Below are positions 1-64,000 of a DNA stretch of 64,000 nt, piece after piece. Source of the stretch: Candidatus Latescibacterota bacterium (lineage in GTDB: Bacteria; Latescibacterota; UBA2968; GCA-2709665); assembly GCA_963662665.2 (NCBI GenBank), contig CAXXJS010000040.1, positions 365,574-429,573 on the forward strand, given 5' to 3'. The position numbers and the translations under genes are program-made. The notes below the pieces were generated by a model that saw only the letters and a list, made by a program, of their open reading frames with translations, was not told where the DNA came from and searched no databases. Within the stretch, counting starts at the first letter, position 1. The number at the start of each line of letters is the position of its first letter.

Positions 1-1
1 G

Positions 2-283
2 CCCCACGGACCGCGCCTTCCGATCGACCTCACGGTGAAGGGCCGGGGTAAAGTGCGAACGCTGGAATGGTCCGCGAACGTGGACGGGAACCCGGCGGTG
101 CGTTATCGTGTTCACGGGTGCCCCGAGCCCGGCGGATTCTCCGCGACGGATGAGAACCTGCTGGGCGACGTCGAAGAGGCCCGCTGGCCGCTGAATGGCG
201 TGGAGAAGGGCATGTCCTATCGTGTCGTGGCGGTGGACGCCGGCGGCGTCACGAGTACGCCGTCGGAATACATTACGGTGTGA
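2..283 (+). CDS. 3' end of a protein ending in a fibronectin type III-like domain (partial, starts upstream of window)
   Basis: Frame is open from the window edge: PRLPIDLTV...LEWS...VRYRVH...YRVVAVDAGG.TSTPSE, an FN3-like pattern. Confidence 0.65.
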   Translation, partial: PHGPRLPIDLTVKGRGKVRTLEWSANVDGNPAVRYRVHGCPEPGGFSATDENLLGDVEEARWPLNGVEKGMSYRVVAVDAGGVTSTPSEYITV

Positions 284-389
284 GCGCAATCCAACTTTCT
301 TGATGAAGACCGTTTCAGCGGGAATTCGGCCACAAGGGCCGGACGGAGCCCGGATGGGCTCTTTCAACGGGCTGATAAGGGAGAAACGT

Positions 390-1439
390 ATGTCCGGACG
401 CGAATACAGTGCGGTTATCGTGGGGCTGACGGGAATCGGGGCCAGACGTCCGGCGGAAGCGGAGGGTCTGCCGCTATACGGCGCGATGCCCATGTCGCAT
501 GCCTCGGCTTATTACCGGTGTCCTCAGACCCGTCTGACCGCCGTGTGCGACCTTCGCAAGGAGGCGCTGGACGGTTTCCGGGAGAATTGGAAAGACGTGT
601 GGCCGGAGATGCACTACTACGTCGATTATCGGGAGATGCTGGAAGCCGAAAGTCCCGATCTGGTGAGCGTCGCGACGTCCGACCACGTCCACGCCGATAT
701 CGTTGTGGCCGCGGCAGAGCGCGGTACGCCCGCGATTCTTTGCGAGAAACCCCTGGCAACAACGCTCGAAGACGCCGACCGAATGATTGCCGCGGCCGAA
801 GCAAACGGGACCATTCTTTCAGTCGACCACTCCCGCAGGTGGTACCCGCAGTACCTCAAGGCGCGTGAGATTATCAGAAGCGGGCAGATCGGACCGCTAC
901 GCACCATCGAGTGCGAGATGTTCGGCCTGCGATCGATGCTGTTTCGCAACGGGACCCACGCCCTGGATACGGTCTGCTTTTTCGCCGACGGAGACCCCCT
1001 TTGGCTGGTGGCGGACCTGGAGGACGGGTTCGAACATTTCACCGAGTATCAGGGAGGCGGAGGAAAGGATGCCGCGAGCGATCCGTATGCTTCGGCCTAT
1101 ATCCGGTTCGAGAACGGTGTCAGGGCTTTTTTCAACTCCTGCAAGACGGCTTTTTCCGGGTGGCGATTCGTTCTGACATGCGAAGACGGGCGTGTGGAAG
1201 CGACCGATACGTCTGCCAGGCTGATCCGCGGGACCCCGTTCGACACTTCCGAGATTGTCACAGAACACTACATGCTGCATTCCAAGGGCGCCCTGGTGGC
1301 GGAACTGGTGCATCTGCTGGAACACGGCGGAAACCCGGTGTCTCCCGCGAGGGAGGCGCGAAAGTCGCTGGAGATTATCCTGGGTATCCTGAAGTCGCAC
1401 CACGCGGGCAACGCCCGGGTCGACTTTCCACTGTCCTGA
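390..1439 (+). CDS. Gfo/Idh/MocA family NAD(P)-dependent oxidoreductase
   Basis: VIVGLTGIG Rossmann motif, DLVSVAT..H, CEKPLA, NGTHALD; ATG at 390 after AAGGGAG. Confidence 0.9.
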   Translation: MSGREYSAVIVGLTGIGARRPAEAEGLPLYGAMPMSHASAYYRCPQTRLTAVCDLRKEALDGFRENWKDVWPEMHYYVDYREMLEAESPDLVSVATSDHVHADIVVAAAERGTPAILCEKPLATTLEDADRMIAAAEANGTILSVDHSRRWYPQYLKAREIIRSGQIGPLRTIECEMFGLRSMLFRNGTHALDTVCFFADGDPLWLVADLEDGFEHFTEYQGGGGKDAASDPYASAYIRFENGVRAFFNSCKTAFSGWRFVLTCEDGRVEATDTSARLIRGTPFDTSEIVTEHYMLHSKGALVAELVHLLEHGGNPVSPAREARKSLEIILGILKSHHAGNARVDFPLS

Positions 1440-1451
1440 GGAGGACGCCTT

Positions 1452-2744
1452 ATGAAGATTGTCGATCCGGATGCTGTCTGGGACGTGCGCCCGTGGGGGT
1501 GTCCGGCTTTCACCGTGCAGGACTTCAACGGCGATGGAAAGAACGAAGTCCTGTTCGTGCAGAACGCGGGCGCGCATGCCAACGAAGCGTTCGATCCGCG
1601 TTTTCCTGAGGTACAGGGGTACAAGACCGGCGTGGAAGAACAGGAGCTTTTCTGTCTGACCCTTACCGACGGGGCGGGACAGATTCTATGGCAGGTGGGA
1701 GAACCGTGGGGGCTCGACAGACCGTTCTCGTGGAACGGAAGCAATTTCTGCCAGGTGGTGGATCTGGACGGGGACGGACAGGTCGAGATAATGCTCATCC
1801 ACAAATCCGAGTTGATGGTGTACAAAGGGGCCACCGGTGAGTTGCGAAGCACGCACAGGCTGCCCCATTCGGGTTTTTATTACGCCCGAGCGGTCCGGAC
1901 CGATCGCTCAGGCAGGTATCACATCTTCACGAAGAGCGTGACCACCTCGGCCACTCACGGCTACGGGAATCCTTCTCTCCTGCTGGACCACAACTTCAAC
2001 GTGGTATGGGAGGTGGAGGTGGACGGCGCCGGCCATGGCGGCAATTACGCCGACGTGGACGGCGACGGGCTGGACGAACTCCTGATCGGCTTCAGCCTGT
2101 TCGACCACGACGGCGGCCCCCTGTGGTCGCATCCCCCCATGTCCGAAAACGATCATCTGGACGATTCTGTGATTGCCGATATAGACGACGACGGACGGCT
2201 CGAATTCGCCCTTGCCCACGACGGGCACGATGCGGTCGTACACAATTCGGACGGAACGGTGCGGTTCACCGTTCCGATGCATCATTGCCAGAACATCCTG
2301 CCGGGAAGATTCTTCGAGGACGAAACCGGGCTGCAACTGGCCTTTGTGGACAAGGCGATGGGACGTGCGGAGGAACGGGAGGCCGCAATCGTCAATTCCG
2401 GCGGCCGCGAGTTGTCCAGGCATCGGACGATGGGCTATTATTCGGTCATTTCCTGGGCGACCGATCTGGGCAGAGACAGCCTGATGCGCCTGGAATGGCC
2501 GGCCCGATCCAGCGCCGAACACCGCGTGTTGTGGGTGGACCCCACGGGAAGGGAACTCGCGCGGCTGAAAGTCAGAGTGAATTTCCACGACCGGTTTCAG
2601 AAGTTCGGTCTCGAGTCATTTCCCGCCGGGGGCCGTTATTTCGGGACGTGCCATAACTCCGCCATCGGAGACCTCGACGGAGATGGACACGACGAGTTCC
2701 TGGTAACGGATCGTGAGAAGGTATGGGTTTTCAAGAAGCCATGA
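1452..2744 (+). CDS. FG-GAP/VCBS-repeat beta-propeller protein, distantly rhamnogalacturonan lyase (PL11)-like
   Basis: Five DxD/NG/DDG calcium-blade motifs (DFNGDGKNE, DLDGDGQVE, DVDGDGLDE, DIDDDGRLE, DLDGDGHDE); GAGGAGG RBS; no signal peptide. Confidence 0.7.
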   Translation: MKIVDPDAVWDVRPWGCPAFTVQDFNGDGKNEVLFVQNAGAHANEAFDPRFPEVQGYKTGVEEQELFCLTLTDGAGQILWQVGEPWGLDRPFSWNGSNFCQVVDLDGDGQVEIMLIHKSELMVYKGATGELRSTHRLPHSGFYYARAVRTDRSGRYHIFTKSVTTSATHGYGNPSLLLDHNFNVVWEVEVDGAGHGGNYADVDGDGLDELLIGFSLFDHDGGPLWSHPPMSENDHLDDSVIADIDDDGRLEFALAHDGHDAVVHNSDGTVRFTVPMHHCQNILPGRFFEDETGLQLAFVDKAMGRAEEREAAIVNSGGRELSRHRTMGYYSVISWATDLGRDSLMRLEWPARSSAEHRVLWVDPTGRELARLKVRVNFHDRFQKFGLESFPAGGRYFGTCHNSAIGDLDGDGHDEFLVTDREKVWVFKKP

Positions 2745-4150
2745 CGCCCGAAGCCATTCTTAACAGGGTCTGCGATTCGATCGACGTGCTGGTTGAGTTG
2801 GGAAAGCCCTACAGTGGTCTGTTTCCGTCCATGCTGGATCTGGAAACGCATCGGATGTTGACGGAACTGCCGCCGCCGATTCACGGACAGCGGATGGGCG
2901 ACCGCGCTTTCCTTGGCAGCAATCTCATGCACGACCAGCACGTGCTCAAGATCATGTACACCCTGGACCGTGACGGTTACCGGGATGCAGCTGACAGGTA
3001 CCTGCACCGGTTCGCGACCCATTGCACGGATACGGTTACCGGCCTGTTCCCGTGGGGGGAGCACGCGTACTGGCACCTCGTAGAGGACCGGGTGGGCGAC
3101 AGCCACCGCCTGGCCGATCCCGATAAGCCGCCGGGTACGACGCTGCACGACCATCTGCGGCAGTCGCCCGTCTGGCTGTGGGAAAAGCTGTATGCGTTCA
3201 ACCCCCGGTGCGTCGAGCGGTTTGCCGAAGGGCTGGACTATCACTATAAGGACGGAGCGCCCAGGGAATACATCCGGCACGCCCACGTCGAGCGCAGAGA
3301 GCGGCTGGACCGGGGACCGGAGTCCACGGATTTTCCCCGTCACGGCGGGTTTTACATTCTGGACTGGGCGTTCGCCTGCGTGAAGACGAGACGCGGGGAT
3401 TTTCTGAGACAGATCCGCACCATGCTGGACTACTGGTGGCCCCACCGGGACGCGTCCGGCCTGTTGCTGTCCAAGACGAGGTGTCCTGAAGCGTCGGCGC
3501 TGATGCACAACGTGAACACCCCCCCGCAGACGGTTTCACTCGCGGCCAGCCTGCTGGAGGCCGCTGAACTGCTCAATGGAAATGCGCCGGAGCTGATCGA
3601 CCTTATGCGGAGGCGAGCCGGTGTGTATATCGAAGGCTTTCTGTCGGCCCCTCACGATCCGGACGCGGGCGTCTTCGTGGCAGCATGCCGGCGTGAAACG
3701 AATGAAGTGGTGAGCACGAACCCCGTCTGGGGAAGCATCTATGGGAACTGGCCGCTGGCTTACGTGGCGCTGATCGCCCTGTGCATCTACAGGATGACGG
3801 AGGACGAACGGCTGCTGAATTGGGCGGAAAATGCCGGGCGCTGGTATCTGAAATCCCACTTCCCCGAAGGCGTACCGGTCCCGGCGATGGATGCCGGGCT
3901 GGGGCTCGAGTTGCTCGCGGACCTCTACGATCTCACCGGCGACACATTCTGGCTGGAACGCGGTCTGGAGTTGGCCCGGACGATGGTCCCCATTTATATG
4001 GACGGGGGTCTCGTGCGGGGCGCGGCGGGTATCGATTGGTACGAGTCCCAGATGGTTCCGGGGGACCTGCTGCACGGCATGGCGAGGCTGGCGTTGCTCG
4101 CCATACACGGGGATGCGTGTCCTCTGACAACGAACTATACCGCGAAGTGA
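2741..4150 (+). CDS. Alpha/alpha-toroid protein, possible distant PL2 pectate lyase relative
   Basis: SNLMHDQ...YRDAADRYL...GLFPWGEHAYW and LYRMTEDERLL / LYDLTGDTFWL helical repeats; ATGA overlap with upstream gene. Confidence 0.55.
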   Translation: MTPEAILNRVCDSIDVLVELGKPYSGLFPSMLDLETHRMLTELPPPIHGQRMGDRAFLGSNLMHDQHVLKIMYTLDRDGYRDAADRYLHRFATHCTDTVTGLFPWGEHAYWHLVEDRVGDSHRLADPDKPPGTTLHDHLRQSPVWLWEKLYAFNPRCVERFAEGLDYHYKDGAPREYIRHAHVERRERLDRGPESTDFPRHGGFYILDWAFACVKTRRGDFLRQIRTMLDYWWPHRDASGLLLSKTRCPEASALMHNVNTPPQTVSLAASLLEAAELLNGNAPELIDLMRRRAGVYIEGFLSAPHDPDAGVFVAACRRETNEVVSTNPVWGSIYGNWPLAYVALIALCIYRMTEDERLLNWAENAGRWYLKSHFPEGVPVPAMDAGLGLELLADLYDLTGDTFWLERGLELARTMVPIYMDGGLVRGAAGIDWYESQMVPGDLLHGMARLALLAIHGDACPLTTNYTAK

Positions 4151-4158
4151 GGTGATTC

Positions 4159-5208
4159 GTGCGTGGAAAGACGTTCAAGCTGTGGGCGGGAGGGGACGCG
4201 CACGTGGGCACGGACCTGGCGGCGGGCAATCGCCGCAGCCTGGCCGAGGCGATCATGCAGGCCGAAAAGGGCGGCGCGGACGGCGGGCCGCCGTTCGAGT
4301 GGGACATCATGCTGGATGTTGGAGACCTGTCGGGATCACAGACGCCGCCGGACGACGAGGAAGGAGAAGAGGTCGTCAGTCAGTACAGCGTGTCGACCCT
4401 TCATCCCCGCGAAGACTTCTACAATATCGTGGGCAACCACGACGCGAGCGGTCCGGGCGAGCCGCGCCAGTGGTGGTTCCGGAAATGGGTGGATCCAACC
4501 GGCGAGAATACCGGGTATTCCAACGTCCACGCCGGCAGGCGGCCGTATCCGATCGAAGGGACCTGGGAACGGTATTCGTTTCAGGTTGGGAATATCCTGT
4601 TTCTCGCGATGGGAGACCGGAACGACGGCGGGCCGCCGGTTGGGCGGGCTGCCAGAGGCGGGTTTCCGGCCGGCGCGGTGACGCCCGAGACGTTTGAATG
4701 GTGGAAAGAGAAAGTGGAAGCAAACCAGGACAAGATCATTGTGACGGCGCACCATCACATGTTGAAGAACACAACGGTGGCGTCCGGACCCTGGGAGGGC
4801 GTTGACGGCGGATATCACGGCCGGTTCGAAGACGGCGCGCCCATCGGCGCGTCCTACCTTTATTTCGTAGGGAAAACACCGGATGCCGGGGTATTCGAGT
4901 CCTACCTTGAAGCGCATCCGGGTGCGATCGACCTCTGGCTGGGCGGTCATACCCACACGAATCCGGACGACACCCACGGCGGGCGGTCTCACGTGGAGCT
5001 GAAATGGGGCGTGACCTTTGTCAACGTGGCGGCGATTTCCAGATATCATGGTAAGAGGAACATCTCGATGAGCAGGCTGCTGACGTTCACGGAAGGAACG
5101 TCGGAGGCCAATATCAGGTGCTATCTTCATATGAGCGATTACTCGGCCCAGGGTTGGTACGACAGCGCGGAACGGACGGCGCCGCTTCGGGCGGCATTCT
5201 CATATTGA
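4159..5208 (+). CDS. Calcineurin-like metallophosphoesterase
   Basis: Motifs GDAHVG, DVGD, GNHD, HHH, GHTH in canonical order; GTG start after GAGGTG. Confidence 0.85.
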   Translation: MRGKTFKLWAGGDAHVGTDLAAGNRRSLAEAIMQAEKGGADGGPPFEWDIMLDVGDLSGSQTPPDDEEGEEVVSQYSVSTLHPREDFYNIVGNHDASGPGEPRQWWFRKWVDPTGENTGYSNVHAGRRPYPIEGTWERYSFQVGNILFLAMGDRNDGGPPVGRAARGGFPAGAVTPETFEWWKEKVEANQDKIIVTAHHHMLKNTTVASGPWEGVDGGYHGRFEDGAPIGASYLYFVGKTPDAGVFESYLEAHPGAIDLWLGGHTHTNPDDTHGGRSHVELKWGVTFVNVAAISRYHGKRNISMSRLLTFTEGTSEANIRCYLHMSDYSAQGWYDSAERTAPLRAAFSY

Positions 5209-5311
5209 AGGGCGCACCGCGCACAGGGTCGGCCGGTGGATGCACGCAGTGGCGCATTGCCGGACCCATTTAACCGATAAGGACGGCTGGTATCGGCGGG
5301 CGGAGCGAAAG

Positions 5312-6277
5312 ATGAAGACATTCGAGATCGACGGAAGGGACAAGCGGGGACCCATCCGGCTGAAGATAGAGGTCGACAACCCCTTCGAAGGCGGCGGACG
5401 GTGGTTACGGGGCGGTCTGCATTCCCACGTGGCGCAGATGGGCGAGTCGCGCGAAGTTTGCGAGCACTACAGGAACCTGGGGTTCGATTTTCTTGCGACA
5501 ACCGACTATCTCAGTATCACGCCAATGCCGGATGCAACGGAAGCCTTCGTGACCGTGCCCGGAGCAGAGGTTTTCTGCCCCGAAGGGGACGATCTGACCC
5601 ACATTATCTGCCTGGGCCTGCGGCATCTGCCCCGGCCCCTGGACGGCACCCTGGAAGACGTCTCCCGCCTGGTTCGGGACACCGGGGCGCAGGGCGGGCT
5701 GGCGGTAATGGCCCACCCCGCCTGGAGCGACTATTCCTGGGAGAAAGCCTATGCCCTGGCGAGGTCCGGCGTCATCGGGCTGGAGGTGAGCAACCGGCTG
5801 ACCTGGCAGATCAACGGCAAGGAGCGTTCCGAGGAACTCTGGCAGATGCTCATTAACGCCGGGGTCCGCCTGGCCGCAATTGGCGTGGACGATGCGATTG
5901 TGCTGAAGGATGCGGACGTGACGGGGCGGACCTGGACAGGAGTGCTCGTGCGGCAACCGGGGGTCGAGGGAATTCTGGAGGGAATTCGCGCACACCGGAC
6001 CTACGCCAGCGAGGGGCCTGAGATTCGCGAATTCCGCATTGAGACGCGGGGAGCGGTCGTGGTGGAATGCAGCCCATGCACGGCGTGTCACATCCGGTCG
6101 AAGGGGTTCGGCGTCCGCAGCGTCCAGGCTGCGGCGCCTTCGAAACGGTTCGAGGTGGACCTGACCGTGGACGGTTACCGATTGCGGGACTGGGTATTCG
6201 CTTGTGTGGAGGACGAATGCGGGCGCCGGGCATGGACCAGCGCCATACCCGTCCGCGTTGAAAAGACAACCCTTTAA
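5312..6277 (+). CDS. PHP-domain (CehA/McbA-like) metallohydrolase
   Basis: WLRGGLHSH, ATTDY, PGAE, MAHP.W, GLEVSN, GVDDA, TYASEGP; start codon uncertain (5240 or 5312). Confidence 0.75.
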   Translation: MKTFEIDGRDKRGPIRLKIEVDNPFEGGGRWLRGGLHSHVAQMGESREVCEHYRNLGFDFLATTDYLSITPMPDATEAFVTVPGAEVFCPEGDDLTHIICLGLRHLPRPLDGTLEDVSRLVRDTGAQGGLAVMAHPAWSDYSWEKAYALARSGVIGLEVSNRLTWQINGKERSEELWQMLINAGVRLAAIGVDDAIVLKDADVTGRTWTGVLVRQPGVEGILEGIRAHRTYASEGPEIREFRIETRGAVVVECSPCTACHIRSKGFGVRSVQAAAPSKRFEVDLTVDGYRLRDWVFACVEDECGRRAWTSAIPVRVEKTTL

Positions 6278-6490
6278 CCTTGATTCGTAATTCTTCGGGG
6301 AAGTAAAACCGAATATATGCAAGTAGATAAAGGCGATTTGACTTCGGATTACCAGGATACACCAGGTCACTGGACATTAACTGAAAAAACGTCCTTTTTG
6401 ACGACCGTTACGCCCCGTTTCAGGGGCTTTCGTCGCGTCGCCGAGTTGCTGTTTTTTTGAATTCGGGCGAATTTTACGGAAAGGGTAAGG

Positions 6491-8506
6491 ATGAAAAGGA
6501 CCATTCGAAGGACCGCGATGCTGCACTTTGAGAAGGCGAGCTATTCCCGGGACTACGTGAAATGGGTCGGTGAGGAGGGGTTTACGGACATCGGACTGGG
6601 GCTGAAGCCCGACGACGACAAATTCTCGGGGCAGGGATACGTCTGGGAAAAGGTGTCCCGGTTGGCGGCGTGGGCCGGGGAATTCGGGCTCGGTGTGATC
6701 GTGTTTACGGGATACATGAAATACCGTGAGACCTTCCTGCGGACCCACCCCGAACGCAGCCTGGTGTGCATCGGTGGAAGCGGTACGGCCCTGGACAGCG
6801 ACAACATTGTGAGGACCCGGTGGCTGTGCCCGTTCCAACCCGAAAACAAGGCCGAGTACGTGGATCTGATTCACAAGGTGATCGGGTTGCCGTCGCTGCG
6901 GGAAATTCATCTGAACGACGAGGCGGAAATCGGATTCTCGAATGGAGACGTGGGCTGCTATTGCGACCACTGTGTTGCGGAATACGAACGCGATTCCGGC
7001 GAACCGCCGCCCCGGGAGGTCGATTGGGCATCTCCGGCCTGGTGGCGGTGGGTGCAGCACCGGATGGAGGCATGGACCGCCGTTCACGCCTATTTTCGCG
7101 AGGAAATCAAGAAGGTGCGGCCCGACGTCGTCGTGGGCATACAGCATTCGCCGAAGGTGGTGACCTTTAACGACAACCCCTGGCTGTCCGGCATCGATCT
7201 GTCGCGCGACGCGGAGGCGATGGACGTACTGTGCACCGACCCGTACCACCACATTCACTATTCCCATTTTACCTATCGTCCCATGCGCCGTATTCAGGCG
7301 GAGGCGACCCGCGCGCTGGCCGGTGCGACCGTGGGGCGTTCCCTGTTTATCTATCCCCAGGGTTTCATGCCGCCGTCCGGAAGCCTGGAACTGACGAGCA
7401 GGGACGGTTTTATGGCGGGATCCGTTCCCTTCGCGCTGGGCGCGGAGAATATCTCGCCCTATACGTTCGATCTTTGCCAGATCATTCCGGGTTACTACGA
7501 CGGGCTGAAGGAGGCCTCGCGGCTGATTCCCTATTTTGAGAAGACCCGCCCCTATAGCGCCGCCACGTTGATCAAGCCTTCCCAGACGGAAATCTACGGG
7601 TATCCCGAGAAACGCTGGGGACGGGAGGTCCTGGCGATATGGCCGGACGTGATGAACCAGGTGGGTCTGCCCTGGCGATGGGTCTTCGACGGGCGGCTTA
7701 CGGACGCGGAAGACGCGCTGAGCGGCCCGGTGATTCTGCCGGAGACCCACTGTCTGACGCGAGAACAGTGCGACGTACTGAACGCGCATGCGAAGGGTGG
7801 CAACGGATTGCTCCGGGTGGGCAGGACGCCGTCTGGAGACTGGTCCGGCGAAGGCGCTCTTCCGCCGCCTTCCGGCGCCGAGGCGGGGCTCTCGGAATTG
7901 ACGCCGGTCGTCTCCGGTCACCCGCTGCTCGAGGGTATCGATACGCCAATAATGCTGGGATCGGCATTCCTGGAACCGGGCCTGGAGGGAGAAACGATTG
8001 CCGAAATTGACGGTCGTCCGGCGCTCATTGGGCACGAGTCCTCGGGCGGTCGGGAGGTCTGGCTGGCTGGAACGCCCCTGTTCAACTACGTGGAACCCGG
8101 CGATCACGGAGCGGTCCGGACGCCCACGGGCGGGATGACGCTGCTGAGGAACGCGCTGTCCTGGTTGTCCGCGGAAGCGCCCGCGGCCAGGCTCTGGCCC
8201 TATCCCCCCAGGAACGACTATGGAGACCTGCGCCCGTGGGACAGGCGGGACGTGCCGACGATGGAGATGTTTCCGATGCTCGGTGACGGGTGTCTCGTCT
8301 GCCTGATTTTCAACTATCTCGGTCTTGCATACGAGACCAATCTGGAGATGCGGGTACCCGAAGGTACGGCGGCCACGACGCTGGTGGATATTTTCTCCGG
8401 CGAGGATATGATGGTCTCGGCGGCGGTTGACGGGCAGATCGTCCGGATGCCCGTCAAGATGCCCGGCGACCGGGAATTCCTGGCGGTTGAACTACAATGG
8501 GAGTAA
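6491..8506 (+). CDS. GH42-like TIM barrel plus trimerisation (GATase-like) domain protein, paralog 1
   Basis: WLCPF, EIHLNDE, CYCDHC zinc cluster, TDPY, PVILPETHCL; clearly paralogous to 32536 and 57092. Confidence 0.65.
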   Translation: MKRTIRRTAMLHFEKASYSRDYVKWVGEEGFTDIGLGLKPDDDKFSGQGYVWEKVSRLAAWAGEFGLGVIVFTGYMKYRETFLRTHPERSLVCIGGSGTALDSDNIVRTRWLCPFQPENKAEYVDLIHKVIGLPSLREIHLNDEAEIGFSNGDVGCYCDHCVAEYERDSGEPPPREVDWASPAWWRWVQHRMEAWTAVHAYFREEIKKVRPDVVVGIQHSPKVVTFNDNPWLSGIDLSRDAEAMDVLCTDPYHHIHYSHFTYRPMRRIQAEATRALAGATVGRSLFIYPQGFMPPSGSLELTSRDGFMAGSVPFALGAENISPYTFDLCQIIPGYYDGLKEASRLIPYFEKTRPYSAATLIKPSQTEIYGYPEKRWGREVLAIWPDVMNQVGLPWRWVFDGRLTDAEDALSGPVILPETHCLTREQCDVLNAHAKGGNGLLRVGRTPSGDWSGEGALPPPSGAEAGLSELTPVVSGHPLLEGIDTPIMLGSAFLEPGLEGETIAEIDGRPALIGHESSGGREVWLAGTPLFNYVEPGDHGAVRTPTGGMTLLRNALSWLSAEAPAARLWPYPPRNDYGDLRPWDRRDVPTMEMFPMLGDGCLVCLIFNYLGLAYETNLEMRVPEGTAATTLVDIFSGEDMMVSAAVDGQIVRMPVKMPGDREFLAVELQWE

Positions 8507-8529
8507 CGGTTCCGCAGATGCGTGACAAG

Positions 8530-8554
8530 GTAGCGCAAACTGGCAGTTTGCGGC
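8530..8554. repeat. REP-like palindrome, class A
   Basis: GTAG-CGCAAACTG-G-CAGTTTGCG; copies at 19927, 25412 and 55152. Confidence 0.75.
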
Positions 8555-8596
8555 GAAGTCTTACTGTAAGCCCCAAAACCATGGAGGAACCGAGCG

Positions 8597-9442
8597 ATGT
8601 CCGAACGAGCCGACGCGCATATTCATCTGTTCGAGGGAGGCTACCAGGAATCCTTTATGAAGCGGCTGGGCGGGCCAGTGGATGAAGCCGTCGTCTACGC
8701 ATCGCTGGCGAGGGACCACGGGGTGAAGGCCGCGCTTATCGTCGGATACGCGGACGTTCCGTGGGCCGCGGAGAATACAGGATATCTGACACAGATGGCA
8801 AAACAGTACGACTGGGTCCATCCCGCTGCCTATTTCGATGCGGCCGAACCGCCGACGACGGACGAGTTGACGCGATTGCAGGCAGACGGATTCGTAGGCG
8901 TGAGCTTTTACATATTCGGACAGGAACGCGTGGACGCGCTCCTGCGCATATCGGACGAGGTCTGGAACTGGCTGGTCTCGAAGCGCTGGCTCGTAAGTGT
9001 CAATTCAAAGGGGGACGACTGGAATGCCTGGCAGGAGGTCCTCACGCGCCATCCTGAGTTGCGCCTCGTCGTGTCCCATCTGGGCCTGCCGCCGAAGCAG
9101 GCGGAAGCGCCCGGCGCTGACGGGGCGAGGTCCGCGATGGCCAGCGTACTGGCGCTTGCCGGGTTTCCGAAGACGCAGGTGAAGCTGAGCGGATTTTACG
9201 CATTGACCGATCCGGGCCACGACTATCCGCACCGCGCGGCCTGGCCGTACGTGGAGGCGTTGCTGGACGCCTACGGCGTTGAACGGCTGCTCTGGGCGTC
9301 GGATTATTCGCCCTGCCTGGACTGCCTGACGTTTCCGCAGACGTACGACCTGTTTTCGAAGATGCCGTTCCTGAACGACGCGGGCCGGGAGCGGATCGAA
9401 GGGGCCAATCTTCTGGCATTGCTCGACGAGGTCAAAGGGTAA
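8597..9442 (+). CDS. Amidohydrolase_2 family protein (sugar lactonase-like)
   Basis: DAHIH, VVSHLG, VKLSG, LLWASDY, IEGANL; GGAGG RBS. Confidence 0.85.
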   Translation: MSERADAHIHLFEGGYQESFMKRLGGPVDEAVVYASLARDHGVKAALIVGYADVPWAAENTGYLTQMAKQYDWVHPAAYFDAAEPPTTDELTRLQADGFVGVSFYIFGQERVDALLRISDEVWNWLVSKRWLVSVNSKGDDWNAWQEVLTRHPELRLVVSHLGLPPKQAEAPGADGARSAMASVLALAGFPKTQVKLSGFYALTDPGHDYPHRAAWPYVEALLDAYGVERLLWASDYSPCLDCLTFPQTYDLFSKMPFLNDAGRERIEGANLLALLDEVKG

Positions 9443-9520
9443 GCCGAGCTTCATGTTGGGAAGTTTACAGAAACGGCGAATTTGCCGGCGGATTCCGAAC
9501 ACAGCCCCGGAGGTCTTGAA

Positions 9521-10513
9521 ATGGGAAAACTGGGCGTTGGTATTGTGGGCATCGGACACGCGGGACGGGAACACTTCACGGCGTTTGAAGAGAATCCCGA
9601 TGCCCGGGTACTGGCGGTCTGGGCGCCAAGCGTACGCAGACTGGACCTGTTCCCCGGCACGATGGACCTGTTTGCCCCCTCCTTCGAGTCGATGCTGGAA
9701 CGGGACGATATCGATATCATTTCCCTGTGCAGCCCCAACTACGCGCACGCTGAACAGGCGGTGGCCGCGCTGGCAGCGGATAAACACGTGATCTGCGAGA
9801 AACCTCTGGCGACCACGCTGGAAGACTGCGAACGGATCGTGCGGATGGCCGACACGAAACCATCGCTCAAATTCATGGTGGGGCAAAGCGCCAGGTTCAA
9901 TCCGATATGCAAGACCATAAAGCGCTTGTACGAAGAGGGAGAACTGGGAGAGGCCTTCTTCGCGGAGGCGGACTATCTGCACAACATCGGGAATCGGATC
10001 AAGGACTGGTGGGTCGACGACAGGAATCCGCACTTCGGACTGATGGGCGGCGGCGTCCACCCAATCGATCTCCTGCGATGGATCGTGGGAGATATCGACG
10101 AAGTATTCGCGATTTCCAACCAAAAGGTACTCACCGAATTCCCCCACGACGACGCGTACCTGATGAATTTCAGGTTCGAGAACGGGTGCTTGGGAAAGAT
10201 GGCCGCATTTTTGGGATGCCAGCGTCCATACGAACTGAACCTGGCCATATATGGCACAAGAGGCACCGCGATCAACGACAGGTTGTACCTCAGCAAAGTC
10301 GAGGAACTGGAGGACTTTATCCGGCTGCCGATTACGATACTTGCCGAGCACCCCACGTTCGGGGAAGAAATGGCGCATTTCGTGGATTGTATTCTGAACG
10401 ACAAAGCGCCGATGATCGACGTGCGGGACGGCGCGAAATCCGCTGCCACCTGTATAGCGGGCGCGGAGTCCATCGAGAGCGGAAAACCCGTCCACGTGAA
10501 AAATGCGTTTTGA
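9521..10513 (+). CDS. Gfo/Idh/MocA family oxidoreductase
   Basis: GIVGIGHAG, HVICEKPLA, GGGVHPIDL; ATG at 9521 after GGAGG. Confidence 0.9.
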   Translation: MGKLGVGIVGIGHAGREHFTAFEENPDARVLAVWAPSVRRLDLFPGTMDLFAPSFESMLERDDIDIISLCSPNYAHAEQAVAALAADKHVICEKPLATTLEDCERIVRMADTKPSLKFMVGQSARFNPICKTIKRLYEEGELGEAFFAEADYLHNIGNRIKDWWVDDRNPHFGLMGGGVHPIDLLRWIVGDIDEVFAISNQKVLTEFPHDDAYLMNFRFENGCLGKMAAFLGCQRPYELNLAIYGTRGTAINDRLYLSKVEELEDFIRLPITILAEHPTFGEEMAHFVDCILNDKAPMIDVRDGAKSAATCIAGAESIESGKPVHVKNAF

Positions 10514-10538
10514 TTTTCGTTTGCTTCAGGAGAATGTG

Positions 10539-11336
10539 ATGAAGTTATCGCTGTCCGGTCGACTGATTGAGATGACAAGACACACCTATGCGATGACCGT
10601 GGAGGAATTCCTTGCGCTTACGGTACGCGCGGGCTACGAGGCGGTACATCTGAGGGACGGGCAGATCGATCACCTCATCAGGGAAGAACTCTTCGATGAG
10701 GTCGAAGCCCTCTATGCCGGACACGGGCTCGGCTGCAGCATGCTCTGGGGACGGCTGGATTCGGCTTCGTTCGACGCGGACCTGACCCGGAAGAAACTTG
10801 CATTGCTGCCTCGCGTCGGACTGGATCAGCTGATGATCGGGTATCCCACGGATATCGAGTTGATCCGTGAATGGTGCGACCTGGCGGCCCGGCAGGATAT
10901 CACGCTCGTCATTGCCTGTCACGTCAACAGCATATTCGAGGATATCATCCGCGCACGCGATTTCATCAGAAAGGTCGACCGCCCGAACCTCGGGCTGAAC
11001 GTCGATCCGTTGAATATACACATGGCCGGGCAGGACTGCGGCCTGTCCACCCTCGAACAGGTGAAAGACCTGTTGTGCATTGTCAACGTACAGGGCGGCG
11101 TGTTGCACCAGGGCGATCAGACCATTCGCCGTTATTACCTGAAATCCACGCCAACGTTCCGCAGGGTGTACCTGTGCGACGAGGACCATCTCGACGTCCC
11201 TCAGTTCATATCGAACCTGAAAGCCATCGGATATGAGGGTTACGTCAACGTTCTTGAGCCGTATGCGAAGGACGAAGACCTCTCTCGCGTGGCGTTGGAA
11301 ACGGCGCGCTTGCTGAAGGGGTATATCGACGGATAA
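10539..11336 (+). CDS. Sugar phosphate isomerase/epimerase family (AP-endonuclease-2 TIM barrel), divergent
   Basis: AGYEAVHL, VDRPNLGLNVDPLN, LKAIGYEGYVNVLE. Confidence 0.75.
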   Translation: MKLSLSGRLIEMTRHTYAMTVEEFLALTVRAGYEAVHLRDGQIDHLIREELFDEVEALYAGHGLGCSMLWGRLDSASFDADLTRKKLALLPRVGLDQLMIGYPTDIELIREWCDLAARQDITLVIACHVNSIFEDIIRARDFIRKVDRPNLGLNVDPLNIHMAGQDCGLSTLEQVKDLLCIVNVQGGVLHQGDQTIRRYYLKSTPTFRRVYLCDEDHLDVPQFISNLKAIGYEGYVNVLEPYAKDEDLSRVALETARLLKGYIDG

Positions 11337-11620
11337 CGACGTCGGCCGGCTCCCGATATTGTCAGCGAAGCGGCAGGCGCGAAATTCCGCCCGAAGCAGA
11401 GACACGAAAAAACACCGGAACTGTTAACTGTTTGTGACACAGACGCGACATCAATGTAACACAGTTTCATTATTCATTAAATCCTGGCGCGGCATCGGAT
11501 CATGCCCGGGCGCACGTCTCCGCACACTGCCAGGCAGGCGGCACAACCGCTCCCTCTCCGGGACCCGCACGTTCCGTAAATTTCCAATGGATTTTCTTTC
11601 GATCCCGGGCGGAAAAACTC

Positions 11621-11648
11621 TTGACAAAGCTAATATCATATATAAATT
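11621..11648 (+). promoter_or_regulatory. Putative sigma70 promoter of the GntR gene, probably leaderless
   Basis: TTGACA (11621) and TAAATT (11643) with a 16-bp spacer; ATG at 11658 has no SD. Confidence 0.55.
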
Positions 11649-11657
11649 GCGTACATT

Positions 11658-12422
11658 ATGGCAGGAATGACGCTATCCGTCAATTTGGAGGAATTGAAAC
11701 CGGTTTCCAGGGAAACCCTGGCAGACCAGGTTGTAACAATTCTCAGACGATACATTCTGGTTGAAAAGCTGAAAAGAGGCGACAGGCTTCCGCCCGAACG
11801 GATCCTGGCCGCCAATCTGGGCGTCAGCTACCGGGTCATCCGCGAGGCGCTGGCCGTGCTCGTCGGCAAAGGCACCATATCAAGAAAGCAGGGGCGCGGC
11901 ACATTTGTCAGAAACGTGGACACCGGCCATATCCAGAGCGGCCATCTCGATTTGTTTCCATCCATCTCCAGCCGCGCGGACATATACGCGTTGCGCGTTT
12001 CCGTCGAGATGGCGGCGGCCGGTATGGCGGCCGAGAATGCGACGGACAAAGACCTCGCGCATCTCAACGACATTGCCGACTTCAATGCGTCGGACCGCGA
12101 CCAGGGGATGATGGCGTATGAAATCCGCTTTCATCGCGCTCTGTTGCGGGCAACGCATAACCCCACGCTGCAGCGGTTTGCCGACCTGATTGCCGAGGCA
12201 TTGCGCCTCAAGGCATACGACATAAATATCCCGGTTTTCGGTGAGCGGCCGGCTGCCCAGAGTTCCGGCAGGGTCGCTATTTCGGAACATCGGCACATCG
12301 TCGATGCGCTTACGGAACGAGACGGCGCGAAGGCAACGGCAATCATGTACAAACAAATGGCCAGCGTCCGCACGCTGATCCACGCCCTGCAGGGAAAAAA
12401 CGGTCACACGGACCATCAATAG
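11658..12422 (+). CDS. GntR family (FadR subfamily) transcriptional regulator
   Basis: LKRGDRLPPERILAANLGVSYRVIREAL wHTH; FCD domain (FHRALLRATHN, EHRHIVDAL). Confidence 0.92.
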   Translation: MAGMTLSVNLEELKPVSRETLADQVVTILRRYILVEKLKRGDRLPPERILAANLGVSYRVIREALAVLVGKGTISRKQGRGTFVRNVDTGHIQSGHLDLFPSISSRADIYALRVSVEMAAAGMAAENATDKDLAHLNDIADFNASDRDQGMMAYEIRFHRALLRATHNPTLQRFADLIAEALRLKAYDINIPVFGERPAAQSSGRVAISEHRHIVDALTERDGAKATAIMYKQMASVRTLIHALQGKNGHTDHQ

Positions 12423-12528
12423 AACGCCAGGAATCCGAAAATACGCATTGACTACGGATAACCATACATAAGGAGGTGATGCGCCGGGAATATTGACGGT
12501 ACGTTTAACAATAAGGCACCGGAGTGTC

Positions 12529-12550
12529 CGGATGTCGTTCGTGACATCTG
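12529..12550. promoter_or_regulatory. Palindromic candidate operator upstream of the outer-membrane operon
   Basis: CGGATGTC-gttcgt-GACATCTG just before the SD of 12572. Confidence 0.5.
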
Positions 12551-12571
12551 AATAATGTAAGGAGGTTGTAT

Positions 12572-13288
12572 ATGCGTAACGGTGTGTTGGTATGTATGGC
12601 AGCGGCATTGCTGTTGCTCTCGGCGGGAACGGTCTACGGCGGCGGTGTGGCCGGAAGTTGGGGCCTGGGTACGTTCCTGGATTACAACCGGTCCATCTTC
12701 AAGCTGAAGAACTGGTATGAAACCGGCCGGGGGCAGGCCGGCGTGGTGTTCACCTACGTGATGGGTCCGCGGACCAGCGTGGAAATGGAATTTCACCGCT
12801 CCATATTCGAGAACGGAGCACTCGAAGACACCCCGTTTACCTGGCCCATAGACGGCAGGGACTATACGTCACCCAACGCCGTTAGCGAGATGCGTATCAG
12901 CAGCTTTCTCGTAAACGCGGTGGTCAGACGCGGGAACAGGGGCATCCTGGTCAAAGAAAGCTATTCCACCTACGTGACCGTCGGCGCGGGATTCTACGAC
13001 TACAAGACGGACGTAAGCGGCCTGATCTTTCCGGGGCAGCGCGAAGCCCCTATAGACAAAGAGCTGGTGATCGAGCCGTTCAGCGATTCGCGCACGGCGC
13101 TGGGCGCCAACGTGGGTGTGGGCGTGGAGGCGTTTGTGTTCGATAACATTTCGCTGGACGTGCGCGCGCGGTACAATCTCCTGCTGGGCGAGTTGAGGCC
13201 CATGGAAGCGTGGGGCCTCGAGGGCCAGACCTTTCCAATGCAGTTCGTGAACGCGCGCGGAGGCATCCGGTTTTACTTCAAGAAATAG
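12572..13288 (+). CDS. Outer-membrane beta-barrel protein (OmpA-like transmembrane barrel)
   Basis: Signal peptide, alternating strands (YVTVGAGFY, LGANVGVGVE), C-terminal GGIRFYF; TAAGGAGG RBS. Confidence 0.8.
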   Translation: MRNGVLVCMAAALLLLSAGTVYGGGVAGSWGLGTFLDYNRSIFKLKNWYETGRGQAGVVFTYVMGPRTSVEMEFHRSIFENGALEDTPFTWPIDGRDYTSPNAVSEMRISSFLVNAVVRRGNRGILVKESYSTYVTVGAGFYDYKTDVSGLIFPGQREAPIDKELVIEPFSDSRTALGANVGVGVEAFVFDNISLDVRARYNLLLGELRPMEAWGLEGQTFPMQFVNARGGIRFYFKK

Positions 13289-13366
13289 CGATGAAGGCGT
13301 GAAGGCTTGTTGGATCTCGGTTGGAATGTCTTGCAAGTGTAACAAACGCCGCCAAAAGGAGGAACC

Positions 13367-16300
13367 ATGAGCAGGCTCAGGTTTTTGACGGGCGCTTCGG
13401 TCGTGTTGATTGCCGTGTGCTTTGCCGCCAGCACGGTCATGGCAGCGACAACCGGCAAAATCGTCGGTCGCGTGACCGACGAGAAGGGGGAACCCCTGCC
13501 GGGGGCGAGCGTGGCGATAGAGGAAGCCCGGCTGGGTGGTACCACCGATGCCGACGGATTCTACGTGATCGTCTCGGTAACGCCCGGCCAGTACAAGCTA
13601 ACGGCATCGATGGTGGGGTTTCACTCGGTAGTCCAGGAACAGGTGGGCGTACGGGTGGACTTCACCACAACGGTCAACTTTCAACTTCGTGAAACCGAAT
13701 TGGAACTGGAAGATATGGTGGTGGTCGCCGAGAGACCGCCGGTCGATCCCGACAAGACGGACAGCCGTTACGTCGTGACCGCCGAGGAGATCGAGCGAAC
13801 GCCCATTCTGAGAAATGTCACCGAGGTCCTGGAGCTTGAGCCGGGCTATGCCGTTGACGGCAGCGGCGCGATCCGGGGTTGGGTGGCAAGCCACAACGTC
13901 GTCTACGTCGACGGCGTACCCGTTTCCGGCAGGGACGGGCGCGGCATCGGCGGCGGATGGGGCGACGGCGGCGAGAGACAGTGGTACGGCGTCAACCTCA
14001 AGGCGGTGCAGGAGGTCTCGGTCATCACGGGCGGTATGAACGCCGAGTACGGAAACGCGCAGGCCGGCGTCATCCAGATTGTAACGCGCGACGGCGGCGC
14101 GCAATATCACGGCGAGGCGGAGTATCGTCTCACCCCTGCCGGAAAGAAACACTGGGGCGCGAACGCCTACGAAGCGCCGGAACTGCGCGGAAACGCGAGG
14201 TGGAACGACCCGTCCTGGACGTCCGAGGTGGACCCGGAGACGGGTAATCTGGTCCACCCGCGTACGAATTATACGGACTGGCGGGGTCACTACCTGGATG
14301 GGTTTCTGAGCGGCCCGTTGTTCGGGAACTCGTCATTCTTCGCCAGCGCCCGGCACCTGCGTGACGCCGCCGTGCTTCCCGGCCCGTGGCGAACCCGGCC
14401 GGCGAACCTGAGGACCACGGCAAAGCTGACGGTCCCGGCGGGGTCGAACATGAAGCTGCGGATCGGATGGATGTACGACTTCGCGGAAGGCATCAACAAC
14501 GGACGGCTGTCCAGGTACAGCTTCCCGAACGTACTCCGGGGACCGGGACGCGACCTCTTCATTCCCGATGGTTCGGTCGCGGGCGAGGAAAAGCAGACGG
14601 ACAACATGATCTATGGCGTGATCACCCATACCATCAGCCCCCGCACGTTCTACGAAGTGAGCGTATCGCGCTACGGAAGCCGAACGGACACCAGCGGCGT
14701 GGGGAATAAAACCACGGCCGTCAGGACCGACAGCGAAGGGTATTTCTACATCGGCCGGGAAGACGTCTGGGCATTCAAGGTCGGCGAACAGAACCGTTTC
14801 AGCCTGAAGGCCGACCTGTCCAGCCAGATGACCCGGGGCCACTTCGCCAAGACCGGCTTTGATTTCATGACGTTCGAGAACTGGTGGACCTGGACCGGCA
14901 TGACGCCCGGTGACGCGAAGCGGGATATTCGCTACATCGGACAGCCCGAACCCGGCGAGGCCGTGACGCCCAGGCAGTTCGGCGCCTACGTCCAGGACAA
15001 GATGGAGTTCGAGGGGCTGATCGTCAACGTCGGCCTGCGCTACGACCGCTTGTGGGGTCAGGACGTACAGCTGCTGCCGTCGTTCACGTCGGGCTGGTAC
15101 AACGCGATGGATACGTTCATCCAGGCGCCCACGGGGCCCATGCGGACCATTCAGGGTTGGAGCCCCAGGTTGGGTATCTCACACCCCATCACGGCCAGGT
15201 CCAGCATGCATTTCTTTTACGGCCGATACATGATGATCCCCTCCTTCCGGCAACAGTTCGGCAGCCACTGGGAGACGGCTTCAGGACCGCAGGGCATTCC
15301 GGGCGTCCCGTGGAGTCATTTCAACGCGAAAGACGAAAGCTACGGCGCCAACGTCATCAGCCCGGTCTGGGACCACGGTCACCCCACGAACAGTTTCGAA
15401 GTGGGCACAGACTGGAACTTCGTAAGCGATTATGTCTTCTCTCTGGCGGCGTTCTACAAGAGCGGCCACCTGCAGAGTACCGGCATCTGGCACGACGCCG
15501 TCGATCCTGTCACGGGCAGGACGGGCGCCATCGGGGGCACGTACGGTTCCGAGCGCACGGAAGACGTCAAGGGGTTCGAGTTCAGTATGAGGAAGGGCTT
15601 CAGCAACTATTTCGCATTCCGCGCCGCCATGAACCTGGAGTGGCTGGAAGCCATCCACTGGCTGGGCGACCTCGAGTCGGTTGCCAGCGTCCTGGTCTAT
15701 CCGGACCGGAGTTTCATCGCCAGCGGCAAGTACCACAAGGAATGGCGCGCCGCGGGCGGTCGACGGGAACCTGTTCCGCTTACCGCCAGCGAGATCCAGG
15801 CGCTTGGCGACAAGGCGGAAGAGAACCTGCAAACGGTCCGGGATAATCCTGAGGCCTTTCTCACCAGCGGCGGCGCCGGACCGGTTCAGCCGGCGTGGGA
15901 AGTCGAGGGGCTGACGGACGAAGCGAGGCAATATCTTCAGGGCATCTGGTTTCAGAAGCTCTGGTTCAGTACCGGCAATATCTTCACGCGCGGGCGCCGC
16001 AGCCAGGGCAGTCTTCAGATGTTCTTCTCCACCCCGCTCGACTTCGGTCCGGGCGCAAGGTACGCGGGCGTCACGCTGTTTGGCGGCATCAACGCCAACC
16101 TGATCTACCGGATCTACACGGGCAGCAAGTTCAATTACATCAAGCTGACCGGAGCCAACACGCCGACGAGAGGGCCGTTGCATACGGAAGCCGACCTGAA
16201 CCTGCAGAAGCACTTCCGCTTCGGGAATCTGAACGCCGATGTGTTCGTGGAAGTGTTCAACCTCTTCAACCAGCAGGACGCGGCGAGCGTCACCGGTACG

Positions 16301-16435
16301 GACTACATGTGGTGGGGGCTCCAGCAGCCCAGGCCCGACGACGCGACTTACCTCAATTACGGGGACGTTTCAGACCGATCCCGCTACATAGGCAATCCCC
16401 GGATTACGCACGTGGGAATCAGGTTGAGCTTCTGA
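13367..16435 (+). CDS. TonB-dependent outer-membrane transporter with N-terminal carboxypeptidase-regulatory-like domain
   Basis: Signal peptide, TTGKIVGRVTD..GEPLPGASV, plug motif ITGGMNAEYGNAQAGVIQIVT, QDKMEF, SPRLGISHPI, C-terminal NPRITHVGIRLSF. Confidence 0.92.
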   Translation: MSRLRFLTGASVVLIAVCFAASTVMAATTGKIVGRVTDEKGEPLPGASVAIEEARLGGTTDADGFYVIVSVTPGQYKLTASMVGFHSVVQEQVGVRVDFTTTVNFQLRETELELEDMVVVAERPPVDPDKTDSRYVVTAEEIERTPILRNVTEVLELEPGYAVDGSGAIRGWVASHNVVYVDGVPVSGRDGRGIGGGWGDGGERQWYGVNLKAVQEVSVITGGMNAEYGNAQAGVIQIVTRDGGAQYHGEAEYRLTPAGKKHWGANAYEAPELRGNARWNDPSWTSEVDPETGNLVHPRTNYTDWRGHYLDGFLSGPLFGNSSFFASARHLRDAAVLPGPWRTRPANLRTTAKLTVPAGSNMKLRIGWMYDFAEGINNGRLSRYSFPNVLRGPGRDLFIPDGSVAGEEKQTDNMIYGVITHTISPRTFYEVSVSRYGSRTDTSGVGNKTTAVRTDSEGYFYIGREDVWAFKVGEQNRFSLKADLSSQMTRGHFAKTGFDFMTFENWWTWTGMTPGDAKRDIRYIGQPEPGEAVTPRQFGAYVQDKMEFEGLIVNVGLRYDRLWGQDVQLLPSFTSGWYNAMDTFIQAPTGPMRTIQGWSPRLGISHPITARSSMHFFYGRYMMIPSFRQQFGSHWETASGPQGIPGVPWSHFNAKDESYGANVISPVWDHGHPTNSFEVGTDWNFVSDYVFSLAAFYKSGHLQSTGIWHDAVDPVTGRTGAIGGTYGSERTEDVKGFEFSMRKGFSNYFAFRAAMNLEWLEAIHWLGDLESVASVLVYPDRSFIASGKYHKEWRAAGGRREPVPLTASEIQALGDKAEENLQTVRDNPEAFLTSGGAGPVQPAWEVEGLTDEARQYLQGIWFQKLWFSTGNIFTRGRRSQGSLQMFFSTPLDFGPGARYAGVTLFGGINANLIYRIYTGSKFNYIKLTGANTPTRGPLHTEADLNLQKHFRFGNLNADVFVEVFNLFNQQDAASVTGTDYMWWGLQQPRPDDATYLNYGDVSDRSRYIGNPRITHVGIRLSF

Positions 16436-16446
16436 CGTGGGTGAGC

Positions 16447-16464
16447 CCCTCCGGAGACGGAGGG
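16447..16464 (+). promoter_or_regulatory. Intercistronic stem-loop with GNRA tetraloop, possible mRNA stabiliser
   Basis: CCCTCCG-GAGA-CGGAGGG with no adjacent U-tract. Confidence 0.45.
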
Positions 16465-16498
16465 ACAGAACCCCGTTGGCATCTTTGAGGAGATTAAG

Positions 16499-18778
16499 GT
16501 GATGAAAAAGACAATGTTACGGACGATCGCACTCCTGGTCATGTCCCAGGTGTTCGTGAGCGCCGGAAATGCGGAACTCCGGGTCCAGTCCCGCGCGAAG
16601 GTGTGGGATATTTACTGGAACTCGGGCACCCAGGGGGTGCGCGCCGCTACGCCCATGAGCTGGTACCGACCCGTGGGTATGTCCTATCCCGGCAGGTTCT
16701 GGGTGCAGTTCCCCCAGGAATTCGTGGATTACTGGGGCACCCGGCGCTGGGGCGTCCGGTCCGAGTGGGTGGTCTACTACAACGAATTATGCGGCACCAT
16801 GCCCGGCTGGAACCAGTTCATCGCGACGAGAGTCGGCGGCGAGTACCACGTTTCCGAATCCAAGGCCACGCTTGAATCCGAGGACGTGGTGCCGATGGCG
16901 TACGATCCTTCGCAGGGGCCGGAGAGCAATATCGGTTACCGGAAGGTATCGCCCCTCGGCCCCGTCATGGCCAACTGGTGGGCGGGCCAGCCCGCGCCGG
17001 GGCCCGGTTCGCCGGTGGAAATCCACAACTACCGGTACAGCGAATATATGGAGGCCGACAAGGACAATTTTCCGGAGAGCATAATCGTCAGCAAATGGAC
17101 CACGAAGAACGGCATCACGGTAACCAAGAAGTCTTACGCATGGAGCTATCCGGATTTCGACGACTTCCAGATTATGGAATATACGTTCGAGAACACCGGA
17201 GACTCCGACGGTGACGGCGTGGCGGACCTCGGCGGCGGCGGGCTGCAGCTGAACGATACGTTTCTGATTTTCTCCACCCGCTTCTACACCTCCCAGTGCG
17301 GCCAGGCCCACTATGCCGGGGATTCGTTCTTCCGGCGCACAATCCCGATCTCACTGGACGATTGGTACAAGTATACGGAAGCGGCCAACTTCGACGGGCC
17401 GGGCGATGCGTTGGGGCTCAAGATGTGGTACGCCTTCGACGGGGAGAATCCCGATCTGCCGGGAAACGACATCGGCAAACCGTATAGCGAGGAACGTGCG
17501 AACTCGAGCTGGCACCAATGCTGTCTCAAGCAGACGAAGATTGAGGGCGAGATGGGGGCCTTCCAGTACATCGGCGCCGCCCCGCTGGCATATACCCCCG
17601 GGTCGGTCAACGATGCCTCGACCTTTACGTTCGACACCGGCGGAGACGCGAGTTTCGTGGCGCCCCGGGTAGCGGATCAGCCCCACACGGTAAAATGGTG
17701 GGACTACCGGGACCGCACCGATTTTTCGGAACCCGGTTCCGAGAACAAGAGTTCGGAGCAAATCTACAACGAACTGACCAGTCCCGCGCCATCCATCATG
17801 GACAATCCCACCACGGTAGACGGGCTCACCGCTTCCTTCGCCTATGGGCCGTACGACCTGGCCCCCGGCGACAAGGTGAGAATTGTCTACGCTCTGGTGG
17901 CGGCCGCGCCGGTGGAGGAGAATATCTGGGGCTGGGCCAAACAGAGCCGGCAGGAAGATATGCTGTCAGACAAACCCATGAACAACCTGCTGAAACACCA
18001 TAAGGCCGCCACCGACGCCTTCAGGTGGAACTACGACCTGCCCGATCCCCCACCTGACGTCAAGACAGAAACCGCTGCGTCGGTCGACGGATTCAACCTG
18101 ATCAAGTGGACCGATGCAGGCGACGACGCGACCGACCCGGACTACACGGGCGCCGAGGCGCAGGATATCGTGGGCTACCGGGTCTACCGCTCGGACTATA
18201 AAATCGACGACTGGAAGCTGATGGCCGATGTTCCGCTGAAGGACCCGGAATACTATAGCGGCGGCACCTACCAGGTTGAAGACAGGAGGTCCGTTGCGGG
18301 TTTCGAGTACACCTATCGGGTGGCCGCCTACGACTCAGGCCACGACGACTGGAACGGGACCGGGATGTCCATTCCCTCCATGGAGGGCGGCAACAGCGCG
18401 CCCGAGCAGTGGGCGGGCGGCGTAATGACCAGCGTTCCCTTCGTGCCGGCCAACGCTTCGGCGGACCAGTTGGCGCGGGACGTGATCGTCGTCCCCAATC
18501 CGCATAAAGTGGACGGGGCCCACAACTACCCATCCGCGGGTCTGATACGGTTCACCAATATCCCGCAAAAGTGCACGATCCGGATCTACACCGTGGCAGG
18601 CGAGCTTGCCGCCTTAATTAATCACAACGATCCCGCCCGGGGCGAAGCCGGATGGGACCAGATCCCCCATTCGCGCGGCGGGGACGTGCCCGCCGGCGTC
18701 TACTACTGGATCGTCGAATCCCAGATGCCTGGGAGCGCGGGCCAGACACAGCGGGGCACGTTGATGATTATCAAGTAG
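16499..18778 (+). CDS. Secreted protein with FN3 domain and T9SS-like C-terminal sorting domain
   Basis: Sec signal peptide without lipobox; PDPPP...GYRVYRS...YTYRVAAYD (FN3); C-terminal VIVVPNP...IRFTNIP..CTIRIYTVAGEL...GVYYWIV...GTLMIIK. Confidence 0.75.
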   Translation: MMKKTMLRTIALLVMSQVFVSAGNAELRVQSRAKVWDIYWNSGTQGVRAATPMSWYRPVGMSYPGRFWVQFPQEFVDYWGTRRWGVRSEWVVYYNELCGTMPGWNQFIATRVGGEYHVSESKATLESEDVVPMAYDPSQGPESNIGYRKVSPLGPVMANWWAGQPAPGPGSPVEIHNYRYSEYMEADKDNFPESIIVSKWTTKNGITVTKKSYAWSYPDFDDFQIMEYTFENTGDSDGDGVADLGGGGLQLNDTFLIFSTRFYTSQCGQAHYAGDSFFRRTIPISLDDWYKYTEAANFDGPGDALGLKMWYAFDGENPDLPGNDIGKPYSEERANSSWHQCCLKQTKIEGEMGAFQYIGAAPLAYTPGSVNDASTFTFDTGGDASFVAPRVADQPHTVKWWDYRDRTDFSEPGSENKSSEQIYNELTSPAPSIMDNPTTVDGLTASFAYGPYDLAPGDKVRIVYALVAAAPVEENIWGWAKQSRQEDMLSDKPMNNLLKHHKAATDAFRWNYDLPDPPPDVKTETAASVDGFNLIKWTDAGDDATDPDYTGAEAQDIVGYRVYRSDYKIDDWKLMADVPLKDPEYYSGGTYQVEDRRSVAGFEYTYRVAAYDSGHDDWNGTGMSIPSMEGGNSAPEQWAGGVMTSVPFVPANASADQLARDVIVVPNPHKVDGAHNYPSAGLIRFTNIPQKCTIRIYTVAGELAALINHNDPARGEAGWDQIPHSRGGDVPAGVYYWIVESQMPGSAGQTQRGTLMIIK

Positions 18779-18837
18779 GGGCAGATCTCTATTTCTTTTC
18801 GGCTCAGGTCCATACTGAAACTTAAGGAGATGAAGCG

Positions 18838-19791
18838 ATGAAACGGACGTTGTGGATCGGACTGACAGTGGCGGTGATCTGCGCCCTGCTCTACCCGCGG
18901 GGGACAGATGCCCAGGACCAGCGGCGATTGTCGCGGATGGTCCTCCCTGTTCTGAAGATCGATCACGGGGCGCGAATGGCAGGTATGGGCGGTGCGTTTG
19001 TGGCCGTATCGGACAATATCGACGCCATCTTTTCGAATCCTGCGGGCCTCACGCATATCGAACGTGCCGCGTTTACGCTCGGTTACACCCGGTGGCTGAT
19101 GAGCGACTACATCCTTACGGGTGGGATGGCCTACAACACGGCGTACGGCGTTCTGGGCGTTAACGTGGTCACGTTCACCCCCAAGGCATTCGAAGAGACA
19201 ACTATTTTTCAGCCCACGGGGACGGGTCGCGAACCGGATATGGGTGATCTCTCGCTGGGGGTGGTCTACGCCAGAAAACTGACGGACAAACTCTCCGTCG
19301 GCTCAATGTTCCGCTGGACGCAACAAACACTCGATACAGACCGGCTGAATGCGTGGGACGTGGGCGTATCCACGTATTTCTACACCGGTTTCAGGAGCCT
19401 GCGTCTGGGCATGACCTTCGAGAATATGGGCAAGGACGTCAAGGTGATCGATGACGTCAGAAAAATGCCGGTTGCCTTCAGCACGGCCGCGGCAATGGAA
19501 ATTGTCGGCGCCACCGGCGACCCGACGTATATGACGGTAACCTTCGAAAACACGTACGCCACGGATTTCGCGGATCCGCAGTACCGGTTCGGCGGCGAAC
19601 TCTGGCTTCAGAACAGCTTTGCCCTCCGGGCGGGCTATAAGGCAAACTTCGACGAAGAGTCCTGGACGGTCGGGGCGGGGTTGAAATTCTCGATGCCGAA
19701 CGGACGGGTCGTGCAGGCCGACGTCGCGTACAGCGATTTCGGCGTGTACCTGGATGCCCCATTGCGGTTCACGCTTAGCGGCGCGTTCTGA
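18838..19791 (+). CDS. PorV/PorQ family outer-membrane beta-barrel
   Basis: LKIDHGARMAGMGGAFVAVSDNIDAIFSNPAGL plug motif; ALRAGY; DVAYSDFG; terminal Phe. Confidence 0.85.
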   Translation: MKRTLWIGLTVAVICALLYPRGTDAQDQRRLSRMVLPVLKIDHGARMAGMGGAFVAVSDNIDAIFSNPAGLTHIERAAFTLGYTRWLMSDYILTGGMAYNTAYGVLGVNVVTFTPKAFEETTIFQPTGTGREPDMGDLSLGVVYARKLTDKLSVGSMFRWTQQTLDTDRLNAWDVGVSTYFYTGFRSLRLGMTFENMGKDVKVIDDVRKMPVAFSTAAAMEIVGATGDPTYMTVTFENTYATDFADPQYRFGGELWLQNSFALRAGYKANFDEESWTVGAGLKFSMPNGRVVQADVAYSDFGVYLDAPLRFTLSGAF

Positions 19792-19815
19792 GTCTTCAGG
19801 AAGAGTCGTCTGTAA

Positions 19816-19852
19816 GAGAAATGGCGGTCCTCAGGGATTGCCATTTCTTTTT
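19816..19852 (+). terminator. Rho-independent terminator closing the outer-membrane operon
   Basis: GAAATGGCGGTCC-TCAG-GGATTGCCATTTC followed by TTTTT. Confidence 0.7.
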
Positions 19853-19867
19853 AGGTGCCGGATTTCG

Positions 19868-19953
19868 ACAAGGGACGCGACTATAAGGTGACGAGGACTC
19901 AATCATGGCTGACGGTGCATGATTCGGTACCGCAAACTGCCAGTTTGCGGCAC
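19868..19953. repeat. Composite REP (BIME-like) element, copy 1
   Basis: Aligns end to end with 25354-25438; ends in GTACCGCAAACTG-C-CAGTTTGCGGCAC. Confidence 0.7.
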
Positions 19954-20003
19954 GGTCGATTCAGGTTCCCCGAAAAACGACGAATCATGGTTAGAGGTCT
20001 GTA

Positions 20004-21230
20004 GTGAATCGATTTCATAAGATCTGTCTGACGTGCGATGCAAAACAACAGGACGCCGCAGCCTTGAACTGTGGTCTCTGCGGCGGTCCGCTGGGGTTCA
20101 GATACAGCTATGACGAGGTTACGTGGGACGACCGCTTCGAGGGGACCATGTGGCGTTACTGGCCCACGCTTCCGGTCGACGGTCCGGACGGGGCTGTCAC
20201 CTTGGACGAAGGCGGCACCCCCCTGCTTTCCGCACAAAGCTTCAACGGACATCGGGTCTATCTGAAGGACGAAACCCGCAACCCCACCGGGTCCCATAAG
20301 GACCGTTCGCTTTCGGTCGCAATCACACACGCGAAGGCCATCGGCGCGGATGTTTCCGTCATTGTATCAACGGGCAGCGCGGGCATCTCGAACGCGGCCC
20401 TGGCGGCCAGGGCCGGAATGCGAAGTGCGGTGGTCATGACAGAAGGAACGCCGCCGGAGCGCCTCTACCCCATGTTCGGCCTGGGCGCCGTGCTTCTCGA
20501 GGTGAGGGCGCAGATCGACCCGATTGTGGAGGGAGTCATTTCTGTATGTCGTGAACAAGGACTCTATCTGAGTACCACCAGCCGGAATTCCAATCCGTAC
20601 CAATGCGAAGGAAACAAGACGATCGCGTACGAGATAGTGGAGGAACTTGGCAGGGCGCCGGACTGGGTCGTGGTTCCCGTGGGCGGCGGCGGAACGGTCT
20701 CGGGGATCTGGCGGGGATTCCGGGATTGCCAGGCGCTCGGACTCATTGACACCCTTCCCGGAATGATCGGTGTGGTGCCTCGAGACTACAATGCGCTGGA
20801 GGTGGCCGTCGAACGCGGGTTGGAACAATGGGAAGAGGTACTGTCGCTGAACTATGACGACCGGCCACCTTCGATACTTGTGAAGCTTGCCCATAGCTAT
20901 CCACCCGACGGCATGGAAGCTTTGGAGACCATTCGTTCGTCGAAAGGGTTCTTTGTTTCCGTCACGGACGAGGAAGCTCTTTCGGCCCAGGAAGCCTGCG
21001 GCCGGAAGGAAGGGCTGTTCGTGGAACCTTCAACGGGCGCATGCCTGGCCGGCACAACCCGCCTGATGGATTCGGGACGTGTCGGTCCCGAGGATATCGT
21101 GGTCGCCATCGTGAGCGGCTCCGGGTACCGAGAAACGGCGTGTACCATGGTCGAGCGTCCGCTCGCAACACAGGCGATATCCATAGAGGAACTGTCCGGT
21201 ACCCTATCGGGATTTGCCGGCATGGACTGA
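20004..21230 (+). CDS. Threonine synthase-like PLP-dependent enzyme (fold type II)
   Basis: N-terminal CxxC...CxxC, VTLDEGGTPL, NPTGSHKDR (PLP lysine), VPVGGGG, EPSTG. Confidence 0.88.
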   Translation: MNRFHKICLTCDAKQQDAAALNCGLCGGPLGFRYSYDEVTWDDRFEGTMWRYWPTLPVDGPDGAVTLDEGGTPLLSAQSFNGHRVYLKDETRNPTGSHKDRSLSVAITHAKAIGADVSVIVSTGSAGISNAALAARAGMRSAVVMTEGTPPERLYPMFGLGAVLLEVRAQIDPIVEGVISVCREQGLYLSTTSRNSNPYQCEGNKTIAYEIVEELGRAPDWVVVPVGGGGTVSGIWRGFRDCQALGLIDTLPGMIGVVPRDYNALEVAVERGLEQWEEVLSLNYDDRPPSILVKLAHSYPPDGMEALETIRSSKGFFVSVTDEEALSAQEACGRKEGLFVEPSTGACLAGTTRLMDSGRVGPEDIVVAIVSGSGYRETACTMVERPLATQAISIEELSGTLSGFAGMD

Positions 21231-21300
21231 ACGGTCCGGGCGCCCGGACCATTCTTTGGTCTGCGCACCGGGACAAGGACGTAGAGAAGGGCAGACAGAA

Positions 21301-22386
21301 ATGTCTGCCCCACCTTCAAACACACTTCATCAACGGCTCGATACTGGCGAAGGAACCGACTGGATGTCACTGCATCTTGCACAATGGCGCCGTCGCGAAG
21401 AACCGATTCTGTCCGCGCTGACCACCCGGCAGAACTGGTGCCGGGTTGAACTCTACAACCCGACGGTGGTCCGCGCCGCAGACAGGTACATGATGTGGTA
21501 CATCGCTCACGGTACCGCCACCCGTACAGACGATTCGGTCGTGGGCTTCGCGGAATCGGACGACGGAATCCACTGGAACGAGCACCCGGACAACCCCATC
21601 CTCACCCGCGACGATCTGCCCGCCTGCGACGCGTGGCAGACGCCCCATGTGATCTTCGACGCGGACGAGGGCCTGTACAAGATGTGGTTCATTATGTCGA
21701 CCGTTGTACGGGGCGGTCCAACCTGGCTCGTGAGCTTCGAACAGCAACTGGGTTATGCCACCAGCCGCGACGGGCTGAAATGGGACGTTCATCCCGAGCC
21801 GATCTATCACAGCGGGCGACGTCCGTGCGTGATCAAAGACGGGCCGGGCGCCTACCGGATGTGGATGAACTCATCCCCAACGCCCGACGGGAGCTTCGAC
21901 GACCTGGTACATCATATCTATCGCTTCGAGTCCACGGACGGCCTCAGCTGGACGCGGGACCCGGAACCCGCCGTGAGCTACAACGAAAAGCTCCGGGGAA
22001 CGGTCTATCCATTCGTTATGCGGGAAGGCGACGGATACATCATGTGGTACGGGGCCTGGCCCGCCAAAGGCGAAGTGTTGATCGACGCGGGGTCCGAATC
22101 GCCGCTGGTCCGCCCCGTATTCGAGATCTACTGTTCCACGTCGTCCGACGGTCTGAATTGGACCCACCACCAGGACACCCCCGCCCTGCCGGCAACGCGC
22201 AATCCTTTAGACTACGACGGGCGGTATACTTCCACGCCGTGCGTCGTCGACGGCGGAGACCGCTATCTGATGTACTATTCCGCCAGGGACTGGGGTACCC
22301 TCTATAGAACGGGAGCCGACACGCTGGGCATCGATAAGGCCGGAATCTACCGCCACGTCGGCGTGGCCGTGTGTCCCAAGACTTGA
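21301..22386 (+). CDS. Five-bladed beta-propeller protein (GH32/43/130-like fold), paralog A
   Basis: Repeated blades P.V....Y.MWY...G.A.S.DG..W; paralogous to 26535 and 52574. Confidence 0.7.
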   Translation: MSAPPSNTLHQRLDTGEGTDWMSLHLAQWRRREEPILSALTTRQNWCRVELYNPTVVRAADRYMMWYIAHGTATRTDDSVVGFAESDDGIHWNEHPDNPILTRDDLPACDAWQTPHVIFDADEGLYKMWFIMSTVVRGGPTWLVSFEQQLGYATSRDGLKWDVHPEPIYHSGRRPCVIKDGPGAYRMWMNSSPTPDGSFDDLVHHIYRFESTDGLSWTRDPEPAVSYNEKLRGTVYPFVMREGDGYIMWYGAWPAKGEVLIDAGSESPLVRPVFEIYCSTSSDGLNWTHHQDTPALPATRNPLDYDGRYTSTPCVVDGGDRYLMYYSARDWGTLYRTGADTLGIDKAGIYRHVGVAVCPKT

Positions 22387-22424
22387 TATGTCATCCTTAG
22401 AAGCTGGTTTAATGAGGAGAACGA

Positions 22425-24437
22425 GTGGAAGGCTCTCAAGCCCGAAGCCGGTGGAATCGGACCGACCCGCAACAACGCGCGTCTTCGGAGCATCAACCTG
22501 CGTCTTCCCGGGACGGTCTCACGTTGCGGGCTTTCCTTATCGGACTCGGACTTTGCGTGTTTCTCGGTGTCGCGCTGACGCACAACCGGATGGTCGTCCA
22601 GGGGCCCTTCATGGGCAATTACTTTATGGACCGGGGCGTACTGTTCGTCTTCTTTGTCCTCGTTCTGGCCGTAAACCCCCTGGCGGGGGCCCTGAAGCGC
22701 CGGTTTGCGCTGGGGCGAGGCGAGTTGCTGGCCATCTACGTCATGTTGCTGTTTCTGATGCCGTCGTGGAAAATCACCAAGGCCCTGCTGGGCTTCATGA
22801 CCGGCGTGACCTACTATGCCTCGCCGGAAATGCGGCACCTGGAAGCGGTGTTGCCCTATGCCCTTCCGTGGCTGTCGATCCTGGATACGGGAGCCGTACG
22901 GGGGCTGTACGACGGCCTTCCCGCCGGCGACCCGGTGCCCTGGTGGACGTGGGTGGTTCCCATGTGGAGCTGGGGGTCGTTCCTGGTCGTACTCTACGTC
23001 GTGCTCGTCTGCCTGGCCGTCCTGATGAGAAAGCAGTGGGAAGAGCACGAACGGTTTGCGTTTCCCATCATGCAGGTCCCGCTCGAGATGAGCGAGGCGG
23101 GGGCGCGAAAGGTGGGACCCCTGTTCCGCAACAGGATGATGTGGGCAGGGTTCGCGGTTCCATTTCTGATCGGATTGTTGAACGGGCTTCAGAGGTACTA
23201 TTACTCTCTTCCCCGGATTCACCTGCGAACCGTGATCTGGATCTTCCGCCGGGCGATTCCCTTGCACATCGGTCTTCATTTCGCCATCCTTGGGTACTCG
23301 TATTTCGTGAATACGGACGTGAGCCTGAGCATCTGGCTGTTCAACGTCATCGCAAAATGCATCAGCGGAATTCTGGCCATCGTAGGGGCGGAAACTTACG
23401 GCGTTTCCGGCGTGGTGGGCCGGCACAGTTCGCAGGGATCGGAATTGCTGGCGATGATGGGCATGGGCTATATGCTCGGCCTGGCGGGGTACAGTCTGTG
23501 GATCGCGCGGGGGCACCTGCGTGAGGTCTGGGCCAGCGCGATGGGCCGACCGTCGCGCCTGGACGACTCGGAAGAGGTCATCCCCTATCGATCCGCGGTG
23601 GCCGGCATTGTTGCGGGAACGCTCTATCTCGGATGCTGGCTCTACCAGGCGGGCATCTCTCCTCATCTCGTCCTGCTGCTGGGCTTTTTCTGCTTTGTCG
23701 TCTTTCTGGTGCTCGCCCGGATCGTGAGCGAGACCGGATATTCCGTCACCTATTCCCCACTGAACCCGTCCGAGTTCGTGGTGTGCGCGGTGGGATCAGC
23801 GGCGTTCGGACCAACGGGGTTGACTTCTCTCGGCGTCAGTTTCGCCTGGACGATGACCCGGTTGAATACGCTGATGCCGAGGGCCTCGGGCGCGCTGCGG
23901 CTCGCACGTGAGATCGGGCGCAAGCGGGGGCTGGTGGTGGCGATGGGCGCCGCGCTGGCCGCCGGCCTGATCGCCGCGAGTTATATGACGCTTCAACTGG
24001 GGTACGAACACGGCGGCCGCAACCTGGACTACTGGTTCCGGGACGTGAACGACTGTGCGCTGCCGTTCGACGAATACATCGGTCGCAGGCTGCTCTCACC
24101 CTCGCCGATCTTCTATCCCGGATTTCTTTATACGGCGCTGGGCGCGGCCGTTGTCGTCGCTCTGATGTCGCTCCGGTCGCGGCTCCCGTGGTGGCCGCTG
24201 CACCCGGTGGCGCTGCCGGTGAGCACAATCGCCTATACGCACAACTACTTTTTCAGCGTGTTTCTCGCATGGGGAATCAAAGCGCTCGTGCTGAAGTTTG
24301 GAGGCGCCAATCTTTACAGGATGACGCGGCCGTTCTTCATGGGAATTATCCTCGGTGAGGCGGTCTGCCTGGGGATGTGGATCGTTATCGACAGCATCAC
24401 CGGCAAAGTGGGCGGGATCTGGATCCTGCAACCGTGA
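22425..24437 (+). CDS. DUF6785/DUF6784-type polytopic membrane protein, putative transporter
   Basis: Many TM segments; GLTLRAFLIG, RKQWEEHERFAFPI, WWPLHPV, RPFFMGIILGE. Confidence 0.7.
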   Translation: MEGSQARSRWNRTDPQQRASSEHQPASSRDGLTLRAFLIGLGLCVFLGVALTHNRMVVQGPFMGNYFMDRGVLFVFFVLVLAVNPLAGALKRRFALGRGELLAIYVMLLFLMPSWKITKALLGFMTGVTYYASPEMRHLEAVLPYALPWLSILDTGAVRGLYDGLPAGDPVPWWTWVVPMWSWGSFLVVLYVVLVCLAVLMRKQWEEHERFAFPIMQVPLEMSEAGARKVGPLFRNRMMWAGFAVPFLIGLLNGLQRYYYSLPRIHLRTVIWIFRRAIPLHIGLHFAILGYSYFVNTDVSLSIWLFNVIAKCISGILAIVGAETYGVSGVVGRHSSQGSELLAMMGMGYMLGLAGYSLWIARGHLREVWASAMGRPSRLDDSEEVIPYRSAVAGIVAGTLYLGCWLYQAGISPHLVLLLGFFCFVVFLVLARIVSETGYSVTYSPLNPSEFVVCAVGSAAFGPTGLTSLGVSFAWTMTRLNTLMPRASGALRLAREIGRKRGLVVAMGAALAAGLIAASYMTLQLGYEHGGRNLDYWFRDVNDCALPFDEYIGRRLLSPSPIFYPGFLYTALGAAVVVALMSLRSRLPWWPLHPVALPVSTIAYTHNYFFSVFLAWGIKALVLKFGGANLYRMTRPFFMGIILGEAVCLGMWIVIDSITGKVGGIWILQP

Positions 24438-24491
24438 GCATGGGGAGGGGGCGGCTTGAGTGCCGTCAGATCAAACGAAGAGGGTACCTAT

Positions 24492-25316
24492 ATGGATTCA
24501 GGAGCAGATCAAATGAAGAGCGAACTGAATCAGATGCGCGTCAACGGCTGGTGTGTCGTCAATAACGTCGTCCCTGGGGACCGGGTCGCGGCCGTGAGAG
24601 TGCGCGTTATGGATGCCGTGAATCGGCACGCGAATGCCGAAACGCTCGACGACAAGGGCATCGGGCACGTCTCCGGCTTTGTCGCCCGGGAGCAGTCTTT
24701 CGCGCCCTATGTGGCGGATTCCGGGGTCATGGGTGTCGTCCAGGGGATGCTGGGCGATCACGTCCGGATCTCTTTCACCACCGCAACGGTCAACTTTCCC
24801 GGAAACCCGCGTGGCGCGTGGCATGCCGACTGGCCCTTCAACCAGAACAACGCCGGGCATATTCCCGCACCCTATCCCGACGCGGTGATGCACCTCACCA
24901 CGCTATGGATGCTCTCCCCATTCAGCGAGAAGAACGGTGGGACCCTCATTCTCCCCGGAAGCCACCGTTCGAACAACAATCCCAGCGGGGAAAACGGATT
25001 CGACCCGCTCGGCGCGATTCCCGGTGAGTGCAACGCGGAAGGCGACGCCGGAAGCGTGCTGATGCTGGACAGCCGGCTCTGGCACGCCACGGCTTCCAAC
25101 CGTTCCGACGAGCCGCGCGTGTCGGTCGTGATTCGCTACGCGCCCTGGTGGCTCGATACCGGTGTCCTGATGCCCGGGTCCGAAGCGCGCGAGCGGATGC
25201 TGGAGGCGACCGGTCTCAATGCGCCTGAGGTCCCGCCTGTTCCGCAAGAGGTCTATGATACCATGCATGAAAGGGTGAAGCCCTTGTTCCGGCACTGGGT
25301 TAGACCAGAGAATTGA
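24492..25316 (+). CDS. Phytanoyl-CoA dioxygenase (PhyH) family Fe(II)/2OG enzyme
   Basis: WHADWP, NGGTLILPGSH, AGSVLMLDSRLWH, NRSDEPR. Confidence 0.88.
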   Translation: MDSGADQMKSELNQMRVNGWCVVNNVVPGDRVAAVRVRVMDAVNRHANAETLDDKGIGHVSGFVAREQSFAPYVADSGVMGVVQGMLGDHVRISFTTATVNFPGNPRGAWHADWPFNQNNAGHIPAPYPDAVMHLTTLWMLSPFSEKNGGTLILPGSHRSNNNPSGENGFDPLGAIPGECNAEGDAGSVLMLDSRLWHATASNRSDEPRVSVVIRYAPWWLDTGVLMPGSEARERMLEATGLNAPEVPPVPQEVYDTMHERVKPLFRHWVRPEN

Positions 25317-25339
25317 CAAATAACCCCCACAGCCCGCCC

Positions 25340-25438
25340 ATGGCCGGGCGCCCACAAGGGACGCCCCTACAAGGCGATCGGCAGTGACTCAGGCTGAAGG
25401 CGTTTGATCAGGTACCGCGAACTGGCAGTTCGCGGTAC
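25340..25438. repeat. Composite REP (BIME-like) element, copy 2 (best conserved)
   Basis: GGGCGCCCACAAGGGACGCCCCTAC (GTAG-type REP on the minus strand), linker, then GTACCGCGAACTG-G-CAGTTCGCGGTAC. Confidence 0.78.
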
Positions 25439-25562
25439 GGCCACGGGACCGTCACATCAGACGCATTGCGCGAACCATAGCCCTTCGATTACAGGCAATC
25501 GACACCCCTCTTTTTTCTGCGTCTTATCGAAACGTGTCAATCTTGTAGGGAGGTGCATCGAG

Positions 25563-26516
25563 ATGGCGGAGACAGCAGCGAAAACCAGGTATACCGCACC
25601 GAATCCGGGATTCGGGTTCTCGGACGTGCCGCATACCGAATTCGACTATCCATTCCCGGCCCTGACCCTGGAACAGCGGATGCGGTTCGAGCTTTTCGGG
25701 TACACCATCGTCGAGGATCTGTTTGCTGAGCCGGAGTTGCGGTCCATAGAGGCGTCAGCCAACAAATTGAAGGCGGAAATCCTGGATGCGGCCGGCGACG
25801 TCGAGATCACGCCGCCTCCGCCGCCCAGGAAGTACGAGGACTTCAGAGACGGGGCGATCTGGCGGGCGAACCGGAGAAGGACGGATTCGGGCGACCTTCA
25901 CATGGAACGTCTGGAGATCGAGAACGTGCTGGGGCTGGACCCCATCTACCTGTCGGTACTGACCAGACCCCGCGTCCTGGGGATCGCCACGGAACTGCTG
26001 GGAGGGACGTTTCGCTTCCACCAGGTCGCCGTCCGCTTCAACCGGCGTTCCGAAACCCCCGTTTTGGGATGGCACGGCGGGGTGACCCGGCACAAGGACC
26101 GGGCGGTCCGTAAGAATGGCTGGTTCCATACGCAGATCCTGGGATTGATCCTCTATCTCACAGACGTGGGCCCGGGTGACGGCGGAACCGGGATCTTTGC
26201 GGGAAGTCACAGACTCGACCTCTCATACGACGATTTGAAGCAGTACATCACGGACCATCCGGACTCCGAGTTTTTCCACCAGACCACGGCGAAGCGAGGT
26301 TCCGCGCTGCTGTTCGCCGACGGCCCGCTGATGCACCGGACCATCAACATTGAGACGGACAAGGAACGGCTGATCATGCTCTCGCGGATTGTCCATTCAG
26401 ACTACGAGTTCGGCGGCATGGAGTCGCTCGGTCTGACCGACCACGTACCGCATGAGCTCATGCCGCTGTTCTATGGACGGGCGTTCACGCCCAGATATCG
26501 ACCCCGCGGGGAATAG
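25563..26516 (+). CDS. PhyH family Fe(II)/2OG enzyme with an HxG motif
   Basis: FELFGYTIV, WHGG, YLTDVGPGDGGTGIFAGSHR, LMHRT, KER; GGGAGG RBS. Confidence 0.8.
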   Translation: MAETAAKTRYTAPNPGFGFSDVPHTEFDYPFPALTLEQRMRFELFGYTIVEDLFAEPELRSIEASANKLKAEILDAAGDVEITPPPPPRKYEDFRDGAIWRANRRRTDSGDLHMERLEIENVLGLDPIYLSVLTRPRVLGIATELLGGTFRFHQVAVRFNRRSETPVLGWHGGVTRHKDRAVRKNGWFHTQILGLILYLTDVGPGDGGTGIFAGSHRLDLSYDDLKQYITDHPDSEFFHQTTAKRGSALLFADGPLMHRTINIETDKERLIMLSRIVHSDYEFGGMESLGLTDHVPHELMPLFYGRAFTPRYRPRGE

Positions 26517-26534
26517 CACACGGAGGTGAAACCG

Positions 26535-27812
26535 GTGTCAGCGAGTTTTCCCGAAGTGCCGGCGTGGTATGCCCCCCGCATCTGTGGTGTCGACCCGACG
26601 GGACGAACGATTTCGGCCAGGGCCGGGGAGACCATTGACTTTCGTCTCGAGGTCGAGCCCTGTCAGTCACTGCCAACGCGGCAGGACTGGCGGCGCCTTT
26701 CCAGGCCCATTCTGTCTGCGGCGACGACGAAGCAGGACTGGTGCCGCGTACTCCTCTACATGCCCTGCGTGCTGAGGGCGGACGGCATCTACAAGATGTG
26801 GTACGTGGGCAGTTCCGACCACGCGCGCAACCCTTCGTACATCCATCTCGGGTACGCCACGTCGACGGACGGGTTGCAGTGGGAGCCCCATGCCAGGAAT
26901 CCGATCGCCACCGACGATGCGATTCCGTGGGGCTGGCGTTTCCAGGCGCCGTACGTGCTTTACGACCTGGAGGAGAAGATTTACAGGATGTGGTTTACCG
27001 CCGTCGATGAAATCGACGCGGAGGGACGCCCGTGGTTGAACCAGCGGGTGGGGTACGGCGAGAGTCCCGACGGGATTTCATGGACGTTCCACCCGGAGCC
27101 CGTGCTGCGTACCGGGCGGCGACCGTGTGTTATGAAACTGGACGACGGCACGTACAGGATGTGGGTGAATGCGCCGTCCGGAACCGCTCCGGATCTGCAG
27201 GTGACCCAGAACGTCATTTCCGCCCGGTCCGAGGACGGTCTGCATTGGGAAGCGGAGGGAGACGCGGTGCGGTACGGCGGGATCTATCGCTCTTGCGTAT
27301 ATCCCTTCGTAATGCGCGATCGGGGCGAGCTGGCGATGTGGTTCGGCGGTCACCGGGCGGGCGGCGCTTTCGATATTTCGTTCGGGCGCACCCGCGACGG
27401 CAGCACCTGGTACTACCAGAACGACGTGCCCACGTTTCCCCCGAACCCGCGCAGGGATGCGTTCGACGGACGGTACACGTCCACCCCGCACGTGTTGAAG
27501 CTGCCGGGCAAGTATATGATGTACTATTCCGCGCGGGACCTGGACGACGGATGGATCGCGCCGGACGGCTCGCGGCAGCGGGACGCCGACGGGGTGTATC
27601 GCCACATCGGGTGCGCCGAATTGCCTGTGGACGAAGTGGAAGATCCGGGCCTCCGCTTTTCGTGGATGGCCGACGGTAAGGCAATACCCGGAAACGGCGG
27701 ATCGCTGCGGTTCGAGGCGGACAGGGCGGGAAGACATTCGATAACCTGCCGCGTGGAAAATGACAACGGCTCAACCGCGTACACCTGGGAGGTGGATGCG
27801 AGCAATGGATAG
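26535..27812 (+). CDS. Five-bladed beta-propeller protein, paralog B, nested in an Ig/PKD-like domain
   Basis: Blades as in 21301 (DGRYTSTP, GVYRHIG); flanked by Ig-like strands; GTG at 26535 after GGAGG. Confidence 0.7.
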   Translation: MSASFPEVPAWYAPRICGVDPTGRTISARAGETIDFRLEVEPCQSLPTRQDWRRLSRPILSAATTKQDWCRVLLYMPCVLRADGIYKMWYVGSSDHARNPSYIHLGYATSTDGLQWEPHARNPIATDDAIPWGWRFQAPYVLYDLEEKIYRMWFTAVDEIDAEGRPWLNQRVGYGESPDGISWTFHPEPVLRTGRRPCVMKLDDGTYRMWVNAPSGTAPDLQVTQNVISARSEDGLHWEAEGDAVRYGGIYRSCVYPFVMRDRGELAMWFGGHRAGGAFDISFGRTRDGSTWYYQNDVPTFPPNPRRDAFDGRYTSTPHVLKLPGKYMMYYSARDLDDGWIAPDGSRQRDADGVYRHIGCAELPVDEVEDPGLRFSWMADGKAIPGNGGSLRFEADRAGRHSITCRVENDNGSTAYTWEVDASNG

Positions 27813-29679
27813 ACCCGTAGTCCTGGCTGCAGACCGCCGTGCGCGATGCGCGGTGGAGGTGTCCGCGAATCCGGAGCCCGGCGAAATGACGGCCGGGGAG
27901 GAACTGGCGCATTACATTGGGAAGCTTGCCGGTACCCCCATCGGTCTGCACCAGGGGGAGAAGAGCGGCGCGCCCGTGCGGATTCTGGTGGGGACCCGAG
28001 CGCGTGAGGAGATTGGCGACTTGCCGGTGGACGACGTGCGGGACGACGGGTTTGTGCTGCGCGTGTCGCCGGACCGGATCGCGTTGGCCGGCGCCAACAC
28101 GCGGGGCACGCTGTATGCCGCGTATGAGCTGATCGAGCGGCTGGGGGTGCGGTGGTACGGCCCGAACCCACAGGATGAGTATGTTCCCGGGATCGGCGAT
28201 CTGGCGCTTCCGTTGGGGTCTGAGGTGATCAATCCGTCGTTCCGGTTCCGGTTCCTCAGGTGCCTCTTCTCGGCGATGGTCGGGCTGGAAGCATCGGGAA
28301 TGTGGCAACCCTTTTCGTCTCCCAGGCAGGAACAGTTGCTGGACTGGGGCGTGAAGAACCGGCTGAACGCCGGCTTCTGGCCCTTCGACGATCCGGACGT
28401 CACTTCCTTCTTCGGCAGGCGTGGCGGCGTGGCGTGCGTGGACCACGCTCACGCCCTGCCGTATATGGTGCCGCCTGACCAATACTGGGATTCGCACCCG
28501 GAATATTTCGCGGTCGACGAACACGGCGAGTTGTTCGAAAGACGGGCGAACGAGTACGGGATTCACGTGTGCAGGTCAAATCCGGATGTCCTGGACGTGG
28601 TGGTCCGGAAGGCCCTTGAGACGATGGAACGCGACCCGGATGCGGGCTTCGTGAGCATTTCCCAGGCGGACGGCCAGTTCCACTGCCGGTGCCCGGCCTG
28701 TCTGTCGAAGTGTAACCAGGGATCTCTGGTATTTCTGGGCGAGGAGCAGATCATCCGGACCAATTGCATGGTGGAATTCGCCAACCGGGTGGCTGAACGG
28801 TTCTGCGAGCGTTGGCCGGACCGGTACCTTATGATTCTGGGACACCATCAGACGATTCCGCCGCCAACGATTGACGTGCATCCGAACGTGATGATCAAGC
28901 TCGCCTGTTCGCCGCACGGGTTCGTGTCGTTCAACCGGCCCCTCGAGGATCCCGCGGGGAACCATTTTATCTTCCAGAGGGCCGTGGAGGGGTGGGCCGC
29001 CACGGGTACGCCGCTGGCCTATTACGGTTATAACCCCCACAGTTCGTTTGCCCATGCCCCCTTTTCGGCCGGCCGCAGGTTTCACAGCGATATCAGGTGG
29101 CTGCACCGGCACGGGTTTGTGGGCGCCGAATTCCAGGGTGAAGGGACGCTGTGGGGATTCTATGGTCTGAACCACGTCGTGCAAGCCCGGACGATGTGGG
29201 ACGTCGACGTGGATTTCGCCGCGCTTCAGCGGGACTATTTCCGCTGTTTGTACGGGGCCGCGGCCGAGCCGGTGCAGGCACTGCACAAGGCGTTTGAGCG
29301 GGCAGTTGTGGAACACGAACCCATGATGAAGGGCCTCGGCGCGTTTCTTTCTCCGGAGTTGATCGAGAGGGGAAGAAATCTGATTCGCGAGGGCCGCGAC
29401 GCGGAGACGTCCGATGACGTCCAGGGCCGACTGAACGTCCTGGCCGCACAGGTTGAATACGGAGGCCGGCTGATGGGCGCCAGACGGACCGCGGAAACGT
29501 ACCACCGGACGCGGGACCAGGACCAATTGAAGCGGCTGGTCCGGGAACGGGATGCCATTGTCGACTACATTGCCGCGAATCCCGTGGACGACGCCTATCA
29601 TTTGGGCGGTATCGGCGGGCAGCGAGGGAATATCAATAACTTCCTGCTGGGGCACCTCTGGGGAATCGACAGGATCTGA
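27805..29679 (+). CDS. DUF4838 domain protein (GH20/GH67-like N-domain plus TIM barrel)
   Basis: DDGFVLRV...LAGANTRGTLYAAYELIERLGVRWY, HPEYFA, CRSNPDV, SISQAD...CRCPAC, ARTMWD. Confidence 0.8.
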   Translation: MDRPVVLAADRRARCAVEVSANPEPGEMTAGEELAHYIGKLAGTPIGLHQGEKSGAPVRILVGTRAREEIGDLPVDDVRDDGFVLRVSPDRIALAGANTRGTLYAAYELIERLGVRWYGPNPQDEYVPGIGDLALPLGSEVINPSFRFRFLRCLFSAMVGLEASGMWQPFSSPRQEQLLDWGVKNRLNAGFWPFDDPDVTSFFGRRGGVACVDHAHALPYMVPPDQYWDSHPEYFAVDEHGELFERRANEYGIHVCRSNPDVLDVVVRKALETMERDPDAGFVSISQADGQFHCRCPACLSKCNQGSLVFLGEEQIIRTNCMVEFANRVAERFCERWPDRYLMILGHHQTIPPPTIDVHPNVMIKLACSPHGFVSFNRPLEDPAGNHFIFQRAVEGWAATGTPLAYYGYNPHSSFAHAPFSAGRRFHSDIRWLHRHGFVGAEFQGEGTLWGFYGLNHVVQARTMWDVDVDFAALQRDYFRCLYGAAAEPVQALHKAFERAVVEHEPMMKGLGAFLSPELIERGRNLIREGRDAETSDDVQGRLNVLAAQVEYGGRLMGARRTAETYHRTRDQDQLKRLVRERDAIVDYIAANPVDDAYHLGGIGGQRGNINNFLLGHLWGIDRI

Positions 29680-29992
29680 GCAGCCGCGCGCTCACCAGCC
29701 TGTTCAGGCTCACGCCCTGTTCCGCCGCTTCGATGACCAGGGCGCGGTGCGATTCCGGCGGCAGACGAACCAGGAACTTTCCGCTATACGCGCGGTCCGC
29801 CAACGGCGCCGGTACCGGTTCACCGGTGGCGCGCATGTCGGCCACGGATTCCCGAACGAGCCGCTGGATGCCGGACAATGCCTCGTCGGGTGACGGCGCG
29901 AGCCAGCTCAACGACGGGAATTCCGCGCAGAGACCCACGTGTTCCTTGTCTTCCGCGGACCACGTGATCCGGTAGGTGTAATGGTCGTTCAT
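29633..29992 (-). CDS. hicB: HicB family antitoxin
   Basis: YTYRITWSAED..HVGLCAEFPSLSWL, YSGKFLVRLPPESHRALVIEAAEQGVSLNRLV (RHH domain). Confidence 0.9.
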   Translation of the reverse strand: MNDHYTYRITWSAEDKEHVGLCAEFPSLSWLAPSPDEALSGIQRLVRESVADMRATGEPVPAPLADRAYSGKFLVRLPPESHRALVIEAAEQGVSLNRLVSARLLRSCRFPRGAPAGSY

Positions 29993-30426
29993 TTTATGTC
30001 CTCGAGTTTTTCAATTGCCCGGATGACCTGGCGGACCTGATATGGCTTCGCCATGCCCTTGTAATTCTGTATGGTAGAAGCTGTTTGAATATTACTAGCG
30101 AGTTCCCGAGCGCGAGCGAAAAAGCGGCAGTCAAGGCGGGCAAATTCGCCTATGAGAGGCGAGGGGCGCGCAGCCTCGACTAAAGATACGGGTGAGTTTG
30201 ACCAACGCCGACCGGCGCATTTGCAGCCGCGCGAAGACCGCTGGGAATTTTCAAACAGCTTCCTAACGCGTGGGTCGCCTGGCCACGGCATCCGGTAGAC
30301 CCGATGGCTCGTCCCTTTCTGGCGTGGTTCTCCGAAATAGTCGTCGCAAATCCTTACAAGATCCGAAAAACGGACTCCATTCGGATTGTCACGAAGCGCT
30401 TTGAGGATTTCCGTCGTGCTTACCAT
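29989..30426 (-). CDS. hicA: HicA family toxin carrying a 63-aa in-frame MITE insertion
   Basis: NPNGVRFSDL...FGEPRQKGTSHRVY..PWPGDPRV-[63 aa]-TIQNYKGMAKPYQVRQV; overlaps the hicB start; 82 aa without the insert. Confidence 0.85.
   Translation of the reverse strand: MVSTTEILKALRDNPNGVRFSDLVRICDDYFGEPRQKGTSHRVYRMPWPGDPRVRKLFENSQRSSRGCKCAGRRWSNSPVSLVEAARPSPLIGEFARLDCRFFARARELASNIQTASTIQNYKGMAKPYQVRQVIRAIEKLEDIK
30077..30263. mobile_element. Non-autonomous palindromic MITE (about 187 bp) with TA duplication
   Basis: 24-bp terminal inverted repeats GAAGCTGTTTGAAtATTaCtAGCG / GAAGCTGTTTGAAaATTcCcAGCG; TA at 30075-76 and 30264-65. Confidence 0.85.
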
Positions 30427-30431
30427 GAAAT

Positions 30432-30460
30432 ATGATATCAATAATGATACTAATTGTAAA
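30432..30460 (-). promoter_or_regulatory. Leaderless sigma70 promoter and likely operator of hicAB
   Basis: Minus strand TTTACA-17 bp-TATCAT-5 nt-ATG; overlapping TGATATCA and TGATACTA palindromes. Confidence 0.7.
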
Positions 30461-30600
30461 GTAGAATCGATCCCTGCGTGCACGACCGGTGAAGCGTAAC
30501 CCGCTCCGGGTCTGCATGAGGTGACACGCTCGACACCGTGTGTGGAACACGCGGGTAGGGGCCGCCTGCCTTCACATCTCAATGCAAAAACGGTACGTAC

Positions 30601-32430
30601 ATGGAACAACCCATCCTGATATTGCGCGCGGGAAGCGACCCGTCGGAAGACCTGTGTGCCGAAGTGCTCCGATGCGAGGGCTTTCCCTGGCTGGAAGAGC
30701 GCCTTGCGTCGGGATTTGACGGTGTGTCGCCCGACGTGAGCCTCGTGGTTCTGGCTGGCACCGGCGTCAGCCAGACGACGGCGGAGCGCCTGGCGAAGTC
30801 TGTTTCCGCGGGTGTATCGCTGATCGCGCTCGCGCCTGACCCGGCCGTCGCGACCGCGTTCGACGTCACGGTATCGGATGCCATCTCCGACGCCCACCTG
30901 TCCGTGACCGCCCTGGACGGCTGGGAACACGGCGATGTGCCGCTGCTGTGTCCCGACGACACCGCTTGTCCCCTTCAGGGCGGCCGGGAAGTGGCGGCGC
31001 TTCTGGCCGATGGAGATGAGCGATGCGGATCGGGAATCGTATCCGCCCGCGTGGGAGATGGAAAGGCATGGATTTACGGCTACGATCTCTGCCACGTCGT
31101 GGCAACGCTTCGTCACGGCACGGGAGGCGTGCGCGAGCGGCCGGCGAAGGACATGGGACCGCTCACGGGACCGCGGCACATCTACGGATTCTTCGATCTC
31201 TCCGACAAGCTGCCACGGGACGTGCCGGTATGCGACCTGCATCAGGATATACTGAGGACGCTGGTTCTGTCCTCCCTCTCCGATTCCGGTCTTCCCCGGC
31301 TCTGGCACTTTCCCCACGCCGCCCCCGCGCTCTGGTTCGTGAAGGGAGATGGGTGTGGAGAAGTCGGCGCCGACGTGGAAGTCCAGGTCGTCGAGGAGTA
31401 CGGCGCTTATCTGACCTTCAACAGACCCCCCGTTAGCCGGTTCGGCGGCGAACTGATGAGAGACTGGCACGAACGGGGGCACGGCATCACCATCGAAGCC
31501 AATCTGGACGCCGTCACGCGGCCCGTCGTCGAGGTCTCGGGTAAGACGGTCAGGCGGTCCCGCACAGCACAGGACCTGAACGAAAACGCGCTGCCCGATA
31601 TCCGCGCCAACCTGGAGGCGCACCGCAACAGCTTCTTCCGCGACACCGGCCTGGACATGGACACGATCTGCATCCACGGTTGCCAGTGGTCGGGGCAGGC
31701 GATGGCGGAGATGGTGGTCGACCTCGGCTGGTACACGCCCACTCACTTCATCTCGCACGACCCACGCATGCGCCGCGATGAGCGCTATGGGCCATACATG
31801 ATCGCGACCGCCCTGCCTCTCCCCTACTTCCAGCACGGTGTGGGCGTCCTCGACCTGTGGCATATGCCGGCGCAGTGGGACGAGAGTCAGACGCTGGGCG
31901 AACTGGATCCCGGAGATCCGAAATCAACAGGCAGGGTGGGCCTGTCGGCGGAGGCATACGGGGCCGAACTCACACGCTTCGCCGAAGACGCGGCGCGGCG
32001 CTGGCACGGCTGCCAGATCGCCAACTTTCACCCGAGCTACGTCGCCATGCCCCAGGACGATCCCCGGGCCTCCCGCCGTGCGCTGGAAATGGGCCTGGAA
32101 GGCGCCCGGGCGGCGGGATGCCGGTTCGAGAACCAGGAGCGGTGGTCGCGGTTCTCCAGGGCCCGCGCGGACGTGCGGCTCGTGGAGCGGTGGGAGGAGG
32201 GCGAAGCCGTCTTTCTGACGCTGGTTTCCCCAATGGGTCTGCAAGGGCTCACCCTGCTGCTGCCCGATCGCGTGATCGACGCCCGCGTTGCCGAAACCGG
32301 CGGGCCCCTGGACATCCGTGAGGTTGTGCTGGAAGGACGGCGCCAGCGGGCCGTGTTTCTGGACCTGCTCGCGAAAACGCCGCTTACCCTTCGCATGGAG
32401 ACTGCGACTTCGGGAGATATTCGGGGGTAA
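30601..32430 (+). CDS. Hypothetical protein, probable GATase-like N-domain plus NodB/polysaccharide deacetylase-like barrel
   Basis: Long GC3-biased ORF; LPRLWHFP...VKGD, WHERGHGI, ANFHP. Confidence 0.5.
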   Translation: MEQPILILRAGSDPSEDLCAEVLRCEGFPWLEERLASGFDGVSPDVSLVVLAGTGVSQTTAERLAKSVSAGVSLIALAPDPAVATAFDVTVSDAISDAHLSVTALDGWEHGDVPLLCPDDTACPLQGGREVAALLADGDERCGSGIVSARVGDGKAWIYGYDLCHVVATLRHGTGGVRERPAKDMGPLTGPRHIYGFFDLSDKLPRDVPVCDLHQDILRTLVLSSLSDSGLPRLWHFPHAAPALWFVKGDGCGEVGADVEVQVVEEYGAYLTFNRPPVSRFGGELMRDWHERGHGITIEANLDAVTRPVVEVSGKTVRRSRTAQDLNENALPDIRANLEAHRNSFFRDTGLDMDTICIHGCQWSGQAMAEMVVDLGWYTPTHFISHDPRMRRDERYGPYMIATALPLPYFQHGVGVLDLWHMPAQWDESQTLGELDPGDPKSTGRVGLSAEAYGAELTRFAEDAARRWHGCQIANFHPSYVAMPQDDPRASRRALEMGLEGARAAGCRFENQERWSRFSRARADVRLVERWEEGEAVFLTLVSPMGLQGLTLLLPDRVIDARVAETGGPLDIREVVLEGRRQRAVFLDLLAKTPLTLRMETATSGDIRG

Positions 32431-32431
32431 T

Positions 32432-32539
32432 ATGGCGAGAGTACAGATGTGGGATCGCGCCCATGAAGAGGCCCGCCGCAAGCTCGGCGCCATCGTCCTT
32501 TCGGACCATCCGGACCTGGGTTTCGAGGAAATCGAATGA
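32432..32539 (+). CDS. 35-aa small ORF or gene remnant
   Basis: Fills the gap between two genes exactly; ATGA overlap with 32536. Confidence 0.35.
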   Translation: MARVQMWDRAHEEARRKLGAIVLSDHPDLGFEEIE

Positions 32540-34551
32540 AACGGAAAATTCGCCGCACGGCCCTTCTGAACATTCAGAAAGTGAGTTATTCCCGCGACCA
32601 CGTGGCGCGTGTCAGGAGAGAGGGGTTTACGGATATCGGCGTCTCCCTGAAAACGGGGAAAAGGAAATTCACGGGCCAGGGATTCGACGCGGAACAGGTG
32701 TGTCAATTTGGCGAATGGGCGGATGAATTCGGACTCGGGATGACCGTTTTCACCGGGTACATGAAGTACCGGGAGACTTTCCTGCGGGACCATCCCGAAC
32801 GGGCCATGGTATGCGTGGGGGGCTCGGGGACCGCACTGGACAGCGATAGTCTGGTACGCACCAAATGGCTGTGCCCGTTCCAGCCGGAGAACAAGGCCGA
32901 ATACCTCGATCTCCTGAGGAAAGTGATCGGGCTGCCGGCCCTCCGGGAAATCCACCTGAACGACGAGGCCGCCATAGGGTTCGCGAACGGCGATATCGGA
33001 TGCTACTGCGACTATTGCGTTTCCGAATACCAACGGGAATACGGGGCGCCGCCCCCTGCCGATTTCGACTGGAATTCGGAGGCGTGGTGGGCGTGGGTGC
33101 AGCGCAGGATGGCGCGGTGGACCGATGTCCACTCCTGGTTCCGCGAGCAAATCAAGTACAAGCGCCCCGACGTCCTGGTCGGCATTCAGTATTCGCCGGT
33201 AGTCGTGTCCTTCAATGAAAACATCTGGCGCGCGGGGATCGACCTCTCGCAGGACGCACTGGCCCAGGACGTGCTTTGTACAGACCCGTATCACTACAAC
33301 CACACGTCGCACTTCACCTACCGGCCCGCGCGCCGGATCCTGACGGAGGCGACCCGGACGCTCGCCGGCGCCACGGTGGACCGTTCGTTGAATATCTACC
33401 CACAGGCATTCAGACCGCCCCTGGGCGGGCCGGAGTTGACCCGCCGCGACGGTTTCATGGCCGGCGCGGTTCCCTACGCGCTCGGCGCGGACAACATTAC
33501 GCCGTATTCCAACGATCTGGCGCGTATCATACCCGGGTTTCTGGACGGGTTTCACGAAGCGGGAAAACTTATTCCCTATTTCGAAAAGACGAGTCCCTAT
33601 GCGTATGCCACCGTCGTCAACGCCACTCAGACGGAAATGTACGGAAATCCGGAAACCGGCTGGGGCGGGAAGGCGCTGGCGGTCTGGCCCGACGTGATGA
33701 ACCACGTGGGGCTGCCGTGGCGCTGGCACTTCGACGGACGGCTAGCCGACGCCGGAAAGGCCCTCGAAGGGCCGGCGATCCTGCCGGATACCCACTGCCT
33801 CACCGGCGAACAGAGGGCCGTTCTGCAAGGGCATGCCGAATCGGGCAATGGTCTCCTCTGGGTGGGGCGGACCCCGAACCGGGACTGGCCGGGAAAGGGG
33901 CCCTGTCCACCGCCGGAGGGGAAATCCATCGACAGCGCGGAAATGCGGCGAGTAAGGCCGGACCATCCTTTCCTGGAGGGTATTTCGCATCCGGTAATGC
34001 TTCAGTCTGCGTTTGTCGAGCCGGGAATCGAAGGCGAGACGCTGGGCGAGATCGACGGGAGGCCGGCGCTGGTCGTGAAGGAGGAAAACGGCGGGCGACA
34101 GGTCTGGATGGCGGGGGTCCCGGAGTTCAGCTACGTGACGCCTGGAGACCACAACGGCGTCCGGACGCCCACGGACGGCATTCCGTTGCTGCGGAATGTC
34201 CTGAAGTGGCTGGCGCGGGACGCACCGGTTGCCCGACTATGGCCCTACCCGCCGGACAACGCGTACCGGGACCTGCGGCCCTGGGACCGCCGCGACGTGC
34301 CGACCATGGAATTGTTTCCGATGATCGGCGACGGATGCCTGGTCTGCCTTATCTTCAACTACGTGGGGCTGGAATACCGGACGAACCTGGTGATGCGCGC
34401 GCCGGAAGGCGCACGCATCGTATCACTGACCGACGTCTTCACGGGAGCCGACGAACTGCCCGTCTGTGACGTCCGTGGTAACGAGGTTCTGATGCCCGTC
34501 AGAATGTCGAATCAGACCGATTACCTGGCCGTGGAATTGACGTGGCGGTAA
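32536..34551 (+). CDS. GH42-like TIM barrel protein, paralog 2
   Basis: Same length (671 aa) as 6491, with identical blocks GYMKYRETFLR, WLCPFQPENKAEY, DLRPWDRRDVPTME. Confidence 0.65.
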   Translation: MKRKIRRTALLNIQKVSYSRDHVARVRREGFTDIGVSLKTGKRKFTGQGFDAEQVCQFGEWADEFGLGMTVFTGYMKYRETFLRDHPERAMVCVGGSGTALDSDSLVRTKWLCPFQPENKAEYLDLLRKVIGLPALREIHLNDEAAIGFANGDIGCYCDYCVSEYQREYGAPPPADFDWNSEAWWAWVQRRMARWTDVHSWFREQIKYKRPDVLVGIQYSPVVVSFNENIWRAGIDLSQDALAQDVLCTDPYHYNHTSHFTYRPARRILTEATRTLAGATVDRSLNIYPQAFRPPLGGPELTRRDGFMAGAVPYALGADNITPYSNDLARIIPGFLDGFHEAGKLIPYFEKTSPYAYATVVNATQTEMYGNPETGWGGKALAVWPDVMNHVGLPWRWHFDGRLADAGKALEGPAILPDTHCLTGEQRAVLQGHAESGNGLLWVGRTPNRDWPGKGPCPPPEGKSIDSAEMRRVRPDHPFLEGISHPVMLQSAFVEPGIEGETLGEIDGRPALVVKEENGGRQVWMAGVPEFSYVTPGDHNGVRTPTDGIPLLRNVLKWLARDAPVARLWPYPPDNAYRDLRPWDRRDVPTMELFPMIGDGCLVCLIFNYVGLEYRTNLVMRAPEGARIVSLTDVFTGADELPVCDVRGNEVLMPVRMSNQTDYLAVELTWR

Positions 34552-34620
34552 TATCGGGGCCTCGCCCTGTCCGGCGCCTTGATGTATCGTCCAGCCAATT
34601 AACAGAGGGGACGCGAGTCG

Positions 34621-35724
34621 ATGTTGCAGACCGTTGACGGCGGCATCCTTTCGTGGCGACGCGGAATGGGGGCGTTCATGCCCGCGATCACGCCGCTCTC
34701 CGACGGCAGCATGATCGCCTGCCAGCACGTCGGCGAGAGTCTGGGATCCGCGGACAACCATATCGAAGTCCTTCGCTGGGCCGACGGGGCTGCAACGTGG
34801 GTGAACGAAGGCAGCATCCACGGCGGCGGGCCGGCGGAAGACGGTTGGACCTACAGGAGTCCCTGCATCAGCGAGACGCCCGGCACCGGGCTGGTGATGA
34901 CCGCGACGCGTTTCGAAATGCAGGGCGAAAAGCTGTTTGATCCGAGTTCGGAGGTGCTGCAGCGACCTGAAATGCTATTGTTCAGATCGGATGACGCCGG
35001 ACACGCCTGGTCCACGCCACAGGTCGTCCCCGTGGATCTGCCGCCCGAGAAATACACGTGTAACGGCGCCGGCGTGTTGCTCCAACTCAGTCCGGACCGG
35101 TGGATGTACCCCCTGGAGACCTGGAAACCGGAAGGATATGAAGGGCCGCCCGATCAGAAGGCCGCGGCGGTCTTCTCCGCCGACCAGGGACGAACCTGGG
35201 GCGAGTTTACCGTGGTGGCCGACGATCCATCGGGCGAGTTGCTCTGGTGGGACCAGATGAATACGGTGTTGCCGGACGGCAGAATCTACACCATGCTCTG
35301 GACACACGTCTATGGTACATCCGAGGACCTGCACAATCACTGGACGGTCTCCGACGACGGCGGGCGGACGTGGTCGGCGCCGCGGCCCACCAACCTGCGC
35401 GGGCAGGTTTGCTCCCCCATCGCGCTGGCCGACGGACGGGTGGCGGCCATCTACAACTTCCGGCACGATCCGCATGGCATACGCGTGGCCCTCAGCGAGG
35501 ATCTGGAGACATTCGACCTGGATGGCCAGGTCGTCGTGTTCGACGCAGGGGCCGAGGCCACTCTGGGAGAGCCGGAGACGGACAATTTTCTGGCCGAGCA
35601 CATGCAAATCGCTTTCGGCAAACCCGGCGGCATCCGCCTTGACGACGGCGACCTGATGACGTACTTCTGGTGTACGGTCGGCGGTGTGACCCACACGCGC
35701 TGGGCACGGCTCAGGGTCGATTAG
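34621..35724 (+). CDS. Sialidase-fold (BNR/Asp-box) protein
   Basis: Asp-boxes SDDAGHAW, SADQGRTW, SDDGGRTW, SEDLETF. Confidence 0.78.
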   Translation: MLQTVDGGILSWRRGMGAFMPAITPLSDGSMIACQHVGESLGSADNHIEVLRWADGAATWVNEGSIHGGGPAEDGWTYRSPCISETPGTGLVMTATRFEMQGEKLFDPSSEVLQRPEMLLFRSDDAGHAWSTPQVVPVDLPPEKYTCNGAGVLLQLSPDRWMYPLETWKPEGYEGPPDQKAAAVFSADQGRTWGEFTVVADDPSGELLWWDQMNTVLPDGRIYTMLWTHVYGTSEDLHNHWTVSDDGGRTWSAPRPTNLRGQVCSPIALADGRVAAIYNFRHDPHGIRVALSEDLETFDLDGQVVVFDAGAEATLGEPETDNFLAEHMQIAFGKPGGIRLDDGDLMTYFWCTVGGVTHTRWARLRVD

Positions 35725-35767
35725 GTGCTTACGATCCGGCGCAAATCGGTCATTGGAGAATAATAAC

Positions 35768-36847
35768 ATGAGTAGCCTCAATCACACTGAAATCCGGGTA
35801 GATGCGGATGTTCTCGAAACATTCGTGCGCGACCTGTATCTGGCCGCCGGCGTGCCGGCTGGTGACGCGGAAACGATCGCACGGGCAATTCTCTGCCAGG
35901 AAACCCGCGGCAACACGACCCACGGGCTCCGGCTCGCACACTTCAATCTGCGGGGGCTGGACGATGGCACAATCCGCGCCAATCCCGATCAGCCCGTCCT
36001 CAGCGACCGTGGCATGACCGCGGTGATCGAAGGCGACCACGGTGTGGGTATCGTCGGCTGCATGAAGGGGATGCGGCTGGCCATCCGGAAAGCACGGGAA
36101 GGCGGCATCGGCATCGCCCTGATCGTACGGAACAATCATTTTCTCGCCGCCGTTCCGTATTGCCTCGAAGCGGCCGACGCCGGAATGATCGGTATTGCGT
36201 TTTCGAACACCAAGGGCGCCATGGGATATCCTGGCGCCCGCGGCTCGGTGATCGGGAATACGCCGATGGGCTTCGGCATCCCGACGGCCGGCGGCTTTCC
36301 CATCCTGTTCGACGCCTGTATGACCGCCTCCGGAGGCAGGATGAGGCAGTGGACCAGGGAAGGAGAGCGGATTCCGCGCGATATACGAGGGTTCGACCGG
36401 GACGGCAGGCCCACCGACGACCCGCAGGCCGTAATTGGCGGCGGGACCACGATGCCAATCGGCGGGCACAAGGGCGCCGGACTGGCCATTCTGGTTGAGG
36501 CGTTGACGGGGGTGCTGGGCGGCGCCGCTTTCCTGAGCGATATCACACCCCGCGACCAGGCCGACAGAACGGACAAGACCCACGCGGTGAGCCATTGCTG
36601 CATCGCCATCGACGTCGCGGCGTTTATGCCAGTGGCGGATTTTGAAGCGCGAATGGCGGACTTTGTCGCGGACCTCAAGGACAACCCACTTGACGGCGAG
36701 TCCGATGAGATCCGGCTGCCCGGAGAAAGAATGGAGCGGACCCGGCGGGAATGCGAGATTCACGGCGTCCCGCTGGAACCGGATGTGCATCAGGAACTCG
36801 AGGATTGGGCGGATCGACTGGGCGTGCGTTTCCCGGATACGCTTTAG
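35768..36847 (+). CDS. Ldh_2 family oxidoreductase (malate/L-lactate/sulfolactate/ureidoglycolate dehydrogenase-like)
   Basis: RGNTTHG, VRNNHF, IGNTP, GGHKGAGLA, IRLPGE. Confidence 0.9.
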   Translation: MSSLNHTEIRVDADVLETFVRDLYLAAGVPAGDAETIARAILCQETRGNTTHGLRLAHFNLRGLDDGTIRANPDQPVLSDRGMTAVIEGDHGVGIVGCMKGMRLAIRKAREGGIGIALIVRNNHFLAAVPYCLEAADAGMIGIAFSNTKGAMGYPGARGSVIGNTPMGFGIPTAGGFPILFDACMTASGGRMRQWTREGERIPRDIRGFDRDGRPTDDPQAVIGGGTTMPIGGHKGAGLAILVEALTGVLGGAAFLSDITPRDQADRTDKTHAVSHCCIAIDVAAFMPVADFEARMADFVADLKDNPLDGESDEIRLPGERMERTRRECEIHGVPLEPDVHQELEDWADRLGVRFPDTL

Positions 36848-36874
36848 CGCGCCGTCAACACGATGTGAGAAGGT

Positions 36875-37371
36875 ATGGACGACCAATACCGAATTCGCGG
36901 CGCGACGAAAGCCGACCTGGACCGGATCGGGGAAATCATCCGGCAGGCGTGGGAGCCGATTTTCGGGCTGCACGAAGAAAACTGGGGCGAGGAGCTCTTC
37001 GACGTCCTTTATGCGAACTGGCCGGAAAACATCAAGGCCAGTGTGGGACGCCACCTGGCGGAACACCCGGAATGGGCGTTCGTCGTTGAGTCGCGCGAAA
37101 CCGGCGAGGTGGTTGCGTTCATCACCTATCTGCTGGATACGAAGAAAGGGATTGGCATCGTGGGACTGAACGCCGTCGCGGCCGGGTTGCAGGGTCAGGG
37201 AATCGGGACCACGATGTACAACTTCGTCATGGACCGTTTCCGGAAGGCGGGCTGAAATACGCGCAGGTGCGAACGGGCCTGAACGATGCACAGACCGGCG
37301 CCCGGCGGGCCTACGAGAAGGCCGGGTTCAACATCGAACGTAAAGAGGTCATCTATTACGCGTACCTTTGA
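36875..37371 (+). pseudogene. GNAT acetyltransferase split by a 1-nt deletion near 37250 (true frameshift or sequencing error)
   Basis: NAVAAGLQGQGIG then TGA at 37253; the -1 frame continues GLKYAQVRTG...ARRAYEKAGF...YAYL-stop at 37371. Confidence 0.8.
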
Positions 37372-37382
37372 AAGGTCCGGGT

Positions 37383-38450
37383 ATGGAACAATACATCTTC
37401 CGGGGAGGTCCTGCCGAAGCGGGGCGGGCGCAGGGCGCGCTGGATCCGGAATACGCCCGGCGTGAGCTGGAGAAGCGGTTGGAACAGCCTCAGGACTTCG
37501 AGGACGGCTACTTCCGTGAGAACTTGTCATTCATGCGGCGGGAATTCCCGGAACTGGTGACGCAGATGGAAGCGTACGGCGACGCTGCGGGGATTGAAGA
37601 CTTCGATCATACGTATCTGCTGCACGTCTACTTTACCGCCGCCGACCTGGACGGATGCTCGGCGCTCGGGATCATGCTGAAGGACGACGGTCCGGCGATG
37701 TTGAGGACGTACGATACGAGTTCCATCAGCAGGGTCGAGGATTTCGTGAAGGACAAGATCCTGATGGAATTGCCGGACGTCAGGCCCCACGGGATGGCCG
37801 GCATCGGGGAGCGGTTCGGCGTCACCGTCGGCACGGCGATCAACGACGCGGGGCTGCTGGTGGGTTGCGCGTCCGGTCACCGGAAGTTCAACCCCGGCGC
37901 CAACCCGGAACACGTCAATCTATATTTCACCACGCACCTGCTCGCGCAATATTGCGCTGACTGCGACGACGTGGGGCACTTCCTCCTGCAATACAGGATC
38001 TCGGGCATCAAGGGCCTCACGGGCGTTGCCGTGGACGCGGCCGGCGACATGGTGGGTTTCGAACTGGAATCGGCCAACATCGCCCTCAGGGAACCCGAAA
38101 ACGGGATGGTACTCGAAACCAACCACTGGCAGGATCCCGCCCTCCAGAAACCGTCCCGCGAGGCGGATCCGGACTGGTGGGCGAGCACGTCGTATTACAA
38201 CTCCCAGAACCGGATTCAGTACCTGGCCTGCCACCGGGACGCGTTCGAAAGCATGCGCACCGTGGATGAACTGACCGACTTCTCGTTCGACGTGCACGAA
38301 CCGGGAAGGATTCTTCAAAGCCCGGAAACCAATATCGGAGGCTGGTTCACCACCCACGCGATCTTCATGACGTCGCGAGACCGGAAGTTGCGGGTCCACC
38401 GGTACCCGCTGGACAAGGAACAACATACGGAAATGACGTACGCCGAATGA
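37383..38450 (+). CDS. Peptidase C45 family Ntn-hydrolase/acyltransferase, paralog 1
   Basis: Pro-region then G-CSALG autocleavage Cys; INDAGLLVG, ETNHW, SQNR. Confidence 0.75.
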   Translation: MEQYIFRGGPAEAGRAQGALDPEYARRELEKRLEQPQDFEDGYFRENLSFMRREFPELVTQMEAYGDAAGIEDFDHTYLLHVYFTAADLDGCSALGIMLKDDGPAMLRTYDTSSISRVEDFVKDKILMELPDVRPHGMAGIGERFGVTVGTAINDAGLLVGCASGHRKFNPGANPEHVNLYFTTHLLAQYCADCDDVGHFLLQYRISGIKGLTGVAVDAAGDMVGFELESANIALREPENGMVLETNHWQDPALQKPSREADPDWWASTSYYNSQNRIQYLACHRDAFESMRTVDELTDFSFDVHEPGRILQSPETNIGGWFTTHAIFMTSRDRKLRVHRYPLDKEQHTEMTYAE

Positions 38451-38497
38451 CGGCGCTGTATATCAGATCGAACTGCTGAAGGGAAGGAAGGACCACA

Positions 38498-40027
38498 ATG
38501 GCGGAGGACTCTCACAGGACAGGGAACCTGGACCGGATGAACACGGACGCCGGAAGCGCGGACGGTTTCCTGCTCATGAACGGGATCGAGGACGTCTATC
38601 ACGTGACGCAGGCGGTGTGCGAGGCCGAAAAACATCCCCTCAATCCCGTACTTCCCGTTGGCGACTCGCACGAGTGGGACTCCACCCACTGCGCGCCGTG
38701 GTCCTCGCCCACGGTCATCTACGACGATGAAGACAAGCTCTTCAAGGCCTGGTACGCGGGTTCGGACATCGCACCCTCCAGGTGGTGGGCCATGGGGTAC
38801 GCGGTGAGCGAAGACGGGGTCAACTGGCACAAACCCGAATTGGGTATGTACGAGTACAACGGGAGCAAGAAGAACAACATCGTCCTGGACGGGCGCGGCC
38901 CGATCATCAAGGACGACTCCGAGCCGGACCCGGACAAGCGATTCAAGGGGATCAAGCGCAGCTTCGGCGGGCAGGCGGTTTACGCCGGCAAGGGCGCCCG
39001 GGCCAACTATTCTCCCGACGGGGTCCACTGGACCGAGGGTCCCAATATCGACCTGCCCGAGTGGTTTCGCGGACCGCCCGATATCGGCGTCCTCGTCCGG
39101 GACGACCAGGACCCGGATCCCTCGCGCCGGTACAAGATCGTCTTCCAGGAGATGGTACCGTTCGACAAGCCGGATATCAAGCGTCACGCCGAACGGTACC
39201 GCGGCCTGGGGCGCGCCAAGATTCTGGCGTACGGCCCGGACGTCGAGTACTTCCGGAGGGCGGAAGAGAACCCCCTGCTCTCCCCCGCCGACGGCCTCGA
39301 GTACGAGGACCATCACATCATGATGTCGCCGTACGGCGGCGCATGGATCATCTGCTACGAGTACGGCTGGTACGTACCGAGCCGCTATGGCTTCTACGGG
39401 ACGTACTCGGCGGACATACGCCTGGCGACCAGCGGAGACGGACTCAATTTCCGGCGGGTGAATCCCCATCAGAAGGTCATCGCTCGCGGCGCGCACGGCG
39501 AGTGGGACGGGGGGTTGCTCATTATTACGGATAAACCGGTCGTCAAGGACGGTACCATCTACATGTACTATGGCGGGTCGGGCGAAGAGTTCACGAGTTG
39601 GCCGCCGGAAAACGAGATCTCCGAGTTTGTTCATGAGATGGGGAGCGGAAGCGCACGTATGGCGCGGATGGGCCTGGCCACGCTCCGCGAAGATGGCTTT
39701 ACCTGCCTGGAGACCCCGGACCGGGAGACGCCCGGAAACGCGACCACCACGCCGCTGGCGTTGACCGACCGTTCGACTGCGCTGACGGTCAACGTGGGAG
39801 ACGTGCGACAAAACCGCAACTGGGTCGAAGTTGAAGTTCTGGACGCGGATTCAGGTGAGCCGATTCCCGGTTACGGATGCGAGGACTGTGACGATGTCTA
39901 CGTCGACGGACTGCGACGCCCCGTGGCGTGGGGCGACAAACGTCTTGCGGACGTCGGCCGAGACCGCTTCAAGCTGCGATTCCATCTGTATGGCGCGGCC
40001 CGGCTGTACGGATACCGATTCGTCTGA
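38498..40027 (+). CDS. GH32-like beta-propeller protein with C-terminal beta-sandwich
   Basis: KHPLNPVL, YAVSEDGVNWHKPELG, GLATLREDGF, KLRFHL..ARLYGYRF. Confidence 0.72.
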   Translation: MAEDSHRTGNLDRMNTDAGSADGFLLMNGIEDVYHVTQAVCEAEKHPLNPVLPVGDSHEWDSTHCAPWSSPTVIYDDEDKLFKAWYAGSDIAPSRWWAMGYAVSEDGVNWHKPELGMYEYNGSKKNNIVLDGRGPIIKDDSEPDPDKRFKGIKRSFGGQAVYAGKGARANYSPDGVHWTEGPNIDLPEWFRGPPDIGVLVRDDQDPDPSRRYKIVFQEMVPFDKPDIKRHAERYRGLGRAKILAYGPDVEYFRRAEENPLLSPADGLEYEDHHIMMSPYGGAWIICYEYGWYVPSRYGFYGTYSADIRLATSGDGLNFRRVNPHQKVIARGAHGEWDGGLLIITDKPVVKDGTIYMYYGGSGEEFTSWPPENEISEFVHEMGSGSARMARMGLATLREDGFTCLETPDRETPGNATTTPLALTDRSTALTVNVGDVRQNRNWVEVEVLDADSGEPIPGYGCEDCDDVYVDGLRRPVAWGDKRLADVGRDRFKLRFHLYGAARLYGYRFV

Positions 40028-40064
40028 GGGATACCGGCGCACGGCTCGGTATCGAGAGGAACCT

Positions 40065-41894
40065 ATGGAAGATCAGCAGACCCCCGACGTGATTGTGGCC
40101 AGGGACGTGATGGTCCCGATGCGGGACGGCGTACGCCTTGCCACCGACCTCTACTTCCCGGGCGAGGTTGCAGATCGACGAACCGGGGCCTTCCCGGCGG
40201 TCCTCGAGAGGACGCCGTATAACAAGAACGGCGGGGCGGCCATCGCGAGCTTTTTCGCGCGGAACGGCTATATGGCCGCCGTACAGGACTGCAGGGGACG
40301 CTATGGTTCAGCGGGCGTGTTCTTCCCGTTCAGGGACGACCCGGAGGACGGATACGACACCATCGAATGGATCGCCAGTCATCCGTCGTGCAACGGGAAG
40401 GTGGGCATGCACGGGTGTTCCTACAATGCGTGGGTGCAGTTCCACGCGGCCACGCAGAACCCCCCGTCCCTGGCGACGATGATTCCATTCGAAGGGCCCA
40501 TCAACGCCTGGCACTATAGTATGCGCGAGGGGGGCGCACTGCATCTCGGTCTCCTTAACTGGGCGGTCCGGATGTCGACTACGGGCCACGAGGCGCTGGC
40601 GGACCCGGCCATTGCCGAAGCCATAAAGACCATGTCCGCCGACGGACAGCAGTTCCTCGAGTGGGCTTCCCGTATTCCCTGGCGACGCGGTCAGACGCCG
40701 CTGGCGGTCGTACCGCAGTACGAGGACGCGGTCTTCCAGCTCTATTTCGAGAACAACGACTATACGGAATTCTGGCGGCAGCCGGGATTCGCGATGGACG
40801 AGTATTTCGATTCGTTTCCCGACATGCCCATCCTCTGGATGGCAGGCTGGTTCGACTGGTATCCGAGGACGATTATCGACGGCTTTCAGAAGTTGGTGCG
40901 CATGGGACGCGGGAATCAGCATCTGCTGGTGGGTCCGTGGACCCACGGCAACTGCAAACCGTCCTGCGGAGACGTACACTTCGGACCGGAAGGCGGCCTC
41001 CATTTCCAAAAGGATTTCCTCCACCTCTACCTCGAGTGGTTCAACAGGTGGCTCAAGGAAGATGATACGGTTGACGTGGGCACCGCGGTGCGGGTGTTCC
41101 GGATGGGCGGCGGGGACGGCAGCCGCGACAGGTACGGGCTCCTGCAACACGGCGGAAAGTGGTTCAGCGTAGCCGGCTGGCCGCCGGAAGGCTCGCGCGA
41201 GAGACCGTACTATATCCATGAAAACGGTATCCTGTCGCCCGACGCCCCCTCTCAGGACGACGCCTCGACGACGTATAGATACGACCCGAGCAATACGGTG
41301 TCCAGCAACGGCCGCTGTATCATCCCATACGGTCCGATGAAAGAGGGGTGGTTCAAGGGGATGGGACCCCGCGATCAGATTGAGATCGAGACCCTTCCCG
41401 GGCATGGCGTCCCCGGCATGCCCATCGCCTCCCGGCCCGACGTGCTGGTCTTTCAAACCGCGCCGCTTTCCGCGGACCTGTCGATCGCAGGGAATATCAG
41501 GGGAGTCCTTTGGATATCCTCGGACGCGCCGGATACCGATTTTTTCATGAAGCTGCTCGACGTCTATCCCGCCAGCCGGGACGATCCGAACGGGTACGCC
41601 TTTCCGGTTTCCGAGGGCATCCTGCGCGCACGATACCGGGATAGCCGGGAGCATCCGACGCCCATGGATCCGGGAACGGTATATCGTATCGAAGTCGACA
41701 TGCAACCGTCCGCAAACCTGTTCAGGGCCGGCCATCGTATCCGCCTGGACATCTGCAGCAGCAATTTCCCCAATTACGACATCAACCGGAATACAGGCGA
41801 TCCCGACGACAGAGACTGCCGCATCGCCCGCAATACCGTCTACCACGAGGCCGGCCGCGCCTCGTACGTTCAACTGCCCATCTGGAAGTCATGA
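40065..41894 (+). CDS. CocE/NonD family serine hydrolase (peptidase S15)
   Basis: VPMRDGVRLATDLY, ERTPY, QDCRGRYGS, GCSY nucleophile, GWFD, GPWTH, SSNFP. Confidence 0.92.
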   Translation: MEDQQTPDVIVARDVMVPMRDGVRLATDLYFPGEVADRRTGAFPAVLERTPYNKNGGAAIASFFARNGYMAAVQDCRGRYGSAGVFFPFRDDPEDGYDTIEWIASHPSCNGKVGMHGCSYNAWVQFHAATQNPPSLATMIPFEGPINAWHYSMREGGALHLGLLNWAVRMSTTGHEALADPAIAEAIKTMSADGQQFLEWASRIPWRRGQTPLAVVPQYEDAVFQLYFENNDYTEFWRQPGFAMDEYFDSFPDMPILWMAGWFDWYPRTIIDGFQKLVRMGRGNQHLLVGPWTHGNCKPSCGDVHFGPEGGLHFQKDFLHLYLEWFNRWLKEDDTVDVGTAVRVFRMGGGDGSRDRYGLLQHGGKWFSVAGWPPEGSRERPYYIHENGILSPDAPSQDDASTTYRYDPSNTVSSNGRCIIPYGPMKEGWFKGMGPRDQIEIETLPGHGVPGMPIASRPDVLVFQTAPLSADLSIAGNIRGVLWISSDAPDTDFFMKLLDVYPASRDDPNGYAFPVSEGILRARYRDSREHPTPMDPGTVYRIEVDMQPSANLFRAGHRIRLDICSSNFPNYDINRNTGDPDDRDCRIARNTVYHEAGRASYVQLPIWKS

Positions 41895-42967
41895 AAGGCG
41901 AATCGATGTCCGACAGCACAAGACCTGACCTGAAGACCGCGGAAATCGAGGGCAGAAGGGTACTCTGCCTGGATGTTATGGAAGCACCCGTCGCGGTGTC
42001 CGGCTTCCCCTGGATGGAACGGGAGAGGCAGTTCTGCCGGCTGCCAGTCGACGCGCTGCCGGACATGAGCGAATCCGTCCGGAGACTGGCCTGGTGTACC
42101 TCGGGCGGGATGGCGCGTTTCAGGACGGATTCCCGAACAATCGCCATCCGGGTGGAACTGGCCGAGGTCGTCGACATGCCGCACATGCCGCGGTCAGGAA
42201 ATTCCGGGTTCGATATTTACGCGGGAGTCGGAACAGAGAAGCGGTTCATAAACGCCGCGAGACCGCCCATGATTGAGCGGGTATACGAAACGCTCCTGGT
42301 CGATGGACAGGACGGCGGCATGCGGGAATGGACGCTGAATTTTCCGGTTTACAACGGCGTCAACCGGGTTGTTATCGGATTGGATCCGGGCGCGAAAATC
42401 GAACCACCCTCGCCGTTCACGGTTGAGAAGCCGCTTCTCTTCTACGGGTCCTCAATAACGCACGGAGGCTGCGCGTCCCGGCCGGGAAACACCTATCCCA
42501 ATATCCTGTCGCGTTGGCTGGATGCGAACCTGATCAACTTCGGATTCAGCGGTAGCGCCAGGGGTGAGCCGGAAATGGCCCGTCTGATCGCGAAGGTGGA
42601 CATGCGTATGTTTGTGATGGATTACGACCACAATGCCCCTACGGCCGATTATCTGGAGCAGACACATGAGGCGTTTTTCCGGATTGTGAGGGATGCCCGT
42701 CCCGACCTGCCCATTATCATCGTTTCGAGTCCGTCGATCAATGCCAATCCGTCACGCTGGACGGAGAGGCGAGAGATCATTCGAAGGACATATCTGAATG
42801 CCTTGAAACGAGGTGACGCCAGGGTGTGGTTTGTGGATGGCGAGACCCTTTTCGGCTCGGCCGATCAGGACGCATGTACTGTCGACGGGGTTCACCCGAA
42901 CGACCTGGGATTCCTGCGTATGGCCAAAGCGATTCGTCGGTCGGTCGAAGCGGCCCGCCTCGCGTGA
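41891..42967 (+). CDS. SGNH/GDSL hydrolase with N-terminal GxDLY-like domain
   Basis: SGFDIY, YGSSITHG, GFSG, DYDHN, DGVHPNDLG. Confidence 0.88.
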   Translation: MKGESMSDSTRPDLKTAEIEGRRVLCLDVMEAPVAVSGFPWMERERQFCRLPVDALPDMSESVRRLAWCTSGGMARFRTDSRTIAIRVELAEVVDMPHMPRSGNSGFDIYAGVGTEKRFINAARPPMIERVYETLLVDGQDGGMREWTLNFPVYNGVNRVVIGLDPGAKIEPPSPFTVEKPLLFYGSSITHGGCASRPGNTYPNILSRWLDANLINFGFSGSARGEPEMARLIAKVDMRMFVMDYDHNAPTADYLEQTHEAFFRIVRDARPDLPIIIVSSPSINANPSRWTERREIIRRTYLNALKRGDARVWFVDGETLFGSADQDACTVDGVHPNDLGFLRMAKAIRRSVEAARLA

Positions 42968-43043
42968 AGTCCCGGGCTGACCTGATCCGGAAACTGGAAT
43001 GTTAATTCAGAAAACAAGAGATCCACGGCACAAGGAGGAGATA

Positions 43044-44108
43044 ATGAAGACCCGTATTTTTCGCGGAAGTCCCGCAGAGATCGGAAAGGCCCAGGGCTCC
43101 ATGGACCCTGAGGCGGCCCGTGACTATCTGAAGTTCTGGCAGGAACGCCCGCACGATTTCGACGCTACCTACTTTCGAAAGAATATGGCGTTCATGCGCC
43201 GGGAGTTTCCGGATATGATCGATCAGATCGAAGCGTTCGGCGAGGCGGCAGGAATGGCGTCGTTCGACCACGCGTACTTTGGCCATATACTCTGGACCGG
43301 ACCCGTGGGTGATGCCTGTTCCACGCTGGGAATCCTGCTGGAAGACGACGGCCCCGCCATGTTGTCCACCAACGACGGAGGCACGGATACGGCGCCGGGA
43401 ACGGTCTCCAATTCCGTTGTGTCGTTTTTCCCGGACACGAAACCTCATGGAATGATGGGGTTCGGCACCAGGCGGCAGGTCACGCTGGGGATGGCTGTGA
43501 ATGACGCCGGACTGGCAGTCGGAGCGAATTCCGGGCATCGGAAGTTCAACTTTGTCTCGAACCCCGAACGCCTCAACCTCTACTTCGTCGTTCACCTGCT
43601 CGCGCAGCACTGCGGCGACTGCGACGACGTCCGGCATTTCGTGGAACAGTACCGCCTCTCCGGGCAAAAGGGGATGAACCTGGTCACGGTCGACGCCGAG
43701 GGGAACATACTGGGTCTGGAACTGGAGTCGGAGAACGTCGCCATTTCGGAGGCGCAGGACGGGATGCTCCTGGAGGTCAACCACTGGCGGCATCCCAGGC
43801 TCCGGAAACCGTCGCGCGAGGCGGACCCTGATTTCTGGGACGGGCCATACTATTACAATTCCCAGGCCCGCGTCATGTATTTCGAGCACTATCGAAACGT
43901 GTTCGCGCGAATGAAGACGATGCAGGACCTTGTGGACTTTTCGTTTGATGTCCACGCGCCGGGGCGGATCCTCCAGATGCACGGGCTGAACGTGGGTGAC
44001 CTGATCTCCTGCCAGGTCATGTTCGCAACCACGAGAGATCGAAAGATGAGGCTTTACCTGCATCCGATTGAAAAAGACAATTTCGAGGAGTTCGAATATC
44101 CAAATTGA
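43044..44108 (+). CDS. Peptidase C45 family Ntn-hydrolase, paralog 2
   Basis: DA-CSTLG; shares FMRREFP, DDGPAML, SGHRKFN, YYNSQ, DFSFDVH with 37383; AAGGAGG RBS. Confidence 0.75.
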   Translation: MKTRIFRGSPAEIGKAQGSMDPEAARDYLKFWQERPHDFDATYFRKNMAFMRREFPDMIDQIEAFGEAAGMASFDHAYFGHILWTGPVGDACSTLGILLEDDGPAMLSTNDGGTDTAPGTVSNSVVSFFPDTKPHGMMGFGTRRQVTLGMAVNDAGLAVGANSGHRKFNFVSNPERLNLYFVVHLLAQHCGDCDDVRHFVEQYRLSGQKGMNLVTVDAEGNILGLELESENVAISEAQDGMLLEVNHWRHPRLRKPSREADPDFWDGPYYYNSQARVMYFEHYRNVFARMKTMQDLVDFSFDVHAPGRILQMHGLNVGDLISCQVMFATTRDRKMRLYLHPIEKDNFEEFEYPN

Positions 44109-44154
44109 CCAAAGGGTGGAAAGGGGTCGCAAGGGGCAACGTCAGTAGCCTGAA

Positions 44155-44173
44155 CTGTCGCATTTTGCGACAG
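44155..44173. promoter_or_regulatory. Perfect palindrome, candidate regulator-binding site
   Basis: CTGTCGCA-TTT-TGCGACAG in an intergenic region. Confidence 0.45.
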
Positions 44174-44379
44174 AAAAATCACGCTGGGAATGCTGATGGC
44201 CATTGCGTCAGGCACGCGAATATTGTAGAATTAAGGGTGAACCCGTCTCTTAAACAGGGCTGCGCCGGTGGCAGGCAATCCTCGCCGGCCTTCGGGCGCG
44301 GCTAATCACGCGCGCGTGTCCTTATCGTTTGCCGGACGCTGTCCGGCAAACCGCGGGACGTATCGAAAAGGAGCTGAAG

Positions 44380-45294
44380 TTGAACCGCACTAAGGAAGTT
44401 CCGTACCCGGACGTGAAGATCGCGAACCTGAAATCATACTTTCGAACGGCGTCCATTCTCATCGCCGCCCTCTGTATCCTTGCGCCCCGGCCCGCCTTTG
44501 CGGGCGCGTGGACGCTGGAAAAAGGCCAGGTGTGGAGCAAAATCACCGGCCTTTACCAGGCCACCGACAGGCACTACGAAAAAGACGGCGACGCGAGCAA
44601 GATCCCGGCCGATTATACGTCACGGGAGGTGTATCTCGACGTGTATTACGGGGTGACCAAGCGCTTCGATCTCGGCGTTCAGTTCGCGGCGATCAACCGG
44701 ATGTTCGAGAATTTCACCTCGCCCACGCACAGAGAGATGTTTGGATATCGCACAAAAGAGTCAGGTCTTGGCGACGTCCGCGTCTTCGGCAAGGTCAATC
44801 TCGTACACGAACCTGTCGTGGGCACCCTGATGCTTGGTATCAAGGCGCCAACCGGGGATTTTCGCGCCGCGCCCGAGGCCATGTCTGCCGGAAACGGCCA
44901 GTGGGACGTCGAAGTGATCGCGCAGATCGGCCGCTCCTATTGGCCCACCCCGATATACGCCAATATCGATCTGGGATATCGCCTCCGGGAGACAAACGAA
45001 ACCATTCACCACAACCCGGACGACGAGTTGATCTACAACGTTGAGATCGGCGGCAGCCCCACCGAGATGCTGAACGTCGCCCTGAAACTGGAAGGGATCT
45101 CGGGCGGCGGCCGGCGCGTCACCTATGCGATACCCACGGCGATCGTCAGCCTGCCGCAGGGCCTCGCCCTCGAAGCCGCGGCGCGTGTGTCCGTACTTGG
45201 CCGCGCCGACCCCGCGCTCGGAGCGCCTTATACGTTTTTCGCCGGCTCCACGTGGCTGTTCGGGATTTCCTACACCGGAAGCCTGATGCGGTAA
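44380..45294 (+). CDS. Outer-membrane beta-barrel (MetA-pathway/transporter-like)
   Basis: Signal peptide ending AFA-GAW, SGLGDVRV, IKAPTG, GNGQWDVE, terminal FGISY; start codon uncertain. Confidence 0.65.
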   Translation: MNRTKEVPYPDVKIANLKSYFRTASILIAALCILAPRPAFAGAWTLEKGQVWSKITGLYQATDRHYEKDGDASKIPADYTSREVYLDVYYGVTKRFDLGVQFAAINRMFENFTSPTHREMFGYRTKESGLGDVRVFGKVNLVHEPVVGTLMLGIKAPTGDFRAAPEAMSAGNGQWDVEVIAQIGRSYWPTPIYANIDLGYRLRETNETIHHNPDDELIYNVEIGGSPTEMLNVALKLEGISGGGRRVTYAIPTAIVSLPQGLALEAAARVSVLGRADPALGAPYTFFAGSTWLFGISYTGSLMR

Positions 45295-45350
45295 TCGCAC
45301 CATGTGGGAAATTAGCCTTCTCGATGGAGCAGAGCCAACGTGCATACGAA

Positions 45351-45383
45351 AGGGGAAGGGGCGTTTGCCCCTTCCCCTGTTTT
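45351..45383 (+). terminator. Rho-independent terminator
   Basis: AGGGGAAGGGGC-GTTT-GCCCCTTCCCCT-GTTTT. Confidence 0.7.
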
Positions 45384-45457
45384 CAATGCGATAAGTGGAA
45401 GGCAAGGGCATTGCACCCGAAAGTGAAAGGTACGGATTGCCTGGAGAGGGCGCAGGG

Positions 45458-46543
45458 TTGACGCGGATTGCGCGGACGATCGGGATTTTCTGGTTCTTGC
45501 TTGTAAGCGTAGCGATACACGCTCAGACACGGACCCCGGTGTCTGAGGGGCCGCGTTTTACCGAAAAACACCGCGGGGTCTGTTTCGTGGCCGGACCGGG
45601 CCGCCCCGCAGAGAAGGCTTTCGACCGCCTGGCCGCGATGAACGTGAACTGGATTTCGCAGACGCCGTTCGGGTGGCAGCAAAGCGCCGGCGCCCCTGAG
45701 GTGATCCTCGCAACGTCGGGACGCGTCTGGTGGGGGGAATCGGACGTGGGACTGGCGGATGCGGCCCGGCGGGCGCGGCAGCGGGGAATCCGGACGATAT
45801 TGAAGCCTCACGTCTGGATCCGGGACCGCAGCGACGGGAGGTGGCGCGGGAATATTGACTTTTCGACGCCTGATGAATGGGACCGGTGGTGGACGAGCTA
45901 CCGGCGATTCATCCTCCATTACGCCGAACTGGCGGAAACTGCGGGGATGGAGGCGCTGTGTATCGGGACGGAACTGCGCAGCGCCGTGTTGAACCGCCCT
46001 GAAGCGTGGCGCAGGCTGATTGCGGACGTGCGAGCGGTGTACGGGGGCGAACTGACTTACTCGGCGAACTGGTACCGCGAGTTCGAGGAAGTGCCCTTCT
46101 GGGACGACCTCGACTACATCGGTATCCAGGTCTATTTCCCACTGGCGGACAGCACAGGCGCCGCTTTGACGCTTGATGAATTAAAGGCTGCGTGGGCGCC
46201 TCATGTAAAGTTGATCGAAGCAGTACACCAGCGGGTGGGTAAGCCGGTTCTGTTTACGGAGGTGGGCTACCGGAGTACCGCGGATGCGGCCGTGGAACCG
46301 TGGGTCTGGCGCTCGAACGCGCCGGTTGACCATGAACTGCAGGCGACACTCTACGAGGCGATGTTCCGGACGTTCTGGCGCAAGCCCTGGTTTGCGGGCG
46401 CGCACGTGTGGAAGTGGTTCCCCGAGGGGAGCACGCGATCCGGAGGAAGGCGCGCACGCCGTCGGGAACGGGGGTTCACGCCGCAGGGAAAACCGGCGGA
46501 ACAGGTTCTGGCACGGTGGTACAGGGAGGGCGGGATCGAATGA
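45458..46543 (+). CDS. Glycoside hydrolase family 113 (beta-mannanase-like), exported
   Basis: LKPHVW, WRGNI, CIGTEL (acid/base), LTYSANW, YFPL, LFTEVGYRS (nucleophile); hydrophobic N-terminus; start codon uncertain. Confidence 0.85.
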   Translation: MTRIARTIGIFWFLLVSVAIHAQTRTPVSEGPRFTEKHRGVCFVAGPGRPAEKAFDRLAAMNVNWISQTPFGWQQSAGAPEVILATSGRVWWGESDVGLADAARRARQRGIRTILKPHVWIRDRSDGRWRGNIDFSTPDEWDRWWTSYRRFILHYAELAETAGMEALCIGTELRSAVLNRPEAWRRLIADVRAVYGGELTYSANWYREFEEVPFWDDLDYIGIQVYFPLADSTGAALTLDELKAAWAPHVKLIEAVHQRVGKPVLFTEVGYRSTADAAVEPWVWRSNAPVDHELQATLYEAMFRTFWRKPWFAGAHVWKWFPEGSTRSGGRRARRRERGFTPQGKPAEQVLARWYREGGIE

Positions 46544-47372
46544 GGGCGGTTCTTGCAAAAGCTCTTCAAATTCGCGCGGACAGACGGAGACCGGGGGATT
46601 CTGGGGAGACATTCTCGGGCATGGGACGAAATATCTTCGTTATTGGACGGAGCCCTTTACAAAGACTCGGTTGTTTCCCATATTAACCCAAGCCTACGAT
46701 AATGTCGCAATCATGAACCATGGAAACCTTGGCTTTATCATAACGTGAGCTAAACGCACAACCAACAGGTCTGACTCACCATAGGAAAACTCGATACGGT
46801 CCGTCGAGCAATAGGAATGGGATCTTGAAATCTCTCTACGAACGACCGAATATTATGGTGATTGAACTACTCGAATCGACCGGGACCACGTAATCAGCAG
46901 GAACAATCCAGTCAGCCGATTGGCGTCGTAACGTATCTTCGAAGAATACGGACGTGATTAACTGTGCGTCGGGCAGCGACGTTTTCAATTCACTGTCAAC
47001 CGACGCCCGCCTACTTGTATCTGCGAAGACGGATAATCCTATATTGTGCCTAAACCTGAGAAATTGCGCAAATGGCATTATTCCGGCACAATATTCGCAT
47101 AATTAATTTGATAAGTATCTGTTTATTTGTATCTTATCATATTATTCTTTCTTGACAAAGCATAAATCTACAAGCAATAAAGTCTTAATTCATTTGTTCG
47201 GTGAGCAAATCCTCCGGGGATGATGAAGGTCGTGATCTCTGTAGCCCAACCGGGATTGCCGAGCCATCTGAGATGCGGCCCGATCTCGAAAGGCGTCAAG
47301 AACCAGAATCCGTTTTCATTGCCCGCTAATTGATCGGGAATTGTCGGAACGACATCCAAATTCCATAAACTA

Positions 47373-47422
47373 TTAATTTTATTGCATTTGTTTAATTGAC
47401 GGGTAATTGACTGGAAACTCCT
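47373..47422 (+). repeat. 50-bp perfect direct repeat, left copy
   Basis: TTAATTTTATTGCATTTGTTTAATTGACGGGTAATTGACTGGAAACTCCT, identical to 49277-49326. Confidence 0.92.
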
Positions 47423-47604
47423 GATAACTACCGGCGTCCGCTCGCTATTCACCTCGGACGTGTTTACCAGAAAGATACACGTGAGCAAGGCGGTGGCCAA
47501 TCTGCCATAGGCGATCAGCCGGTGTCCTGCGCCCTGGGGAAGCCGTGACCGCGACAAGTCGAAAATCGTAATCGGCTTTGACACTGGATGCAAGAGGTCG
47601 AAAA

Positions 47605-49071
47605 ATGGCAACAAATAGAAACCGCGCCTACCTTGTCGGCCTGGTACGGAAGTTGCGCAACCTGCCACATGAAACCGAGTGGGCCGAATTCAAAGTCAAC
47701 CACCGCGAACCGCAGACCATAGGTGAGTACGTCTCCGCGCTTTCCAACGCGGCAGCCCTGCACGGAAAGGTCCACGCATATATTATGTGGGGCGTTGAAA
47801 ATGGAACTCACGACATTGTTGGCACGGACTTTTCTCCGGCTGTTGCGAAGAAGGGCAACGAACCGCTGGAGACGTGGCTACTCCGGTTATTGAAACCACG
47901 CATAGACTTCCGTTTCCACGAAGTAATGATTGACGGGAAGCGGGTCGCAATTATGGAGATTGATCCTGCGTTTCAACACCCGGTCGCGTTCGAAGGAGTG
48001 GAGTTTATTCGGGTAGGCAGCACCCGGAGAAAACTAAAGGACTATCCGGAAAAGGAACGAGCACTCTGGCGAGTGTTCGAACTGGCGAGCTTCGAAGAGG
48101 GTATCGCCGCTGAACGGTTGTGTGGCGAGGATGTTCTATCAAAACTCGACTATCCTGCGTACTTCGACTTGCTTGAAATACCGCTCCCTGACGGCCGTGA
48201 TGCCATCCTTCATGGGTTGCAGAGTGACCGGATTATCGCCCCGAGCCACGCGGGTGGCTTCGATATTACCAACGTAGGTGCGGTTCTGTTCGCCAAGAGC
48301 CTCAGCGACTTCCCAAACCTGAAGCGCAAGGCCGTGCGGGTTATCCAATACAGGGGCAGGGGTAGGACCGAGACGATCAGGGAACAGGAGAACACCAAAG
48401 GATACGCCTGCGGCTTTGAAGGTCTGGTTGGCTACCTTGGTGGGATACTTCCAGCTAACGAAATGATCGAGAAAGCCTTGCGAAGGACGGTGCCGATGTT
48501 CCCCGACCTGGCCATCCGCGAACTCGTCGCCAACGCGCTCATCCACCAGGACTTTCTCGTCACCGGTGCAGGACCAATGGTGGAGATCTTTGATGACCGA
48601 ATTGAGATTACGAATCCCGGTGAGCCTCTCGTTGATACGCAGCGTTTTTTGGACACACCTCCCAGGTCCCGCAACGAGTCGCTTGCCTCACTAATGCGCC
48701 GGTTTCGTATCTGTGAGGAACGAGGTAGCGGGATCGACAAGGTCGTTTTCGAGATTGAGGTATTCCAGTTGCCGGCACCGCTTTTCGAGGTTCCGCCGGG
48801 TTCTACTCGCGCAGTTCTCTTCGCCCACAAGAACCTCGCCAACATGAACGTAGAGGAGCGGATAAGAGCCTGTTACCTCCATGCATGCCTCAAGTACGTT
48901 ATGCGCGATTTCCTGACTAATGCGTCACTTCGAGAAAGGTTTGGCATCAAGCAGAACAACAAGGCTGTCGCCTCTCGCCGCATTCGCGAGGCCATGGACG
49001 CCGGCATGATCAAGCCGTTTGACGAGAATGCCTCCAGAAGATTGATGAAATATGTCCCATTCTGGGCTTGA
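47605..49071 (+). CDS. AlbA_2 (Schlafen-like) plus HATPase_c_4 (RecG-C-like) plus wHTH protein
   Basis: ETEWAEFK, YVSALSN, IMWGVE...IVGT, AIRELVANALIHQD, IEITNPG, SRNESLA, CEERGSGIDK, C-terminal LTNASLRERFGI. Confidence 0.88.
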   Translation: MATNRNRAYLVGLVRKLRNLPHETEWAEFKVNHREPQTIGEYVSALSNAAALHGKVHAYIMWGVENGTHDIVGTDFSPAVAKKGNEPLETWLLRLLKPRIDFRFHEVMIDGKRVAIMEIDPAFQHPVAFEGVEFIRVGSTRRKLKDYPEKERALWRVFELASFEEGIAAERLCGEDVLSKLDYPAYFDLLEIPLPDGRDAILHGLQSDRIIAPSHAGGFDITNVGAVLFAKSLSDFPNLKRKAVRVIQYRGRGRTETIREQENTKGYACGFEGLVGYLGGILPANEMIEKALRRTVPMFPDLAIRELVANALIHQDFLVTGAGPMVEIFDDRIEITNPGEPLVDTQRFLDTPPRSRNESLASLMRRFRICEERGSGIDKVVFEIEVFQLPAPLFEVPPGSTRAVLFAHKNLANMNVEERIRACYLHACLKYVMRDFLTNASLRERFGIKQNNKAVASRRIREAMDAGMIKPFDENASRRLMKYVPFWA

Positions 49072-49276
49072 TCTCGATTGGCGTGGATTGATCGATGGCC
49101 CGACGTCTCGGAAACCGCCAGGAACTGTATCAATTGATGGTTAGATGATCGAACGAACCCGAAAGTGGCTTAGTGGGCCGACATATCTTTCTTTTTTAAT
49201 AAGTTACGCCACAGAGGAACAATGGACGGCCAATTGATCAGGAAACACCCGACAGCCGTTGAAATGCAATAACTCG

Positions 49277-49326
49277 TTAATTTTATTGCATTTGTTTAAT
49301 TGACGGGTAATTGACTGGAAACTCCT
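49277..49326 (+). repeat. 50-bp perfect direct repeat, right copy
   Basis: Identical to 47373-47422; ends 1 nt before the ATG at 49328. Confidence 0.92.
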
Positions 49327-49327
49327 A

Positions 49328-49535
49328 ATGAATAACGACACCACTGAACCCGGTCTTGAGACCCTCATCAATGAGGCGTTGGTCGGCGACCCGGACTACA
49401 AGACCGAGTCGGGGGATACGGGAGACCGGCTCGCAACGTATGACGTGGGGCGGCTTCACGGAGACGCTCAGGACTATGACCGTGAATATAGTATGGATTT
49501 GAATCAGCTTTCAATGTTTCTGGGTCTGACAGCCC
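49328..49535 (+). pseudogene. hsdR: N-terminal remnant of a type I restriction enzyme R subunit
   Basis: DTTEPGLETLI...GDAQDYDREYSMDLNQLSMFL resembles HsdR N-termini; similarity is lost after about 68 codons. Confidence 0.6.
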
Positions 49536-49819
49536 GTGGACTTCGAACTGCACACGACGTGTCCTCGTGTACGAACCCGACAGCGAACAACTCTTTACTT
49601 CACATCGATTGTTTCCCATATTAGACCGTGCCTTCGTCAGGGGCGCGGCCACGCGCCATGGCCGGCGAGGGCTTTACGCAGCGTCCGGTGTTCTGTCATC
49701 GGGACTGTTAATGTATCGCTGCCGCGCTATTTCGAATTGTTCTTCGGTCCGTATCCGCATCTTTGGCCGACGGTGCGGCGCCGAGGGTATCTTTACACCA
49801 ACTGACAGGAGGGAGAACC

Positions 49820-50140
49820 ATGGCCAATTACATGTACCGCACAAAATACACGCGGTCGGGTCTTGCTGGACTGCTCAAAGAGGGAGGCACCGGACGGCGG
49901 GAGGCTTTGAGGCAGACCGTGGAAGGGATGGGCGGCAAGCTGGAGGGCTTCTACTACGCGATGGGCGATGACGACCTCATCCTGATCGCCGACATTCCGG
50001 ATGAAGCCACTGCCGCATCCCTGGCACTCAACATCGCGGCGGCTGGCGCTCTGGAAGTCTCCACAACGGTCCTGTTATCGCCGGAGACCATCGACCAAGC
50101 GGTGAACAAGAGCGTGCCGTACCGCCTGCCTGGCGAGTGA
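49820..50140 (+). CDS. GYD domain protein
   Basis: YTRSGLAGL...GGKLEGFYYAMGDDDLILI...TTVLLSPE; AGGAGG RBS. Confidence 0.85.
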   Translation: MANYMYRTKYTRSGLAGLLKEGGTGRREALRQTVEGMGGKLEGFYYAMGDDDLILIADIPDEATAASLALNIAAAGALEVSTTVLLSPETIDQAVNKSVPYRLPGE

Positions 50141-50264
50141 CCGGGCAAAGCCTCACCACATCAGGATAACCGGAAGCCGGCACGGGAATCGCTGAGGCGC
50201 CGATGCGTGCTGAACGCCAATCCGAAAATGACCGGTCAATTCAACGGATTGTTTTGCCTATACG

Positions 50265-50292
50265 GGCCCCTTTTCGCATCTGAGAAGGGGCC
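50265..50292. terminator. Stem-loop, possible terminator
   Basis: GGCCCCTTTTC-GCATCT-GAGAAGGGGCC. Confidence 0.4.
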
Positions 50293-50333
50293 GGTTTCAT
50301 GTTTGGTGTGCTGGACTTCAGGTGGGGTGATTC

Positions 50334-52532
50334 ATGACGATAACGATTGACGGCCACGTCCGCGACGTCCAATCCGACCGCGGGCTTGCGAACGTCCCCG
50401 TTTCCAACGGGGAGCACGTGGTGCGAACGGATACCGACGGGCGCTACGCGCTGGAGGTCTCGCCGGGCGGGCACACGTTCATCTTCGTGACGGTACCCGA
50501 TGGCTTCCGGCCCGGTCAGGACTTCTACCGGTCGACGCTCGGATGGAACGGCCATCAGCGCGGGGTCGATTTCGAGCTCGCGAGGCTGCCGGACAGGCGC
50601 CAGCAAGCTTTTTCGATGGTCCATATCAGCGATACCCACGTGGTGCTGGACGAAGACAGGATTCAAGGTGAGATATTGTCGCAGGATTTGCGACAACTTG
50701 AACGGGAGGCCCATCCGGACGTGATCGTTGCGAGCGGCGACCTGACCGATTGGGGGACGCCTGACGAGCTCGAACAATTCCAGCGCGCCATCACAAGCGT
50801 CTCGACGCCGGTACTGCCCATGTTCGGCGGGCACGACGGCAATCAGGAGCGCTTCGGCGACCTGACGGTGGAAGAATTGGTCGCGTTGAAACACAGGAGG
50901 GAATACGCGAAGATCGAGGAGATCCTGAAGCAGCGCGACGGCTCTACGTTCACGCGCAACTACGAACAGTTTCTCGGCCCGACATATTACAGTTTCGACA
51001 GCGGATGCTGGCATTTTGTCCTCTATCCGAACGAGGATAAATTCTACTCGCCACCGGACCGGAAGCGGAAGGAGGAATGGCTTTGGGCGGACCTGGCGCA
51101 GCAGCCACAAGACCGGGAAATCGCCGTGTTCCTGCATACGCCACCGTCCATTCCTTTCCTGAATTCGTTGAACCGGTACCAGGTAAAGCTGGTCATGCAC
51201 GGGCATTGGCACTCCAGCAAGGTGTTCACCAGGGACGGGATTGTCGTCGCGACGGCGCCGCCGCTCTGTTTTGGCGGTCTGGATACACGCCCTCGTGGGT
51301 ATCGTATCGTTGAGTTTCAAGAGGAGGATTTCGCGTTCAGGCTAAGGCCTCTCACACGGGCTGCGAGCCCGTCTCCGCGTGAAGAGATGGTTCCGATTTC
51401 GCTCAACGGGGCGGGCAAGGATCTGCGGCTGCTCTGGACGCATCAGCTTCCGGCGGGGTTACACCGCGCGGCGCCGGTCCGTTCCGGCGATCGGATGCTC
51501 GTGAGCCTTGCGGACGAAGGATATCCCGCCCAAAACGGCGTCGCGTGCGTCGACGCTCGAAGCGGCGCGCTTGTATGGCGCGTAACTACGGACACAGCTG
51601 TCAAGAACAGCGCGGCTATCACCACCGCGTCAGACACTCCTGACGATGGGACCGATCTAACCGCGGCCGTGTCCGTTGCCGGGAGACTGTATATCATTGA
51701 AACCGGCTCGGGACGCATTCACTGGCAGGCCGACCTGCCCGGGTTTCCGGAACGGTGGATCTATGCTTCTCCGGTGATTGACGGCGAGACGGTGTACGCC
51801 GGAGGCAAAGCCGGTTTGGGCGCCTTTGACCTGAGATCCGGCGCGCAAGTGTGGTACACCGGAATTGAAGGAGGCGATGGGTGGCCGTGCTACGCGAGTC
51901 CTCAGATCTGCGGCGACCTGCTCATTCTGCTCGTCCAGCGGCGGGGGTTGATGGCGCTGGACAGGCATAGCGGAAAGGCGGTCTGGGAACGGACCATGGG
52001 CGTCGAGAATCCCTACGCGCGGCCTGTGGTGGACGGCGGCCTGCTGGTCACCGGCAGCGGCGCCCCGGATCTTCACTGGTATGGGGGCGAGCCGGCGCAT
52101 CTGGCGGTCCTGAGCGTCAGTACAGGCGAGGTTGTGTGGAAACGGGGCGTGCTTCCATCGCGGTATCCCACCGGGCTCGCGTTGCGGGATGACCGGTTGT
52201 ACGCGACAACGCCGGACGGCGAGGCATTCTGTTTCGACTTCCAATCGGGCGCGTTGTTGTGGCGCTTCCAGACAGGTAATGACCTGATGGACATGGTCCC
52301 GGCCCGCCGTGAGGTCCGATCCATCCTTGCGGGCCCGGTCATCTATAAGGACTGTCTGCTCATCTGCGGCGTGGACGGTTGCCTGTACGTCCTGAACGCA
52401 CGGACCGGCGGCTGCGTCAGCCGTATGGACCTGGGTTCGCCGATCGCGGCCGCGCCCTGTCTGACTGAAGACGGGTTCTGCGTGGGCGCGTATGACGGGC
52501 GACTATATTGTTTCGCTGAATGTGAGGGATAG
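50334..52532 (+). CDS. Metallophosphoesterase (with MetallophosN-like domain) fused to a PQQ-binding-like beta-propeller
   Basis: GLANVPVSNG, ISDTH, SGDLTD, GGHD, GHWH; C-terminal repeats ..D..SG...W. Confidence 0.85.
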   Translation: MTITIDGHVRDVQSDRGLANVPVSNGEHVVRTDTDGRYALEVSPGGHTFIFVTVPDGFRPGQDFYRSTLGWNGHQRGVDFELARLPDRRQQAFSMVHISDTHVVLDEDRIQGEILSQDLRQLEREAHPDVIVASGDLTDWGTPDELEQFQRAITSVSTPVLPMFGGHDGNQERFGDLTVEELVALKHRREYAKIEEILKQRDGSTFTRNYEQFLGPTYYSFDSGCWHFVLYPNEDKFYSPPDRKRKEEWLWADLAQQPQDREIAVFLHTPPSIPFLNSLNRYQVKLVMHGHWHSSKVFTRDGIVVATAPPLCFGGLDTRPRGYRIVEFQEEDFAFRLRPLTRAASPSPREEMVPISLNGAGKDLRLLWTHQLPAGLHRAAPVRSGDRMLVSLADEGYPAQNGVACVDARSGALVWRVTTDTAVKNSAAITTASDTPDDGTDLTAAVSVAGRLYIIETGSGRIHWQADLPGFPERWIYASPVIDGETVYAGGKAGLGAFDLRSGAQVWYTGIEGGDGWPCYASPQICGDLLILLVQRRGLMALDRHSGKAVWERTMGVENPYARPVVDGGLLVTGSGAPDLHWYGGEPAHLAVLSVSTGEVVWKRGVLPSRYPTGLALRDDRLYATTPDGEAFCFDFQSGALLWRFQTGNDLMDMVPARREVRSILAGPVIYKDCLLICGVDGCLYVLNARTGGCVSRMDLGSPIAAAPCLTEDGFCVGAYDGRLYCFAECEG

Positions 52533-52573
52533 GGACCCTCCGGTCGCGTATTTTGTGAAAAACGGGAGGAATC

Positions 52574-53578
52574 ATGGCATCGACAGTCCAATCACAACCC
52601 TGGGAACGGCCGGACTCACCCATCTTCAGCAATTCGCCGCCGCCGCAGCCGTGGATGAAGTGCAACATCTACTGCCCGCGCGTCATCTACGCCGAAGGCA
52701 AGTACCGCATGTGGTTTTCCGGATCGGCGGTGCGCCCGACGCTGTACAGAACGTGTATCGGATACGCCGAATCGGACGACGGCTATGTCTGGAGCCTTCA
52801 TCCGGACAATCCGATCCTGACGGCCGACAGTCTTTCGTGGGGTCAGAGCCTGAATACCCCCAGAGTGCTGTACGACGAGGACGAACAACATTACAAGATG
52901 TGGTTCCTGAGCACGACCCACGTGGAATACCGGGACGATGGTATTCTGGCGAAGAACATCAGTTCGGCCATGGGATATGCGACCAGCCGCGACGGACTGC
53001 GCTGGGAATTCTTGCAAGAACCCCTGATCCACGAATGCCGGGCGCCGTGCGTACGCAGGGAAGGCGGCCGGTATCGCATGTGGATGAATGCCAGGCCCAA
53101 CCCCGATGACTCGTGGGAAACGGCCTATGCGTACGTCTACGAATACGCGTCGGAGGATGGGATTGCATGGACGCGGCGTGAACACCCTGCGGTTCAGGCA
53201 ACGGGCAACACGAAGTCGTGCGTCTATCCGGAAGTTCATAAGATCAATGGGACCTATTACATGTGGCATATCGGACATCTGAAGAAGAAGGACGGGCCGA
53301 TGAATATGGTCTACCACGAGATCTTCTGCGATACGTCGACAGATGGAATTAACTGGACGTTGAATCACGAGACCCCCGCGTTTGCAGCCTCGCGGGATCT
53401 GGAACGTTTCGACTGGAAGACGGTATCGACGCCGTGCGTGGTGGATATCGGCGACACGTTGCGGCTGTATTACGCGGGGTGCAATCTGAAGACGAATTTC
53501 AATCTGTTCGAGGGCGGCGACAACGGCGAGGGGATGCATCTCGCCGTTGCGACAATGGCCAAAGACAGGCTATTATGA
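52574..53578 (+). CDS. Five-bladed beta-propeller protein, paralog C
   Basis: YCPRV, YAESDDG, HPDNPILT, YATSRDGL.W, PCV...YRMWMN, CVYP, STPCVV. Confidence 0.7.
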   Translation: MASTVQSQPWERPDSPIFSNSPPPQPWMKCNIYCPRVIYAEGKYRMWFSGSAVRPTLYRTCIGYAESDDGYVWSLHPDNPILTADSLSWGQSLNTPRVLYDEDEQHYKMWFLSTTHVEYRDDGILAKNISSAMGYATSRDGLRWEFLQEPLIHECRAPCVRREGGRYRMWMNARPNPDDSWETAYAYVYEYASEDGIAWTRREHPAVQATGNTKSCVYPEVHKINGTYYMWHIGHLKKKDGPMNMVYHEIFCDTSTDGINWTLNHETPAFAASRDLERFDWKTVSTPCVVDIGDTLRLYYAGCNLKTNFNLFEGGDNGEGMHLAVATMAKDRLL

Positions 53579-54534
53579 CTCAGGAACGATCGATGGGGCC
53601 GCGAGAGAACCCATGCATGAAGATTGACGCCGGAGTATCGAGTGCGATCACCACGTCCATGGATTTTCTTGAATCTGACGATATCTTCCACGTTCCGGAT
53701 CGGAACAGCCGGGTGAAGTGGACCGGGCCGTGGTGGCACATGGCGGCGCTGTACGAGATGGGGGAATCCGGGCGAATCCCGGAGTCGGCCGTCACCAGTG
53801 CGCTGAAACTGCTGAAGCATGGCGCGTGGCCGAGGTTCGTTGTCGACCCGTCTGATGCACCGCAAGCGGATTCCGACCGGGCGAAAATGGACTGTTGCCA
53901 CTGTGAATTGGGTGTATTTTACAAGATACTCGCGTCGCGCGGCTGCGACGTGGATGCCGAACTGCCCTGGATTCGGGAGTGGTTCCTTGGACACCAGTTA
54001 CCGGACGGCGGCCTGAACTGCTCGCCGGCAGCCTATTGCGGATCGGGAAAGAGTTCCATCGTATCCACGCTGCCTCCTCTGGAAGCTATTCTGTTCTTCA
54101 CGAACCGGAAATATACGGATGTTGAACAGAGATTCCTGGACGAGGGCGCGCGCTATCTCATCGAACATCGACTCGTCTGCTCGATAAAAGACAGCCGTGT
54201 TATCAACCCGGAGTGGCTGAAGCCGCTGTTTCCCCGCTTCTTCGAATACGACGTCCTGCGCGGGATGTTCTTTCTGGTGGAATGGTCCGGTCGAACCGGC
54301 CGGCCGCTCCCGGTTGAAGTGATCCAGAACGGCCTTGACCGGCTCCGTCCCCACGTCGGCCCGAACGGGGTCTTGATCGGAAGACGCGTGGACGATCTCA
54401 GCGGAGGATGGCACGGCCCCACGTTTCCTCTGATGGACTCGGTCGGAATTGTTGGTAAGGCATCACCGTACCTTTCGCGGCAACTGAACGCGGTGCTCCG
54501 GGCGGTTCGCAAGAAGGGTAGACGTGGGACGTGA
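53575..54534 (+). CDS. Hypothetical alpha/alpha-barrel protein with a QW-like prenyltransferase repeat
   Basis: KWTGPWW, WFLGHQLPDGGLNC, FPRFFEYDVLRG; ATGA overlap with upstream gene. Confidence 0.55.
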   Translation: MTQERSMGPRENPCMKIDAGVSSAITTSMDFLESDDIFHVPDRNSRVKWTGPWWHMAALYEMGESGRIPESAVTSALKLLKHGAWPRFVVDPSDAPQADSDRAKMDCCHCELGVFYKILASRGCDVDAELPWIREWFLGHQLPDGGLNCSPAAYCGSGKSSIVSTLPPLEAILFFTNRKYTDVEQRFLDEGARYLIEHRLVCSIKDSRVINPEWLKPLFPRFFEYDVLRGMFFLVEWSGRTGRPLPVEVIQNGLDRLRPHVGPNGVLIGRRVDDLSGGWHGPTFPLMDSVGIVGKASPYLSRQLNAVLRAVRKKGRRGT

Positions 54535-54607
54535 GAGATTGCGTGCCTTGCGAGGTTTCTTCTCATGCCGGAGGCAAGGAGGAATAACGGACCGGGCAAG
54601 GATTTCT

Positions 54608-54678
54608 TCTACCGTCTTACGTCTACCGTCTAACCGCATTTCGTCTACCGTCTAACCGCATTTCGTCTACCGTCTAAC
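54608..54678 (+). repeat. Heptamer-based tandem repeat (22-bp unit, about 2.6 copies)
   Basis: GTCTACCGTCTAACCGCATTTC at 54621 and 54643, partial at 54665. Confidence 0.85.
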
Positions 54679-54719
54679 TTCCATCCGATTCCAAAGATGG
54701 CACCGGAAAGGCCCATCCA

Positions 54720-55076
54720 ATGTTGGCAACGCGATATATCTTCTTTACTGATTACGTCGACCGCATGGTGTCGTTCTACCGGGACGTGATGCGGATGGCG
54801 GTCCTGGTGCCTCCGGAAGTAACGGATCACGACCCGAAAGGCTGGGTTCGACTGTCCAGCGGCGGGATGGAGATCGGCATCCACCGCGCTGGAAAGCCCG
54901 GTTGCGCAGGGCGGAATCGGAACAAGCTCGTCTTCATTGTCGAAGATGTCGGCGCTGCGCGCGAGGAACTCCGGAAAGCGGGAGTTCGCGTGGGAAAACA
55001 TCATGTCCTGTCGAAGTTTGAATGCTGCGACTTCAAGGATCCCGACGGAAACACGCTGCAGATTTCGAATCGGTAA
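54720..55076 (+). CDS. VOC (glyoxalase/bleomycin resistance) family protein
   Basis: FYRDVM, LVFIVEDV, FKDPDGNTLQI. Confidence 0.85.
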   Translation: MLATRYIFFTDYVDRMVSFYRDVMRMAVLVPPEVTDHDPKGWVRLSSGGMEIGIHRAGKPGCAGRNRNKLVFIVEDVGAAREELRKAGVRVGKHHVLSKFECCDFKDPDGNTLQISNR

Positions 55077-55084
55077 ACTCGGAA

Positions 55085-55178
55085 ATGGCCGGGCGCCCTC
55101 GAGGGACACTATACCCAGGGCAGCGAATTGGCGTTGCGGCCGATTGATTACGTACCGCAAACTGCCAGGTTGCAGTAC
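55085..55178. repeat. Composite REP (BIME-like) element, copy 3
   Basis: Starts ATGGCCGGGCGCCC as at 25340; ends GTACCGCAAACTG-C-CAGGTTGCAGTAC. Confidence 0.68.
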
Positions 55179-55231
55179 GGCCGCAGAGATGTCGAAGAAT
55201 CAAGGTTGATTGCGAAAAGCAGGAGGATCCC

Positions 55232-55648
55232 ATGGACGTTAGAGAAGTCGTCCCCTTTTTCGCGGTGAAAGACATGCAGAAATCACTGGCGTTCTACGTC
55301 GACGGACTGGGTTTCGAGATGGAAGGAAAGTGGGTGGACGAAGGCGTGATCAGATGGTGCATGTTGCGCATCGGCAAGGCGGCGGTGATGCTCCAGGAAT
55401 TCAGGACCGAAGGCCACGATTCGCGGCAATTCAGCGAAAACAAAGGCGAAGGTGTTTCGCTTTTCTTTTTTTGCGACGATGCCGTCGGATATTACAGAGA
55501 CATCAAATCTCGTGGCGTGGACGCCTCTGAACCGCAAGTCGGCAACAGAATGTGGGTCACGTCCGTTTCAGACCCCGACGGGTACAACTTATCCTTCGAA
55601 AGCGCCACGGATGTCCCGGAGGAGACGAAATTGTCGGATGTGGAATGA
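55232..55648 (+). CDS. VOC family protein
   Basis: VKDMQKSLAFYVDGLGF, DPDGYNLSF; AGGAGG RBS. Confidence 0.88.
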   Translation: MDVREVVPFFAVKDMQKSLAFYVDGLGFEMEGKWVDEGVIRWCMLRIGKAAVMLQEFRTEGHDSRQFSENKGEGVSLFFFCDDAVGYYRDIKSRGVDASEPQVGNRMWVTSVSDPDGYNLSFESATDVPEETKLSDVE

Positions 55649-55729
55649 AGGTGACGGGCTTCCGATCGATATCAGCAGTCGAAGTCGTCACGAACTGGAG
55701 GAAAGCCGGATGAGCACGGGAGACTCCGG

Positions 55730-56968
55730 ATGACCGACGCGGAGCTCGAAACGAAGGCGAACCGGATCCAGGGCGTCGTCGAGGACCACCTCGTGCAGGA
55801 TCACGGCATGCTGCCCATGCTGGTGCGCGCCGGCGATTATCAACTGCCGTCAGAGCAGGACTACCGCGGCGCGTACCGCCACCGGCACCTCCAGGGAAAG
55901 ACGGAGGCCGAAATTGGAATGCCGCCGATGCACGTCTGGCGAGCCTGGGAGAATACGCCCACGGACACGGCCTGGTATCTCGGGGCCATGAGTTACCGGT
56001 ACCGGTGTGACGGCGATCCCGGGATCCTGGCAATCTGCCGGCGCACGTTCGGGGCCCTCCGGTATATCCATGGACTCGGAGTGCAGAAGGGCGAGCGGGG
56101 ATACATGTGCAAGCCCTATGGCGGTGAGTACAGCAACCAGTCTTCCGGCGACCAGGTGCAGTGCATTCTGGTCGGGCTGGCCGCCTACCGACCCATTGCC
56201 CCACCCGAGGACCTCGCCGCTATCGACGAAATCCTGGTGGACATGGCCGAATTCGACATCAAGTGGAATTACGTCTCCCCTCATGGCTACTTCAGCTATA
56301 CCCATGAGTCCCTGGTGGCGTCCATTCTGGGCGAGAACTGGATCAACGCGACCTGGTCCTACGCCATCATCCATACCCCGCTGCTCTACCTGGCCTGGCA
56401 GGCCACCGGAGATCCGAAATATCTCGGAGAGATCAAGAGATGGTACGATGCCTGCGATACGAGCGTCCGGTTCGAACGCCACGCGGGAAAGCTGACCGGC
56501 GGAATCGGCTGGCGCGCGCTATACCTCCCGGCGCTGCTGATGGCGTTCGACCCGGGAAACCACCAACTGTGGCGTGGCCTGATGCTGCAGAACTACGATA
56601 TGGTTCGGTCCGGCATTCTGCCCAACGGGACGCAGGCTTACCGGTGGACCTTCGACGTGGAAAGCGGTGAACGGGAGATCCTCCCCGCCGCGTTATGGAG
56701 AGCGGGCCCTGCCACAACCGGCAGATCGGGCATCTTCGCCAGGGCTTGCGTCGCGGCGCAGCCGTGGTTTCCGGACGAGGCAATGGCGTCCACCGCCCGG
56801 CATATACTGGACAATCTGGATTTGGACACGTTTCGGTTTATCCTGCCGATGGAAGAAGGCCAGCCTGTGCCGCCGGAATGGGTCGTAGAGACGAGGCTGC
56901 TTGATATGGACAGCCTGACGGGGTGGCTGTGGGGATACTGGGAGGGCCGATGGCGCGGGTACTGGTAG
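55730..56968 (+). CDS. Hypothetical (alpha/alpha)6-barrel protein
   Basis: WENT..DTAWYL, SGDQ, LAWQATGDPKYL helical-toroid motifs. Confidence 0.5.
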   Translation: MTDAELETKANRIQGVVEDHLVQDHGMLPMLVRAGDYQLPSEQDYRGAYRHRHLQGKTEAEIGMPPMHVWRAWENTPTDTAWYLGAMSYRYRCDGDPGILAICRRTFGALRYIHGLGVQKGERGYMCKPYGGEYSNQSSGDQVQCILVGLAAYRPIAPPEDLAAIDEILVDMAEFDIKWNYVSPHGYFSYTHESLVASILGENWINATWSYAIIHTPLLYLAWQATGDPKYLGEIKRWYDACDTSVRFERHAGKLTGGIGWRALYLPALLMAFDPGNHQLWRGLMLQNYDMVRSGILPNGTQAYRWTFDVESGEREILPAALWRAGPATTGRSGIFARACVAAQPWFPDEAMASTARHILDNLDLDTFRFILPMEEGQPVPPEWVVETRLLDMDSLTGWLWGYWEGRWRGYW

Positions 56969-57091
56969 GAAAACTGGAGTTCTGCCGGGCCTTTTCGCCG
57001 TCACGAAACCGGCCAATCCGCAAATGAGTATGGTCACAGGACGGGGCAGACTGCAGCATATTGGACACCGATACAGTAACGGGAGGGTCTA

Positions 57092-59194
57092 ATGAAAAAG
57101 CGGAAGATACAGCGGATTGCCTTCCTTCAGGACTACAGGAACCGGCCGGAGTCCCTCGTGGACGAGATTCCCGAGGTGGCCGGCCTGGGTTACCACGAGG
57201 TGACCGTGGCGGCCGTAATCGGCCACGAAGCAGCCGTAGAAGAGGTAGCCAGGAGAGCGGCGGAACAGGGCCTCGAGGTCTCCACGTTTACCGGTTTCAT
57301 GAAATACGCTTACCAGCACCTGGCCGAGCACCCCGAACAAAAGGCCGTGTTCAGCAAGGATGCGGAGCACGAGGAACTTGGTAACCTGCCGGCCGTATGG
57401 GGATGTCCGTACAATGAGGCGTTTCAGAAGCGGTACATGGATTTCCTGGAAAGGCTGGGCAAGATTCCGAATCTCACGGAAGTGTGGGTGAACGACGAAG
57501 CGTATTTCGGAAGGGACATGGATCTGCTGGCCTGCTATTGCCGGACCTGCCAGTCAGACTGGGAACGCGAATTCGGCGGGCGGATGCCCATGCCGCCGTT
57601 CAGTGACCTGGAGGAAAAAGCGCGCCTGGTCACCTGGCGTTTCAATCGTTGGAACGACGTGCACGGAAAGATGAAAACAGCCCTGAACCGGGATCACCGG
57701 GTCCGGGCTGTTTTTCAGAGCGGCCCGCAGCCCTTCTGGGACATCAACCCCTGGGTATGCGGCATGGACATCGACGGCATGGTCGAAGCCATAGACGGAC
57801 TGGCCGTGGATGCCTACTACACGTGCGTGTTGCCGGCGGTGGGCAGCGGGCTGTTTACGCCTCCAGAAATCTTCCTGAGCGAGTGCTGCCGTTTCCTTCA
57901 GGGCTTTACGCTGGGAGATGACAAGGTAAGCGTCATGCTGGCGCAGGGCATGTCGCACCCGGAATTCCACCGGCCGCTGGACGAACGGGACGGATGGTGG
58001 CAGGCCGTGGTTCCACCGGCCCTCGGCGTGGATCGCGTGACAACCTACACGTACCGGCTCCAGCGGGTGTCGCCGATGCACCGGACCTTCCAGGACGCGT
58101 TTCGTCTGGACCCTTACTTCGAACGTACCGAACCCGTGGTCTCCGTTGCCGTGGTGGACAGTCTGGAAACACAGTGTTACGACGGGTCTTTGCCCGCGAG
58201 GGGCCGCGAGAACTGGCGGATGAGCCGGATGTTCTCCATGGGACAGATGGCCGCTCACTATGGAATGTCCCACGGTTATCTGCCTTCGTCGAAGCTGGTT
58301 CACGAATACCTTGATCGGTATCCGGTGGTCGTTCTCCCCAATGCCTCTTGCCTGTCGGACCGCCAGCGGGATGCGCTCCTGTCGTACGTGCGAGACGGCG
58401 GCACGCTGGTGGCGGCGGGGGAAACGGCTACGAGGGACGAGACGGGACGCCCGTCAGACGGACTGTTTCTCGGCGAGGCATTCGGAATATCGTCGTGTAC
58501 ACCCGGTGGGGATTCCCGGATCTTCCAGCCAGCCAGCGACCACGAGGCGTTCGACAACCTTCCATGGCCGGATGCAAAAACCGCGTGGGACCCCTGGAAG
58601 GGCAAAAACCGTCCGGTACTCGGGCTGGACCTGGCGGTGGGAGTGGAGACGGAGGGCGACGTGGATGTGCTGGCGGTTTTCGAGGAAGAGGGTTCCCCTA
58701 CGTCGCGCCCGGCTCTGACGTTGAAGCGCGTGGGTAAGGGCAACGGCGTCTTCGTTGCGGGAATCCCGTCCCGGTGGCTGGATCTGAGGCCGGCGGGCAC
58801 CACAGTTCTCAGCTTTACTCGCCAGGTTGTGGCGCAGTTGATCCTGTCGCTGATAGACGACCGGCTGCCTGTGGTCGCAAAAGGCTTTCCGCCGCGGGTG
58901 CCGCTGCAGGATGTCAGGCCCCTGGACATCCGCTGGAAGCCGACCATGGAGATCATGCCCTCCGTGGGCGATGATCTTTACCTCGTAACGGTGCCGTCGT
59001 ATTTCAGGGAACCCGGCGCGTTTCAGGTCGAAGCGCGGTTGCCGGAGGGCAAACAATGCACAGAGGTCCGTGAACTGGTGTCGGATCAACCGGTCCTGGA
59101 AGCCAGACAGAATGGGCGATCGGTGGAAATCGACGTCAACCTGACCACCGAGGACTTCCTTAAGGTGTATGCATTTTCCATCGCACCCGTGTGA
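57092..59194 (+). CDS. GH42-like TIM barrel plus trimerisation domain protein, paralog 3 (divergent)
   Basis: MKKRKIQRIAFL, FTGFMKY, WGCPY, EVWVNDE, CYCRTC, PVVVLPNASCLSD, YVRDGGTLV, PTME. Confidence 0.68.
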   Translation: MKKRKIQRIAFLQDYRNRPESLVDEIPEVAGLGYHEVTVAAVIGHEAAVEEVARRAAEQGLEVSTFTGFMKYAYQHLAEHPEQKAVFSKDAEHEELGNLPAVWGCPYNEAFQKRYMDFLERLGKIPNLTEVWVNDEAYFGRDMDLLACYCRTCQSDWEREFGGRMPMPPFSDLEEKARLVTWRFNRWNDVHGKMKTALNRDHRVRAVFQSGPQPFWDINPWVCGMDIDGMVEAIDGLAVDAYYTCVLPAVGSGLFTPPEIFLSECCRFLQGFTLGDDKVSVMLAQGMSHPEFHRPLDERDGWWQAVVPPALGVDRVTTYTYRLQRVSPMHRTFQDAFRLDPYFERTEPVVSVAVVDSLETQCYDGSLPARGRENWRMSRMFSMGQMAAHYGMSHGYLPSSKLVHEYLDRYPVVVLPNASCLSDRQRDALLSYVRDGGTLVAAGETATRDETGRPSDGLFLGEAFGISSCTPGGDSRIFQPASDHEAFDNLPWPDAKTAWDPWKGKNRPVLGLDLAVGVETEGDVDVLAVFEEEGSPTSRPALTLKRVGKGNGVFVAGIPSRWLDLRPAGTTVLSFTRQVVAQLILSLIDDRLPVVAKGFPPRVPLQDVRPLDIRWKPTMEIMPSVGDDLYLVTVPSYFREPGAFQVEARLPEGKQCTEVRELVSDQPVLEARQNGRSVEIDVNLTTEDFLKVYAFSIAPV

Positions 59195-59240
59195 TCGGTC
59201 GGACGCACCGCCGCAGCCTGCGCAGGAATCTTTTCGTAGA

Positions 59241-59675
59241 TCAGGAACTCTGGTTCCTTGACCTGATACAGGCGTCCACGCCGTATTTTCCGGAGCCCAC
59301 CAGCAGAAACATCACCGCGATGGCCAGGTAAAGAAGCGCCATTTCCTTCCTGCCGAACGGATCGGCCGCGTGTACGCCGAATGCGGCCACCATCATCGTG
59401 AATCCCATCAAGGCCGTGCCCGGCCGGGTCAGCAGTCCCAGGGCCAGCAACAACCCGCCCCCGAACTCTCCGAACGCGGCCGCCCAGGCGAAGAACTCGG
59501 GCAGGGGAAATCCCAGTTTCGCCGTGCCGGCCACCAATCCGCTGGACGGCGGGATCTTCCCGATTCCGTGTCCGAATGCCATACTCAACCCGGCAATGAC
59601 CCTCAGGATCGCCAATCCCAGATTCGCCTTGTCAGATTCAATCTCCGCACCGCCGAATAACAATTCCCTGTTCAT
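59241..59675 (-). CDS. DoxX family membrane protein
   Basis: LAILRVIAG...HGIGK, EFGGGLLLALGLLTR, GSGKYGVD. Confidence 0.9.
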   Translation of the reverse strand: MNRELLFGGAEIESDKANLGLAILRVIAGLSMAFGHGIGKIPPSSGLVAGTAKLGFPLPEFFAWAAAFGEFGGGLLLALGLLTRPGTALMGFTMMVAAFGVHAADPFGRKEMALLYLAIAVMFLLVGSGKYGVDACIRSRNQSS

Positions 59676-60069
59676 ACGCTGTCTCCCAACGTTTAAATGG
59701 TGTTTATGGTGAACGGGTTAGCTTACAGCGGCGCACCCTCCGGTCACCCAACCGATATTGTTGCTCTTTGTACCGTATAAGGTTACCTTACGCCTGACGT
59801 TATTTATGCCGATGGGGGCTGTAGTCGGCCGTCAGAATCTCGTAAGAGTCCCCTCGTGATCGTCCAACCAAAATTCCCACAGCCAGCACCGTGGACGGTT
59901 TGACCGCGCGCACCGCAATCTGCTGGATTCCCACCCATTATTCAACATAGTTGGCGATCCAAGTATATCACATAACCTTCTGAAAAGCAAGAATGGTCAA
60001 CTTCCATTCCCCTGTCGGGTGCGGTCCGCAACGACTCGGCTCTGTTCAGTATCTTAAGGAGATGAACAA

Positions 60070-61230
60070 ATGAGAATTACGGACGTGAAGGTCCTGCCGA
60101 TCGATCGGTATCTCTTCGTCCAGGTGCATACCGATGAGGGGATCGTGGGCCTGGGTGAATCGGGCGCATGGGGATACCTCGAGGCCTCCGGGGAGGTGGT
60201 AAAGAGCTTCAGGGAATACCTGATCGGTAAGGATCCTCTGCGCATCGAACACCACTGGCAGGTACTGTACCGGTGTACGCATTTTCGCGGTGCGGCCATC
60301 ATGGGAGCGTTGAGCGCAATTGATATCGCCCTCTGGGATATTGCGGGCAAGTTTTTCGGCGTGCCGGCCTACCAGCTACTGGGCGGCAAGTGCCGGGACA
60401 AGGCCCGTGTCTACGGTCACGTGATCGGACGTACGAAAGAAGAGCTTCTGGAAGGCTGCGTGCGGGCAAAGGCGGAGGGATTTACCGCCGTGGGTCACCT
60501 GACGCCCTTTCTGGATGAATCCCGGAGTGTACCGTACTTCAAGACCCACACGGACAAGATACAGGATGCCGTTCGGACGGTGGCGGCGTACCGTGAGGCG
60601 GTTGGCGACGAGGTGGACCTGTGCATTGAGATCCACCGGCGGCTGGACCCGGCCGAGGCGATCGTGCTGGGAAGGGCTATCGAGCCCTATCGCCCGTTTT
60701 TCTATGAGGATCCGATCCGTCCGGACAACCTGGACGCCATGGCCGAAGTCGCGCAGAAGATAGCGGTTCCCATCGCCACGGGGGAACGAATTCACACCAT
60801 CTACGAATTCGAAATGCTCCTTACCCGGAACGCAGTTCAGTACGTGAGGCCGGACGTCTGCATGGCCGGCGGCATCACCCACTGCAAGAAGATCGCGGCC
60901 CTCGCCGAGGCGCACTACGTGGACGTGGTGCCGCATAACCCGCTCAGTCCGGTGAGTACGGCCGCGTGCGTTCAACTTGCGGCCTGCATTCCCAATTTCG
61001 CGTTGCAGGAGTACCCGAGGGGCGAAGGCGAACCGCCAAAAAGCGAAATTGTATCCGGGATCCTCGAACTTGAGGATGGATTCCTGATCATCCCGGATGC
61101 GCCCGGCATCGGCGTTGAACTCGTGGAAGGCGCAATGGAAAAATACCCGTTCGTTTCGCACCGGCCGCTGCTGGATGAGGGAATGATGGTTACTAGACTG
61201 CACGCGGACGGTTCGGTTGTAGATCAGTAG
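60070..61230 (+). CDS. Mandelate racemase/enolase superfamily sugar-acid dehydratase (galactonate dehydratase-like)
   Basis: VHTDEGIVGLGE, SAIDIALWDIAGK, EIH, FYEDP, TGER, PHNP, PGIGVE; TAAGGAG RBS. Confidence 0.9.
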   Translation: MRITDVKVLPIDRYLFVQVHTDEGIVGLGESGAWGYLEASGEVVKSFREYLIGKDPLRIEHHWQVLYRCTHFRGAAIMGALSAIDIALWDIAGKFFGVPAYQLLGGKCRDKARVYGHVIGRTKEELLEGCVRAKAEGFTAVGHLTPFLDESRSVPYFKTHTDKIQDAVRTVAAYREAVGDEVDLCIEIHRRLDPAEAIVLGRAIEPYRPFFYEDPIRPDNLDAMAEVAQKIAVPIATGERIHTIYEFEMLLTRNAVQYVRPDVCMAGGITHCKKIAALAEAHYVDVVPHNPLSPVSTAACVQLAACIPNFALQEYPRGEGEPPKSEIVSGILELEDGFLIIPDAPGIGVELVEGAMEKYPFVSHRPLLDEGMMVTRLHADGSVVDQ

Positions 61231-61310
61231 GAAACAAGAACGCCGGCTCATCGACGAACCGGTTGAGTTCCGCACCGGACGCGGGACGACGTAACCACAG
61301 GAGACCCGGT

Positions 61311-62105
61311 ATGACTGCACATATCAGCGACGATCAGTGGGCGCAGTTCGAGCAGGATGGATATGTTCGCCTTGGAAAAACGATGGATGACGACGAACTG
61401 GCGGGCCTGCAGCAGCGAATCGACGACATCATGCTCGGCAACGTGAAAGTACATGATCAGATGTACATGCAACTGGACAGCGAGACGGGAGACTACTCTG
61501 AAAAGCGGATTACGACGAGGGGTCACCGGGTTTCATCGCTGAACTATCGGAAGATCCAGGACCTGGAGTTCGATCCGCTGTTCCTGTGCTACATGCAGAA
61601 ACCCGTTTTCCGCGAGATCTGCGCGAGGGCCTACGGTCCGGAGACGTCCATATCCTGCTATCGGGCCATGTTTATGAACAAGCCGGCGGGGAAGGGTACG
61701 AATCTTCCCTGGCACCAGGACCGGTTCAGCATCCTCGACAAGGATCCGATCGCAACCGTGTGGACGGCGCTGGATCGGGTGTCAGTTGAAAACGGCTGCG
61801 TCGGGGTCGTGCCCGGGTCACATCGGGGCGCCTTCGAACAGGACGATTCCGCCGGCTTCGCCTTTCTGACCGACGATCAGGCCACTGCCGTTCTGGAAAG
61901 GGAAACGCATGAATACCTGGAAATGGAGGCGGGGGAGGCCGCCCTGTTACATAACTGGCTTCTCCACGGATCGGGCGTGAATCGGACCGACGCCTCCCGC
62001 CGCGGATTCAGCGTTTGCTATATGGACGCCGCCACAAGATCCGACCGGGGAGCGAGCTTCTCGGTGATCTTCGGAGAGGGCGCCCTGACTCCCGGGACGC
62101 TGTAA
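61311..62105 (+). CDS. PhyH family Fe(II)/2OG dioxygenase
   Basis: FEQDGY, LPWHQD, WTALD...ENGC..VVPGSH, LLHGSGVNRT..RR. Confidence 0.9.
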   Translation: MTAHISDDQWAQFEQDGYVRLGKTMDDDELAGLQQRIDDIMLGNVKVHDQMYMQLDSETGDYSEKRITTRGHRVSSLNYRKIQDLEFDPLFLCYMQKPVFREICARAYGPETSISCYRAMFMNKPAGKGTNLPWHQDRFSILDKDPIATVWTALDRVSVENGCVGVVPGSHRGAFEQDDSAGFAFLTDDQATAVLERETHEYLEMEAGEAALLHNWLLHGSGVNRTDASRRGFSVCYMDAATRSDRGASFSVIFGEGALTPGTL

Positions 62106-62141
62106 ACGGCGACGCCGATTTTTCCGTACAGGTACTTACCC

Positions 62142-62364
62142 TTGGAAACCACAGCGGCGAGAGCCCCGAATTCCCCCACACCAGCGACTGGCACGGAAAC
62201 TGACGCGCGCGACGGCCTGACGCCGCGCGCGTTCGGAATCGGTCTCGTCCTGTGCGTACTCATGTGCGTGGGCCTCACCTACAACCGCATGATCACCCAG
62301 GGCTCCTTCATCGGCGGCGGATACTACATGGACAGGGGCGCACTGTTTGTCTTGTTCCTCCTAG
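62142..62364 (+). pseudogene. 5' part of a DUF6785-type membrane protein gene interrupted by an IS
   Basis: RDGLTPRAF.IGL...LTYNRM..QG.F....YMDRG.LFV matches 22425; similarity stops at CTAG 62361-64. Confidence 0.85.
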
Positions 62365-64000
62365 GAGTCTGCGCCGCAGGAGTTTTTACAAAGGGCGAGG
62401 TGTGTCCGTGAGTCGGGTTGGTCGTTATGTTGGGAGTGGTATGATGAGTTTTGGGTACGGTGATCGTTGCAGGCAGGCGTGTTGAGGGCGAGATTCCAGG
62501 GATCGTGGTTTCCCGTATGTCGAGTCCATAAGGACAGGACACCCGAACCCATGCTTCAACACATCGACAACGCTGCCATCCGCTTGACGTTCAACGCGAG
62601 GCAGACCAGATCCCACTCGGCACGCACCTTTTCCAGCCCCCGGAAGCTGAAGCGCCGGAAGCCCAATACCTCCTTGATCCATCCGTTGGGCGCCTCCGAG
62701 AGCCACTTGCGCTTCGCATACAGGCCCCGACCTTCCGGGCTGGTGAGCTTCTCGCCCATGCGATGGGTCGCCGGAAGCGTCTCCGAATCGACGTCCACCT
62801 TTTCCTTGCCCTCCCGCCCCAGCGCCACGTAACCATCAATGCCACGCTCCTCAAGCGTGGCCAGGTCCTCCTCGTTGCAGTAGCCCGCATCCGCCAGAAC
62901 CGCGTCCGGCTTGACCCCGAATGTCTCTTGCACACCATCCAGCAAGGGGAGCATAAAGCCCTGATCGGTGGCCTGTGACCCCAGATGCACAGCCACGATG
63001 ATCTGACGCTCGGCGTCCACCACCGTCTGCGCGTTGTAGCACTGCTGGAACCCCTCCGCGCTCGTCTTCATGATCCGAGACTCGGGGTCCGTGAAGTTGC
63101 TCTGAGCCTTCGGGTCGGGCTCGCCATAGGCTCTTTTGTAAGGCCGCCCGCCCTTCGGGTTGCGCTTCTGACCCGGTTTGCGCCCGCGCGCATCGTCGAC
63201 GGCTCGTTGCGATGCTTCCAGACGCTCCCTCGCCGCCCTGATCGCCGCCAGACGAGCCTGCCTGCGCTGCAACTCGACCGGCAACTCGTCGCCACGAACA
63301 TCCACCGCCGTAACGTGCATCCTCCTCGGCATCAATCGACCACAGCACCCGAAAGCAACGCCCCCGATCTCTTTCTCCAGACGAGCCTGTTTCCTTCAAC
63401 ATCCGCTCGTAACTCATGGCCTTGCGCTTGCTGGCCTTCGCTCGTACCTTCGTGCCGTCTAAAGATAACGTCCCGAAACGTACCAGGCCCATCTCCCGTG
63501 CCACACCAACCACCTCCACGAACAAACGCCCGAAATCTTCCAGGTGACGACGCCGAAACTCGCAGATCGTCCGGTGTTGTGGGAAATTGCCCGCCGCCAA
63601 CATACGAAACGCCACGTCCCTCCTCCAGCTTCCCAGCGATCGCTCGAGACGAATACACTCCCGTCGCGTACCCATAGATCAATACCTTCAACATCATCGA
63701 TGGATCATATGGCGCGTTGCGACGACCATCGCCTTCATAGGGCGCGTAGAACGACCCCAGATCCAGGGAATCCACCAGATCGCTCACCTGGTGCGACAGA
63801 TGACCTTCAGGCACCCACTCCCGAAGATCCGGCGCCAACAGCAATATCTGGTCCGGGTGATACGGTCGAAACGTTGTCGGCATGGATCGCTCCCTCCCCT
63901 GACATAACACACAACGATACCCTTGACATATACCAACTACACGACCCATTATACCTACAACTACATGTCCATTGAAATGAATTTTCCTGCGGCGCAGACT
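62365..64000 (-). mobile_element. IS1182-family insertion sequence (about 1.64 kb, right end at the window edge)
   Basis: 16-bp perfect inverted repeats AGTCTGCGCCGCAGGA (62366) / TCCTGCGGCGCAGACT (63985); CTAG target. Confidence 0.88.
62556..63883 (-). pseudogene. IS1182-family DDE transposase, frameshifted
   Basis: MLKVLIYGYATGVYSSRAI, PQHRTICEFRRRH, LDGTKVRA, NFTDPESRIM, CYNAQ, LADAGY, EAPNGWIK..LGFRRF spread over three frames. Confidence 0.88.

Follow-up and report, generated by a model that had tools for sequence, protein, structure and literature searches.

The 64,000-nt stretch of DNA analyzed here, which we call the window, belongs to contig CAXXJS010000040.1 of a Candidatus Latescibacterota bacterium (GCA_963662665.2) and carries, between positions 12572 and 19791 of the forward strand, a four-gene cassette that is real, widespread and previously undescribed, a new variant made from known parts. 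The cassette encodes, in this order, a small barrel of the OMP_b-brl type, a TonB-dependent transporter (TBDT), a protein that is not a lipoprotein (denoted here as protein 3) and a barrel of the PorV/PorQ family. No description of such a cassette was found in the literature searched, the coverage of which excluded supplementary files and subscription journals. The cassette is likely an alternative to the SusC/SusD nutrient capture of Bacteroidota. With somewhat better than even confidence, we regard it as a modular outer-membrane nutrient-acquisition unit of Latescibacterota and neighboring FCB-type phyla, in which protein 3 would be held at the cell surface and would feed the TBDT.

Architecture and recurrence of the cassette

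A previous, sequence-only reading of the window had described a compact four-gene unit behind a regulator, and all five genes were found in place (Table 1). The likely start of the first gene is the ATG at 12572, behind an AGGAGG sequence, and its product reaches 31.4 bits with PF13505 (cut-off 28.7), a family also carried by its look-alikes in the Atlas.

Table 1. Coordinates of the cassette genes, the domains of protein 3 and the flanking elements within the window.
Feature	Position	Strand	Remarks
GntR/FCD (FadR-subfamily type) transcriptional regulator	11658..12422	+	PF00392 + PF07729
Short inverted repeat GGATGTC N6 GACATC	12529..12550	+	Cassette leader, ~20 nt before RBS
Small outer-membrane beta-barrel protein	12572..13288	+	238 aa; first cassette gene; PF13505 OMP_b-brl
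TonB-dependent transporter	13367..16435	+	1022 aa; N-terminal CarboxypepD_reg + Plug; TBDT fold
Protein 3, secreted, non-lipidated	16502..18778	+	758 aa from ATG 16502; 759 from GTG 16499
Galactose-mutarotase-like supersandwich of protein 3	16571..18064	+	Residues 25-522; large insertions, aromatic-rich, conserved Asp-rich loops
FN3-type domain of protein 3	18065..18334	+	Residues 523-612; 3mpc_A match; strands of the model at 523-612
Divergent T9SS type-A-like CTD of protein 3	18476..18775	+	Residues 660-759; hhalign; predicted to dock on the adjacent barrel
PorV/PorQ-family outer-membrane barrel	18838..19791	+	317 aa; cassette-specific clade; NF033709
Terminator-like hairpin + T-run	19814..19856	+	Arms 19814-19830 / 19835-19851, 4-nt loop, 82% complementary

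The genome contains six copies of the cassette. Among 79 related loci, the TBDT gene lies directly upstream of the gene for protein 3 in 70 of the 72 with room for it, and a PorV-family gene follows directly downstream in 76 of 77. The small barrel is somewhat less constant, as a homolog precedes the TBDT gene in 56 of 69 related loci and paralogs are present in four of the other five cassettes of this genome. The three genes encoding the TBDT, protein 3 and the PorV-family barrel also diverge together (r 0.91-0.92 across 29 representatives), a correlation reached by none of 2000 permutations. Because there are six paralogous cassettes here and synteny is nearly invariant elsewhere, the arrangement lies far beyond chance. 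The synteny and co-evolution checks proposed at the outset thus came out in favor of the unit, and the gene set was found, as anticipated, in other FCB-type lineages. In two families of the phylum the cassette occurs at least five to seven times per genome, and about one third of the TBDTs of the present genome belong to it. At E 1e-30 or better, 202 cluster representatives belong to the family of protein 3, whose members, where named, are all called "hypothetical".

The transporter begins with a CarboxypepD_reg domain (71.5 bits), followed by a Plug domain (PF07715, 45.8 bits, cut-off 23.9, residues 131-234), and its barrel matched no Pfam barrel model at E 0.1 or better, Oar-type families included. 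When the AF2 model (pLDDT 76.1) was compared by Foldseek, PfeA, FoxA, FepA and SusC chains were retrieved at E 1e-20 to 9e-24 and probability 1.00, with PfeA (8.9e-24) and the SusC chain 8aa0_A (2.7e-22) ranking alike. Judged by the curated model, the TBDT is no member of the SusC/RagA family: TIGR04056 gave 62.8 bits (cut-off 368.25) and covered residues 31-283 only. A candidate TonB box, DMVVVAE, was picked by eye at about residues 116-122, within a low-confidence linker of the model.

SusC/SusD is the textbook system for polymer capture at the cell surface of Bacteroidota, and it depends on surface lipoproteins. The cassette had been called SusD-less, a description that can be extended from the locus to the genome (92% complete), in which PF07980 and PF14322 gave no matches at E 0.01 or better, the Bacteroides thetaiotaomicron control being positive. 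Likewise, the notion that no lipoprotein follows the transporter is borne out by protein 3, which is not a lipoprotein because its signal peptide contains no Cys.

Fold and possible role of protein 3

No Pfam family exceeded its cut-off on protein 3. Its mature form contains 3.5% Trp and 5.9% Tyr, compared with 1.48% and 2.85% in the long open reading frames of the genome, which confirms the richness in aromatic residues seen earlier. The AF2 model (pLDDT 90.8, pTM 0.90) consists of three domains, all of them beta. For the first and largest, VIA-align gave as closest structures 1lf6_A (Z 18.0, rmsd 3.3, 241 residues aligned), 5nz7_A (Z 17.9), 1ulv_A (Z 17.4) and 2cqs_A (Z 17.3), with many N-terminal domains of glycoside hydrolases and aldose epimerases at Z 11-18. 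The second domain corresponds to the FN3 domain that had been proposed: profile A2 matched the "Fn3-like protein" 3mpc_A at E 2.7e-5 over positions 520-609, and FN3 entries were present in the Foldseek list.

The supersandwich raises the question of whether protein 3, rather than binding substrate or acting as a lid, might be an enzyme displayed at the surface and belonging to a family not yet described (a glycoside hydrolase, a lyase or an epimerase-like protein). It would then cut polymer beside the TBDT, with the other cassette proteins acting as in the nutrient-acquisition reading; we consider this unlikely. A catalytic role is conceivable because conserved Asp residues are present and enzymes with this fold exist: the supersandwich is catalytic in aldose 1-epimerases (3os7_A, Z 13.4; 3mwx_A, Z 13.1), and the GH174 fucanase 9k1g_B is also matched (Z 13.5, 238 aligned). 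At least 75% of 68 sequences conserve residues D221, D222, D287, D314, D324 and D372, as well as E227, and only about 240-290 of the roughly 500 residues of the domain align to known folds, so that the large insertions could form an active site. The best matches (Z 17-18), however, are the non-catalytic N-terminal domains of GH15, GH94, GH65 and GH116 enzymes. Protein 3 superposes on these domains over some 240-290 residues, but at 8-13% identity and with large insertions; it lacks their (alpha/alpha)6 catalytic domain and continues instead into the FN3 domain and the CTD. Moreover, no sequence match to CAZyme or enzyme families was obtained in Pfam, NCBIfam or PDB sequences, N232 and Q394 are, besides these Asp residues, the only polar positions of the supersandwich with a conservation of 90% or more across the 68 sequences, and no His or Lys of the domain is conserved at 75% or more. 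The Asp-rich motifs ENTGDxDGD and DGDxP, which resemble Ca-binding loops, were likewise counted against an enzyme. Protein 3 is, therefore, not recognizable as the stand-alone enzyme that could have overturned the initial proposal.

Predicted docking on the PorV-family barrel

The third domain of protein 3 had been described as a T9SS-like CTD, and its relationship to type-A CTDs was established by comparison with the 16 CTDs of this genome that match TIGR04183 (hhalign, 96%, E 3.8e-9, over 82 columns that extend to the last residues); the FN3 domain, used as a control, gave 0.8%. The PNP, GxY and terminal basic-hydrophobic motifs are present at the extreme C-terminus, and similarity to the C-terminus of PorZ was detected both with NF052228 (E 4.6e-4) and with 5m11_A (E 0.0015). 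The domain is nevertheless divergent: the curated model TIGR04183 did not match protein 3 at E 0.1 or better, its 16 matches in the genome include no protein of the six cassettes, and the type-B model CHU_C reached E 0.023 only.

The product of the next gene scores 148.2 bits with NF033709 (PorV_fam, cut-off 90, residues 35-314), and its family profile (A3) matches Flavobacterium johnsoniae PorV (6h3i_F) at E 1.4e-21. It is neither PorV proper nor PorQ proper, as the corresponding equivalogs gave 58.7 bits (NF033710, cut-off 250) and 52 bits (NF033711, cut-off 220). The six cassette barrels form a clade of their own (support 0.82), separate from the PorV-like, PorQ-like and PorV2-like genes of the genome, in keeping with the dedicated paralog that had been suggested. 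The genome thus holds six divergent CTDs with six cassette barrels, versus 16 canonical CTDs with three other PorV-family genes.

In a complex model of protein 3 and the adjacent barrel, the CTD docked on the barrel with ipSAE values of 0.91, 0.90 and 0.91, compared with 0.26 for the controls (best of three); 58 of 80 solved complexes and 2 of 110 mismatched pairs attain the mark applied to such models. The partners had pLDDT values of at least 72, contacts agreed at 81% or more, and the modeled interface was made up almost wholly of CTD residues 663-759, plus residues 599-600. The CTD-PorV interface that had been put forward for checking is, then, predicted, and protein 3 is probably seated on a PorV-like barrel of its own. 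The high score may also reflect family likeness, because PorV-CTD complexes have already been solved (6h3i, 8gl6 and others), and it says nothing on a preference for this paralog over the housekeeping PorV. Both partners contribute their most conserved motifs to the interface, which for that reason fits generic as well as cognate binding.

It could be argued that the barrel is a dedicated secretion shuttle only, in which case it would pick up protein 3 at the translocon, the C25/PorU-like sortase would remove the CTD and protein 3 would be released, or attached to lipid or LPS, with no stable complex being formed. PorV is a transient shuttle for type-A CTD cargo (PMC5562754), specialized cognate shuttles serve type-B CTDs (PMC12618676), the genome encodes a C25 protease with a CTD of its own, and the complex model, which concerns binding, says nothing on permanence. 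We find this quite unlikely. Keeping a one-to-one pairing of barrel and cargo across phyla and over six or more duplications would be a high price for a transient step, one that the housekeeping PorV-like protein (the C5 copy) could carry out for the 16 canonical CTDs. In addition, the CTD of protein 3 is similar to the retained CTD of PorZ. In PMC10202324, "cognate PorV-like barrels" are proposed to shield CTDs against cleavage.

Proposed mechanism, precedents and local control

The reading of the cassette as a nutrient-acquisition unit can be broken down into successive steps. Protein 3, whose signal peptide lacks a lipobox, would be exported by Sec and would then cross the outer membrane through a SprA-type translocon, its divergent type-A CTD presumably serving as the secretion signal. 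According to the docking model, it would next be captured by the adjacent PorV-family barrel, and the uncleaved CTD may hold it on the surface, much as PorQ and PorV keep PorZ and PorU, respectively, in place in Porphyromonas gingivalis (PMC5562754). There, the aromatic-rich supersandwich and the FN3 domain would bind a polymer or oligomer, most likely a glycan for this copy, and protein 3 might pass it to the TBDT, as the invariant gene order, co-duplication and co-divergence suggest. Protein 3 would hence take, in a SusD-free genome, the role of SusD and of the surface glycan-binding lipoproteins of Bacteroidota.

The genes neighboring this copy encode enzymes of the sugar type, namely GH130-like, DUF4838 (with GH67N), BNR_2, GFO/IDH/MocA and xylose-isomerase-like TIM barrel proteins. 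The further claim that the unit feeds its surrounding enzymes found no support in the other copies, whose neighbors are not CAZymes but TPR, FG-GAP/ASPIC and He_PIG/dockerin proteins, an M24 peptidase and a ceramidase-like protein. Because of these non-CAZyme flanks, a glycan substrate is not general for the cassette.

A T9SS core was recovered in part. A SprA/Sov-like gene is present (TIGR04189, 630.6 bits summed, cut-off 200, in a 2104-2121-aa frame on contig C34; SprA_N, 102 bits), and so is a C25/PorU-like one, whose product reaches 222.1 bits with NF033707 (cut-off 420) and 253 bits with Peptidase_C25, and also contains Propeptide_C25 and a FlgD_ig-type CTD. For GldK, at most 122 bits (cut-off 350) were obtained, in FGE-sulfatase-type proteins, and profile searches of the genome with GldL, GldM and GldN, for which no positive control gave a match, returned nothing. 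With GldM, equally lacking a matching positive control, none of 31 relatives, 5 other cassette genomes or 26 genomes of the phylum of G153 exceeded the cut-off. For Myxococcus Oar and PopC, a TonB-dependent barrel is reportedly involved in export or surface assembly. It is highly improbable, though, that the cassette is no importer and that its TBDT acts in this way, or that the whole builds a structure for adhesion or a surface layer. Given the Gld results, CTD proteins could conceivably be moved with energy from another source, and several copies lie beside large TPR, He_PIG/dockerin and FG-GAP proteins instead of catabolic enzymes, but the plug and barrel of the TBDT are ordinary and importer-like, no Oar-type family matched them, the genome has a SprA-like translocon, and this copy is placed among catabolic genes behind a sugar-acid-type regulator.

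A broader generalization can be offered only tentatively, as we hold it to be less probable than its negation. FCB-type phyla outside Bacteroidota (Latescibacterota, Marinimicrobia/Fidelibacterota, KSB1 and others) may have assembled SusCD-like "utilisomes" from T9SS parts, each TBDT being provided with a substrate-capturing, non-lipoprotein CTD partner permanently lodged in a private PorV-type barrel and with the small barrel as a fourth subunit, and they may do so with a SprA-type translocon but with no recognizable GldKLMN motor in the lineages searched. PorV-family barrels would, on that view, be a general "socket" for surface-protein display, and the cassette would represent a second, independent solution for fixing a binding protein above a TBDT.

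The closest precedent of the pair formed by protein 3 and its barrel is PorZ on PorQ. In the P. gingivalis T9SS attachment complex, PorZ-PorQ and PorU-PorV also consist of a Sec- and T9SS-type protein with a type-A-like CTD on a PorV-family barrel, where the CTD is retained (PMC5562754 and PMC10202324). The cassette pair differs in being encoded by adjacent genes, at least six-fold per genome and in an operon with a TBDT and a small barrel; in its passenger, a supersandwich with FN3 instead of a beta-propeller A-LPS carrier or a sortase; in its hosts, which are not Bacteroidota; and in a barrel that falls under both the PorV and PorQ equivalog cut-offs. With the SusC/SusD (RagA/RagB) utilisomes found in Bacteroidota PULs, the cassette shares a TBDT followed by a candidate surface substrate-binding protein, many paralogous copies per genome, the CarboxypepD_reg-type extension and, for this copy, a location among catabolic genes behind a local regulator. 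It contains, in contrast, neither a SusD fold nor a lipoprotein but an all-beta partner with a CTD and a dedicated, predicted anchoring barrel, and its TBDT fails the SusC/RagA model and is in fold no nearer to SusC than to siderophore receptors. In the pairs of type-B CTDs and PorP/SprF-like barrels, such as SprB/SprF of F. johnsoniae, the cargo gene is also linked to its own barrel gene, reportedly with pair specificity (PMC12618676 and PMC9143113); in the cassette, by contrast, the CTD is type-A-like, the barrel belongs to the PorV/PorQ family, not to PorP/SprF, and a TBDT is linked.

Latescibacterota and Marinimicrobia, whose uptake machinery is, to our knowledge, not known, are degraders abundant in sediments, oceans and sponges, and most of them are uncultured. 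If the nutrient-acquisition reading is correct, the cassette would be a marker for their substrate-uptake loci and would define a large protein family so far only called "hypothetical". PorV-family barrels, known as T9SS shuttles, would acquire the additional role of anchoring nutrient-binding proteins permanently, and it would become more pressing to ask how CTD proteins leave the cell when no GldKLMN motor can be detected.

As for the control of this copy, the FadR-type regulator announced upstream contains a GntR winged helix-turn-helix (PF00392, 59.4 bits, cut-off 27) and an FCD domain (PF07729, 74.8 bits, cut-off 24.3), its best NCBIfam models being NanR, LldR and PdhR, all far under their cut-offs. 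It probably controls expression of this cassette copy and, because a homolog is found upstream in only 4 of the 79 related loci, it is specific to the locus and lies outside the conserved cassette. The "palindromic operator" proved to be the weakest element: the repeat is a short stem of 6-8 bp, its arms are kept in one relative (L010) and partly in a second (L013), and its RNA fold is no better than that of shuffled sequences (z -0.79). In a third relative (run X17) it reads GGATGCC N6 GGCATC, both arms having changed in a compensatory manner; the repeat may act as an operator or form a stem in the RNA. At the other end, the predicted terminator was recovered as 17-nt arms followed by a T-run. 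Sequences of a relative that is about 92% identical, found in RNA-library contigs, which are no proof of transcription, cover positions 12962-19799. In two runs from a single study, contigs of this kind stop at 19798/19799, a weak hint of termination.

Gene order and recurrence of the cassette

The five genes proposed by the sequence-only reading, namely those for a GntR/FCD regulator, a small OMP_b-brl barrel, a TonB-dependent transporter (TBDT), a secreted non-lipoprotein (here protein 3) and a PorV-family barrel, were all found at the locus on the plus strand, and the closing terminator is likewise present, as a hairpin and T-run after the barrel gene (see the table). A sigma-70/terminator scan, whose scores were at the level of shuffled sequence, missed this hairpin. 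The proposed palindromic operator fared less well: a short stem does exist in the leader (12529-12550), but its RNA fold energy is not significant and it does not belong to the conserved unit. Only 4 of 79 related loci have a regulator homologue upstream; the regulator, like the palindrome, is a local addition. The stem arms are retained in two relatives, while in a third, an RNA-library contig with a loose end at 12558, both arms have changed (GGATGCC-N6-GGCATC), and a G-U-compatible intermediate is found in locus L013; these arm changes hint at an RNA hairpin, instead of or besides a protein operator.

Coordinates of the features discussed, on the window unless a genome (G000, the host), contig (C) or extracted locus (L) is named
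Feature	Position	Strand	Remark
GntR/FCD regulator gene	11658-12422	+	domain search
Leader inverted repeat GGATGTC-N6-GACATC	12529-12550		short stem
Small OMP_b-brl barrel gene	12572-13288	+	domain search; best start ATG 12572 behind AGGAGG
TBDT gene, 1022 aa	13367-16435	+	domain search
Protein 3 gene, 758/759 aa	16502/16499-18778	+	ORF reading
PorV/PorQ-family barrel gene, 317 aa	18838-19791	+	family-model match
Terminator-like hairpin, then T-run	19814-19830, 19835-19851		17-nt arms; 3' of last cassette gene
DUF6785/DUF6784 membrane protein, 670 aa	22425-24437	+	356, 93 bits; 2.6 kb downstream of cassette
SprA-like translocon gene	G000:C34:21589-27903 (L088:9590-15904)	-	2104-aa ORF; adjoins lptF/lptG
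Tandem FGE-sulfatase/EgtB-type genes	L003:6035-7830 = G000:C25:64034-65829	-	genome's best GldK scores
Most PorV-like gene and its partner	L006:5658-10173 = G000:C5:52657-57172		range covers the pair
Extra Temptin_C gene	L001:14118-14780 = G000:C40:82117-82782	-	220 aa
TPR gene	L001:4245-7013	-
TPR gene	L001:15794-17665	+
TPR gene	L003:674-3142	-
TPR gene	L005:3038-5011	-
TPR gene	L005:13299-15806	-
DDE transposase gene	L005:17359-18735 = G000:C57:49358-50734	-	DDE_Tnp_1_4, 110.6 bits

The host assembly (4.86 Mb, 66 contigs, 92% complete), in which the window is C40:365574-429573, contains the same ordered gene set six times, as revealed by tblastn with the four cassette proteins: twice on contig C40 and once each on C43, C25, C26 and C57, the small barrel being undetected by tblastn in one of the six. 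In one copy the small-barrel and TBDT genes are separated by a gene for an extra secreted protein with Temptin_C/EF-hand/dockerin-type Ca-binding motifs. Scanning one genome per species yielded 234 stretches encoding protein-3 relatives, from which 79 distinct loci were retained; these span 30-94% identity and are not independent, many being orthologues. Of the 72 loci with room for one, 70 have a TBDT homologue immediately upstream (same strand, at most 600 nt away), a PorV-family homologue follows protein 3 directly in 76 of 77, and a small-barrel homologue precedes the TBDT in 56 of 69. By record title the loci are mostly from Latescibacterota, with six from Marinimicrobia/Neomarinimicrobiota, one from KSB1, four from one 'Gemmatimonas sp.' MAG, one from a 'Cytophagia' MAG and five from unnamed bacteria, and the Marinimicrobia/Neomarinimicrobiota and KSB1 titles bear out the expectation that similar gene sets occur in other lineages. 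Of 151 genomes sampled from the phylum, 55 encode protein 3 (18/18 and 27/30 in two families, 1/64 in a third), with up to at least seven copies per genome, seven being the most that the scoring counted. The closest public relatives bear the title Latescibacterota, but Gemmatimonadota is the title of some records that are nearly identical; since cassettes of 'Gemmatimonadota' MAGs ('RHO' bins; L011, L016, L019, L021, L023, L029, L054, L060, L078 and L086) are 90-94% identical to Latescibacterota-titled ones, one label must be wrong.

The 78 cassettes with all three large genes were reduced to 29 representatives with less than 85% protein-3 identity. Among these, the pairwise distances of protein 3, barrel and TBDT correlate with r = 0.91-0.92 (0 of 2000 permutations as high), and for 21-24 of the 29 the proteins agree on which cassette is nearest. 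The cassette has thus been inherited and duplicated as a unit; because kinship alone gives such correlations, they speak for unit inheritance and not for physical contact.

Protein 3 and its predicted docking on the adjacent barrel

No Pfam family matched protein 3 above cut-off, its named homologues are all 'hypothetical', and none of them carries a precomputed Pfam domain. A profile search collected 4600 cluster representatives at E <=1e-3 (202 at <=1e-30), and in the Atlas it neighbours unnamed clusters of Fidelibacterota, Zixibacteria and Gemmatimonadota. Its signal peptide has no cysteine, so it is not a lipoprotein, and the mature protein contains 3.5% Trp and 5.9% Tyr, compared with 1.48% and 2.85% in the long ORFs of the host genome. 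The AlphaFold2 model (pLDDT 90.8, pTM 0.90, from a 68-sequence alignment) gave only partial low-TM matches in the PDB with Foldseek (TM ~0.2), none of full length. VIA-align alone recognised residues ~25-522 as a galactose-mutarotase-like supersandwich, the best match being the glucoamylase N-domain 1lf6_A (Z 18.0, rmsd 3.3, 241 aligned), followed by cellodextrin and cellobiose phosphorylases (Z 17.9 and 17.3) and glucodextranase (Z 17.4). Gly, Pro and Asp (D221, D222, D287, D314, D324 and D372) predominate among the conserved residues of this region, joined by N232 and Q394, and its Asp-rich loops are presumably Ca sites. That protein 3 might be a surface enzyme of a new family has to be weighed here. 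Enzymes of this fold, namely aldose epimerases and the GH174 fucanase, do appear among the matches, at lower rank (Z 11-13.5); the top matches are N-terminal non-catalytic domains, and neither an (alpha/alpha)6 nor another catalytic domain is present in the model. Protein 3 is no recognisable stand-alone enzyme, an identity that would have told against the proposed uptake system, and we regard the enzyme alternative as unlikely.

The supersandwich is followed by an FN3 domain (residues 523-612, profile match) and by a C-terminal region whose last ~100 residues match, weakly, CHU_C (E 0.023) and the PorZ C-terminus model NF052228 (E 4.6e-4), as well as the PorZ C-terminus structure 5m11_A (E 0.0015). 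The model TIGR04183, which detects 16 canonical T9SS C-terminal domains (CTDs) elsewhere in the host genome, did not match it. When hhalign was run between the alignment of these 16 CTDs and the C-terminal part of the protein-3 family alignment, a probability of 96% was obtained (E 3.8e-9, 82 columns, reaching the last residues) versus 0.8% for the FN3 columns used as control, so that protein 3 bears a divergent type-A-like CTD, in agreement with the T9SS-like domain first noticed in the sequence alone.

The genome encodes nine PorV-family proteins above cut-off, six of them in cassettes. By best score the other three are PorV-like (153.5 bits), PorQ-like and PorV2-like, none reaching an equivalog cut-off, and a tree (34 sequences, midpoint root) separates the cassette barrels from them as a single clade (support 0.82). 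Together with the two CTD types, this makes six private barrels for six divergent CTDs and three shared barrels for the 16 canonical ones. After the most PorV-like gene comes a gene for a weak-CTD protein related to the 'T9SS-dependent M6-like inactivated metalloprotease' (327 bits, cut-off 600), which makes these two a further neighbouring pair of barrel and CTD protein.

A complex of barrel residues 25-317 (31-row alignment) with the FN3 and CTD of protein 3 (residues 515-759, 68 rows) was modelled with ipSAE values of 0.91, 0.90 and 0.91, against 0.26 for the best of three controls, at partner pLDDT of at least 72 and run-to-run contact agreement of at least 81%; 58 of 80 solved complexes attain the mark of the test, as do 2 of 110 mismatched pairs, and since PorV structures are already solved, some listed with other T9SS entries, the score may reflect family likeness. 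On protein 3 the predicted interface falls almost entirely inside CTD residues 663-759, with 599-600 in addition, and on the barrel it takes in periodically spaced loop segments, with a nearly invariant W86 and invariant T122, P126 and G128; as these are the most conserved motifs, the docking is uninformative on preference for the cognate barrel. The model is support for, not proof of, binding of the protein 3 CTD to the adjacent PorV-family barrel, the contact foreseen in the sequence-only reading.

Secretion machinery, transporter and the proposed uptake system

The T9SS core expected in the genome was recovered in part. The genome encodes a SprA-like protein with a summed score of 630.6 bits (cut-off 200). 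It also encodes a Peptidase_C25 protein of 1916 aa that has a propeptide and a CTD; with the PorU model this protein scores 222 bits, below the cut-off of 420. The GldK model matched nothing in the genome but FGE-sulfatase-type proteins (at most 122 bits versus 350). A PorK identity was rejected for the FGE-sulfatase/EgtB-type matches at cassette D, on contig C25, where two such genes (122 and 93 bits) stand in tandem immediately after the PorV-family gene. The GldL, GldM and GldN models had no match in the host, and GldM had none above cut-off in 31 relatives (many single-contig), in five genomes of other labels that carry the cassette, or in 26 genomes from the phylum of one of these (G153); these models had no positive-control match in any genome, so the blanks are uninformative on absence of a motor. 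The host may possess a T9SS without known motor, a possibility that counts as a lead only.

The system was proposed to be SusD-less, and indeed SusD models found no match in the host genome while the B. thetaiotaomicron control was positive. The cassette TBDT fails the SusC/RagA model (62.8 bits, cut-off 368, N-terminus only), and neither Oar-type nor TonB_dep_Rec Pfam barrel models match it; its structural model (pLDDT 76.1) is matched equally by siderophore receptors and SusC chains (E ~1e-22 to 1e-23), and an involvement of the TBDT in export or surface assembly is considered highly improbable. Cassette TBDTs account for five of the 18 Plug-domain matches above cut-off in the genome.

The nearest precedent for the anchoring step is PorZ on PorQ and PorU on PorV (PMC5562754), to which the cassette adds a TBDT and a small barrel. 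A review suggests that cognate PorV-like barrels shield CTDs from cleavage (PMC10202324), and for type-B CTDs, linked genes for cargo and shuttle have been described (PMC12618676). The private barrel could instead be a transient shuttle, with the CTD of protein 3 removed afterwards; we find this alternative distinctly unlikely, somewhat more so than an enzyme. On balance, the cassette is probably a modular uptake system, in which protein 3 would be displayed at the surface by a T9SS-type route, held by its CTD on the private PorV-family barrel, and act as the substrate-binding component adjoining the TBDT that it serves. The coupling of a CTD-protein/barrel pair to a TBDT and a small barrel, in a multiplied conserved operon outside Bacteroidota, is new, and no description was found in the main texts of the open literature searched (PorV with TonB, Latescibacteria, Marinimicrobia, 'PorV-like').

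Neighbouring genes and RNA-library contigs

As for the idea that the system feeds the surrounding enzymes, the window copy lies amid sugar-type catabolism genes: two GFO/IDH/MocA oxidoreductases, FG-GAP/RGL11-like, GHL10, an amidohydrolase, a xylose-isomerase-like TIM barrel, GH130-like, DUF4838 with GH67N, BNR_2, two PhyH dioxygenases, Ldh_2 and a DUF6785/DUF6784 membrane protein. The other host copies adjoin large TPR, FG-GAP/ASPIC, M24 peptidase plus ceramidase-like, and He_PIG/dockerin or CTD proteins. Copies probably differ in their class of substrate, which may be other than a glycan. With GH130-like and PhyH genes around it, the DUF6785/DUF6784 gene encodes a candidate transporter of the inner membrane for what the cassette imports.

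Only small fractions of the sequence words occurred in the RNA runs. Two metatranscriptome libraries of one study contain contigs of a relative ~92% identical to the cassette region, spanning 12962-19799 (6835 nt) or 12962-18806 and 18844-19798, and two poly(A) libraries of another study contain small pieces, seven per run, 10 of the 14 at >=95% identity. Such contigs mark presence in libraries rather than proven transcription or operon structure, and bins without coverage, including 12154-12430, carry no information.

Genes for large TPR proteins (624-923 aa) stand next to three of the five remaining host cassettes, on both sides in two cases, and a DDE transposase gene lies ~4.6 kb from cassette F, on contig C57.
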